NCBI GenBank assembly: GCA_010015805.1
Contig: ML978124.1
Location: 1,550,001 to 1,614,000 of the forward strand
Reading direction: 5' to 3'
Origin: Rhizodiscina lignyota
Taxonomy: Eukaryota
Length of the DNA: 64,000 bases
Under the pieces are notes generated by a model, which saw only the letters and a list, made by a program, of their open reading frames with translations, ran no database searches and was not told the origin of the DNA. The position numbers were made by a program, and so were the translations under genes. Position 1 is the first letter of the stretch, and the number at the start of each line of letters is the position of its first letter. Of the stretch, positions 1 to 64,000 are shown piece by piece.

Positions 1-718
1 GTTTCCAACCCGCCTTGAGCATGATGAGTCTCCACAGGTCCAGAACCGGGATGTTGAGGTCCTTGCCGACCTCACGGGCTGCATCTGCATATTCTTTCGT
101 GTGCTCCGCAGATCGACGAGCTATCGTGTAGCCCTTCGCTTGGTCGGTTATCCAAGTCTGGTACTCGTTGACTGGTGGGGGAGTGATGATAATTAAACGC
201 GCATTGTGCGCCTTGACAAGGGGATGAGTGAAGATTTTGATGAGATTTCCGGTATACTGCGGGATTGGGACGCTTTGGTTGTTCTGATCAGTGGGCCAGC
301 ACGCATCATTCGCTCCGTAGAATACCGCCTGCGAAATGATCAGGAGTCTGAAGTAGATCGGATGTTACGCTAGAATGAGGTTCCTGCTCTTACCATGAAG
401 CGTAGCTTCTCGTACTCCGGATTTGGCACAACCCGCTCAAGAACCTTGAGTGCTTGATCCGTGTTGTACCCGCTGTAATATTTAAACATATTAGCCCCCA
501 AACGCAAGGACGGGGCGATTTAGAAAGTACCTCATGCCCCTGTTCAATACCTCGAGTTTGCGAACGTAGGCTTTAATCGTCAGTAGTCGACCTTGTGATG
601 CGGTTGAAATCGTCATACCTCCCCTCAGAGCAGCAGCCCAAGCAAATCCGCGGTCTTGACCGTCGGCATCCTGAGTGATGGAGTCGCCAAACAAGAGAAA
701 CTTCTCATAGAGTGACAT
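1..718 (-). CDS. IAH1: SGNH/GDSL hydrolase, isoamyl acetate-hydrolysing esterase-like (spliced; 3' end runs off the window)
   Basis: ATG at 718 gives MSLYEKFLLFGDSITQ (GDS block I). After splicing it continues through RKLEVLNRGM-SGYNT (block II), FYGANDA (block III) and LIIITPPP. Confidence 0.85.
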
Positions 719-1572
719 TGACTGGGCAAAGCGTCAGAACTTGAAGTCATTACCGTCATTGAAACGTACCATGTTGAACGAGGGACTTGAAGCAATGAAA
801 AATGGAAGAACGGCTTATTAAATCTTCACTGAGCAGAGAAGTGCTTCATGAAGACTGTGGCAGTTCCGCCGGGGTCACTGAAGAGGAGCAACAATTCTCC
901 AGTTGAGTTCACCGCTAAAAATGTGGTTGGCGGCTGCGATGGTTCACCACGAAGCCTGTTGAATCATAAACCCAGTGACGAAAGGAGCAACGCAGCTCAG
1001 GGCGGCACTTTCGACGTGCGTGAAATTGACGATTCCAGAAACGGATGATTTCTCGTTGGAGGTGTGCATCAAGGGTCCAGTGTGTTCGCTGCGGCTCTTA
1101 CCGCACATGCATGTGCTTGCACCCGGGCAAGCGGGCCTAAGGAGCGCTTCGGCTGGCGCGCTAGGTTTGAGGTCATCTGCAAGGGATCGGGTGTAAGCCC
1201 GTTGACGTATTTGGCCTGCAACATACATATCAAGGCCCACTGACAAGTCATCCGGCTCAAGTCACGATCTCGTCCGAAGTTGATGTGGTTGCTGCGCTTG
1301 CTGCTCCTCTCAGTCTCGAGGCCAAAAGGCCAAGTCTTCCTTTCTTCACTCCGCAACGGAACAATGCTCGTGGCAGGCAGCTGTCTCCGTCCCATCAGCT
1401 GAACACTCCCCGACAGCTACCCCCGAAGCTCATTGAAATACTCCCCCGCGGGGTATAGAAATTTAGGAGTATGCAGCATTGCTCTTTGAAGCACCTCACC
1501 CGACAAAGTGTAATACTTGCTGATATCGTTTTCAGATGTTACAGAGTTCTGTTACATGTACATACGAGAACA

Positions 1573-4500
1573 ATGCCGCGATCCATATCTTCCTACTTCG
1601 ACGGCGTGGGCAGAGAAAGCCGGGATGGCGACGACGATGATGCAGATGGCCTTGACATTAACTTTAACCGCGCGAGGACCGCTCCACAATCTCCTGCTCT
1701 TTCACGCGTGCATAGGACAAGGTCGAGCGAAGCCGACTTCACACAACATAACCCTACTCGAGTCCAAACCGTAGATGAGACCTCGAGCTTGCTTGGGAAT
1801 AGAGATAGCATGATGCACTCGTACACCAGCATACCCGGCACACCGAGGCCATTTCAATATCGGCAGAGGAGCTACAGGGCACCCGGTAGCTTCAAGGCAC
1901 CTAGGAATCATAGCAGACGCGGATCATGGAGCATGCGGCTTGTCAATGCTTTGGACGAAGAACAGCGAGGGGCAACTGGTAGGCACTTTCACCCTTGATG
2001 AACCTCTTCTCAAATCAAAGCAAACGCTAAAACATTAGCGTAGAAAATAGCATGCATGCCTCGAAGCCGTCCCTCTATACCGATGAGCGTGTGTGGTACG
2101 ACCAGTTCACCTCGACAGATTGGGTTCATGATAGCATTGCCGATGCGTACCGAGTAAAGGCTTTGAGAAGCCGGAAAGACTTTAAGGGAAGACTATTGGC
2201 TTGGTTTGATGGTGCTCAAGGTTGGGTACTCGTCGCCATTATCGGATGTCTCACTGCACTCCTCGCCTACTTCGTCAACGTGACGGAGAGCATCTTATTC
2301 GACTACAAGTACGGCTATTGTAATGTTGGCTGGTATCTGAGCAAGAAGAAGTGTTGCTCCGGAGCGTCACTATGCGACGATTGGATTCCCTGGTCAGAGC
2401 TCATACGTTCGACCAGTGCAGAGAACGACACTGTTGAGTTCATCGTATTCACTGTCGCTGTAGTGATCCTCGCTGGACTCTCCTGTCTCCTGACGTTACT
2501 CACAAAGACTGTCATCCCATCTGCCATCTCTCTCAGCACATTGGATGAGAATTTAGGGGCAGACCGCAACTCGGATGAGGAGGATGAGGACAGAAAACAG
2601 AGCTTGACGCCAACGCAGAATTTCGACAAATCACAGCAACGCCCCCCGATGGTATATTATTCTGCTGCAGGGAGCGGCGTGGCAGAGATCAAAGTCCTCG
2701 TTTCTGGCTTTGTGTTGCACGGCTACCTGGGTGTGAAGACGCTCACTATCAAAAGCTTGGCTCTGATCCTTAGCGTTGCATCTGGCATGAGCCTTGGTAA
2801 AGAAGGACCGTATGTCCATATCGCAACATGTGTGGGTAATATCGCTTGCCGTCTGTTTGCAAAATATAACCACAATGATGGCAAACGACGAGAAGTGCTT
2901 AGCGCGAGCTCAGCAGCTGGTGTTGCCGTGGCGTTTGGCGCTCCCATTGGCGGTGTTCTTTTCAGTCTCGAAGAAGTCAGCTATTACTTTCCGCCAAAAA
3001 CTCTCTTTAGAACATTCTTCTGTTGCATTGTAAGCCACCTGTCATCCCTAGCATGAAAAGAAAGCTGACGTATCGTAGGCAGCGGCATTGTCCCTCAAGT
3101 TTCTCAATCCATACGGAACCGGCAAAATCGTCTTGTTTGAAGTGCGCTACCTGACTGACTGGAAGTTCTTCGAAATAATCGCATTTATCTTGACTGGCAT
3201 CATTGGCGGCGCAATGGGCGCCCTGTTTATTAAAGCATCGCGATTCTGGGCGAGAACATTTAGGCGCATTCCAACGATCAAAAGGTATCCATTGTTTGAA
3301 GTATGCCTCGTCGCGCTTATTACCGGCTTACTTAGCTACTGGAACCGCTTTACAAAGTTACCTGTCACCGAGCTCCTGTTCGAGCTTGCCAGTCCATGCG
3401 ATGCATTCACTAGCTCAGGATCCGGCCTCTGCCCGACGCGAGAGCAGATACCAAATGTGATAGGGTACCTGGCGATAGCCTTTTTCATCAAGGCATTCCT
3501 TACCATTATCACTTTCGGAATCAAAGTGCCTGCGGGCATATATGTGCCATCCATGGTGGTTGGTGGTATCATGGGTCGTATTGTGGGATTAATTGTCCAA
3601 TACCTGGCTCTCAACTATGCCTCTACAGGCCTCTTTGGCAAATGTGCTCTAGATGCGGACCCGGAATCCTGCGTTGTTCCTGGAGTCTACGCCATGGTAG
3701 CTGCAGGTGCGACCATGTGCGGTGTCACTCGTCTGTCTGTGACATTGGCTGTTATCCTGTTTGAGCTTACAGGCAGTTTGGATCATGTCCTTCCGTTTTC
3801 TCTTGGTGTGCTCGTCGCAAAGTGGACAGCCGACGCACTGGAACCTCTGAGCATATATGTAATGATTTGTCCATTTCAAAGTCGAACATCACTGACTTGT
3901 GTCATCTAGGACCTTCTCACTGACATGAACTCCTACCCTTTTCTCGACAACAAAGTCCGTCCCATTTTCACGACCACTCTTGGAGACATTATCCCTCGCG
4001 GCGTTCGCGAGTCTCGCGTTATTGACATCTCGTCCTCACCACTAGTCGCAGCGACTATACTGCGCGTGAAACTCGACCACCTCCAAATGTCCGGTGAACT
4101 TGATGGCGGCCTGCCCATTGTTCGTAATGGGATCCTTGTTGGCTTGATCCCCGCGCCCGATCTGGAGTTCGCTCTGGACAAGCTTGATGGGCAAGAGGAA
4201 GATTGCCTGTGCCTCATGAGCCCGCAGGTTGGGTGGGCTGGAGGCCCTGAGCAAGATGACTCTCCCGAGCTGCAGGAAGTAGAAGACCGTACTGATTTCA
4301 CTTCCTACATTGATCCGGTATGCCCTACTTCTGCGAACCAAAGGAATCAAAAACCTAATCGGATCATGGCTGACAAACACTTAGGCACCTGTCTCCCTGG
4401 ACATTCATAGCCCTATGGATCTTGTATACGAGTGCTTTGTCAAATTGGGATTAAGATACATATGTGTATTGAGGGATGGTCATTACGCTGGATTGGTAAG

Positions 4501-4624
4501 CTCGCCAACTTTATCGCTCTTACTATTACTATGGGAATTGACTTCGGTCTAACTTTGAATATAGGTGCACAAGAAGAAGTTTGTCAAGTATACCAAAGAG
4601 GCGGGAGCTGGCTTGCACGGTTAG
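1573..4624 (+). CDS. CLC-family chloride channel / Cl-/H+ antiporter with C-terminal CBS region (multi-exon)
   Basis: Contains the CLC signature motifs GSGVAE, GKEGP, GGVLFSLEE, GIYVP and PLSIY. Short GT-AG introns join the exons (first 1979-2043). The last exon reads VHKKKFVKYTKEAGAGLHG* and ends at 4624. Confidence 0.93.
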
Positions 4625-5118
4625 ACAGGCTTACGGTTCCTTTCTGTTTCGTCATTCCATTGGGACATGTGCGCATTTCCACTGCTTCCCGATTCGTTGC
4701 GTGTACGAATCTTGCATATTGAGAACCCACACAGTAGACTGTTTGCAGGATACCCGACATTTCTTCACCTGGTGTACCCGACGTCCTTGGCTAGCATTAT
4801 GCGCTATCCACTTTCTAGTCATTGCTTTGCGCGCATTTATAGACTCTCCAATTATACCTCGATTGATTTGGTACTGTCTACTCAGACAAGCGTTGGGCAT
4901 CGATTGAAGGGGACTGTTTGCTCGCGAAGACCCCGCCGATTTCAGTAACACGACGCCTCGGCCAGGCGCAGCATCGCCTGCAAGTCGGTCATTCGCAGGC
5001 TGTCGATTGTCAGCGAGGACCTCATGTTTGCCAGGCATTGCGACCTGATGTCTCAGTTCTGCCTTTTCAATCCCTCCTCAACGTCCTCTTGAGTCCCGTT
5101 CATACACTAATCTAGGTA

Positions 5119-6936
5119 ATGGCTGCACCCACATCTCCGACATCGACCACCGCAGTCGTCGCTCTCGGTGCCGTCTTCGGTGCGTTGGGCCTTGCTGCCG
5201 CGTTGCTGCTGCTCGAGTGGTGGGTGCGCAAGAGAAAATATGGATGGGGCGGCTTTCCATGGGGTCCACAGTACCGAGCTGAGCACGCGAGGGACCTAGT
5301 AAGAGAGAGGGGAGCATTTGGGGCAAGAGCTGGAGATGGCGCGAGGTTGGTGAAGGCGAATATTGCAGATGGAGACTTGGAGGCGCAGAGGGGAAGGATG
5401 GGGCATGTCGGCAGTTCTCAGGTCGCAAGGCGAAAAGGCTCCGGGCAGCTTTGGTGGAAGACAAGTGCTGATGAGCGAGACGATGAAAGTGCGTTGAAGA
5501 GAGGGAAGGATCGACGAGCCAGGAGCGAGCGTCCGCCTGGTGGTGCAGCCAGAGATAGTGTTCGGAGAAGGGCGATTGCGAGACGGGACGAGGAAAAGAG
5601 GTCGAGGTTCTGCCCCCGAAGAGATTTTGAGACGTCTTCACTCGAATACGACGACGACATGAGCACAGTGTTTAGCAGCAGTGATGAGACTGAGCCAGAA
5701 CCTTGGCGACGACGGAGCAGCCGCCCAAGAGTTCCATATCATTCTCGCTCACAGTCGAGAGCTACAACGCTTGTTGAGCGTCCACAACGGACATATCAGA
5801 GTGAATACAATAGGGCCCCAACGGGTTATGACGGAGGGCGGAAGTTCGCCGCAAACGCTGAGAATGCTGGACCTTGGTTCAACTCAAATGTAGTAGCAGC
5901 GCCCCAGCGTTGGAATCCTCAGTACCCAATAGTCAATCAATACGGTCCTTGGCCCCCTGCATACCCAGAAGAGCCGCGATATGGGCAGATGTGGCATAGT
6001 CACCCAGGCGCTGCTCCTGGTGCTGCTCTGTTCCTCCCTCAAGCTCAAGCGAATCTTCAATGGCCAGGCGTGGCACCAACATGGCAAGATCAGCGTAGTA
6101 TGCCAACTGTTCCGCAACCAGTGTCCTTTCCGGGACGGCAAACTTGGGACAGCAACAGAAATATGCAGCGAGGCTTCACCAACCCTTACCCGTCAAGGGA
6201 AGACTATCATACAGGAGGCAGAGTCTTCGAGACAGAGGACTTTCCAATGTCGTCACCGGAACTTGAGAGCAAGCCAGCCCCAGTGGCACAGCCGAGACCG
6301 AGTCCTCCGAAAGAGCTGGGCTCTCCAGAGCACAAAGGGCAGACTAATAGCAAGTTCCCTGCAGCGAGCCGTGGGAAAATGGAGACAAGAGCAAGTGCGA
6401 GACCGAGGCCAGCATTGGGCAAGAAAACCTTCTCGGCAGCATCGGTTCGAGGGCCCAAGGCAGGCCGCAAGATATCGGCACCTGGACAGGCAAAAAGACA
6501 AAAGGCCATGCCAAAAGCCTCGATGGAGGTTGAAGAGTTAGTCGAGGGGTCGGGGCAAAGCCAGCACTATCCCGCAAGCCTGACCGTGAAAGACAATGCC
6601 CCGCAACCGGTGGAAGGGGGCGCAGGGGCGGAAATCATCAGTCTGATAAACAACTCCTTGATGGAGCTTCCGCCAGTACAAGAAGATGGGGACGAGGAGA
6701 TCATTATCATGCCAGATGTCGAGGTAGAACAGAGGGCAATCGCGCAGAATGCACGCATTCCACCCTTCGGAGGAGTGTCACTGCCACCGGCCCTGATTGG
6801 CATGGGAACTGCGAGGATGGGACCAAGACTATCTATGGCTATGAGAGGTGGTGCGACGCGAAGAGGGAGTGGAGCTCGCGTTGCCAGGCAGAAGATGGCT
6901 GAGCAGAGTGGGAGGATTGAAGAACTGGGATCTTGA
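5119..6936 (+). CDS. Hypothetical protein with one N-terminal transmembrane helix and a long disordered R/P/Q-rich tail
   Basis: 605-aa uninterrupted ORF. The hydrophobic run AVVALGAVFGALGLAAALLLLEWWV is followed by basic RKRK. Confidence 0.7.
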   Translation: MAAPTSPTSTTAVVALGAVFGALGLAAALLLLEWWVRKRKYGWGGFPWGPQYRAEHARDLVRERGAFGARAGDGARLVKANIADGDLEAQRGRMGHVGSSQVARRKGSGQLWWKTSADERDDESALKRGKDRRARSERPPGGAARDSVRRRAIARRDEEKRSRFCPRRDFETSSLEYDDDMSTVFSSSDETEPEPWRRRSSRPRVPYHSRSQSRATTLVERPQRTYQSEYNRAPTGYDGGRKFAANAENAGPWFNSNVVAAPQRWNPQYPIVNQYGPWPPAYPEEPRYGQMWHSHPGAAPGAALFLPQAQANLQWPGVAPTWQDQRSMPTVPQPVSFPGRQTWDSNRNMQRGFTNPYPSREDYHTGGRVFETEDFPMSSPELESKPAPVAQPRPSPPKELGSPEHKGQTNSKFPAASRGKMETRASARPRPALGKKTFSAASVRGPKAGRKISAPGQAKRQKAMPKASMEVEELVEGSGQSQHYPASLTVKDNAPQPVEGGAGAEIISLINNSLMELPPVQEDGDEEIIIMPDVEVEQRAIAQNARIPPFGGVSLPPALIGMGTARMGPRLSMAMRGGATRRGSGARVARQKMAEQSGRIEELGS

Positions 6937-8713
6937 AAGTGCTATCCAAATGTAGGAGAGGTATGGTACAAAGTCTTTAAGGTTCGTAGCGTTAGGCCAC
7001 GAATAGTTTGAAGCAGACTGCCGCACACGGCAGATGTCATTGCAGAAGCTCCTGCCTTCTTGCCCGCTCAAGCCTTGGGTATCACATGCAAGGTACGCTC
7101 ACGAGAAACTAACTCCTTCGTATTGCTGCAGAGTGTCAGTTCTTCAGCTGTTGCTGAAGGCATATTGGGGACTCCATCGAGTAGGATGCTGAGCTTCCCG
7201 GAAGCAAACTTGGAGAGCAGTTCGACGTTAGGTTCGATGAATGTCCTCTGGATTTTCACCTGTAGCTATATACACTCTCCAGCTCCAAGAGTGTTTGTTA
7301 TTCATGACGTAAACTGACGTGGTGGCATCGGCCATCTCGAGCTGGGAGCTACCTCAACGTTCCCGCGGAGTCAATCTACTTCAATAATTGCTGCATTCAG
7401 AGATGCATTTGCGCCTGTCTCAACGCTGGCTATTGCACAGTTCCTCGCAAGTCGCATGCAGTGATCTTGACGAGGACATGGAGCCAGTTTTCTTGCCATG
7501 CAGCTTCTACGTCGCAAGTAACCTCGCGGCCTGAAAGCGGTTTCGAGACGTACGTAGTTCATTCGAATTGGCTTTCCCAGCTATTCCCAGAACGAGTTGG
7601 CCTCCGCATTCGACGAGCCGGTCCCAGACTTTGCTTCGCGTCGCGCGACGCGGGAGCAGCCTTCGGTGGTCGGGGTTTGCGCGTCAGGGTCGTGGGGAGC
7701 TTCAAGCACGGCGAATAGAGAAGACGATGGAGTTGGCTTTGCATGTGGGAAAACTTGATCTGAGCTGACGATCAGCAGTTCCTACGCATGCAGTCCGCCC
7801 TACAAGGCGAAAATAGCTGACCGGCCTGCAAGTTCTCGTCTCTCAAAAACTGCCACGCATGGACGTGCAGCTGCAGTGCGGCTCGTCAGACACAGGGAGA
7901 AGAGTCGGAAGAGTCATCGGCGTGCGAGGGGAAGGGTCAGTAGGCGCGTTTTAAAGGGCAATGGACACGGCCAGACGCTGATTCGAGTCTTGCTCCTGGT
8001 CGGAGGCAAAGGTCGTGACTCGTATTTCGATGCCGTGGGCGGTGGTGCGGAAATTAACTGCGAAAGACGCCCTGGCCCGATGCGCTGCAGCAAATCACAG
8101 GGCTCGCGCGGCGAGGGCAACCAGGTGCAGATTACGCCCAAGTATTCGGCTTGCCGGTCATTCGGACGCAGGCATCGTCTTTGCATGGAAACAAGAAACG
8201 TGCCGGTGCTGGGTCGGCCTGGCAAAAGACGCTTGTCAGATGTGAAGCAGGCCCAGGAACGCCTGGCTGGCTGGCAAGCTCTAGCGCGCCTTCGCTTCCA
8301 CGACGCAGAAAAGGACTACGAGCGTCAGCGCAGCGTCGCCTCATACACAAACGCAACACTGCTTCCAATCATCTGCGCAACCTCTACATGAACACTGCAT
8401 TGCTTCTGCCCATACTTGCCCGGCGCACCGTTTAGTAATGCGCTAATCGCAGCTGAGCGACGGTGTAGCTCCCATAAGCTGACCACCGCAAGCACCGCCT
8501 CTGCCTCCCAAAATCTACAGCACCTCCGACTCGAACTGCTTCTTCATCTGCCCACCGCCCTCTGCACCACGCCTTTTGGAACTCTTGTGCAACCGCAGAG
8601 CCCGAGAGCTGGGATGCTCCACCCGTTGCCATGAAGCGCAAATTTCACATTTCGCTCGGCCATCTGGTAGGCTGTTTTTGCTTTTGTTGCGAGAGGCCCG
8701 GATATCCACCACC

Positions 8714-10495
8714 ATGACGAGATTTGGACGCTCAGGTACTTACTTTGAACAGCGCATGCCGACAAAGGCCGAGACTCGCGCACTCGAGGAATCCATCAAC
8801 AGCCGATACTCCCCACCCTCTTCCCCGTTGATCGAGCGACGACCGCTCACGCCAACCACAGAAGCCGAGCTCAAGGCTGCGTGTGCAGCAGTTGCCCGGG
8901 ACTATAAACCATCCGACACAGAACTCGAGCATGACAACAGAGTTGCCGAGGTCAATGCCCAGCAGATCGCGAGGGCGAAGAGGGAGGAAGCTGCTCGCCG
9001 GGAGAGCCAGTCGCGATACGTGAATTCGAGATTCGACGGATTTCCCAGCACAGCACCCCACGTGTCACGCCCAACAAAACATTCCTACCAACCAGACGCT
9101 CCGATACAAGAGGTGATTGCAGAGCCCCAAGGGGCGGAGCCAAGACATGCTGCAAATGTGGGCAAGCAGCGGGAGTCGCGTCAACTAAGGAGTAGTCAAT
9201 CCGCATATCCACCAAGACGATCTTCATTACTCCCACCTCCCGTTGCTACCGAAGCAGACCTTGCGAAGATCAGTGAGAGACCTGTGACTGCACCTCAAGA
9301 TCATCCATCGGACAGTAGCTCTTCGACTCCGAGGACAGGGTCCACGGATCACCGTTTTGGACAACCATCAACAGACATGACATCTGCAGCATGGACCGCT
9401 CCGAGCTCGAAACACACGTCGTCGAACCAACTGCCTGCGGATCAGGCTGCCGCCATGCGTGCTGACGCCCAAGCATCGGACTGGATGAAGCAGGAGATGG
9501 AGAGACGTCGGTCTCGCCGCGAGCAGGCGCAGCAGAATCCACCGTCGGAGAAACAGCCTTCACCAAGTCGAGGAAGTAGTCGAGGCAGAAGCATTCGTAG
9601 CGATCTGAGAGAGTACATGCGGCCAAGGTCGACGAGCCGTGGACGACCTCCCTCCAGCGGACAAGACAGTAATTCCTCGAACCATGGCTGGCGAAGCTGG
9701 GGTTTCCAGAGGCGAATGAGTTACTCTCACTTGGTTTTAGGTCGGCCAGGCAGCACCACCTCGCTTGCCGAAGTAGTAAAGGGCGGGGATAAGAACCCGG
9801 GGGTCGACCTTAATCGGGAGCTGCCGCCACTGCCAGGACTAGACCAGTGGAAGGGACCAGAAGATGAGACTGAGGAGAAACCCGCGAATGGTGTGCATAT
9901 CGCCGCGCTCATGCGTACGGAGAGTAAAGGTCGCGCGAACAAGAAGTCGGCGAGCTTTTCGGAGAGCATGCCCAACCTCTTGCCAAACGGTGCAAGCAGA
10001 GCTGACAGCGTTGCTGTTGCTCAAGCTGTTCCGCTGCGCGTGTTTCCAACTTCGAGGGAGATGCAGCCTCGCAGTTATTCGTCCTTGGCCCAGAGGAACG
10101 ACGGCCTACATCATGCGGTCACGTCCCCGGTGGGAGCGCCGTCAGTAACAGGTGCTAAGCACGTGCGTCATAAAACCTCATCTTCGACAGCCAGTGCACC
10201 GAATTTCAGTCGCAAACTGAGCACCGATCAGGGAGGTCGGCCGCGCGGCTCGATTACTGCTCTACCGTCTATGACCTCGACCACGCCGTCGACCGACAAG
10301 AAGGGATTGAATCTCAAGAAGATGTTTTCTGGCTTTGGAAAGACTAAGGAGCCCAAGTCTGCTGGCAGACCTGGAAGCAGGGGCGCGAGGAGGGCAGAGG
10401 GTGACTGGATGGCCGAAGTCGAGTCAAACGGAGGCGTGAGAAACGGGATGCTTGTAATTGACGAGGCGGCTGGCGCGCCTGTCGTGAGGTATTAA
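8714..10495 (+). CDS. Hypothetical Ser/Arg/Pro-rich disordered protein
   Basis: Long single ORF. The first good ATG is in ACCATG context at 8714. Short motif-like islands are VDLNRELPPLPGLDQW and C-terminal IDEAAGAPVVRY. Confidence 0.75.
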   Translation: MTRFGRSGTYFEQRMPTKAETRALEESINSRYSPPSSPLIERRPLTPTTEAELKAACAAVARDYKPSDTELEHDNRVAEVNAQQIARAKREEAARRESQSRYVNSRFDGFPSTAPHVSRPTKHSYQPDAPIQEVIAEPQGAEPRHAANVGKQRESRQLRSSQSAYPPRRSSLLPPPVATEADLAKISERPVTAPQDHPSDSSSSTPRTGSTDHRFGQPSTDMTSAAWTAPSSKHTSSNQLPADQAAAMRADAQASDWMKQEMERRRSRREQAQQNPPSEKQPSPSRGSSRGRSIRSDLREYMRPRSTSRGRPPSSGQDSNSSNHGWRSWGFQRRMSYSHLVLGRPGSTTSLAEVVKGGDKNPGVDLNRELPPLPGLDQWKGPEDETEEKPANGVHIAALMRTESKGRANKKSASFSESMPNLLPNGASRADSVAVAQAVPLRVFPTSREMQPRSYSSLAQRNDGLHHAVTSPVGAPSVTGAKHVRHKTSSSTASAPNFSRKLSTDQGGRPRGSITALPSMTSTTPSTDKKGLNLKKMFSGFGKTKEPKSAGRPGSRGARRAEGDWMAEVESNGGVRNGMLVIDEAAGAPVVRY

Positions 10496-10917
10496 TTGGT
10501 TCTTGGGGATTCACTTCTTCTGGGGTTCATATTTGACAGCAGACCGTTTAGTGTCTCGCGTTGGCCTTGTTATGCCCTGGCGGTGGAATGCGTTTTGACG
10601 AAGCGATGACGATCCAATGGGCATGGTTTGACTGAACGAGGGCGCAAAGCCACTCCTCTTTCTTGATAATGAAGGTTACTGTAATGGAATTAATGTCTTC
10701 TGACAGCTGTTCATTTGCTTCACATTGCTCCTTGGCCCCTTCCTCCGTGCCTCTCCTTGCAGCGGCGTCATAGGGGATCGGTCGACGTATCACGTGGACG
10801 GCGGCCTCGTGGGCCTGGTGAGTGGATCTTACAGCTTCATCTGCCCCTGCCTTGATTTGCGTCTGCGAAACATTTTCGACACCGCGCCCTACCAGGCGCC
10901 GGGTGCGAGCAGACAGC

Positions 10918-13121
10918 ATGTATCAGCAGACTGACCGCCCACCCGCTCTCCTGGCAGATGCTTCAACTGCTGCACACGACAAGAGAGTGAGTACTCCCGA
11001 CGCCCAGGCAGGTGCAGAGCAGCCAGCTTCATCATCAGCGCCAACACGGGAACAGCCTCAGTATCGCGAGTCTCTCGACCAAGTCGCCGCCGACAACCAG
11101 CGAGCCTTTGATTTGAACGCCGGTTTCAATGTCGCTCCGACGCGTCTGACCGAGTTTACCGTCCCGCCTCTCAACCTGCCCTTATCACACAACGACCTTC
11201 CGCAGACCCCCTCCATCTCCGGCCCCGAACACTTTCACCAGGGTCTCCATATCATTCCGCCCTCAGTCATCGCAGACGACGATACTCACGGCGCACGCCC
11301 GCCTCCAATTGCTACAGACAGACCCCTCAAAACTGTTTGGTCGACCGCAAGCATGGCGAATTCGCTCTCTCCCGCCCCCAGCTCCGTCTCGTCGCCCGCC
11401 CTTGCTGCCATGTCTGACATCACTCCTCTCCCCTCCCCGCTGATGGTGGGGAGTAGTTCGCCGCCGTCCTGGAGGCGCGCGCAGACGTCGAGGCCCGGAT
11501 CGCAGGGAGAGAACGTGCCTCTGTCGAGGGACCAGCAATTGCTCGGGTCAAGCAACAACTCGCCGACGAAGAAGAAGGCTTATGGAACTCTGACGCCAGC
11601 TTTGCTGGAGGCGAGCCGGCAGTATACGCAGGGACAACGTGGAGTGAGGAATCACAGCAGGAACAGGAGTCTGAGTGAATACACGCCCGAGATCCTCCAC
11701 AATACACGGCCGCGCCATGTCACGCTGACAGAGAGCTCCGCTCCACCGAATACCGCGACTCTGCTGCATCGCGAGCATTATCTAGCCGAAGAGCGTGGTT
11801 TCGCCATCGCAGCGCCGCCGCATTTCCCGCAGCCAACCTTGCCTACACCACCTCCGAGCAATGTGAGCACGACCGAGAGCGAGGGCGAGGAGATCAAGGA
11901 CGAAGATGCTGGTGCTCAGGTCGAGGTCTACACGATTCGCAACTCCTCTGGCAGCAAGCGACAGAAGACCTACAGACCGGTCCGTTTACTCGGTCAGGGC
12001 ACATTCAGCAAGGTCGTCCTCGCGACCTCCGATCCGCAGTACCTCTCCTCGAAGACTGTTCCTCCAGAGCCTGCACTGAATCCCAAATCACTTGTTGCTA
12101 TCAAGATAGTCGAGCATGGCCCTGCTGGCGGCGCAGACGAAGAGCGTGTGGAGCTCGGTCTTCACCGTGAAGTCGAGACGCTGATGAGCCTGTCTCACCC
12201 CGCCCTTGTACGAATCAGGACATTCGACCTGGACACGAGTCCAGCTCTGCTCATCCTCGACTACTGCCCAGGCGGCGACTTGTTCGACCTGGCAACACAG
12301 GCTCGTGAACCGCTGCAGCAGGGTATAGTAAGGCGCATCTTTGCAGAGCTGGTCAGCGCGGTGAAATACCTGCATGGCCAATGGATTGCCCATCGTGACA
12401 TCAAGCTGGAGAGTATGCTCTCCCTTCTCTCAACACGGCTGCTCTCCAATACTCTACTGCTGACGAACTATCAGACGTCCTCGTCAATCTGTCTCCCACG
12501 ACCCTCCTCCACCCGCCTCCAGACTTCCTCGCCGCACTCCCGTCCCATCCCTACCCCATGATCACCCTAACTGATCTCGGCCTGTGCAAACGCATCCCGC
12601 AACCGCCGGACTCCCCTCTCCTCACCACCCGCTGCGGCTCCGAAGACTACGCCGCCCCCGAAATCCTGCTCGGCCAACCGTACGATGGCCGCGCAACAGA
12701 CTCCTGGGCGCTAGGCGTGCTGCTGTACGCGCTGATGGAGCGCCGCCTCCCATTCGACGCCCCGCCCGGCATGAAGGGCCGCAAAGGCCGGCCCGCGCAC
12801 CGCATCGCGCGCTGTGAGTGGGTGTGGTGCCGCTTCGGCGACGAGGACGGCGACTGGGAGGACGTCGAGAAGAATCGGGAGTGGGGCGGCGCGCGGAGGG
12901 CGGTCGAGGGCCTGCTCAAGAAGGTCAGTAGGGGCCGGGCGAGTCTGGACGACGTCGCGGAGATGGAGTGGGTGAAGCAGGCGATTGAGGTTGACAGCGG
13001 GCTTAGGAGGCCGGTGGAGGAGGAGGAGGAGGAAAGGGAGGAAAGGCCGATGAGGTATCCGTTTAAGAGGATGGATACCGGCCTGATTATTAGGAGGAAC
13101 GAGGGCGATGAGGAGAATTGA
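10918..13121 (+). CDS. PRR1: Ser/Thr protein kinase, PRR1-like, with long disordered N-terminus (2 exons)
   Basis: Kinase motifs LGQGTFSKV, VAIK, HRDIKLE|NVL (intron about 12414-12474), DLG, TRCGSEDYAAPE and DSWALGV are present. The TRCGSEDY and RLPFD-PP motifs recall yeast Prr1. Confidence 0.85.
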
Positions 13122-14506
13122 TCGTTAGTGAGGGGATGTGAAGGGGAGGGCAATGGGTGAATGGGTGTATGGGAGATTCGTTCAAGAAGATGCATGCGGA
13201 GCTGGTTCCGAGGACCAATGAGGACGATGAGCGGAGCTGATTGCTAATGAGGAGGCTGCAAAAGCAAAGGCAATGGATGTAGGGGGAAACCCGGAGGTGG
13301 TGACAAAGAGGGTGAATGCCGCTTTTTCTTCTTTTCTTTTTCCCTTTGCATCTGTTATTGATACCACATTGCGCGAGTGTTCTCCGATTTTGGAAACAGA
13401 CGGGAGGGGAGCTGGGCGTAATCTTGGCAACGTTTTTTGCTGGGGAGTGAGTACCACTCATTGCTATGTACTCTTTTTAAGATTTTTCACTCTGCATGGA
13501 GAGGGGCTTGTACTATAGACTTGTTTTCAAATAGGTTGAAAAAAATTCAAAAGTTTGAGTGTCTCAGAACGCCCTATTTTAGCCCTTTGAGCTGTCGTCG
13601 GGTGTCTCTCCACTTTCAATCTTTTTCAAATTGCGGGATGTCATCATCTTGCTTTCACTCCCGAGCATCGGGCCTCGTACGACTTCCGGAGGCATGATCG
13701 GAGGCATGATGCGGGAAGATCCGTAGTAGTGGGATGGGAGATCGTGAAGTAGACGATCCACGAGTCATTGATCATATGCCCTAGCTTAGCCAGGACACGA
13801 TCCAACCCGAATTCGTCACAGCCCACATGGAGTTCGACGCAGCCAAAGTCAACTGTGGAAGGTTCTCTGTGTACTATCACACCACTTCTGCCCCGTCGGT
13901 GTGATGGAACGTGTTTATTTTGACCGCAGCAGGGCCGAATTGCCATCTCGAGCAAGATCTGAGATGTTTCCCGCGGGCTTTATGGCCACGGCGCTTCGCA
14001 GCGTGGGGTCATGTTGGACATTGGCTCCATGGCTTCGGCGTTGGGACCTTCGAGATGTGCCAACATCCGGCACGAAGATATCATGAACCGCCTCCTTCTC
14101 CAATGGCCGTTATCCCATCAAGCACGCTTCGTCCCCCGCTCAGACGTAGCCTGTGGGTATTGTCTGCAGGCGAAGAGATTCAGGAAGGCCGTGGGACAAT
14201 CCACTTGTGCTTCCATAACTCCAGCCTCCTTCAACGGCGGCCAATTGTATACGGCAACAGGCTCGTAGGCTCGAAGTGCGATAGCGGCCCCAGCACGATT
14301 AGAATCGAGAATCCTGCAAGCACACAAGCATAAAGGCTCGTCTACTTCCGTCGATGCTACGATATTTGTAACGCGACAATCGCCGTTTACTGTGTACATG
14401 TAATTAGCGCAGGGTCATGTATTATGTTCGCGTATTACAAGAGACTGTAGACAACCCACTATGAGCGAGTATTCTTGTGTTGAGACTGCAATCGGATATT
14501 GCACTC

Positions 14507-14537
<31 letters not shown>

Positions 14538-14541
14538 CAGG
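14507..14541. repeat. (TCAAGG)5 microsatellite plus one degenerate unit
   Basis: tcaagg x5 followed by tcagg, read directly. Confidence 0.9.
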
Positions 14542-14576
14542 TTGATAATGTTGCGCCGAATCCACTTCTCCGGCAT

Positions 14577-14616
14577 CGACGATTTGCGGCTCCGACGATT
14601 TGCGGCTGCGGCTCCG
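14577..14616. repeat. 16-bp tandem duplication (CGACGATTTGCGGCT[C])x2 plus a partial unit
   Basis: Read directly from the sequence. Confidence 0.85.
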
Positions 14617-17600
14617 TTGAGTCGACGGTACCCTCTCGGGAGCTTCTAGATCTCCATGTCGTACATAGATCCCGCGTTTGTGCATGTGAAGGCAATTCTG
14701 TTACGCTGCCCTCTTTCCGTATGAGAGGATAGTTGGGCTCCATGTGTTCCGTTAGCAGAGGGACAAGCCGAACAACGCAAGCTAAGATTGCCGATGTCAG
14801 GGTTTATGACTACCTCCCGATGGCCCTGCACCAGAATCTCGGATGGATGGAACGAAAGCCCGTAGCAGGCTAGATAGCGGTCCGAATGTGGTGTGGTGTC
14901 GCATGATCAGATCGCAGCCGTCGAGGATATCCTTCGAATGTGACACAGACGAGAGCCGCCGCAACCTGGTTACGGTATAGTCTGTGACACGTTAAAGGGT
15001 AAGCATACACACATGCTGCCGGTCTGAACCGGGCTCCCGAGCCGACCAAAAATAAAATAATAACTTGGGCTGGAAAGTTCTATCACAAGTCAGATATGTT
15101 GCGATTGTTCAATCAGGCAACTCACTAGTAATGTGAGTGCAAAAAATGATTGGCCGAGCTTCGCCGCAATTCGCCACGGACTGTGGTCCGCTACTTAGTG
15201 ACACATGGTGTGGAGATCTGGATTGAATGGAGCAGAAAAAGCAGAAACGAGAATGAGTAATTTGTTACTCACAGTTTTCCAGGGATTTGCTTTAACTGGG
15301 ACACGGACGGGCGGCATCAAGTCCGAAAAGCTGGATTTCCCGATGTGCTGTTTATGGAGAATGCGATTTCCATCCTTCAGATATCCATGAGTAAGGCTAG
15401 ATTCCTGGCGGCATCTCCGGATGCGTGGCTAATGCGTGGGTTTATGCACCTTCGGCGGACCGCTTTCTCAGCCGCATTTGGGCCTGTCCAGAGCTAATGT
15501 AGTTTCGCATGTAGGTCCGAACGCTGCAGCGAGACCCCACGTTGGCGTTGTCTTAACGCACCAGGCCTCGAAGGAATCAACCCACAGTAGTTCGCGGAAC
15601 TAGACTAACGAGTATCTGCTACTGAGCCGTAATGACAAGTATTTTGGTGAGGTTAACGTTTTCCCGCCAATAGTTCCACCAGAGCTCTTGCTCGCCAAAG
15701 TATATGTCTTTCTAGGCAGCTGGAGTGGCGGGAACTCCGAGCGTTCACCGCATAGACGAACTGATCGGGTGACGAGGGGGACGAGGATGACGAGGAAAGA
15801 TAGGCAGCTACTACCTATCAGCTACTCGCGGAGGTTGCGATATGCAGGGTGTTGCACGCGTGGTTACTTGGAACATGTGCCTGGCCTATTGTGTACGGCG
15901 TCACCCCCAGACCGGTGTGTAGTGATGCAACTGAGCACAGATATGCCCAGGAATATAGCCAGTAGCTTTCGGCCGGAAAGGCAGTGATACTACCCGAAGA
16001 CCGGCTAGATATTCCTTCAGTTCAACGTTTGAGCCCTGAAACCGAAGTGGCGATTGAGACACGACATACCGCACAAATCCACCGCACTCGAAGTGAGGGG
16101 CAACTGTACGGTGTGTGACGAACCATACCAAGCCAAATCGAATATTTTAAGAAATCAATAGACTTGCTTGCCAGAGTTACAGAGCGTGGCTGGCGATCTT
16201 TGCATATGCAATGTCTCACAAAGAGCTAAAGATCGTCGGAGTGGAGTGATTCGTCGCGAAGATAGTCCATAACCGAAGGACGACATCCAGAGTCGCTGAG
16301 CTCCGAGATTTTCAGAACCAAAAGAAGGAGATATGCGCAAGTAAAGAGCCGGAATAATCTGAGCGGATGTGTATGAGAGGTCGTGGTTTTTGATTACACT
16401 CTCCGCCACCAACTGGATTTAGTAATGAAACTTGCACTAATCCCTTAACAGTATAAGTTTCGCGGCTTATGTCAGCTTGGCAACCTCAATTCTTCAACGG
16501 TGACTTCGGATACTTGCAATGTAATGTGATCTTCGATTTGATCGAGATCCTTTTCCCGCATCCGCCTCGTGCCTTGGTATTTGCCTTGGTATCATGTGGA
16601 GTTCCACACTTCCGCGGACCCCATTGTGCGTTCAAGCTTGTCCCACGCCTTTGCTGTGGACCTTGTCGGAGGAAGCATGGCCAAGGTTCTCTTTCAGATA
16701 TCGCTTGGGTATATGATTGACGTTAGCCTGGGATCGCTTGTCAACCGATGCCTCTTGCAAGTTTAATTCCCAAATGCGCTAGAGCAACCACATGGCAACC
16801 AACCCCATCTCTGTGAACATCTCTTTCTCACGCACCACTCCTCAATGAACCAGTCTTTCCTCCACTTCAGTCACCCTTTCAGTTTCCTCGAGGCTAATAT
16901 CTTTCTGAAATGTAGACCGCGGCCTAATATCGTCCGTGTGGCGATGCTGGTGACGGGAGTTGGCGGTTGGCTGTGTGCGACGAGATCGGCCGCTTGAACT
17001 GAGCTCGCTCTTGCCTGTGCCGATGCGGGGCAGGAAGACTGATTTGGGTGTATCCCGTGAGCAAAGATTTGCGTCTTTTGCATCACTGTCTTCAGCATGA
17101 TACGCTGGGTACGACGTCGTGGGCTACCGCGCTTCTTTGACTCCCTCGAGCCGTATCACTCAACGATCGCCATGTCGAGTCTTATCTTGATTCGGTATTT
17201 CTGAGCTGAAGCGAGTTCTGAAGATTCGGACCGATTGTGAGAAATGCAGGAGAATGCGTACGAGCGTTTCGAAAGAGATAGTGAAGCGATGAAGTGTGAA
17301 TAACGGCAGCGATGCCTGGATGCCTGCTTCGATACACATTTGTAAGCTATGATGCAAAGAGCGCGTGCGTCCACGAGTAGACCCAGCCTGGGAGTCTTCT
17401 CCGCTCTCAATGTTTTGCCTACCGGAAGAATTTCCAGTAGCGGTGGGTATCTGTTGGTTCAGGCTGTAGATGACTCTCATTTTTGGAGAAGATTTTTCTT
17501 TTGTGTAACGCGAGAGAACAGGAATTTCAAGCCTCTTCTTTAACATACTCCGAGACATTCGCGGCTTCTGGAAGATCCCGTGGGATGGAGCGTTCCGTTA

Positions 17601-18465
17601 ACTGACCAGTGGTTGCTGGTAGTGACGTTATCTCATGCTGTACTCAAGTGGCGGCGGGATGGCCGAAGGAAAGTCTCGATCTCACGATGTTATCGTGAGA
17701 GACACGACGCAGTATATGTGCTCCGAGATTGAGGAGTAGCCATCTGATTGGGTCGGCCGGACTCCACAGGTCAAGAAGTTAGTGGAAGGTCGAGCCTTGA
17801 ATGAGGACTTGGAGGAACATTCATGAGAAAGACAGGCTCACCGTAGTAATCGCATAAAACAATTAGATTAAATACTGTACAGCATGCCGCTATTCTTTCC
17901 GGCATGGATGAATCGGAAGCGTTCTCGAACGAGTGCCCCTTTGAAGTATTGATATCTCCGCCAACTCTGAATTCGGCAGGTCTTTTAGCCGTAGTTCAAT
18001 CCCTTGGACTTTTATGACCGACTTAACAAGTTAAATGGCCCTCAAAACTCGTCGTGTGCTCGGGTTTAACCGTAAGGGCTAACTACCGTCGGACGTTACC
18101 CCTGAAGTACATCGATTGGATGGTTGCTCGCTGCAGTTCGCGTTTGGGTCTGGCCGCACATCTGCATCTCAGCGCTGCCACGTTTAGTGTGCACTAGCCG
18201 TCAAATTGATGAATATTCACCGCCCAGATCCTGCAAGGCACACCAAAGGCGATATTGCACCCACGTCGCTCGGATGAGGCTTTCCATCCCGCTCCGTGTG
18301 ATTGTCTAGGTCTTCTGATGGCTTGTTGAAAGACAGAGTGTTGCTGAATCTAATAAGAGTAGCCGCCGGAAGCGAAAGTTTCTGTTAGCGGTTAGTAGTA
18401 TCTGGTCGCGAGACTCACAGTTAAATCGCTCAGACACAGCTAAATCTGCTCAGACACATCTCAAC

Positions 18466-20983
18466 ATGAACGGAACACCTTTTCTTCCACCCGCGTCTCC
18501 GTCAAGGCGTGCGAGCGACCCAGCATCCTCTAAAGCTTCCAGGTTGATGGATGAATCTACCCGTCGTGATCGCGCCGCGATTGCCGCGCAAGCCTGCGAG
18601 ACTTGCCGGTCACGAAAATCGCGCTGTGATGAAGGTCGACCGAAGTGTGGCTCGTGCCAAAGGTTGGGAATGGAGTGCAAATATCGCGAACCCCAACCGA
18701 CAAAGTGAGCTTCTATCCATACCCGGCGGTCATTAGTGAAGAGATGGTCATTGACACAGTACAAAACCAGAAAGGACAAGAGCTTGGAATACCTGCTCGC
18801 AAAGATGAAAGAGCTCACCCAGAAAGTCGATCGAATGCAGGACCTCGGTAGTAAAATGGATGCCATCGGTCGCAACTTCCTTCCAGGCAATCCTTTGTTC
18901 GAGCCCCGGCCGTCTGACTTCGAAGGGGTTCCGATATCCCCGTCGACGACGAGTAACTCCGGTCCAGTCTCTACGCATAGTGTATATTCGGTTGCCAGCA
19001 GTAGCGTAGCACCAGTTGCAGGAGCGGCGGCGGAGCAGCCACCCATTCCTCAAAGGGTACTTGCGTGGCCAAAGGTGACCAGCCTGTTGATCAGTGCTGG
19101 CTGGGCTGATTTCGAAAATATGCAGGGGTTTCAATTGTTGTGGCAGGGAGCGATACCTCAGTTTCTACAACAGCTCGAGATGAACCAACATCTCAGCCCT
19201 TTACCGAGTGAGCCCAGATGCCATACCCAAGCACACCCCACGTACTATGGAAGAGAAATCATCATAGGGCTATCACCAGAGATGATGAACCAATATGCCG
19301 ATCTCTACTACTCCACGTTAGGGGTAAGGCACCCCCTGCTCAGTCGCGAGGAATTTGATCATGCCATAATGCCAATAGTAGCACAAACTGGATTCGGCTA
19401 CAACGATTGCCTATCCATTACCGCCCTCCTCGTGTTTGCGCTGGGTAAACTATCGTTCGACGGAATGTTTGCCGATCCAGTCAGGCCCGACAGTGGAATA
19501 CGTGGCGGCAGCGTTGCTGTTCCCCCAGGACTTGAATTGTTCAATGAAGCTCGCAAACGTATTGGATTCATTGGGGATCAGTGCGACCTCGAGACTGTCC
19601 GGATGTATCTGTTGTTAGGGTGCGTATACAATATCCGATCTGTCCTCTCCGCTGGATGGTATTGACAAACGGATATAGCTTGTATTACGAGTCCTGCTTC
19701 CGCCACATTGTAAGTGGACTTACGGAGTAGCTTGCCGATGTTGGTAGTTTTGACGCGCTGTCTAGGACTACTGGAGATCCTCGATCAATGCGTCCATCTG
19801 TGCCCAAGCGTTACTCGGATAGTAGGTGTTCGTCCGTTGGCAAGCACGTGTAGGGTCGGAGAGTAACATTATACAGTAACCCGGCTAAACCGTTTAGCAA
19901 TTCGTCGGTGGGAGATTCAGAGCGACTTCTAAGCGCATATTGCAAAGTGTGCAAGGCTATCGAGAAGTATGATCTCCCATTTCCCTGCAATTCCATGTTA
20001 TCAGTCTTCATTAAAACCGCAATAGCTCTTGTCACTTCGTCCTCGGTTTACCCATGACCGCTATTTCCGAGTATGAGGAACTTGTGGCAGCACCTGGTAT
20101 GAACGAGCTCAACGCAAACCCAACTGTGGAGCAACGTCCACTCCAGATGATGGTGGCGTTACTGAACCTACACCGAATCGTTGCTCAGGTTAGGTCTCAT
20201 ACTGTACAATGTAAGTGTTTCCAGACTGTTATTCGGTATGTGGAAGAGGCCGAGAATGACCTTGCCTTCCCTGTGCTGTCTGTCATCCTCGGAAGTGTAG
20301 TGTCTGACGATTCGTTGATGGCAGGGGCATCGATAAACCAAGTAACTGGTGGGAATGACCTACATGCCAGGATACACCGAGAAGTTACCGAAATATCTAA
20401 CTCGCTCGAGTCATGGCGCCGAGGCCTCCCACACGACCTGCACTGGAAGGATGCAGATCGACTTGCAAATCTGGCGCCTTCCGCTGCAGCATCGCAAGGT
20501 ACGCTATCGTATATTCAATCACCTCCCGATCTGCGCTCTTCTGCTATGGCCGAAACTATCCAGATAGCTCATTTTCGCTCATGGTACTATTATGCCCGGC
20601 ATATGATGTTTCGGCCTTTTCTGTTCAAGGCATTGCACAGTCCTGAGTCTATGACAGCGCAGGATTGTTTGCTCGCCGCACACTGTCTCCAGGCCGCATT
20701 GCTCTGGCCAATTGCTATGCAACCATGCGCAAATATGAAGCGAGTTGTTCCAAGTCTGTTCAATTGGACATATAGCTTCGTGGAGCTGCTGTTGATTCTT
20801 CGTACGATTCGCGAGAGTGAGATGCTTGGTTCAATCTGTGACCAGTATCTTGATGCTGGCGAGCTAAGTCAGACGGTATTTGCGCTTCACGACTGGGTGA
20901 AGGATATGAGCCAGGTTGACGGCTTAGCCCGGTGGGCTTCCGAGCTAATGGCGAAGCTCTACCCGGAGCTTTACTTTGCTTGA
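18466..20983 (+). CDS. Zn(II)2Cys6 (GAL4-type) transcription factor with fungal TF middle homology region (multi-exon)
   Basis: Contains ACETCRSRKSRCDEGRPKCGSCQRLGMECKY and a leucine-repeat linker. Several GT-AG introns splice in frame. Downstream motifs include LESWRRGLPHDLHW and YYYARHMMFRPFL. Confidence 0.92.
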
Positions 20984-23900
20984 CGATTACCGTCCGACAA
21001 CCGTAACGCTTCGGCAAGGTGTTCTTGAGGGGCTTTGGGGTGTATCGCAGAATGCTTTGGTTCCGGTATCTCGCATATATGGGTGGTGAGAGCATTTGTC
21101 TGCCTGCTGATGGCGTTAACCTACTATGTGACTTGAAGAGTATGGCATAAGGGAGCGAGAACTCACATGTCTTCGTAACTTTGTTGAGGCTTAGCATATC
21201 GTGCCTTTCCCCGATAGAAGGAAATGAGATTCAACAAGGCTCTACATGAGCAGATAAATGCGGCTAGGTGAACTCGCACATCAGAGGTGAGGAATAAACT
21301 GGAGACACTTATTAGGAGCCTAGACGACCAGAACATCAGTCAAGGGGCAAGATCAGTATCTGAGCAGCTGCCCAACTGCCACTAATGAGACTGCAACTGC
21401 CTTTTAATCATTCGAAGTGGACTATGAAGATCATCGCGGCAACGGAGCGCGCGTCCGGATTGCATGAGGACATGAATCTGCGTGATTGCTGCGGATTTGT
21501 GCACCATGCGCGCGGGAGAAAGACTAGAATGGATCGACATGGGATGGGACCGTGAAGCAGGGAGGAGAAGCGTATTTGAAAAAAGAGTCGCGGTGGACTG
21601 AATGGTAATTACAGTAGTTTCGGTTTAGGGTTAGACGGTTTTTGTCCGTGTGCCAACTTTGGTGAGTCCGCCAACTTCAAGCCCACCCCCTTGCCCGATC
21701 TCCTTACCTTTTTCTTCATTGTGGATGTCTTTTCTTACACTGCTTCAATTGCAATGCCTCGCTCGTCGAAGAGCATTGGAGATGCCACTGATGCCCAACA
21801 TATAGCGCGCCACACTGGAGCCATGTGAGCAACATAAAACTGGTTGCCACCGGATATCCCCGACCTTCGACACTTTTCTTTCCTCTCTTAGAAGACACCA
21901 CAGACACTCCCAGTGAACGCGTCTACCGAGCGCTCCGAACTCGAACTCGTCCCATTCGCGTTCCTTGCGATGATTGATCGACCCTAGCGCGGTTATACAA
22001 AGATCAGCGCTTCGGACGTGCCTGTCTCTAAGATTATCTATCCCCTGCCCAGCATCTCGCACCTTAAAACTACGAAGATGTCCACTTTTCACACGTACAG
22101 TTAGGTTATGCCAGGTGTGATCTCGGCAATCCTAGGTAAACGCGACTCGCTCTGAGGTACAGTGGGAGCATGTCGTCGCTCGAGAGACATACCTGACGTC
22201 TCCTTTCCTCCGGAGCCGCTCGTAAAGAGAGCCGCGGTTCTGCAAGATGCGTCCTTCGAAAGCCGGGCATGGCGCCTCTGACGAGTTTTCGCCGATCAGA
22301 CCTGCACATCCATCCTTGACCGACTTTGAACTGCGTGCAGAATTATTCGCCATGTACCTCCGAAATTCCTCGGAGATGCTCAGATGAGTTCGTGCCATCG
22401 GGTACATCTCAGCGGCTTTCTCAAAAAGCAAAATCTGGAAGGTCTTTCCTCGGACTGCTCTTCTTGTACTGGTAGGGCCAGACGACTGTACCGCCGAGGC
22501 CCTGCAGGGGTAGGAATACTACCTATCGGGTTGAAGAACAGGTCTTCATATACTCCGTATAGCCACGAATAGAGAGCGCCTGCGGCAATGCGCGGCCCAG
22601 TTATCGCCGCAGAGAAATGGACCCTAGATCTCGTCGATCTTCCCCGAATCTTATATACGGGTTTAGCCTGAACGCTGTACGGCCATGGATCTGGGAATCT
22701 TGCCCCTCACGATAGTGAAAATTGTCTTTGTTTTTTCGGAGTCTCTCGGTTCGTCTTCCGACGATTGGAAGCTCTGAGGCTTGGCACTGTCATGAGAAGT
22801 GACAGTTTGATATATGATCGTCAGTTGCAGTCGGGTTCGCCGCACTGACCGCGCTGGCCGCCCTATTCACCTCTCAGATGGAGATTACTCCGAAGAGACA
22901 CCCAGCTCGTGAGCGTCTCAATGAGCGTCTCCTTCTCCACACGGTCTTCCTTCGTCCACGGATGGACTCAACACGTGCTAAGAGACGTAGTCGACAGAAT
23001 ACTGCAGCTGTATACGCAAGGCTGGTGGCTTTCGTTTTCTGATATCCCCGCCAGTCTTCCAAGCAAAGTTCGGCCGGGGTATTTCCATAAAGTCTTCTTC
23101 AATTTCACTACTTTCGTTCCCGTTGGAGAATGCGAAAAGTATGGATCCATATTGTGACTTGTCATTCGCGATGGGGACTCCGAGATGGAACAGCTCTGAA
23201 CTGAAGGCAGGCACGCGACCATTTCCTGTAGACCCAGCCAATGCCGATTGCAGGACTCGTCGCTCTTTCAACACTTCTTCGCGTCTGACCTGCTCCAGTG
23301 GAGCTGTTACTACACTATTTAGTGCAAAATGTAACGCTATGGGGCGACGCGGTTGTCTATATCGCCCTCCTCTTCGGCCATGGATTTGTGCTAGTCGGAC
23401 CGGGTGTCTTAACGGAGGTGATCCTATACGATCACACACGACGCTGCGTGGTTTTTGCCAGTTTCGCTCTATTCTCGAAATAAGCGCAGAAATTGACATC
23501 TAGATGTTTTGATGGAAATGGCTGGGGTATCAGGGAGGAGGCGCGATAATGGTATGCCAGTCTGTTATCCCTTCTGGAGCTTTGAATGTGTCCGTACTAA
23601 CAACTCTGTAGGCCATTGTGGTTCCAAAAGCTGGTGTAGTGAATAACGCGCGCGAACAATGGTCTTGGCGTTATGATGCGGTCGTTGGTGTTATTGTTGA
23701 CGGCATGACGCGCTTTCAATGCCTTTCACACCAGATCTTAGCCAGCAATCTCTCCGTTTTTCATTGCACGCTCACACACAAAACGTCTACGGCCAACATT
23801 GAATTTGATAAACTTTCAAAAGCTGTTCTCCACGTCATCAAGGTAATTCCTACTTCTATATTCTGATCCTCTACAACGAAGGTGTTGACAGCTATTGACG

Positions 23901-24071
23901 CACTTCCCTTTCTCGCACGTTTTACTCACAAGCGATTTGCTAACAGTCTATAGCTCCTTCGAGCCTCTCACAAGATCACCTCAGTAAGCTATCGAACGTA
24001 TCAAATACCTCAAAATCTGCGTCTGACTGTCTATTCAATCAAACAGCCACCTACTCCGCAACAACCACATC

Positions 24072-24410
24072 ATGGCGTCGAACGCCGAACACACGACCTC
24101 TCAAACTGTACGTAAAAAATTCCCACAAAGCTTCAAGCAGTCTTAATACATGTAGTAGCAAGCCACCGAAGAGCCAGGCGCTCAGCTTCGCGCTGAGCTG
24201 GATGCGGAGATGAACAAGCTGCTGGAGCTGGAGGACCGCGTGCTCCAGTTCGGGATTGCCGTCATCGTGGCGAGAGAGGAGGTGCACCAAGAAATGTCGG
24301 CGCACCGGAGGCAGAGGGTGCTGGGGTCAGGGGAGAGGGCCCAGGCCCGGGCTCTGGAGAGGCGTGCGTCTGAAGCACTGGGAGAAGAGGGACGTGGTGG
24401 AGGAGAGTGA
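24072..24410 (+). CDS. Small coiled-coil orphan protein (~95 aa, 2 exons)
   Basis: ATG in ATCATGG context gives MASNAEHTTSQT. The intron GTACGT 24108..24158 TAG is followed by in-frame QATEEPGAQLRAELDAEMNKLLELEDRVLQ...GGGE*. Codon usage is GC3-rich. Confidence 0.55.
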
Positions 24411-25165
24411 GGAAAGAGGGGAAGACGACTTCTTTTGTTGCGTTTGAGATACCCAGTCACACTCTGGACGAGTCCAGTTTTGAAATCAACAAGCCGTTCC
24501 CCTCCGTGCCAATTGACTCTTACGTCGTCCGCCCTATCTACAATTTCTTGCGCACAAGCTAGCAAACCTGTGTCTTTCGAGCCTGCTATAGATGCTCAAC
24601 TCCAAGTTCCAGCGCGTTTGACCAGGCATCCTAGCCTATTTCAACAGCTATTCGCACTTCGTTCAATTCAGCTTCATGTTTATCTCCAACTTTTACGCCG
24701 CGAAGCATAGCCTACGCTACGTCTTCAGACAGAGACACTCGAAGACTATGGCAACTGGCATTGAGAAGAGTGAAAGCAGTTGCCTCAACGACTATTCAAG
24801 TCCTCTCTCAAGGAGATACTATGCAAGAGTGATCTCGGCATTGCACAAAGATTCTAGGCTTATCGAACGCTCATCAAGCACTACGTTCCATTTTAGCGAA
24901 GCTGTGGCACACGGCGTTGACAACGTGTCTGAAGTTGGACAATAGGCAGTACAAGTAAAACTTTCATGTGTATGGTCATATTTCATTGTTGCCATAAGGA
25001 ATTTAGAAGATATCCGTCCATTTGTGCTCTCCTTTGAAGATAGTATGTTACAAGAAAGGTAATTTCGCTCTCAACGCATCAATATGTCCAAATTCAGCTA
25101 CACGTTGTGACACCTCCTTCATCTGTATGCGTGTATCAGTTCATGCACATAGACTTCAGGGCTCT

Positions 25166-27132
25166 TTACTTACGATTGACGATCTTTAAAACTGCCAGCA
25201 CGATGCTGACGACTAGAACGCAGCTGCCGAATGCAACTGTTCCCCATGCCAAGCCCGTTTGCCAATCCCTCTTGGTCCTCAGTTTCAAGAAGCAGAGAGG
25301 TGGAAGGATGTATGCAAGAGCACACGCGCTGGTCGCTCCGATGAGCTCAAAAACGGCGCCTAGATCGCACGTGAGGAGTGAGAGCGTCATCGCAGAGACG
25401 ACAAGTGATGTGCTAAAGATGAGATGGCGTTGCGGGTGAAATGGTTCGTTGGGGAAGTAATAGGTCGTCATGACTTCGCGGCAGACGAACGCCTCGAGCG
25501 GGAGGGTGGTGAGCATGTTGAGGCCAAAGCAGCTGTGCATGGTGAGTCATGTAGTACACGTAGAAATCTGAGCACCGGCTTACAATCGCGCAATATTAAC
25601 CATGATCATATCAGTCGGAAAGTTGTTCAAGACATTGCCCTGAGTCTTGTCGCCAAAAGTGAGGTAGCCCGCTAACGCCATTACCATGCACGCAACCATT
25701 GAAATGCTGGTCGAGAAATGCGTGACTTTTGCAAATCGATCAAGAGTGGGCTTTTTGAGTGACCCGTAAATGAGAAGGCTGTTGTGATCTGGCGGAGATG
25801 ATGAGTAAATAGAAATTCAGATCGAGAGATCCAACATACGGCAAACAAACGCTGGTCTCAGTTAGCAGACTTGGAACGGCAGGTTTCGGCGAGCCTTGAA
25901 CATACCAAATGATATAACTCCAATTGCTTGAAAGACTCCGCTGTTAATAAAAATGGAGCCTCGAAGTCTCCCTTTCATGTCACTAGGAACGCGTGGCCCC
26001 TGCGTGAGCACTGTGATGATAATTACCAGCATGCTGATCAAGGCCAGTGTACTGGCTTTCGCAAGCTACAGCATGTCAGCGAAGGCCCGTCGCACAATGA
26101 AGTCCACATAAACTCTACCTTCGCAATGTCTCTGTACAAAGAAAGGGGATATGATACCCCAAGAATGAAGAGTACAATTATTGCCCGTCTATCGGTGAGG
26201 AGCCAAAGGAAGGGCGTGGTGGGTAAGGAAGGGAAGATCGCTATGAAGACGTGTGGAATCGTGTCGCCGACGATGATGCAAAATGCCACCATACCACCAA
26301 AAGCACTAGAAGTAGTATTATTAGCCAGGTAAATTGGGTTAGGTAGTGGGTTGAACTACAATGCCCATTGAGCGATGGAGATTGCTATCAGGCCAGGTCG
26401 ACCAAAGCAATGCTCTACTGTGGCCTGAAAGGAATTTGCGCCGCTCATCTTTGAATTGACCACGATCAGTCGTATAGTCCAGTCTACCACAACCGTGAGG
26501 GCAATGAGCAGAATAATGCCAGTCAACAGACCAGCCTGTCGCAGAGCATATGGCTGCCCTATGATTCCCGCGCCGCTTTATGCAGTTAGTATCTCGTTTC
26601 CTCGAGTATGGCACCAACATGATCCTCACATAATACTATTGGCCATATTCATGAAGGCGTTCCGCAAACCGCTCTTAGGTCTGGCACTTTCGAGAAGGTC
26701 CTCTGGTTGGAAGCCAACGTCGGCACTGGCGACAGTAACACTCGGAGCCTCAATGTCTGTCAATAGCGGGAGCCTCTGAGCATCGCTGTTGCGCCGACTG
26801 CCATCGTCATCTCCTGCATTACTCGTCATGAAATCCTCATCCTCTACCCAATTTGGATCCGCATGTCCGTTAGCTCCTCTCGTCGGAAGCACATATTCCT
26901 CCACATCGAACCTGACTCTGTTCGGCGTCCGCGGTGTGCCAGGCGGTCGGGTCTGGGCGAAGGAAGACTGGCGGCGGGGAGGGAAAGGCAATGACGACCG
27001 TGACTTCGAAGGCGGCAGAGGTGGGGAATGCTCTACGTTGTCGCTCTCCTCCGAGCCTTGTGAGAGGAGAGAGCGGGTCTCTTCATTGTCTGACCCGTCC
27101 ACGTTTGCGATACGTTCTTCGTCTTTGGCCAT
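25166..27132 (-). CDS. AVT2: AAAP/SLC38-family amino-acid transporter, vacuolar AVT2-like (multi-exon)
   Basis: Contains AFMNMANSII-GAGIIGQPYA, FCIIVGDTIPHV, YPLSLYRDIAK, SFAFVCHHNS (via a 12-nt exon), TTLPLEAFVCRE and DLGAVFELIGATSA. Confidence 0.9.
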
Positions 27133-27520
27133 GGCATTATTGCGATTTCCTCATGGCAAGGGTGATCAAGGATGCCGAAGTGGATAGCAGCTTATTGATG
27201 GCACAATGACAATGGCTGATGGGGCTCAAAGTCTTTGAGGCTGACCTGACCCGCGGGATGCTTGGCGAACGCAAACAGGGGTCATATTGCTCCGCTCCGC
27301 CCTCACTTCTAGATCTACCTTTGTATCAATCTCTCATAGCCGCAAATTTCGAACAATTGACAGTAATCTAATTCTAGCCGGACGACTGGAGATAGGAGAC
27401 CGCTAAAGATCTATCAAGTAATCTGGAATCTAGTCTTTTGAGGAGTTTCTGGAGGGCACTCAACTTTTCGAAAGCGAAACGATGATCGACCTTTTGATGT
27501 ACATCCAATGACATCCTGCT

Positions 27521-28555
27521 ATGAACGCAATCGTGTGGTCGCCGCGTTTCTCCTGCGTTACTCTTGCGAAAAGGGCGACATACTCATCGCAAACTCATGC
27601 GCTGCGTGGGAACACTATTTGCGAAACAAGCTCCCAGAGATTGACCGATATCCGGAAGCTATCTGTAAACTTTGATCAACCTTCACAATATCGGCCAAAG
27701 AGGGACCGCCAGCTGGATTCTGAGCTATTAGCTTTACAAAATCCTCAAGAGCAACAGGTAGAAGATGTGGCGTCTGTTGGCCGGGAGCCCAGGGCGGGAA
27801 CGGTCTCGAAAACAGTCGAGTACAAGACTGATCCACGCGTAAAGAAATTCCGTTTGAACCGCGGAGTTCATGCACTTCTCCCTTTCAGATATCGTGTTAC
27901 TAAGGATCCGGTCCGCTACTACCAGTCTCCCGATCGACCAGATGCGAGAGAGCAATCTCCTGGATTCTACTGGTCAATCATTCGTAAACATTACGGCAGC
28001 TCGCCCGGCAGCGATGATGTAACCGGAGCTCGACAGTGGAGTGCTCAATTCGAACAGCATGCAATCAAAGCAGAAGTCTCGTATGTCGAGCATCAGGAGA
28101 AGGATGATGAGAGTCGTGGCCATTCTGCACGATACGAAGATGATTCTAGCATGGCAATGTACATCCCACCTTCTGCTGCCTCTGAAAATCATACGACGAA
28201 CCTTGGGCTTCCGGGAAGGGCATTCACGAAAGGATGTTCTAGGCCTGACGAGAATCGTGATGGGATGGTCTCGTCTCCTGCAGAGAGCGACACTCATGTT
28301 GCGGGCGAGGGTCTACTCGACAGCCGTACCCCTATGAAAAATTGCCGAAATACTGCAGAAGTCCGTGAATCACAACTACTCATTGAGAAAATTTTTGCAA
28401 GACCTGCGGCAGGGACTCCTACGACAGACGCGCACCGGCGTTGGCAGGCTCGTCGCACATCCAATTCATTGACGAAAAGCACAAGCATCCTTGGTAACGC
28501 ATCGTCTCGACCCAGCCGGAGGCGAGCCGGCCGACAGGACAATGGTCCCTTGTGA
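27521..28555 (+). CDS. Hypothetical protein (344 aa), possibly with a mitochondrial-type basic N-terminus
   Basis: Long ORF divergent from AVT2 with no recognisable domain. The 3' structure is uncertain. Confidence 0.45.
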   Translation: MNAIVWSPRFSCVTLAKRATYSSQTHALRGNTICETSSQRLTDIRKLSVNFDQPSQYRPKRDRQLDSELLALQNPQEQQVEDVASVGREPRAGTVSKTVEYKTDPRVKKFRLNRGVHALLPFRYRVTKDPVRYYQSPDRPDAREQSPGFYWSIIRKHYGSSPGSDDVTGARQWSAQFEQHAIKAEVSYVEHQEKDDESRGHSARYEDDSSMAMYIPPSAASENHTTNLGLPGRAFTKGCSRPDENRDGMVSSPAESDTHVAGEGLLDSRTPMKNCRNTAEVRESQLLIEKIFARPAAGTPTTDAHRRWQARRTSNSLTKSTSILGNASSRPSRRRAGRQDNGPL

Positions 28556-31446
28556 AGAATTTTCAGCTCATTCTCAATAGGCCCAGACGGACAGAAAGAG
28601 AGGGTACTCCCCAATACAATGCCTCTGTCTCGTCTGTGGCATTTCCCGTGCGGCAAATGGGATCCGCCCCGGCTTCAAAGGACGGGAGCCCGCATACACG
28701 TGGCAGCCGTTCTACAGGTCGCAGAATTATGCCCAACGTCTCCGGTCCAAGACTCAATTCCGCTCTCGGACCTTGTCCTGGATGAACTGGCGTTTCAACG
28801 TCCAGTATGATACAATGCACAGCTACCGTGTTGTACGTTGTACCTTTGTACCTGGGAGATGACCCGACAATTGCCTTGCTGGAAAGTGGTCACAAACTGG
28901 GATCGTGACAGGCAGCACAACAGCGACAAGGTGCCGGAGCCTTGCCGTGTAGCACCGGCGCTGCGGATGACAGCTACACGGTTGAGGTACCGACAACAGC
29001 CTAATAACTTCGGTATTCCATTGTGCAATGCTCTTACAAGTTGTTGGGAGAGGGCATTGACAGCATTGAACCGGTAGGTCAGGATCGCCGTGGTCTGGCA
29101 GAGTTGTAAATAGGCATGGATCCGATTGAAAGGAACACAGTAAACGCTACGTTTCAGTCGCTGCCTTGGAGAAGAACGGGCAGCCTGTAAAAAGCACTTT
29201 GCAAATGTGGATAAAGGGCCAGAATTTACATAAGGAGAAAATACTGCTCAACACTTGAAAGTCGCCCCTGAGGTCAGAGGGCTCTGTGTCGTGGCACGGC
29301 CCCAGAGGTCTGTTGCGTCTGAAGGGATGGTCCTGATCACGACCGGGTAAAGGCTGTATCTTGGTTTTTTCAACCCATTGTGCCACGAAAATTGTGGAGA
29401 GTATTGAGGTACCACTGTCTCAGAGAAATTTTGTCTTACGCTGTGCTGCTTTTTGTCCCTACGTCCAACGGCTTCCTGCCCTTGCGGGTCCTCCAGGAAC
29501 CAACGCGCACAAGGACGCCGCTGAGCATCCTCTGCACAAGCGTGCTGTACGTAGCGGAGGGGACTCCTCGCTTAGGACGTCCAGTGACGATCTCAGAGGC
29601 AAGGTCTCGGTCTCGTTAAATCGCATCGGCACTAGCATCACCAACTAGGAAGCTCGAAAGCTCATCTTCAGTCTTTGGCATGGCGCTTTTGCATTCCCGA
29701 CGCCAAAGATTTCGCTTGCATGTGGCGTCGTCCGTCCAGCAGCGCCTGATTCGCTCGGTGCTCGTCCGCGCCGAATGATGGGCATGATGGGCAGCGGGTG
29801 TAGAAAAGGCGCGGGCCGAGCAAGGACAGATCTCGCGAGACTCGCACGAGCCCGTACGCGACTCATGTAGCTTCGTGGCGCCGGCGACGAGCGGCACACG
29901 AGACGAATAGAGGCCTCGATCATGGGCTGGATGAAAATTGAGTTTTGCTAGTTGTCTAGCTTCGGACCAGACCGTGAAGCGCGTGCCTTCATTTCATCTT
30001 GTCGCGAAGACACAAAATCATGATGAAATGGCGCCGTCTATGGCGACCCAGGCGGGCGTTCGCGTGCTACGCTAGGCATTGGGGTCTACCAGGAGCCGGA
30101 GCGTTTTGGGGAGTTCATTTGGAGGCGAAGGAGCTGCAGGATTGCTGCTCGAGATAAGCTGCGCCTGGGGCATTGGGAGAGCGAGCAAGAACGAGATATG
30201 ATTATGGCAACACTATTGCGTATAATCCCACTGGAAAGCGAGAGAGCCACACTGACCAATCTCTCTGATTCTGTCATCCGTATCTGCACAGATGCTCTTT
30301 GAGCTGCGCTGCCTCAGGCTAGATACGGCAGCCACATTCTCCGCACTGCTCTGGGCGCCCCCACCGGGGCAATCCACACACTCGCAGAGCTGATCGTTTG
30401 CTCCTCCGTACTCGCCCAGCTAGAACCCATGCTAATGCAGTCCCCACTTCTGCCGCACACCACAAACAGTTATGCTAGTGCAGATTCTCGAACCCTGACT
30501 TGGACCGCAGTAGGTACTACTGCATGCCGGCACGGGGCGCAATCTACAGTATCTGCTCTGCCTTTGCGGATTTGAGGCTTGCAGATGCTAGATGATGATG
30601 ATTTAAACGGTAGGTAGAAGGGATCGATGGCGTGGGCTATCGAATATCGGTTGAGCAGCCTGACAACGGGTACCCTAAATAGACGGATTCGGGAAGGGTG
30701 TCTTAGGTCCCGTCGTGGTCGATTTGGAAGGTTACATAATAGACCTCGATGGCGTGCGTGATCATCGCTGAAGAAGACGTGCGAAAGACATGCGAGATGG
30801 CTGGTTAGGTCACCAGGTTCAAGACAGACTTGGTTTAGAATATTGAAAGAACATTGTAAGAGTTGGTCCCTTTGTCATTGAGAGTAGATAAGCTATCGGT
30901 AAGGAAATCGAGTACGAGGGGGTATCCTGCTGCGCTTTCAACTTGAGAACTTTCCAAACGCCCTTTTCTCCCTTCGCAAGGTCTCTGCAGACCGCCCGCT
31001 AATGGCACAGCTATGATTCCATATCAAGTACAAGGCATAGTGAGGGAAAACATGCAGATAATGCAAATGTTCGCCCCTCTTCGGCTCTGTGAATTTGAAT
31101 GAAACGATAAGAATAACTCCCAGTCCCTAGAAGCCCCGGCGGCTCCAGGACGATGCTCGGTGCCATGAAAGGTCATTTACAAACTAGAATGCAAAAATGA
31201 ATATGCTTTTTTGATCGTCTCGACATGAAACTCAATCTTCGAAACTGCGCTCTGCTGCCGTGAACGATTAAATGGTGTACAGATCGGAAAGCGTCTCAGG
31301 ACCGGGAGAGTCCCTGCGAACATAGTATGATTCATAGTAAACGTCCGATGTTCGATGATTGAGGTCGAGTGTGACGTGACATGAGCTTCGCTTCACTCAT
31401 CGTTCGATGGAATATCGTAAGGTCATCTACCGCGAGTCATGCCCGT

Positions 31447-31992
31447 TCACGCGAGCGTCTGTCGTCTCTTCAATTCGCGAGTGTGGTCGAAGCTGTTGAC
31501 ATAATTTCGAAGCTGGTTGATGGTCTGGTCCGAGAGTCCATGTCCACTTGTACTTGTGCTGATGGAAGAAAGCGACGAGCGCGACGAAGAGGTGGTCAGA
31601 CTTCTCCGTGAACTTGAATGCGAATGACGATACCGGGTGCCCGGTGACACACTTGCACCTGAGTTCGGAGCGAAATAAGATCCATTTGCGGCCGATCGTG
31701 GACTATTGGGTAACGACATGGTACCTGCAGAACCCGCAGGTGTTCGTAAGGCTGAGAAGTTGACTGCTGGAGGCAGGTACATGCCCGAGCTCCTGTTCGG
31801 GCTGGACATTGTCCAGGTTGATCTGGTGGGTGTGTACGATTGCGAATAGAGAGCGGTGTGAGAATCTGCTGACTCGGTCGACTTATCCGAATCTAGTAAC
31901 CGGCATGCCTCAGAACAGTATGGTCCATCGGTAGGGTTGACATTGTCGCAGGATAGACAGAAATCTTGTGACCACTCCATGGCATCAGACAT
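31447..31992 (-). CDS. ECL1: Ecl1-family (extender of chronological lifespan) zinc-binding protein
   Basis: MSDAMEWSQDFCLSCDNVNPTDGPYCSEACRLLD matches the Ecl1 C-x2-C...YCS-x2-CR pattern. It is followed by LPPAVNF and C-terminal LRNYVNSFDHTRELKRR. Confidence 0.85.
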   Translation of the reverse strand: MSDAMEWSQDFCLSCDNVNPTDGPYCSEACRLLDSDKSTESADSHTALYSQSYTPTRSTWTMSSPNRSSGMYLPPAVNFSALRTPAGSAGTMSLPNSPRSAANGSYFAPNSGASVSPGTRYRHSHSSSRRSLTTSSSRSSLSSISTSTSGHGLSDQTINQLRNYVNSFDHTRELKRRQTLA

Positions 31993-34900
31993 GGTGTGGT
32001 ATGTGATAGGGGGTACGAAAGTGCAGCCTTTGCTGTGGCCTGGGATATCAGGCGTTGAGAGTGAGGCCGAGTATGAAGGGTAAAGAGCAGCAAGCGATGT
32101 CGGCGAAGGGTACGGCACAGCAGGCTGAGCAACAAGGAACGAAGTAGAATATGGCTGAGTAAATAATAATGCCAGAAGCACTGATGGATGTCTTGACTGG
32201 GTGGGTATGCTTCAATTGGCGTTTCGAGAGATGAATTGAAGTTTGAGGGAAAGCAGACTGCGGATCAGACTGGATGAGTTGTAGGCGGGCACTGGTATAT
32301 GAAAGCTGGAGTCTGTTGGGTGCAAGGTCTCTACCCAAAGCGGCGCCGTGCATGCAGAGAGCACGGGTCAAAGGGTGCACCCCGGCCCCGTGGAGGTTGC
32401 AGCGGCGTGAGCGGTTAACGAAATTCTGGCGTGCTGCGCTGGGTGGCCAAGCTCGACTGTTTTCGAGTGGAGCAGCGCTCGCCAAAATCGTGGTAAATTG
32501 GGTGTAGAGGCGAATGGCTCAAACTTCGTCTTTGCGCCTCTCGATCTGCTAGAGGGTCCCACACACTGCTCTCTCTCTTTGAACAATGTCCAGTCCGTCC
32601 TTGCCCGCATCGGAGGGTTAACGGACGACGAGATTTTGCAATTCCCGCGCCAGCCAGTCAGCCCAGTATCATCTGATGGGACGCGTTCACTGTTTTCGCT
32701 CCGAGCCTCCGTCTGAGTCTTGGAGAAGGCATTCCCCGTGACCTTTTGCAATGGAACTGTGCGCGCATAAGCAGTCAGGATACGACCCGCTCAGTGGTGA
32801 CCTTGTTGGGCAACCCGAGCGTTTCAATAGCAGGCGCCTCAGACGTCCCTATCTGTCGGTAGCCAAGGCCTGCCCCGCAACCGAAAGGCTGCACTTGCGC
32901 GGCAAGAGTTGTGCGAGGCGCATGTCAAACGTGCTTTGTGGCTGGCCTTCCGTTCGCTATCTTAGTGCCGTGATAACCTCATGCGTCACAAGACGAGGTC
33001 GTGCCATGGCTATTCGCTTCTCCAAGACCCTTTCAAGTCGTCTAGAGGCTGTTGGATTGTGGTTCCTGGAATGACGTTTTTAATGCAGTGCGCCAGAGCT
33101 GGAAATGAGTCTGCAAGGACCTCGATTGTCTTGAATACGGAGACTTCCAGCCTGATCGGCACAGCACCCCTCCATCGTCCGCCGTTATCTGTGAACATTG
33201 CCACTGGTTGTATGGCTTGGATGACATGAGCGACCTCAACAACCACGGAGTACATGACGATGAAAATTTTGCCGTTGATCCCCCTCCTCGCCGACCCGGC
33301 ACATAATCCACGGCGAGGCAGCCTATTTGGCGATCAAATCATCACCAGTCAGCCCTAAACGGTCCTTGCGCGCCCCGTGCCGCCGTATAAGGCCAGTCTG
33401 ACAGGAACAAGTCGTGAATTTGACTGCACTTGTTCGCTCCAGCAGCCAGATGAGGCATCAGTCTCATCGACCCTTGCGTGAGTCCGGATTGTCCGCTCAC
33501 TTAACGGACTGCTCTTAGGCATGTGCCTTCGGGCGTAGCTGTGTAACAACCGAATCGACAGGGAAGAAAAGTGTGAATCAGCCCGGTCAAGCAGTGGTTG
33601 GTCAGGCTATGCAAATGCAGACTTCTGCATTAACGCAGGTCGGGGTTGGCACGGCCAGTGCACTATGGCGCGCCATCGCTCAAACTTGCGCAGGACAAAC
33701 CTCAATGAGAACCTTTGGTGACGTGAAAGCAGCGTGAGATGAGCACAGCTTGATAATGGATGATGACGAGGACGACTTGAATCATGGATACTGGCAGATT
33801 GCAGGAGCAGGAAAATGAAAGATTGAAACTTGCTAGGCATCACAAAGCTGGACAGGATGGCGCAATAGTGCTTGACGCCAAATACGTTTGGTAACGCGCA
33901 AGCTAGGCTCGGGCGAATAGGCGCCCGCAAACTAGGCTCGATATCTACTAGCTGCTCTTAGCCCAGCCTCGCGAAAATTGCTCTACCCCAGGTTTCGTTC
34001 GTGGCGCGCACATGGAAGATTGTGCGATCGAAGACGCACAACAGCTGTTCGTGGCCGTGAGGCACATCGTGAGTGGCCCCTCCGACAGATAGCGCCGCTC
34101 TGACTTGGCCTGCGTGGAAGCCTGCCTTTGCCACCCTTCGACTCTTGCACTGCATCGACGATCCGATTTATTTTCCGTATATGTTTGATCGCCATCAATT
34201 AAACATGACAATGTCGACGCACACGCAAGAAAGTCTATGTGTGATCGACATGCAACGCATCTCCGAGGCTCCGGCTATCGCGCATAAACGCTGTTGGCAA
34301 GGAGCAGTGGTCAGCGTATCTGACGAGAATGCCTGTCTTGCGAAGCTGGCGACTCCCAAAACTTCGGATCTCCTCAAAGCTCAGAGAAGCGGCCTGCTTC
34401 TCAGTGCGGTTCAAACAACGGGTCTAGCCCCTCATTGGACTGGTCTGCCCAAGCGAAACGAGCTCTCTTTCGCGCTTCATGATGCAGACCCCGGGCGCTG
34501 CACTCTCCAAAATTTCAGTTGGAAACCTGAACTTGGAAGCACTCGCCTACAAATCCTTCTGGAGCTGAATCGCACGTGGGGGTCCGCGCCGGACCGATAT
34601 CCAGTCCAAGGCATCTCTCCATTCATTTCGATAGCAGGTTCGGCCATTGCTGCACATGAGCAGATAGAGACACACTCACATTCTCGTTGCGGGGTGCATT
34701 GACTTCGTGGCACACTGTGCGACCTTTCTGCTTAATTGCGAACCTGGACCACGTCAAGTCCGAATGAATGAAGCCTGAGAAGAGACCGCACGCGCAAGAC
34801 AGCACGCGGAAACGCTCCGAAAGGGTCTGCACGCATAGGAAAAACGTGCCTCGAGTATGCGTCCTACTGCAAGGCACCCAAAAGGTTCCCAGAACCTACC

Positions 34901-35535
34901 CATCAATGCCCGTACACGTGGTTCTGTTCCTGAAGAGCCTGATACGATGCCAACGTCTTGCCTTCGGAACCACGTCTTGTCAGGAGAGAATCAATCTCGA
35001 TCGAGCATTGTACAGTAGTTGCAGTCGTCGTAAGCTGACCGTTTCCCCGGCCGTATTTGAAAGCGCGCAGCTTCAGAGAATGTATTTTCGTACACCCCCA
35101 GCCTACTTCCGCTCGATTCCGTCCTAGTTTCAGACATGCCTGGATCCCGTTACTCCGCGGTACCGTTTGCACGGTGCTCTCCCCAGTTTCAATCCTATTC
35201 TGGAGAAATGTAAGCTGACCATAAGGCCCCTCGTTCGACATTGGCGGCCGCAGCGGCGCATATACTAGTAGAATGCGCGATAACGTATTTGTGGGTTTCT
35301 TGAAACAAACGGGACGTCCCGTCTTACGCGACGTATAAGGCTGTGCCGCACATCAATAATGTAAGGCACAAAGCGAAGGCATGTATCAAGCGAAGACAAA
35401 TGATTTTATTATGCTCTGTTTCATAAGACAACAGTGGGCAGAAGAGGTCGGCCCCAACATGGCGTATCCTGTCCAGACTAAGATGAGATTGATTGAGGTG
35501 GAATTGAGAGAGGTGCAAGTCCCGCGCTCTATCAA

Positions 35536-35579
35536 GATGCGTACAGGCTCAAAGTGATGCGTACAGGTTCAAGTGATGC
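35536..35579. repeat. ~20-bp imperfect tandem repeat (GATGCGTACAGGYTCAA[A]GT)x2
   Basis: Read directly from the sequence. Confidence 0.8.
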
Positions 35580-36304
35580 TCCGGCCACTGCGCAGACACG
35601 ATGGAAGAAAGGTTATCTGCCATCTGTAGAATGCTTGATTGACTGTGTTGACTTGAAAAAGAGCAGTCATCTGCAATCTCATAGATGGTTGACAGACCAA
35701 AACAGGCCCACCGGAAGAGAGGCTATCGATAATCGAAGTGATCCTTGACCGACTGCGTCCATCGAATGGAAGAAGCGCAATCTACGATCGAAGTGACGCT
35801 AGAGAGGCTCCGCCTCCGTTGCAGAAGAGTAACAGGTTAAATCAAAAGTGATAGGACAGTCACTTGGCAGACTCGATGGAAGAACTTCCTCCTTAGAGTA
35901 TGAGGCCTTCGGACGACTCCAGGAGCATGGAAGAATATAAAATGTAGAGCGGAACATGTTCGAACAATCGTGGCCAAGCAGCGAAGAAGCAATTTCTAAA
36001 GAAATAGTGCTCTGGACGTAGCATGAACTTCGGAGCACATTTTCGGCCAAAGCATGTACACATCTGTAATGAAAGGTACAGGTTATTTAATTCTGCATCA
36101 TGGCCATCGTTCTTAACGTCAGTTCCGGCTCTTCCAGGATCCTTGACATTCAAAGCATTTGTTTCTGGTCAAATAAACATTGGAGATGCGGAACGATCCG
36201 ACCGGTATGTTATACAACCCGACTGGACCAAGCAAATGAGATGTGATATGAAAATTTGAATGGCTACAAGACATCATCGATAGCATTGTTGAATCAAATA
36301 TCCA

Positions 36305-37075
36305 TCACGAGCCACTCTCGCCATTTTTCCTGAATGACACCTTTTCAACTCCCACAGTCTCCGCTCCACTGGCATCTTTCCGTAATTGGTATACATAGAG
36401 CACCAGAACATCACCTTGGACCTGAACATTATAGGTTAGCAACGCATTGAACTACGACAGCACCCTACTTACGTCCATGAGCACAAAACTTGGTGTAGGC
36501 TCCTCCGCCCCTTCACCCCATCCCATGGTCATCGCCCCAGTCGCACTACCAGGATTGACAAAGAACTTCCCTTCCATCTCATATGCCTCGAATTTGTGTG
36601 TTCCTCCCCATAGTAAGATATCTACGTCTAGCTGCCGCGCTGTAATCAATAAACTGTCCGGGTCTCCCGGAGGTATGATCGTGTGGCCATGTGTGAAGCC
36701 AATGCGAAGGGATCCATGATTTACGACTTTCGAGAGCGCAAGGTTGGGAGCGTCGACATCGAATTCGCCTTTTACTATTTGTAGGTCTGGCGCGATGCCA
36801 CGAAGGAACTCGAATGTTTCGCGGTCGGTGAGGTTGCCGAGGCAGAGGATCTGGCCAATCTTGCCAGGAGTGAGGAGCTTCTTAAACTGTGCTCGACATG
36901 AGTCTTTAATCCGTAGACAAACACTAATATTGATCTCGAATTCATACCTTTGCGGGTATGTCCTAGGCATCAATTAGCTTTAGAAATGGAATTGGAGGCG
37001 CATTCTGAATATCCATACCGAAGCTCTATCTGGTATGAACAAGTCGCCCAGGCAGAGCACTAGTCTGCTCGACAT
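36305..37075 (-). CDS. VPS29: Retromer subunit Vps29 (4 exons)
   Basis: Spliced translation reads MSSRLVLCLGDLFIPDRAS|DIPAK|FKKLLTPGKIGQILCLGN...HGH...GGTHKFEAYE...NPGSATGA...PSFVLMD|VQGDVLVLYVYQL. Confidence 0.96.
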
Positions 37076-37592
37076 GCCGTAGAATGTCGATTGTGGGCTT
37101 TGGTGAGATGCGAGCTCATGCGCGAGTTGAGATGGCGGACTTGAAGGTGTGGGGGTGGAGCGGGGCGGAATTTGGTCAACGCCACGATTCTTGGAGATGC
37201 GCGCGACTCTCGCGTGCTGCTGCTCATCACATCAAACGGTCTAGCCAGCGGATCCTTGGAACGACGGGAACCAAACTCTGAGGCGCGTCCGAAGAGCTAA
37301 GCAGAAAAATTTGCTCTTATTACACACCGCCAATATTTCAGCATCTAGTGGAAAATTGTCCGTACAGTCATCCGATCACTTATATTTGGCCATCGGAGTC
37401 ACCAAGCCCGGATCTATTGCAAATTCGTCGACTATCACTCAATTCCCTTCGCAATTGACCTCTTTCTGCAAAAACATTCCCCAGGTATTGCTGTACCTGC
37501 AGCACACGCTTTAGCCAGCTTTCCCTGACCAAACCGGCAATCTGGCCGCCCCGCGATCCTCACTACGTCTTGCTACCCGGCTTTACCCCTCG

Positions 37593-39107
37593 ATGGTCAC
37601 CAGAGCTTCTCGAGCGGCAGCGCAAGGCCGACTGTCCCTCATTCAGCGACATTTTGAGCCTCTCGAGCCACGACCGCTACTACCACTCAACACTCCCTTT
37701 TCCACCGAACGGTCTTCGAGGCGCGACGACGATATAGTGTTAAAATCGCGGAAAAGGGAAGAGAAAGAGCCAGAGATACAAAAGGTCACGCTTACGGACA
37801 AGCAAACGCAGACGGAAGAGAACATCGAAGAGCCCTCCGCCGAAATGTCGACTCAACCAGAGCACCCCGCGGTCCTTATTCCAGGCCCAGTCGAGTTTGA
37901 CGATGCCGTCTTACAGGCAATGGGCCATTACAGGTGAGCAACTTGCCATTGACCTCGGAATTCATCTCACACTGCTATAGTGAACCGCACACTGGCGCTC
38001 CGTTCGTCAACTGCTTCGGCGACACCCTCTCCATGCTTCGCAAGCTCTTTATAACCGAAGACCCTGCATCCCAACCCTTTGTTCTTTCTGGATCTGGCAC
38101 TCTTGGGTGGGACCAGGTTGCCACAAACCTTGTAGAACCTGGAGATAATGTGCTGGTCCTCCATACCGGCTACTTTGGAGACTCGTTCGCAGACTGCTTC
38201 GAATCGTACGGCGTCAATGCAACCCAATTGAAGGCACCAATTGGGGACCGGCCTCAATTGGATGAGATTGAAAAAGCGCTGAAGGAGAAGTCCTACAAGA
38301 TCATTACAGTCACGCACGTGGATACTTCAACTGGCGTTTTGAGCGAGTTGAAGTCGCTTTCGGAACTCGTACATAGGGTCTCTCCGGATACGCTCATCGC
38401 TGTTGATGGAGTCTGCAGCGTGGGTTGCGAGGAGATCCGCTTCGACGACTGGAAGCTAGACGTGGTCTTGACGGCGTCACAAAAGGCCATTGGCGTCCCT
38501 GCTGGCCTGAGTATTCTGATGGTGTCTGGTAAAGCAATGGACCGGTTCAACAGCAGGAAGTCGAGGCCCAATTCGTACTTTGCGTCATGGAAGAATTGGC
38601 TACCAAGTATGCTAGTCGCTGACAAGCTTTTGTATAACGATTGGGAATTGGACTAACAGAGGCACAGTCATGCAAAACTACGAAGCCAAGAAGCCGTCTT
38701 ACTTTGCTACGCCATCCCCACAGCTTGTTCACGCACTCCACACATCTCTCACGCAGATTTTGTCCAAGCCACTCGAGGAGCGTTTTGCTATCCACAAGGA
38801 GACGTCGCAGAAGATCAAGAAAGCAATTACCGAACTGGGCCTAAAGCAGATTCCGAAGAAGCCGGAAGACCAAGCCAATGGAATGACAACCATTTGGCTT
38901 CCAGGGGGGATGGCACCGCCTGAGATTCTGCCGAACCTAATGAAGAAAGGCGTCATTTTCGCAGGCGGTCTGCACAAAGAAATTGCGGCGAAGTACATCC
39001 GATTTGGACACATGGGTGTCAGTGTCACCGACCCTAAGCGCTCCGATATCGACCACGCAATTGCGGCGCTCAAGACCAGCCTTGCGGAGGTTGGCTACAA
39101 GAATTAA
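37593..39107 (+). CDS. AGX1: Alanine-glyoxylate aminotransferase (class V PLP enzyme) with optional 84-aa N-terminal extension (second ATG at 37845)
   Basis: Contains LIPGPVE, GSGTLGWD, THVDTSTGV, VDGVCSVG, TASQKAIG (PLP lysine), YFATP and IRFGHMG, with two introns. Confidence 0.93.
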
Positions 39108-39847
39108 GGCACAAGAAAGGATGTTCTCATGTTTTCATTTCGTGCATTGGATCTCCCTCGCTTGAGAGCGTGCATAAGAGGCGCGGGTACAAAAGTCTTG
39201 AAAAGCATTTACGCGTAGACTCGCGGAGTCATTGTGTAGATACATTTAGTGCATTCGCAGGCCTCGAAAATTCAATACATAGAGTTGGGTCATCGTGGAG
39301 GTCGTTCGTTAGACTTATTTTCAGTTCGATTGACCTGTCTCCGGGTCTTTTCAAACATATATTTCGTGAACAACTCGAGCGGAACAAAATGCTTTTCGAA
39401 CTCGACGGCTCGAAGCGCGAAAGTTGCTGGCCGCGTGCAACAGAGCCCGTATATATATAGAGCCACCACGACAAGCGCAGCCAGCAGTCGAACTCCAGAT
39501 CAAAAGCCAATCTCTCGCGTCCCTGAGTTTGATCCTCGGCAGTCTCAGAAAATCTCCTCGACCCCGGTCTCGTCACACCGTTCCTGAACGCCTCTTCGGT
39601 CTCGAACCAATCGTCTCTCCGAACGCGTGCTTAGCGCATACCCCCGGCCGCTAGCGCCGTTGCCCTGTAAACACTCGAACCACTCATCCCAGTGCTTCAT
39701 CAACCTGCGATCTGACACACTCGCGCTGACTTGCACCTTCAATTGACCTCCCAATCGCGCTTTCAACCTCGCCTATCGTCAAGAATACACCTACGCGGCC
39801 ATTGCGATCGAGAACAGGGGAATTGGAAAGAATAAGGCACCATAAAC

Positions 39848-42054
39848 ATGCCGCGACGCACACGCGCAGCCATGCGCGCCGAGGGCATCCTGCCCGACTT
39901 GATCGACTCGGAGAACGTAAAGCTTGTCGATGAGGCTGTGAATAAGCCGTTACCAACCACGCCTACTCAGGAGGAGAGATCACCCCTTGCGGAAGTCGAT
40001 TCGAACAGTGTCGACGGCGCTGTTGTTGATCCAGAATCTGGCGCGCTTGACCGAATCGACGAGGCGGAAGAGAAGGACATGGGAGGTAAAAAGGGAAAGA
40101 GTGGGAAGAAGAAGACACAGAAGACTAAGAAGGGTGGAAAGAATGCGGCGAAAACAAAAGAAGAGAGTGTAGGAGACGGCGGTGTTGCGCTTCCGCAGCA
40201 GGGCGAGGTCGCATCAGACGAGGCTCCTCAGGTGGCAGAAGCAGATAACACCGTTGAAGAGCCTATCAAACAACAAGACCCTGGTATGTTCGTTAACGTG
40301 TTTTCGTGTCAATAAAAGCTAACCTTTCGATAGCTTCGGGCACAATCCAAGACACTCGACCATCATCGCCAGAAGCTCCTATCACTCGGTCAACAAGAAG
40401 TCAGAGGGCAAAACAGGAGGATTTAACGTTTCCTAACCTTCAAGAGCTATCCATGGCGCCAGAACCGAAGGTGTTGAAACAAGAGGGCTTAGTCCCAACC
40501 ACTGTACAAGGAGGCGACGCTTCTGAAGACATGTCACAAGGGCCGCAAGATCCGTCTCACAATGATGCACACGGCACAACGGCTCAATCAGAGAACCAGG
40601 ACGACGCATCTGGTACCAACACCCCAGCCAAGGACTGGGGTTCAAATACCGATACGCTCACTGTTGAAGCTGGACTCTCGGTGGTGTCTTCAAAGACCAA
40701 TACACCAGCTCCCCTATCATCTCAAGGTACACCAAAGCCGGCGTTGCGCCCCGAGGACTCTATCGACGCGCTGGATGCTCTTGAAGATGCCCTCGACCAA
40801 GTAGGCAAGAGCCTACAGAAACTTGATGTCCCACTCTCACCAGAGAAGCCAAAGCACAAGCACGAGCAGGATGAGGAGAGATGGCAACGACTTTCGAAGG
40901 AACGCGCTGCGAGTATGCTTCTACACGAGCAATTTGACACGAGTGCGCGAAATCGACCCACTGGCCAAAAATTGTCCACTGTTCTCAAAGCTCGCAATGC
41001 GGCACTCTCCCGGATTACCAATGGGGCCTCCAAATTGACGGCAAGTTCGAGTAACAAGCCGACGAGCACTCTTGGTCGCAGTGCCAGCGTCCGTGCTGCT
41101 CCTTCTAAACCGACGTCCATCGCTGAGAAATCGTCCAAGCCAACGGCTCCTTCTACAAAGGAAAACGACAACAAAACAACAGACTACCTTGCTTCTCGTC
41201 GTCGGCCCATCAGTCTTCAATTTCCCACCCCGCCACCGCCACCCAAGTCCAACAAAGTACCAACCCGTCCAACATTTCAATTACCCGGCGAAGCAATTGC
41301 AGCGAAACTAAAAGCAGCGCGGGAAGAGCGCCTGAAACGGGAGGAAGAGGAGGTTCAGAAACGAAGAGAGTTCAAAGCACGACCAAATCGGAACAGTATG
41401 CAGCCCTCTATGCCGGTCAAGCAGACTGCTTCGTCGAGGGCTCGACAGAGTCTCATCAATGGCGAGAGCATTTCTTCGAGCGCGACTGGCAGCAATAAGG
41501 AAAATATGAGCATCAAGCGAGCAACCTCGGTCCGCGAAGCGAATGTTACGAAGCGTCTCTCGACCGCTGCTATGAGCGCTGCGGCGAAGCGTGCTTCTGT
41601 TGTGGCGACGCCGTCATCGAGCAGCAGCATCTCGAATCCCAAGCCTCGAACTGGCACTGACAACACAGCTAAGCGCGCATCTGTCATCGCAAACACCTCC
41701 AAGTCACGCAACGCCTCCGTCGGTCCGACTACTTCAGCCACAGCCACCGCTCCTGCAGCTGCGACCACGAAGGCCACGGTGACTGCGGCAGACGTCGTGA
41801 CACAGCGAGCCAAGGCACGCGAGATCTTCAACCGTGACAAAGTCGAGAAGGAACAGCGAGAGAAGGAGCGCAGAGAGAAGGAGGATGCCGCGAAGAAGGC
41901 AAGGGCCGAGGCGGCAGAGAGAGGCAGGCAGGCGAGCCGGGAGTGGGCTGAGAAGCAGAAGAAGCTCAAGAAGGAGAGGGCCACGGCATTGGCAAAGCTG
42001 ACAGGCGGCCCCGAGAGCGGCGATCCTGAGAAGCTGAGGCTGCCCGCGCTTTGA
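39848..42054 (+). CDS. Conserved-type fungal coiled-coil/disordered protein with TPX2-like FKARP motif (2 exons)
   Basis: ORFs 39848 and 40306 are joined by a GT-AG intron (~40285-40333). Motifs include ERSPLAEV, DSIDALDALED, FQLPGEAIAAKLK, RREFKARP and C-terminal KKARAEAAERGRQASREWAE. Confidence 0.8.
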
Positions 42055-43146
42055 GTTGATACGGCAGTCTGGTTTACTCTGGCGGAGCACACTGGGATGG
42101 GACCCTGTTTGGAAATGGCGCTTCAGTTGGATCGCTTGTTGGCATTTTGGTTTGGATTGAGGCTCAACACTGGGGGCTTCACAAGTTTGCTTTGATATTG
42201 CTATCTCAGTTCTTCAGCGAGGAGTACAGGCGTACTACTACCACTTGTAATTGCTTTGAAGGCAGTCTTTTCAAAAATTAGTAGCTATGCCACATTAGCA
42301 ATAGAATCAATGGACGACCATTGGTGCGCTTTTTCTTCACCTGCGTCAGGAGGATGTGTTCCAGAATAACCGCAGCCCACACTTGCAGTTTGCGCGACCT
42401 TGCCAAAATGTTTGGATTTCGTCGCTTTACCTATGCTGTTCTCTTTCTGCAACTCTCAATTCTCTACCATCACTGCGCAATCCTACAGTGTCTCTGTTGT
42501 GGCTTTTGTGTCTACAGGGTCGGATGTGCTTAGAGAGCTCGGGCATATCTTGGACGAAGTGCGGGACCAAGCTTTCTTCGCACCATGTCTTATGTAAATC
42601 ATTACAAAGGACTCGGCTTCGAAGGACGACATGGCTGCCGAACTAGACCGAGACCGAGTCGTATTTCTGTCGATACTCCAGGCTGTATTGACGACGCGTC
42701 CGTCTGTTCGAGGTGGCGGTTTTCACCGTTCGCTTCCTCCGCTGACACAGAGGACAAAGGTCAATAACGTAAGCTAGGTGTAGCCAATCACAAGCAGAGG
42801 GATTTTTGTCTTGCAGAACTCGCCCAGAACTTGGTTGGGCTGTTCGTTCATGAGGAACTGGTGCTTTCGTAGTCTCTCGCGGTGGCTTGAGATGCACGAA
42901 GATCACAGGTTGCGTTGAACAGATGTGAGTCAAATTGGCTTTGAAATCGCCGATAGGTGGTTTCGATTGCATGAGGGGACAGGAATGTTGCGTAGACAAG
43001 GCTGGCCTACGAAGAGGTATAAACAGGACTTCAGGTGATGGTACTCAGACGCAGATTTCAAGACGTTGCGGTCAATTTTCAATCCTCACAGTCTATCTTC
43101 CTAGTCTCCCTCTTTATCTCTGTTCTCAGTCTTGTCGAATATCAAT

Positions 43147-44306
43147 ATGGCCCCTAAACTCATTGTGATTGTTGGCATTACTGGCAATCAGGTAAGGCTG
43201 TACAGAAGTCATTATGAAAACCAGATTGGATGGGCAAACTGACGTCTGCGTAGGGTGCCTCTGTCGCCGACGCGTTCGTCGATGATCCCGAATGGAAAAT
43301 TCGGGGAATTTCTCGCGACCCTGAAAAAGCTTCTAGCAAAGTATGGAGCGACAAAGGCGTCGAGATGGTTGCCGCCGACTTGAATGATGTCGAAAGCCTG
43401 AAGGTAGCCTTCAAAGGCGCGAATGTCATCTACGGCATTACGGACTTTTGGGCGGCTGCCAGCGATCCTGCGATCTATGCCCGAGCCGAGCAGGAGGGCG
43501 TGCTAGTCAACAAGCTGCTCTACGAGACTGAGATGCAACTTGGCAGGAATGTTGTCGACGCCGCGGCCAGCACTGTCGATACGCTTGACCTGTTCGTGTG
43601 GTCCACGCTTTCGCAGACCTCGAAGTGGAGTAACGGTACGATCACCGATAATTTCCATTTTGAAGCGAAGCAAGGCGGAATGCAGCAGCTTCAAAAGTAT
43701 CCTGAGCTCCTCAAGAATACCTCTTTCATGATGGTCGGCATGTTCATGACGAACTGGAAAACTGGAGAGTTCATGCAACCCCACAAAGTGCGTATAGAAT
43801 TCTGATCGCCTTGGTCCATTAGATTAACCTGGTTCCTTGCAGAAAGACGATGGCACCTGGTATTTCCGACTTCCAATGCGGCCGGAGTCCAAATTGCCCT
43901 TCGTCAATCCTCGTTGGGATGTCGGTGGCTGCGTCAAGGCACTCACCCAAGTCCCACCAGGGAAGACGCTGCTCGGCGTGGCTGAATGGGCTACTGGGAA
44001 GGACTACGCAGAAGAATGGGGTAAGGCGAACGGTGTTACATGTACATATGAGCAAGGCACATACGAAGAAGTGGACGCAGCCATGCCTGGCGGAATCGGT
44101 CATGAGCTTGCCGAGATGTTCAGGTTTTTCGATACCTTCGGGTATACTGGGGGAGATCCAGATGTTATTGAACCCAAGGATGTCAGTACTATTGTCTCTC
44201 CATTAGCTGTTCGATTGCTGACCAGTCCATCCAGCTGCCTGTGAAGGTCCATACTACACCGTTGGCAGAGTACATGGAACGGGAGGACTGGTCTCAGTTC
44301 CTGTGA
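43147..44306 (+). CDS. NmrA/HSCARG-like NAD(P)-binding atypical SDR (4 exons)
   Basis: MAPKLIVIVGITGNQ|GASVA (GxxGxxG) is followed by IRGISRDP, VAADLND, TDFW, HFEAK and DVG. Confidence 0.9.
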
Positions 44307-45670
44307 TGTCTGTTATCAATGCTGCGGATGCCATTGAGAGCGAGTTCCATCTTCGTGGGCCTCCGGGATTTGAGTGCTCCACAGAAGGTAGATTGGATTG
44401 TCAGATGATTCTCACGCCAGATAGGTATCAGAAAATGAATGAAGCAAGAAGTTGACACAACTTTCGGAACCACCCAATCCCTGACCGCAAGCACGTGGTC
44501 ATCCTTACTCGGAAGCAAAGAAGCGGGGGTAAAGATTCGCATGTTAATGCAGCTTTAGGAGATCTGTGGCTATCAAACTCATCATAGCCCGAAAGTGTCG
44601 AATGCGCTACGATACCGGGAAGGAATTAGAGATATGCTGCCGCGGCTGGCGCACCACGTCCCCAATATTGCATGCGCTCGCCGACTGAGCTTACTCGTAG
44701 CCATCAGCAGGCCAGAACAGGCCGCCTTTACCACATACCTATCAGAGGCTCTCATCTTGTATCACCTGCGGTCGCGATATACTATTCACGGAGCAATCGG
44801 AAGGGGAGTCGCTCCGGCTCTCATTCTCGCTCCCTCCCTTCGTCGCTGGATAAGAATGCCTGATTTGGTTATGCGGGCAGCTCAGCCTATCCCCGATCAG
44901 GCGTATATCGAATCGGACAGCTCTCACACCCCACCGCGAGCTCACAGAGCGCCTCGTTCTTTTTCCCTTTTGCGTGCAACAATTGCAACATGGCGGGCTT
45001 GCGCAAACACGCCTCGAACATTCCAAATCTCCCTACCTGCGCTGCTATCGTTAAAGGCCGCGAGCTAGCCGCGAGCGAGACCCTCTGAGCGATTAAAATA
45101 CACCCCGCAGGCGAGCGACCAGTCTGCTTCCGGTGCGATGGTAGACATGTTTTGCAGCTTCTCGCGCGGATTATGGCGTGCCGCGCATCTCCCCGCTTTA
45201 CGTACAGCAGTACCAATGCACGCGATAAGACGTCTACCAATCCAAGGAGCTGGATGCAGCTACTTCTACTCATAGCTTGCTCGTACCTCCAGCTAGGGTG
45301 CGAATGTGTACATGAAGCATGTCATATATTTGTAGTTAAAGAGAGTGTGCTTCCCCCTTCCTTTCTTTCGCCCTCAGACAGCATCAATTGACTCCTCCCC
45401 CCGCTGTCATCATCGCTCCTTCCGCAGGACGGCTGGATTTGCTTTCCCACCTTCCACAGCCCAATGAGAGAGATTTAGAAATTAATTCTCGCTTCACAGC
45501 GCATTTCTGTCAATCCGCCCTCGAGCTGTGGCGCCTACAATAGCTTGCTGTTTCTTCGGCTCCTTTGGCAGGTTGCATGACTCTATTCTCGTTGGCAATC
45601 TGAATTCATCCCGTACTTGATTTTCATTCCAGCAACGAGGACCCTCGCCCCTCGGTTTGCAGAAATTGGC

Positions 45671-47269
45671 ATGGAGAACATGGGGTGGCTACTCCTCCAA
45701 GCGGCTTTGGTGTCTTTACTCGCCATCTATCTTGCCTTCAGCAAGCACGCCCGCGAAGCTGTGCTTCGCCGTCTGCCTCTCCGAAGGAGACGCGACTCTG
45801 GTGCGCGTACGCCTCCAAGGTCGTTGACTCCCGACGTCAAGGAGAAGGATGCCATTCCAGCACCTGACTACCGAAATGTCTTCCCCCCGTCCAGGCGGTG
45901 TGCTTTTCGGGAGTGCCATCATGATGTCGCGGCGAAGCTAAACAAGTCGCCAGAGGAACTTGCGGAATCGCCAGCAGACTCTCGTGACCGCTGCGTTATT
46001 ATCGATCAACCCTTCCATGAGGCGGACCCGTCAAGATACACTTGCACCGAGTTTTCCGTTGAGGAGATCAGGGCTCTGGGTGACTTTCCCGATTATGCTG
46101 CTCTTAGCGGAGTGCCACTTCCCAAGCCGTACGAGGATTTCGACATCACCAAGGCTAAACCGCGTCCTTATCGACCTTTCCGATGGGCGTACCATCAGAC
46201 CATGTCTCTCACGAAAATGGAGCCAGACTGGTGGTTGGAGCTTGAGAGTACCTATGTCGAGCGTATTCATCAGCGTCGGGAGCTCTACAAGAAGTACGGC
46301 AAGAGTGTTCTGGATAATTTGCCAGGCTCCGAGCTTGCTTGCAAGGAGCTCATGGAAATGTGCCTTGCATTCGTCGTGGCGCGATATCCCCAGCACTTCG
46401 AGCTGGACAAGGAGAAGATGCTCTTCCACAACCGCCTCCTGAACACGACGTCAAAGTTGAAGGAAGAAGAGCCGCTCCACGTGATTTTGAACAATATTCC
46501 TGAGGATTTCGCAATCATGCTCCGCGACGCCGAGACCGGGGGCTATGTCTTCCGTGCCGGCGTGATCTGTAGCTCCTTAGGCTGGAACCTGGGTACGAAG
46601 ATGGGGATGAAGCTGTATGAGATCCACGAGCCGATTCCGGACTATAAAGAGAAGATGCAGTTTTCTATGGATCGGTGCGTCTGCTACTGTCGCGGTGCGT
46701 GACTTTACACATATGGAAGCTGATGAATTTAGTTATTTCGCGAAGAAACCGACCGATAAGGCCATCCAACGAGGTTCTTGGGGCCTCGAAGTTGATCAGC
46801 CCCTGTTCATGCCTCCTGGTGACCCTCATGAGCAGCACCGAGGTGAGTAAACTCGGTGTCTTTTACTTTGCGTGAGATACTGACATTGCCTGTTCCAGGC
46901 GTCCAACACGAGGATCTCGAGTTGTCCAGGCTCAACCTTAGAGTAGACTGGCAGACACTACGCCGTCTGCCGCTTTCGGGAGCTGTTATCTTCAACTTCA
47001 AGGGGCTTTTCACGCCTGTCGAAGAATTCCGTGATGAGCCTTACATTCCAAGTCTCTTGCTCAAGGTCCTCCGCGACGGTAAGAGGAGTCTTATGGAGTA
47101 CAAGAATACCTGGCACACGGAGCACAAGGTCATTCCGGCAATGGAGGCCTATCAGAAGGAGCAGATCGAGAAGGGATTGATTGCAGCCAACTGGGAGCCT
47201 CACACGCTCGAAGAGAGTCCGTTCTTCCCAGGCTGGGAGGAGAAATGGCATCGCCAACAAGGTTACTAA
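45671..47269 (+). CDS. DUF3445 / heme-dependent oxidative N-demethylase alpha-subunit-like protein with N-terminal membrane anchor (3 exons)
   Basis: Contains PRPYRPFRW, MSLTKMEPDWW, EDFAIM, IHEPIPDY, RGSWGLE, LRVDWQTLRRLPLSGAVIF and C-terminal WHRQQGY. Confidence 0.8.
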
Positions 47270-48191
47270 ATTCCATTTTATCGGCAGGTGTTAGCTTTTG
47301 TGCTTCCAAGACGTCTGTTATTGCATCTAAAAAAGGAATGATGTTTCGGAAGGGTTGGCATGGATTTCATCGGAAGCGATTGATCGAGGCATATCCTACT
47401 CTAGCTGGCTTACCTCATCTACCGTTGCATACCCAGGCTCACCTTACATAAACCAAAGACTTGACCTCATACCCTACTTACTACCGCTAGAATTCAACCT
47501 TGCCGTTCTTCGCAAGCTGTCCCAAAATGAAAATTGAGACCTCCACCCTCTTTGCCCGACGGGTTTCTCCCGGCGGCGTTGCACAGGGCGCCGCTCCACC
47601 GCCAACGCTAATTTAGCAATCCCAAGCTGAGAGAGGCTCAATTTCGTTGTGCAGCGCACAATTACCCCTGTGGCTCCCGCTCATCACATCCTCACGCTCT
47701 CATGCGTCAGAAGCGCTCCTGTGGCTTGTTATAGGCTACAACAGCAGCAGCTTCTCCGTCGGGATCGTGCCAGTGGCTCTCCACTTCGGGACTTCCCCCG
47801 CTTTGGTTGCTCCGCACGGCACATTGCTGGGTATATCGACTAGCATTTCTACAATAGGGCAATCGGGCTAACCTACGCATTTACTGTTTTTTGCCAGTTT
47901 ATCGGGAAACTTTTCTGAAGGATCTCAAGCTGTCGGCTTCACCTTCATCTTCGTCTTACAGTCAGCTTTCTCATACAATAATAACTCCCGCAACAATCAC
48001 TGATTAACGAAGAGCGAGCCTGTACGATTTGCATTTAAGAGTTTCAATCTTTGGGGGTACGCATCTAGAGATCTTGCCGAGGTCTCATTCATCGTATATA
48101 TCCATTTCTGCCTCCAAAGCTCTCTCTACTTTCTCATCAATTATATTCAACTGTTCTGTATCTGTGATTTATTACGTGAAGTTGTTATACG

Positions 48192-50123
48192 ATGGAAAAA
48201 CGCCCGTGGCCGCAGGTCGAAAATAAGGACTTTGGGGATGCTGCTGTGGTTATCATAGGCGCCGGCATTGCTGGTGAGTGGTGAAACCACATATCATCCC
48301 GCCGGAGTGTATTGATGGCGCCACAGGCATGTGCACTGCGATTGATCTGATTCGAAAGAATAACTGCCGGAACTTCATCATCCTCGAGAGAGGAAGCGGC
48401 ATTGGGGGCACTTGGAACGACAATCGCTATCCGGTTCGATTTGAACATCATCGTGGGTTGGTAATCGAGGCTAATGATTAACAAGGGATGCTGTTGTGAC
48501 GTGCCGTCCATAATGTACTCTTTCTCGTTCGAACAGAATCCGAACTGGTCGAGAAAGTACCCAGGGCAAGAAGAGATCCTGGTTCGTGCCTCCTCTTTAT
48601 TACCTTGATAGATTGTCTAACTCTTAATAGAACCATCTTCACGCCATAGCAGAGAAATGGGGCTTATACAGGCATACAAGGTTCAACAGCGCCGCAACCG
48701 ATGCGCGCTGGGATGATGAGGAGATGAAGTGGAAGACGACAGTCAAGATATGTGGCGATAAGGACAGCGAGTACTCTTCAGGTTATACGATCACTTCAGA
48801 CTTCCTTGTGTCAGCTGTCGGTCAGTTGAATGAACCGAAAATGCCAAGTATCCCTGGTCTTGATAGTTTCAAGGGCAAGATAATGCACACTGCACGATGG
48901 GACTGGAGCTACGACCTCGAGGGAAAGAGGATTGCTGTTATTGGAAATGGTAATATCCTTGACACTGGATCCCTGAAGCAGTGTACTGATGCTATGCAGG
49001 TGCTACGGGCATTCAAGTCGTGCCCGAACTGGTCAAAGTTGCTTCGCATGTTACTCAATACATACGGACGCCTGGGTGGATCATCCCACGACTGGACACC
49101 TCAGTATCCACTCTGCAGCGGCTAGCGTATCAATATTCTCCGCCATTGCTGTGGCGTCATCGCGCAGAGATCTTCACTTGGATGGACAACACCTTCAAGA
49201 AAGTTGTCTGGAATCCCGAAAATCCCGAGTCGAAGATGGCGCGGCAGTGGAACAGAGCCCTTCTCCAAGCCACATGGCCGAAGGATGAAGAATTGTGGGA
49301 GAAGTTGACCCCGGATTACCCACCCGGCTGCAAACGCATTCTTTTCTCCGACGACTACTATCCGGCGCTCACGAAACCCAATTGCAGCTTGGAAATGCGT
49401 CCGATCTCACGCATCACGGAGAGCGGCATTGAGGTCGAGGGTGGTGATGTGGAAGAGTTCGACCTTATTGTCTGTGCCACTGGATTCCACGCAGGAGCCT
49501 ACTTCGTCCGTGCTATCGATGTCCAGGGTGAAGGTGGACGGCCTATCTCCGATATTTGGAGGCATTACCCGCAGGCTTTGTACGGCATATCCCTTGAATC
49601 GCTTCCCAACTTCGGAATGCTCTATGGGCCGAACACGAACCTCAATCATAGCAGCATCATCTTAATGATAGAAGCTCAGAGCAATTACATCAGCGGTCTT
49701 GTCGAGGAAGTTTTGTACGCGAAGAAGCTTGGCCTACCCCTCGCTATCACACCGAAGAAGGATAGGTTGGAAGAGTTCAATGAGATGGTGCAGGAGAAGC
49801 TCAAGGAAACTTCGTACTCACACCCGACGTGTAACTCTTGGTACAAGAGTCCTGACGGAAAGAGAGTCGTCGCAAACTGGTGTGGATCGGTCGTCGAATA
49901 CCAGACACAGCTCTCCAAGATTGCCTGGAGCGACTATGACGTCAAAGGAGCTGCTGCTGAAGTGGTACTTAAGGGTAAGAAGGAAAAGAAAATCGGAAGA
50001 GTCGTAGAGGAGACTATGGTGAGTAACATGGCTTTGGCGACTGGCGTCTTAGGTGCTGTGGCTGTGGTGGGAGGATGTCTTCTGCATGCGAATGGCTACC
50101 TGAGAAGGTTTCAGCGTAGATAG
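48192..50123 (+). CDS. Flavin-containing monooxygenase / type I Baeyer-Villiger monooxygenase with C-terminal hydrophobic tail (5 exons)
   Basis: Contains GAGIAG, GGTWNDNRYPGCCCDVPS, the fingerprint FKGKIMHTARW (FxGxxxHxxxW), GNGATGIQ, PGCKR, ATGF and PNFGMLYGPN. Confidence 0.93.
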
Positions 50124-50475
50124 TGTTGTTCGGAGACCATCGAGTGTGCGAGAGGGCTTTAGGATATATTCCTTTTAACACAGTGTATGTTTTTACAAAC
50201 AGATTTTAATTAACATACGTCGTACACATGCTCAGATTATTATACAAAAGGCGCGAGCTGAATTGTGGTTCGCCGTAGATTAGCCTTGTATTTGGCTAGG
50301 GTTCTGCTATGGTGCGCACAAGATCGAAAGTTCCACCCGACACCTCAGTGACTCCAGGGGTGTTGGAGACATCTGATATGCATGAGCAACCTTCATAAGC
50401 ATCCAAACACCTTCAGTTCTTGCCTGAAATGGTTCCCTTCTCAGTGCAACTATTTGTGAATCCGAAGACGACGAG

Positions 50476-53400
50476 ATGGAGGGGTCCGCCACCGTTTTCC
50501 AAACCGTACACTCCGAACCTTCCAATCGATGATGCTGCGAACCACTGACACTGAATAGCTGAAGCCATTCTGCATCAAACTGAGCCAAGTTGCACTGTCT
50601 TTTTCCTCCGGTAGAGCTACTGCGACCGAAGTGGGTAATGCTCAAGCGGACCTTCTCCAGACTTTGAAGGCCATCCGCCGCTCGAACGATGCTGCCTTAA
50701 ACGACAAGCTGGCAGACTATGTCTTCTTCCCGCTTTCTCACGTCTTAAGACAGCATCAAAAGCTACCCGGCAGAGTGCTCGAGTCCTGTCTCGAATGCGT
50801 TTCAATTTTGCTAAAAACAGCGTGGAGTTCGCATATCGAGCCCAAGCTCGGCGTCCAGCTCCTGATCCTCCTTACCATTTTGGTAGACCCGGATGCCAAG
50901 GAGGACGTCAAAGCAAAGCGTACAGAAGAGTTCCAAACGGTAGTTTTCGACTGCTTTGCCGATATTCTTCGCTCCCTCAGTCAGACGAAAGACGGCCGGG
51001 CTGCGCTCTTGTCTACTTCGAACGTGCCATATCTAGGGAAGGCTGTCTTCGAGCTGCTAGATGGCCTCTCCAATGGTCCATCACAAGTGATTCAGCTTGC
51101 CGCCTTGAGTGCGGTCCAAGCGTTCATTGACGCTGTAGATGATCGAGAGGCGTTGTCCACAAGCTTTTTACCCGGCATCGTCTCGGCTTTTCAAAAGATC
51201 CTCATTCCGTCGACTTCATCACCAAGGTCATATAGGATCTTGGTAGGATGTTTGGATTCACTCACATCACTCCTTGTTCGAGTGCTCGGGGACGAGGTGA
51301 CTCAGGATCTTGCGGCCGCGAGCAAAGACACGGAGCCAGAGGGCCGACCTAATGGCAAACTCGATACCCCATGGCTCACTGCAACGGCCTCACAAATCAG
51401 AATGGTACTTGCAACTGTAGTGAAACTTCGGTCTCACACTCGAGTCGAGGTTAGAGAAGGTCTCCTTAGACTCTGTGTCAGCCTTATCAGCCATTGCAGG
51501 AAATCTCTTGGGGAATCGATGCCCTTCTTAATAGAGACTGCCATCACACTTGAATCTACCAAAGATGCCTCTGGAAGCTCGACAGAGCTCGAGACACTCC
51601 TCAGGATGGACAGCGGCTTGGCGGACCTGCTCCAGACTACCTTATACAATTGGGTTGTTTCGCTTCCTCGCTTTATGCAATCTCCCGATGAGTCAAAGAA
51701 GCAAAATCTCATTGAACAAATTGCGACCGCATTCAAATTACTCTCCGACCTTGGTTTAGACACCTCCATGGTGGATCGTACATTGGCCAGTCATCTTCGT
51801 GACAGCGTCGTCAGTACCTTGCAGACCTTGAAATCTGAAAAGGTACAAGAATCAACAGCAATTGCAACCACCCCTCATCTAGTCGACTCTCTTCTGCCGC
51901 AATCGAGGGTTACTGAGTTCAATGCACTCACCCTTGGACCTCGCGCCTCCGAAGCAACGACAAAAACATTAACCGATTTTATCGGACAGCTATCAGGATA
52001 CGACTCATCGCTCCCGATAGCGAAGCAGCTTGTTGCGTCAATCTATCAAAATGATGGAGTGCCACAGCTAGCCTCTTTCTGGACCTCGTTACAATTCGTT
52101 CGATCCGGTTTGACACAACGATCGGATACGAAAGATTTCCTCAGCATACAGTCGTCGGCCCAAGAGTTGCTTGAGAACTTACTCGAGGAGCTCTATTCCT
52201 TCTCCCTTGAACTCGTGGAGCCGTCCGTCTTTGAGAGAGAGCATGACTGGCGGATGCAAGCCCTTGGACTGGAGACTATCTCATTGAAGGCGCGCCATCT
52301 CAAGGAAGATTTCCAGAACGAGCTCGTCGAAGCTCTCTACCCAATCGTCCACCTCGTGGGCTCGGAAAACGCTGCTCTTCGCCAGCACGCTATGACCTGT
52401 CTGAATGTAGTTGCATCAGCTTGTGGCTACGCTGACGCGAAGGAGCTCATTATCTCCAACGTGGACTACCTAGTCAATGCCGTCGCTCTGAAGCTAAACA
52501 CTTTCGACATCTCACCGCAGGCTCCACAAGTCCTGTTAATGATGGTCAAGCTGTCCGGGCCACGGCTTTTGCCGTACTTGGATGATTTGGTGGAGAGCAT
52601 GTTCGCTGCTTTGGATTCATACCATGGGTATCCGAAGCTGGTGGAGACGTTATTTGGCGTTCTGCTAGCCATTGCTCAGGAGGGAGCTAACACAGAACAG
52701 CTTGCGATTACAATGACGGATGAGCAACTACAGAGTCCTCTGAGGATGACAGTCGAAAGTCTGGCGGAAAATTTACGAAGTCTTAAGCGCAAGAGGGAGG
52801 AGCACGAATCGGAAGACCTTGCCATCAGAGAATCCACGTCACATCATCCTGAACAACCCTGGAATAAGGCTACAGAGGATAATGAAAAGGAGGACGGATC
52901 GCCGGAGCCTGAGACCGAGGACGAGCAGGCCAACGACGATACGGCCGACGTTGAGAACGCCAACCCACCGGCGCCAAGGACATATTCTATCCTTTTGAAA
53001 ATATCAGAACTCACACAACATTACCTCACATCGTCTTCACCTTCACTGCGAACATCGCTATTGGCAATGCTCCACACCACATTTCCAGCACTAGCAAAGC
53101 ACGAAAACTCCTTTCTTCCACTCATCAATACGCTTTGGCCAGTAGTCGTGGCGCGCCTCGATGATCAGGAAACATATATTGTTGCGAACGCCACTGAGAC
53201 TATTGCATGCATGTGCATATATGCAGGAAACTTTATGAGAAGTAGGATCACTGGCCTGTGGGATGAACTGAAGAAGCTTGCAAGGATGAGGGCAGAGCTT
53301 AGTGGCAGGAGGAAAGCGAATAAGACTCTGCCTAAGGTATCAAGACCAGAAGATACCTCCGTAAAGGCACCGTCTCTGGCGATCGCTTCGCAGAGACAAG

Positions 53401-53711
53401 TCGTTCAGCATCGTGAGACAACCACATACGTGGAAGCTCCGACGCGCATGTTGCGAGAAAGCATCATAAACCTCTTCATTGCGATTTTAGATCATGTTGA
53501 AGTAGACGATGACATCTTCGACGACATGCTGGACATTCTGACTCCTTTCCTCATGGCGCGGGTGGATGTGAAGGAGGCTCTCGGGCGGCGGAACGAAGAC
53601 GCAGTTTGGCTTAAGCTACTGCGGCTACAACCCGAACGTGCTGTCGCCATAGAGCAATCTAAGGATGCAGATGAGAGAGGTGGGGCTTGGGGATTTGCTC
53701 TGGTAGAATGA
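50476..53711 (+). CDS. TTI1: TEL2-interacting protein 1 (TTT complex HEAT-repeat subunit)
   Basis: MEGSATVFQT|LKPFCIKLS (intron 50506-50558) leads into KLADYVFFPLSH, FLPGIVS, NVDYLVNAVALKL and FLPLINTLWP over >1000 aa of helical repeats. Confidence 0.88.
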
Positions 53712-54378
53712 TTAGGTTGCTTGTGGTCGCGAAGGCAAGTAGCAGGGTGGTGTCGCATCTGACAATGTGGAAGTCGCGACACAACCACGCGGCTGACCGG
53801 TATAAGCCACAGCCGAATTCCGCGCTTGTAAATACTGGCTAAATCTTCTCAATAGGTCACGCGTGGTATACCGCCCGAGCGTGGAATTAGATTCTGTTCG
53901 GGCCTTCATCGTGGATTCGTGTCTCACAATTCCCCCTTTTGGTATAGAGTGAATCATCACCGCGTGGCCGAGTAAGCGCAACATGCAAGAGCTGTCAATG
54001 GAACGAGTTCTGGAGACAGAATTTTCAATTGCGCAGACCGTTGCTATTTGAAAGCCGCTCAATGCCGACCCCGAGTGCCAACATATGTTGTAACATTAGC
54101 TGGGCCTCATCACTCGGTGCAGAACGACACCCAACACTTCCGCAATTCGGCCTTGGCATTCCCCTGTCACCGAAAAGTTTAAACGCAACTCGCATGTTCA
54201 TTTTGTTCTGCTTCACTACCACGCTCTCTTCTCTCTTTCTTCACCACAACGCGGACGCTCTCCTCCACAACCACAACAAACACCTCTTTCCCGACACAGA
54301 ACTCAAACATTCTCATCCTACCACCCTCTATTTCGCGTGTTTACTCTAAGAACAGAGTTACGAAGACTGTCAGTCAAG

Positions 54379-56061
54379 ATGTGCAAGGACACATTCATTC
54401 ACTACGCGTGCGGATGCGTGGAGAAGGACGTGCCTGAAATATGCGACTTTTGGCGACAACTTTCGAATCACCCGCTTAACTACTATCTGTGTGACTATTG
54501 GGACATCGGCCAGGACAATCGTCCACATGCGTGTGTGAAAGCGGAATGTCAAGTGGCGTTCCAGCAGGCACAGCTGCGCGCTGCGCAAGCGCAGCAGGAC
54601 GCCGAGCAGCGTCGTCGAGATTTCGAGAATCGATTAATCGCAAGAATTCGTCAAATCGAGCGGCAGATGGTGGAATATACGAGGAACAACGCTCCCGTTC
54701 CGCTGGTGCTGGAACAGGAGTGGTATGGTGTCATCAAAGGATTGATCGAGAGCAAAGGCCCATTGACCTTGATGCCCGGCGGAGCTGCGTGGGTGGACCA
54801 ACTTGACCCAGAGCAGAGGAAGCAACAAGAGAAGGAGGCGTTGCGCATGCTTATGCGTCATCAAAACCTGAAGCTTTCTCGTCGCCTGAGAGAAGAAGCC
54901 GAAAGGCAACAGCAAAGGGAACTTAGGGAAGCTCGAGTGCACATGGCTGCAGCTGGCATCGCAATGCCTAGTGCTGGACCGTCTAACATGGCATTGAATT
55001 ATGAGATGGGACCAACCACTATGTCGAACCCGTATACCGTCTACCCGATGCCGAATACTGGCCCAGGCACCATGATGCCGCCGCCACCGCCGCCAAACCT
55101 TGGAATGGGATCGAACAACCTCATTCACCCATTCGCGGACGACTACACCATGTCTGATGTCGGATCGAGCAGCATGATGTTGCCGGTCCCTCCAATTCCA
55201 GCGAACTTCTTCCACCCCAACTTCACCCCCAACTTCACAACGCCACCTGCCGTACCGACTGCTACGGTGCCGGAATACCGAAGCGGTGGTATTGCAATAA
55301 CAAACCCCTTCTTCAATGCCTATGCCATGGCAAATGCTGGACCATCCGACACAATGTCGAACAGTGGAATAGGACCGAGTACGACGACAATTGGTGAATC
55401 GTCTACCGAAACGTTGGATCATGCTAGCGAAACGTTGGATCATGACATGGGAACAAACACGATGATGATTCCCCAGCAACCGATGAGCCCGTGGGCAAGT
55501 ACTGCAGGAAGCATGTACCACGCGCTCCAAGCTGCTGAGCAACAAGGCCCTGGATTCATCGACCCGTCGACGATCATGAACCTTGACAATGTTGGAGGAG
55601 CGATGGGAGGCTCGCCCGGAGCAGGTCAGATAGCGACCCTTTCGGGAATGTACATCGGTCCGCACGAAGGCCATGCAGACCACAGGGGTAATGTAGACCT
55701 GGACAAGTTACCTGAGGACGCTCTTACTACTGCTGCTGGAACAGGTGCTACAAGGGAGGCGCTTGGAGACGAGATTGATGTGGGACACACCGCTCTGACG
55801 AGCAACCCTACAAGAATGGACACTGCTATGCTTACACATATTAGGAGGCCGGTTTATCTACCGCAGTTCGAGAGCGGTATTACCCGTTCTCAAGCAATGA
55901 GCCGCGCGAGGGCCGCGGTGAGCAGCACTGAGGTGCTTGCTCACAAGATCTTCAGGTCGCAGAGGGAGGGGGGGCCGGTAGAGGTAGGGGAGGGGGTGGA
56001 ACTTTGCTATTTTGCTATTATTACAAGCGTGACGCTGGCACAGCGTGCGCCGGGACTTTAG
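54379..56061 (+). CDS. Orphan protein (~560 aa): Cys-rich N-terminus, coiled coil, Met/Pro/Gly internal repeats
   Basis: Long ORF starting MCKDTFIHYACGC. The 3' end may be spliced further. Confidence 0.7.
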   Translation: MCKDTFIHYACGCVEKDVPEICDFWRQLSNHPLNYYLCDYWDIGQDNRPHACVKAECQVAFQQAQLRAAQAQQDAEQRRRDFENRLIARIRQIERQMVEYTRNNAPVPLVLEQEWYGVIKGLIESKGPLTLMPGGAAWVDQLDPEQRKQQEKEALRMLMRHQNLKLSRRLREEAERQQQRELREARVHMAAAGIAMPSAGPSNMALNYEMGPTTMSNPYTVYPMPNTGPGTMMPPPPPPNLGMGSNNLIHPFADDYTMSDVGSSSMMLPVPPIPANFFHPNFTPNFTTPPAVPTATVPEYRSGGIAITNPFFNAYAMANAGPSDTMSNSGIGPSTTTIGESSTETLDHASETLDHDMGTNTMMIPQQPMSPWASTAGSMYHALQAAEQQGPGFIDPSTIMNLDNVGGAMGGSPGAGQIATLSGMYIGPHEGHADHRGNVDLDKLPEDALTTAAGTGATREALGDEIDVGHTALTSNPTRMDTAMLTHIRRPVYLPQFESGITRSQAMSRARAAVSSTEVLAHKIFRSQREGGPVEVGEGVELCYFAIITSVTLAQRAPGL

Positions 56062-56180
56062 GGTAGATACCACACGGGGCAAGGGTTTGCCCCGGCCTCT
56101 TTAGGCAAAAATGAACTGCTGTTTTGTTACACGAAATGCGTTTGAAATGCTAGCTATGTGTTGATTTATCTCCCCTGCCA

Positions 56181-56324
56181 GTTTCTGGCGATCGAACGAG
56201 ACCCGTAACGGCGCCCCTTTTACACGACATCAAGAAGCAAATCTTCCAAGGCAGGCCGGGTAGGCTGCTCCCTACCAACCTCGAATATAAACTCACTGAT
56301 ATGCGGAAGTGTTTTAGAAGTGCT
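56181..56324. repeat. Fold-back repeat family, copy 1
   Basis: gtttctggcgatcgaacgagac...gacatcaagaagcaaatcttccaaggcagg...gctccctaccaacctcgaa...gatatgcggaag...agaagtgct aligns with copies 2 and 3. Confidence 0.9.
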
Positions 56325-56364
56325 GAAGTTGAATCTAAAGAGCCTTATTTAGCGAGGGAGAAAT

Positions 56365-56490
56365 ATCGAACAAGGTCCGGGCTGGCGTTCCTCTGGCGCG
56401 ACATCGAGAAGCAAATCTTCCAAGGCAGGCTGCTCCCTACCAACCTCGAACGTATACTCAGTGATATGCGGAGGTTTCTTGGAAGTGCTA
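56365..56490. repeat. Fold-back repeat family, copy 2 (tandem to copy 1)
   Basis: Reads atcgaacaagg...gacatcgagaagcaaatcttccaaggcaggctgctccctaccaacctcgaa...gatatgcggagg...ggaagtgct. Confidence 0.9.
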
Positions 56491-56507
56491 AATGTAAAGC
56501 TAATCGA

Positions 56508-56686
56508 GGCCCTGTTTGGGCAGCCAGGAATGTCGCATCTTAGGCTGACTTCAATATAGAAGCGATATCGAGATCATGAACTGGAGACCTGAGTATAAAG
56601 AACAGGTGAAGAACAGCTGTTAACAGTACTGACAAAGCCCATGGGGATCATATATATATGAGATATCTAGCTTGCTAAACAGGGCC
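56508..56686. mobile_element. Candidate Tourist/PIF-Harbinger-like MITE (179 bp)
   Basis: Perfect 10-bp inverted termini GGCCCTGTTT / AAACAGGGCC (14/17 when extended). TTA lies on the right flank, but the left flank is CGA, so the target-site duplication is imperfect. Confidence 0.45.
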
Positions 56687-57244
56687 TTAGTCTTTCAAGT
56701 TTCAACCGCAGCTCGCAGGAGGTACTACCCATTCTCGAGCACCGAGCCACGATACAGGTGCGACCAACCAATTGACGACCACCCGGTCACTTAAGAAACA
56801 AAAAAGTTGAGTCATGGCTATAATATGTCGAATGGCAAGCACGGATACTCTCATTAATCATTACAAGTCATACACCCTAGAGTTACGCCATTTGGATAAG
56901 GACCAGTTGATGTATGTTCAATTGAGCTTTCACTGATGCTCTCCTTTATGTTGAAAAACAAAACCCGTTCTTACTCCATCCTTGCAGGTCTACCAGGCTC
57001 GACTATTATTGACTGGCCTATGAACGACTAATTCATTGACGACTGGCCGGTCAACAGTGTTGACGTACCTGAGAATAAGGTACTCTTGCCATACAAGGAA
57101 CAGGAACCCGCTCGATGGGAAGGCGTTCGAAATTTGCTGCATTTGCTGAACAAGCGCTAATCTCACGAAATGAACCTGAGGCAAGACGGGAAGTCGTTTA
57201 GAGGCGCTTGCAATTTGCTTAATTTGCCGAACACTACTGTGAAG

Positions 57245-58505
57245 CTACCTGATAAAAGGTATGCCAATCCAAGTCCTCAATCGATACTGTACGTAGTCGT
57301 CTCCAAAGAATTTGACGAGATGCTCCTCTTCATCTGTGCGAAAATGTTAGCAGCCCATCTGAATTTGCGCTTCAAAGCCCCTCGCCATACGAAGGCGCTA
57401 GTTTCCGGCGAGCGAACGAGACTTGCAACGGCGTTGCCTTCTCTGTGACATGGAGAAGAAATCTTCTAAGGCAGGCGAGGCAAGTTACTTCCTGACAACT
57501 TCGAATGCAACTTCACCGACGTGAGGAAGCTTCTTAGAAGTGCTAGGGGCAACTTTAATAGCGTGGCTCCGCAGACTGTTCGCTCGCTGGAAACTAGCTC
57601 CTTCATATTGAAAAGAACGCGATATCTCGCCCTTTTGTGCTCGTCGACGTCGTCGTCGCAAGAGAGGAAATGGTAGGCTTACGCGCAATCCGATGGTTAA
57701 AGAAATCCCAGAGCACCACAAGGTATACCCAGAAACAGATCGCATTGCCCAGAAACACCTGCAGTCCCACGGCCCACCAGAAGAAGCCGAAATAGCTCGG
57801 ATGTCTCAACACAGCGTAGATGCCCGTTGTAACAAGTCTATGATCCCTCGCCTTCTTCGTTTGAACCTTGTGGTTGAAGCTGGTACCGGCATGCGCCATA
57901 GCCATACTCCTGCATAGCTGGCCTATGGCCATTACAACCAATGCGCCCCATTGTACCGGCTCGTAAGTAAAGTGTGACTGCCAGCGCGGGAAGAAGAGGC
58001 TCGTGACGGTCGTTTCGAGAAGCGCGCAGAAGTTCGCGACGGTATACTGCCAGCCGTTGTTGAAAAGGAGGAAGGTGGAAGTCGTCGCTTTTGGAACGTT
58101 GAATCGTGCGTGCGTCCAGAACTCGAGGAAGTGGAACAGTGCGAGGGCGCCGAGGAGAAAGAACACGCGCCATGCCCGTGATGGGTCCGATGCTTCGAGA
58201 GAAAGAGCAGCATTGGCTGCTAGCGGGATGCTGAGGCCTAATGTAATTCCTAGAAAGAAAGCGCGCAGACCGATGCCAGACTGTGAGCGCTTGTGACCAG
58301 GAAGAAGTTCGTCAAAGACGACAAGTGGAGGGGGGCTGGCGGTCGTATTTCTCGGCAAGGTCGCGTCCCCTTTTGGAGTCCAATTGCCTTTCTCTTCAGG
58401 CCTATCTAGAGGCCATGATATTTGAGGGTCTCCGCCATCGTGGCCATTCGCGTGATGGTAGTCACCGTTGGTAGTTTCGAAGTTCGGAATCAGCGGGTCT
58501 GCCAT
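57245..58505 (-). CDS. STE14: Isoprenylcysteine carboxyl methyltransferase (2 exons; 349-nt intron 57334-57682)
   Basis: Contains FHFLEF, GQLCRSMAMAHAGTSFNH, HRLVTTGIYAVLRHPSYFGFFWW and, after splicing, RIA|HEEEHLVKFFGDDYVQYRLRTWIGIPFIR*. Confidence 0.95.
57386..57610. mobile_element. Fold-back repeat family copy 3 with 33-bp inverted arms, inside the STE14 intron (MITE-like or structured intronic element)
   Basis: Arm 57386-57418 matches the reverse complement of 57578-57610 at 29/33. The interior 57401-57545 aligns with copies 1 and 2. Confidence 0.7.
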
Positions 58506-58909
58506 TGGGACAAGCTAGTTTCGTCCACACAGAAGAAGAAGAAGAGTAAAAGGGTGGTGAAAGAGAAGAAGAGAAGACATGAGAACAAACGACAGACTGC
58601 GGAAAGGGTATCAGAAGCGAAGAACAAAGAAGGTCCAGGGGCTTGGTGTTTGTCAGTCGCGCAAAGCGTAAATTTGGAACAATGACGTTTCTGCACGCGG
58701 CTGCATCTGCATGATTCGCGTTCCGCTCAGGGAAACCCTTGCAAACCGGCACCCAGGCTTGCATGCAGACGCGATACGCGCTAAGCCGGCGTTTACTCTG
58801 TCGATGTAACGAGGTAGCTCGGCCTCGAAATTCTACCATTCCACCGTACTAATTATAAGCCATTGGCTGTCGAACACAGCAATCTTATCAGAACCAGTCG
58901 AGTCCCATC

Positions 58910-59719
58910 ATGGATTTCAAAGAAGAGAAGGCAAAGATGGCTCGTGGCGAGCTGTACCACGCCTTTATTCCGGAACTCGTGGCCGAACGAATGAGATGTA
59001 GTCAAGCCCGTGCTAGGTTCAACGCTACAGCGGACGCAACAAGGCGCCAGAGGGTGCAGATGTGGAGGGAGTAAGTACGTGAACATGTTATTACTATCAC
59101 TGTCATTCTCAGATGCTGACCACTCCAAGTATCACCAACGATCCCACTCCTCTTCCGCCCCCAGCTCCTACAGAAGAGGAAGACGATGCGCTTTTCGATG
59201 ATGACGCATGGGTTGAGCCGCCGATTTTCATAGATTACGGCTACAATGTGCGGCTTGGAAAGAATGTCTTCCTGAATTGGAACACGACAATCATAGACAC
59301 GTGCACTGTCACGATTGGAGACCGTACTCTCTTCGGTCCCAATTGCTCCCTATTCAGCGGCACTCACCCTCTAGACCCTAGCGTCCGGAACGGGACACAA
59401 GGACCGGAGTCAGGCAAGCCGATTTGGATCGGCGAAGATTGCTGGATCGGAGGTAATGTCGTTATCCTTCCTGGCGTGAGGATCGGAAGAGGGTCAACAG
59501 TAGGAGCAGGTAGTGTCGTGACTAAGGTATGGAAGCATGTATGCTTGATTATGGGCAGAATTGACGAGAGCGTAGGATGTGCCAGCCTTCCATGTTGTCG
59601 CAGGCAACCCAGCGAGGATTCTGCGAAAGATCGAGACTACCATGGACCCATCCCAAGCCAATTCCGACACTCAAGATAAAGTCGAAGGTGCCGAGGTACC
59701 CATGGCGAAAGCAACATGA
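58910..59719 (+). CDS. Maltose/galactoside O-acetyltransferase-like (left-handed beta-helix; 3 exons)
   Basis: Contains EKAKMARGELYHAF, VEPPIFIDYGYNVRLG, IGEDCWIGGNVVILPGVRIGRGSTVGAGSVVTK and DVPAFHVVAGNPARILR. Confidence 0.92.
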
Positions 59720-59820
59720 ATGGGAGCATATATTGCTTCCTTTAACCGGGTTGCTTCATTTGTGAATTCTGACATAGAATTAGAGGGCTCTAGACTGCCC
59801 TCGCATCGAATAGAACTATA

Positions 59821-61234
59821 TCATAGCCTCGATGTTACCGTCCTCGGGGATTCTATACTGTCTCTTATCAACCTTACAACCTTCTGCGCCGAACCGATCG
59901 AATTCTGATAGCCAGCGCCAGCATGTCCATAAGCATGGCAAACCGTCTTGTCACCTAGTTTCTCGATTTCCACTCTTACACCTCCGGTCCTTCCCGGCCT
60001 AAATCCCACACATACATCGAGCACTTCAAACCCTCCGTCCTTACCCGTCAAGAGCTCTGGTGCCCACTTCTTCGCCCTCTCGATGATCTCCTTCGTCGTC
60101 TCTTCATCAGGCGTCCCCTGCCAGTTGTTTGCCTGCTTCGTCCCGCCGAGGACACTTCGGCCGCCTCCAGGACGCGGCAGGATATACGTCACGTTCGGAT
60201 TGGCTGGATTTTTGTCCTCGACGGTGGTTATGCGTTGAGCTTCTCCCTTCACTATGATTGTTTGTCCGCGAATAGGAAACATCTTCTCGTCCGGAACTAG
60301 GCGCCCCGCTCCAAGCCCAGTTGCATTCACCCAGACATCAACGGTTTTCAGATGTGGTGGTAATAAGGTTTCCGCAAAAGTGAGGGCAGCCGAAAGTCCA
60401 CCATCGGTCGGTAGTGCCGCTCTAATTAGATTTGCGCCAAGGGAGGTTGCGCGCTGCAGGAGATATTTGAGGTACTGTGGCACGTTGATCATGACCGATT
60501 GAAAGGTTGCGGCGGCATGGATACCCGGTAAGAGCTTTGACTTTGGGATAGCTTTGAAGGACAAGACTTGCGGTGCGAACCAGGTACGATTTGGGTCACC
60601 GCCAGGTACCTCAGGGTCGGGATGGACCCTTTTAGGCGGTTTAGCAGTTGCATATTGAGAGATGAGGCATCTTACCAGAAGAAGTGTGAGTCGTAGAGCT
60701 GCATGATTGTCATTGGTCAGCAACCGCGCGAAGTGAATGACCTGAGTGAGACCAGAGTAGAACGAAGACCGGTGACGAAGGAAAGGCTTACCCCTAATCC
60801 GGACACAGGCGCTGATTTGTCACGCCTTTCATTCTCCAGTACGCTCAGCCAGTAATTGTAGCTCTCGACATCCCACTTCTGCTGCTCGTGGTCGTCTAGG
60901 GGAGCATGAGTTCGCCAATGTGCACCCGCCCTGGCCGGAGTTTGTCAGCCGAAGCATAATATAGACACATAATAAAGTAGATTTTCACAAGCAAAAGAAA
61001 TAGATGCTGGACATGATGGAGACTAACCACGGCGATGTGTATTCTATCGATTTGTCTCCTGGAAAATGCTTTGCAATGATCGTGACGCCGTAGCCAGCTT
61101 CGAGAAGTGAAACCGATGTCTGCAAACCAGTTACGCCGGCGCTGAATATGGTCAGAACGGAGGATTAGGGAACAATAAGTTGTGATTCATTCTGCTGACC
61201 CGATGACCACTATTTGAGAACCTGACGATGCCAT
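59821..61234 (-). CDS. DAO1: D-amino-acid oxidase with PTS1 (multi-exon)
   Basis: MASSGSQIVVIG|AGVTGL is followed by YTSPW-AGAHWR, NATGLGA, PIRGQ, GFRPGR, HAYGHAGAGYQNSIG and C-terminal SRL. Confidence 0.92.
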
Positions 61235-61880
61235 CTTTGGCACCCGAGCTGATGGCTTCGTACTAACTCTAGAGTAGTGTCTTTTAAAGAATGAGAAACG
61301 TCTTCATATGAGAATCGAGAATTAGAGGTTTACAAAATGCTGGAAGTTAATTCAGAAGAAGGGTTTAAGCGCTGGTGTGACCTGATATCTTCTGATGGAA
61401 AGGCTTTGCGGTGTCGGACCGCTCGATGGAGCACTGGAGTCCGATTTCCCGGAAGAAGGTATAGCGCTTCGTAAGGACCCTATTTTTTCGCCCATGGGCA
61501 AGGGATATCTCTCCGATTGCTATTTAGCCAAGCATGATGGACTCCTTGGACGGCGTTTGTAAGACTACTTATTATTTCAAGTCCCAGAGAGTGTTCGCTC
61601 GCAGGAAACTACCTCCTCCCTATCCCCCTTAGCACTAGGGCATTCCCGGCCTCGGTACAGAATGAGAAATCCTATAATACACGAATGCACGTGCTCACGC
61701 GCTAGGACGTTCTGGGCACTCCTGACACTAAGAGCAACAGCAAATTCGAACAGTTATATTGAACTTAAGTTTTAGGTCTAATGTGGTTTTTCGACATGCA
61801 CACTGAATAACTAGTGGCATAACCGCAAAGGGCCCCCGCCCTTCCTAATAAACTCAGTCAGTCTGGTTTTCCTTACTGTC

Positions 61881-61919
61881 TTCCCGAATCGACGAGTTCG
61901 ATTCCGATTCGGGGAGCCA
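61881..61919 (+). other. Strong hairpin resembling a tRNA acceptor stem plus T-arm, ending in GCCA and followed by T-runs
   Basis: TTCCCGA-ATCG-acga-G-TTCGATT-CCGAT-TCGGGGA-G-CCA is followed by a T-rich tract at 61926-62017. Confidence 0.4.
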
Positions 61920-62326
61920 GTTAGGTTTTGCACTTTTATTTTCTAAATTCTTCCTTTTTTTAGAATCTAGATAGTATTTTTTTCTTTAAGAAACTACGCG
62001 TTGTTTTATTTTATTTTGGTTGACTTAGCTGTGATTCTTCATTGTTTGGCTCACTGCGCGGAGCACGTGACATGGCTAAGGGCCTCGGCACCGGATTAAC
62101 CACATTTCCAGTCGAAGGCTGGAAATATCAGTACCCAGAGCTAGGTGTCCTGACACCCCGGAGTTTAGGTACCAAAACTGGGAATGCCAGGCCTAGCGCT
62201 AAGGGAGATACAGCAGAGCGGGGACCTGACTCATTTTGTAATAGAAGAAGGTAGATACTCTTGAACGTACATATCTATTTTCGCATTGAATTATTTGAAT
62301 ACAGCGCGCGACTAGCCCTCTACTTC

Positions 62327-63657
62327 TTACACAATCTTCCGCCTCACGACTCTAACAATGTCTCTAAGACCTTTCAATCTCGAGTCTCTTGTTTCTCCAA
62401 GGTAAAGTGTGGCAACAGGCCAAGCATGAATACCACCTTTCGCTTCGTCGACCTCAACCTCCGGCCCAGCCTTCTTCAGCACACTTATCAGATTTCTCGT
62501 TTCTGGGCCGAGGACCTCTTCTGATCCAAACAAAAACAGCCAACCCTTCTTTGGCGATGCCCGAGACCATCTTGACAGATCCTTGCAGAGTCCAGGTGAA
62601 ACCATAGGATCATCTTGGGATACCTTGCGTCCAATGTATTGGGTACCGTAAAGATGTAAGCTGTCTGCGTTGAGGTAATCGCTCGGTGTATTTCGATTCT
62701 GTTTCGATATTATCGTGACCCAAGGAGAGATCATGATACTCATGGCTGGTAGCTTCGAGCAGCGTTCCGGAAGATCGGCCATATACAATAGCAGGCTCAA
62801 GATCAATGTAGCCCCGGCCGAGTCACCCCCAACGCAGATTTTTGAAGGGTCTTCCACAATTGAGAGGACATGCTGATAGCCCGCGAAACACTGCTGCACC
62901 TGTGTCGGGTAGACGGCGTCCGGCACGAGAGTGTACTCGAGGGTGAAGAGCGCAGGATTTCTATATCCCGACTCTTTCAGTAGCGTAACCCAAGCTAACA
63001 GGAATTCGAGGTAGAAGTAGCTTGACCCCATTGAGAAACCGCCCCCTACAAAAATCAGTCATTCACTCATGCTCCGGTGATGGGTCCTTGATGTCTTACC
63101 ATGGCAATAGTATATCACAATATCTGGCTTCTCATGCTCGTTCGGTATAATCCAAACGCCCTTAAAACCTTTCTATTTCCGGTTCAGTCATTAGCAGCCA
63201 TGAAAGAATAGTCACATACCCGATGAATCTCCCGCCAACGTATTGGAGACGTAAAATACCCATGCCTCAACATCCGGAAGTACAAGAACGGCAGTGCCAC
63301 CTGCTTCGAGAAGAAGACTCTCCCAATGTATGCTGGCATAAAGGCAAAGGCATATCGAACACATCTAATGACAAAGTCCTGGAATGCGGTCGCGTTCTGT
63401 ACAAAGGGTGATCGCCGTTGTCGAGGAGTAAAGTATCTCTCGTGCAGGAATTGATACGGCAATTGCACGCCTACGATTGCCGTCAACATTCTGACTTCAA
63501 ATCAGTATCAACGCGCTCCGATGCTCTTACAGAGGGACGGGGAAGCGCCTAACACCCATTTCGCGGTTTCGAAAAATCCAACATGAATGATTAGCTGCGG
63601 GGCGAGGAAAATCAGAAACACGAGACAGTCTAGATAGGATATCTGAGACAAAATCAT
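62327..63657 (-). CDS. Alpha/beta hydrolase-3 (HSL-like, steryl acetyl hydrolase-type) with N-terminal membrane segment (4 exons)
   Basis: MILSQISYLDCLVFLIFLAPQL leads to YCH|GGGF, LEYTLVPDAVYP, nucleophile motif GDSAG, ISPW and IHAWP. Confidence 0.9.
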
Positions 63658-63921
63658 TTCGTGCCTCGTTGCGCGAACGTCGAGAACTCAAAAGTTAGAG
63701 ATGGAAGGAGGAACGTCCGAAGGAGATGTATGATGACAGGACCGCGCCTACGCCAAGCCGGTTCAAGATCTCTCGCGAATCTTGAAATTTGGGGATGCCA
63801 TTATGTATTCGAGGAAAAGGAGACTTTTGCAAATCATCATGAACTCCAATTACCTTCAAGTGCTCCTTGTAGGGCTGAATCTCAGCCAGCAGAATCGGTT
63901 CCGTTGATAACCATTGACGCC

Positions 63922-63987
63922 CACGTGACAATTTGACGCGTCGCGCGGAAAAATTAGTTACCGCGAGAAGCTCGGGACATCGGGTAA
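63922..63987. promoter_or_regulatory. Motif cluster upstream of the hydrolase gene (possibly a divergent promoter)
   Basis: CACGTGA (63922), ACGCGT MCB-type site (63936) and Reb1-like CGGGTAA (63981) fall within about 65 bp. Confidence 0.3.
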
Positions 63988-64000
63988 CGGTTTTGTGGCT

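Follow-up and report, generated by a model that had tools for sequence, protein, structure and literature searches.

A MITE-like inverted-repeat element inside an old STE14 intron of the Dothideomycete Rhizodiscina lignyota

Introduction

Fungal MITEs include mimp of Fusarium and Guest of Neurospora, and introner-like elements (ILEs) of Dothideomycetes were reportedly treated by van der Burgt et al. in 2012. As Collemare et al. (2015, PMC4457414) portray them, the ILEs of this fungal class are whole introns that are copied, together with their splice signals, to new positions; they are multicopy, longer than regular introns and stable in their predicted folds. Related behavior appears in the introners of Micromonas and other lineages, many of which are presented in PMC11282704 as MITE-like DNA transposons with terminal inverted repeats (TIRs) and short target-site duplications (TSDs). 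In that account, an introner brings one splice site with it and recruits the second from the TSD.

MITEs are defined in a source on elements of Epichloe festucae (PMC3227409) by TIRs, a TSD, the lack of coding capacity and many copies of homogeneous small size. The same source treats their occurrence in or near fungal genes, introns included, as well documented, and one of its families, EFT-9m, is 246 bp long, with TA and a 34-bp TIR at 88%. A further described system concerns structure and not mobility: in yeast, stems that shorten the distance between the 5′ splice site (5′SS) and the branch point promote splicing of long introns, according to the portion of Rogic et al. (2008, PMC2536676) that deals with such stems.

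Here we analyze an unusually long intron in the STE14 gene of Rhizodiscina lignyota, a member of the Dothideomycetes (Aulographales), within a 64-kb stretch of genomic DNA that we call the window. A sequence-only reading of this stretch had attributed the intron's length to a nested fold-back element, a self-folding mobile or structured RNA unit, and had left three identities for it side by side: a tolerated MITE, an ILE and a small-RNA precursor. We find it very probable that the STE14 intron is an old phase-1 intron into which one copy of a non-autonomous TIR DNA transposon (MITE) has been inserted.

Results

The minus strand at 57245 to 58505 carries a two-exon STE14/ICMT gene, which encodes a prenylcysteine methyltransferase. 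Exon 1 (57683 to 58505, minus strand) starts with an ATG at 58505 to 58503 and comprises 274 codons plus the first base of a split His codon; its translation ends in ...LWDFFNHRIA, followed by C/GTAAGC, and it matches the Pfam ICMT domain (PF04140) with an E value of 1.7e-24. The phase-1 spliceosomal intron that follows (57334 to 57682, minus strand) is 349 nt long, with the donor GTAAGC at 57682 to 57677, the acceptor CAG at 57336 to 57334 and the branch motif GCTAAC at 57351 to 57346, whose branch A (57347) lies 13 nt from the 3′ end. Exon 2 (57245 to 57333, minus strand) contributes the last two bases of the His codon, reads (H)EEEHLVKFFGDDYVQYRLRTWIGIPFIR and terminates at a TAG at 57247 to 57245.

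Several lines of evidence bear on this splice model. The conserved C-terminal motif EE..L..FFG..Y..Y...GIPF, as seen in an alignment of 24 relatives (A1), is encoded at 57333 to 57245 in a different frame from exon 1, and its EE..L..FFG..Y..Y portion is restored solely by excision of 57682 to 57334 (349 nt). Unspliced read-through, in contrast, reaches a stop after 27 codons and loses the conserved C-terminal motif. A protein search also recovered the deposited R. lignyota protein (P0002), which is 303 aa long, is 100% identical to our exon 1 and then continues ...HRIAHEEEHLVKFFGDDYVQYRLRTWIGIPFIR; its junction corresponds to exactly the 349-nt intron. This bears out the sequence-only reading, which had held that the STE14 frame is completed only with an intron running from 57682 to 57334. 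Splicing of the 349-nt intron is thus predicted from the deposited gene model and from the conservation of exon 2, and the host gene, with the ICMT domain and the C-terminal motif both present, belongs to the ICMT/Ste14 family. Other introns of this region had been described as short, and this agrees with splice-signal models for three other spot-checked genes of the window (49 [or 70], 62 and 59 nt) and with the length of the orthologous intron in relatives (47 to 64 nt).

Inside the STE14 intron lies an element of ∼218 nt with terminal inverted arms. The arm on the 3′-splice-site side (57387 to 57417) and the arm on the 5′-splice-site side (57578 to 57608) are 31 nt long, 90% complementary and 160 nt apart, and they mark exactly where the repeated unit begins and ends. 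In a survey of the whole 64 kb for inverted pairs of at least 22 nt that are at most 600 nt apart, these arms were the strongest of five pairs, the runner-up being 28 nt at 75%. Arms of 33 nt matching at 29 of 33 positions had been proposed before; that description is roughly right, although one arm is offset by a single base in its coordinates (8/33 as written). The inner stems (57463 to 57540) pair CTTCTAAG at 57463 with CTTAGAAG at 57533 and CTTCCTGAC at 57488 with GTGAGGAAG at 57521; all four segments are found where they had been placed, and the second stem pairs at 8 of 9 positions. Consistent with this architecture, comparison of the element with its reverse complement gives an alignment over positions 2 to 221 (E = 3.3e-7).

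The 216-nt core of the MITE-like element (57390 to 57605), to which a rise in contig depth is confined (see below), is flanked by TA at 57388 to 57389 and at 57606 to 57607, so that the plus-strand borders read ...GCCA-TA-CGAAGGCGCTAG...CTAGCTCCTTCA-TA-TTG.... TA is also found beside both other arm copies in the window, and all four arm ends then read N-TA-T. We regard the TA flanks as a putative TSD, since a 2-bp flank alone could also be chance or the terminal bases of the element; because all four arm ends share N-TA-T, the exact element end or target preference is uncertain. The element is wholly intronic, at a distance of 72 nt from the donor and 54 nt from the acceptor, and the host intron without it measures 131 nt.

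Further members of the family were found in the window by BLASTN and nhmmer with the single element as query. A truncated copy in the spacer downstream of STE14 (56172 to 56348, plus strand) is 74% identical over 149 nt (nhmmer E = 3.3e-20), and a second truncated copy (56347 to 56518, plus strand) stands in tandem with it and is 68% identical over 117 nt (E = 1.4e-11); both are without the far arm. At 61511 to 61622 (plus strand) is a half copy that spans element positions 112 to 220 (nhmmer E = 0.0019) and has one arm, with the arm motif at 3 mismatches, followed by N-TA-T. A solitary arm-like remnant at 7093 to 7126 (plus strand), followed by TA, shows ∼80% identity over 33 to 34 nt with E values of 0.003 to 0.008, a match that is weak on its own. 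The arm motif occurs three times in the window at no more than 3 mismatches, compared to 0 expected from 100 shuffles.

Beyond the window, we examined contigs of the public run X1 (34.2 million letters) that align to 56101 to 58500 at 80% likeness or more. X1 is the only public run that contains this stretch; it includes a fraction of 0.98 of the sampled words, is not recorded as RNA and behaves as DNA. Of its contig records, 110 align on 56101 to 58500, 95 of them only partially. Summed word depth over unique sequence is 151.5 to 157.6, including the bins that hold the splice sites (57301 to 57380 and 57621 to 57700), and over the element it rises to 1645.6 (57381 to 57460), 3162.5 (57461 to 57540) and 7280.1 (57541 to 57620), or 11 to 47 times baseline, with the peak (7280 against a baseline of ∼152) at the arm on the 5′-splice-site side. 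The first downstream copy reaches ∼1,520 to 1,680 (∼10 to 11 times baseline) and the second 640 to 690 (∼4 times). We read these values as tens of copies at 80% likeness or more, bearing in mind that summed depth is no exact count of copies and that either arm can match both arms of any other copy.

Individual contigs give the same picture. Among the pieces listed, those on four other contigs (82,956, 81,493, 733 and 71,303 nt long) match 57388 to 57608, 57388 to 57603, 57391 to 57599 and 57400 to 57609, respectively; these full-length pieces are 209 to 221 nt long with 32 to 37 differences each, and the copies diverge by ∼15%. Loose contig ends whose continuations disagree (agreement, 0.45 to 0.52) mark both borders, one of them at 57388 and the opposite one at 57603, 57604 and 57609. 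The element is thus a dispersed multicopy repeat with sharp borders at its arms and unrelated flanks. As a separate observation, transitions predominate among the differences between 57381 to 57620 and copies elsewhere (A>G 20, C>T 29, G>A 24, T>C 24; 97 of 138 changed places), a bias that either ordinary decay or RIP-like mutation could produce.

A multicopy repeat might also have been misplaced in the intron by assembly, the real intron then being ∼131 nt long, and the window's own Logan contigs are indeed interrupted within the element, between the end of record 1 at 57553 and the start of record 8 at 57580. Yet record 1 shows no difference across exon 2, the 3′ intron flank and the adjoining 166 nt of the element, and record 8 begins 30 nt inside the far arm and continues across the 5′ flank to reach exon 1. 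Both junctions between element and flank are bridged by contigs and are therefore present in an independent assembly of reads, although X1 is possibly the same sample as that behind the window's assembly. Among the Logan contigs listed, the stretch at 57554 to 57579 inside the element is unbridged, as expected of a repeat. We consider a misassembly extremely unlikely and treat the element as a resident of the intron.

The spacer that holds the tandem copies (56101 to 57240) separates two convergent genes, which end at 56061 and 57245, and is itself a small patch of repeats. It includes an inverted pair (56507 to 56534 and 56660 to 56687; 28 nt, 75%) and a direct repeat (56761 to 56789 and 57025 to 57053). 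Depth is 2 to 3 times baseline at 56741 to 56980, and five contigs diverge at 56832 with a mutual agreement of 0.91; this raised depth and common departure suggest another low-copy element that is truncated here. A 129-codon stop-to-stop frame (56154 to 56543, plus strand) spans the tandem copies and is a by-product of the repeat that could be miscalled as a gene. The convergent neighbor of STE14 is a 653-codon frame (54100 to 56061, plus strand) rich in Q, P, M and N, which had no Pfam match at E ≤ 0.001.

We compared the position of the intron with that in 80 STE14 loci of environmental relatives (41 to 52% identical), a set that includes repeat samplings of the same organism, the independent number being smaller. 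An intron of 47 to 64 nt occurs at the same codon and in the same phase in 33 of the 80 loci, is absent from 41 and was left unplaced in 6. Lengths were assigned by a strict motif, which gives 57 nt for locus L031 and 49 nt for L072; a loose motif gives 30 and 46 nt without a proper GT...AG. The nearest relatives (P0003 to P0005), which are 58 to 62% identical in A1 and 61 to 65% identical by BLASTP, all read R-K across C/GTAAG at the same codon, and P0010 and P0015 read through an in-frame intron of ∼54 to 57 nt there. The intron position is old, and therefore a short ancestral intron was expanded by the element and not created by it. The 131-nt remainder is about twice as long as the 47- to 64-nt introns of relatives, and the MITE does not account for all of the extra length. 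A search of the 80 relatives' STE14 loci (251,429 nt) by nhmmer with the element and a three-copy profile gave no match at E ≤ 1. Environmental gene calls often read through this intron, and false C termini (for example, P0006, P0007, P0011 and P0013) or in-frame insertions (P0010 and P0015) of this origin stand in protein databases.

These results also weigh on the possibility that the element is an introner or ILE whose insertion gave rise to the STE14 intron. The host belongs to the class in which ILEs have been described (PMC4457414), the intron is long and strongly folded and carries a multicopy unit, and many introners are themselves MITE-like DNA transposons with TIRs and TSDs, as portrayed in PMC11282704. 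However, the repeat is not a whole intron with splice signals: its borders fall at 57388 and at 57603 to 57609, it ends 72 nt before the donor and 54 nt before the acceptor, and the flanks that hold both splice sites are single-copy, at baseline depth in 57301 to 57380 and 57621 to 57700. Nor is the intron a recent gain, as it is present in 33 of 80 loci and in P0003 to P0005, and the element provides neither splice site, both of which lie outside it. Of the five copies or remnants found in the window, moreover, one is intronic and four lie outside all 23 scanned open reading frames (ORFs) of at least 170 aa. We consider an introner origin highly unlikely and set aside the ILE option of the sequence-only reading. 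A bold and improbable reading would still have other members of the family form complete introns elsewhere in the R. lignyota genome.

The read-through tails of the nearest relatives carry additional information on the age of the insertion. Compared without gaps over 19 to 21 residues, the P0003 tail matches the R. lignyota tail with a score reached by 4 of 1,000 shuffles and the P0005 tail with a score reached by 0 of 1,000; P0003 and P0005 match each other with a score reached by 4 of 1,000, and the P0004 tail is unrelated to that of R. lignyota (183 of 1,000). The 72-nt 5′ intron flank therefore appears to be common to P0003 and P0005, and because their tails match it, their introns would also have to be long. 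The P0003 tail shares its stop position with the tail of the window, where the TGA is the element's first three bases; this common stop codon could reflect an insertion shared with P0003, or chance. We observed separately that the 5′ flank (57610 to 57682) is conserved without indels in P0003 and P0005 though exon 1 is only ∼60% identical. The flank was also considered as a decayed copy of exon 2; support was weak at the nucleotide level (local score 11 versus 7.4 ± 1.5; 20 of 500 shuffles), and the idea was dropped after relatives' tails were compared to out-of-frame exon 2 (13 of 300 and 14 of 300 shuffles), since true read-through matches better.

The element has the features of a MITE: TIRs, a length below 500 bp without coding capacity, and many copies of homogeneous size. 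Its longest ATG-initiated ORF has 46 codons, and a protein search for relatives of this ORF returned one candidate and none at E ≤ 10. A transposase domain is absent from all 23 of the largest ORFs of the window (at least 170 aa), which are ordinary genes, including those for a CLC channel, a kinase, Ecl1, TTI1, an acetyltransferase, DAO and a hydrolase. Because of the TA flanks, the element probably belongs with Tc1/mariner (Stowaway-like) MITEs. Of the identities offered earlier, that of a tolerated MITE fits the TIRs, the small size, the multicopy state and the lack of coding capacity.

We next consider the fold of the intron, for which a comparison with shuffled controls had been recommended. 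The whole intron has a predicted free energy of −128.6 kcal/mol, compared to −105.1 ± 6.1 kcal/mol for shuffles (z = −3.87; 0 of 100 as good), and it is thus more stable than its controls, as the sequence-only reading had anticipated. The element alone gives −92.7 versus −61.9 ± 4.2 kcal/mol (z = −7.27; 0 of 200 as good), and the 131-nt intron without it is unremarkable (z = +0.11; 97 of 200 as good); all excess folding of the intron is due to the element. This result, the multicopy depth and the sharp borders at the arms together support the earlier idea of an intron expanded by a nested, self-folding mobile element. In the minimum-free-energy (MFE) fold the inner stems pair, and the predicted pairing probability between the arms averages 0.93 and is at least 0.79 at 29 of 31 positions. 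With the splice signals kept unpaired, the MFE fold brings the branch A to 13 nt from the 5′SS by the shortest path, a value that is also the median of 300 sampled structures (5 to 95%, 13 to 37 nt); with the 29 arm pairs only, the computed distance is 110 nt, versus 330 nt in the linear intron. An unconstrained structural distance of 8 was discarded, because the 5′ splice site is itself base-paired in the fold concerned. The hairpin that would hold the splice sites close is a thermodynamic prediction and not evidence of function.

From these observations we infer how the insertion may have been tolerated. A MITE copy would have inserted between the intact donor on one side and the intact branch motif and acceptor on the other side of an old intron. 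In the pre-mRNA its arms would zip into a long hairpin and loop out the 218 inserted bases, and the effective distance from 5′SS to branch point would stay near that of the 131-nt host intron. The insertion would be tolerated because the splice signals are intact and the intron can still be removed, with looping out as the presumed reason for this tolerance.

A stronger proposal is that the hairpin is functional and selected, as a zipper stem on which splicing of the long intron depends, a switch of splicing or intron retention or a small-RNA precursor, and that the insertion is old and shared with the genera of P0003 and P0005. The very stable fold (z = −7.27) and the strongly shortened predicted branch-point distance are compatible with it, as are the homologous 5′ flank of equal length in P0003 and P0005 (4 of 1,000 and 0 of 1,000 shuffles) and the stop of P0003 at the same codon. 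One inner stem is also changed on both sides between copies, being CTTCTAAG/CTTAGAAG in the intron and CTTCCAAG/CTTGGAAG in the second downstream copy, but a third copy breaks this "compensated" stem. Hairpin potential, however, is inherent in any TIR element, the copies differ by ∼15%, and other copies lie in nongenic spacer, some of them truncated without the second arm. The common stop position is a 1-in-20 coincidence, the P0004 tail is unrelated (183 of 1,000 shuffles), and a search of 55900 to 58000 against Rfam gave 0 matches on both strands at E ≤ 10. We judge both a selected role for the hairpin and its retention from an old, shared insertion to be improbable. If a hairpin switch did exist, intron retention would truncate the STE14 enzyme before its catalytic C terminus. 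Because any TIR element folds in this way and other copies are in spacer DNA, we do not take looping out to be a selected function; we take the predicted hairpin to be a by-product of transposon architecture and not an adaptation.

Discussion

The STE14 intron shares with the Dothideomycete ILEs of Collemare et al. (PMC4457414) its fungal class, its multicopy intronic sequence, a length above that of regular introns and a stable predicted fold. Unlike ILEs as they are characterized there, its repeat is internal, its splice signals are single-copy and its position is common to distant relatives. The likeness to introners of Micromonas and other lineages (PMC11282704) lies in a MITE-like form with TIRs, a short TSD that is putative here and an association with introns; those introners, by the same description, supply one splice site, whereas the R. 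lignyota element supplies neither.

Closer counterparts are EFT-9m and EFT-14m of Epichloe festucae, as described in PMC3227409. These are similar in size (means of 246 to 291 bp, compared to ∼220 bp here) and have in common with our element a TIR of ∼30 nt at ∼90%, a TA at each end, a lack of coding capacity, a copy number in the tens with many deleted and degenerate copies (65 to 85% identity), and sites in or near genes, introns included. The likeness is one of description only, the TSD here being putative and a parent transposase lacking in the window. R. lignyota is absent from titles and abstracts in our literature search, and neither "MITE" nor "intron" occurs in the main text of its genome paper (PMC7082219); the family appears to be undescribed but of a known type.

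With respect to structure, the nearest parallel is the zipper stem of long yeast introns such as that of RPS17B, in the treatment by Rogic et al. (PMC2536676). In both cases complementary segments in the stretch from the 5′ splice site to the branch point shorten the structural branch-point distance. In yeast the effect was established by mutation, whereas here it is computed, and the stem is a transposon TIR.

The insertion of a MITE into an intron is apparently a common and harmless event, and the interest of the R. lignyota locus lies in what it separates. It provides a clean negative, in that a long, folded, multicopy intron sequence in a Dothideomycete resembles an ILE and is not one. Two questions form a reusable test that distinguishes ILEs from MITEs: are the splice sites part of the repeat, and is the intron position a new one? 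The locus is also a natural case of a 218-nt insertion in a short-intron fungus in which TIRs are predicted to loop the insert out, and the STE14 intron could be used to probe how far the fungal spliceosome tolerates variation in intron length and structure.
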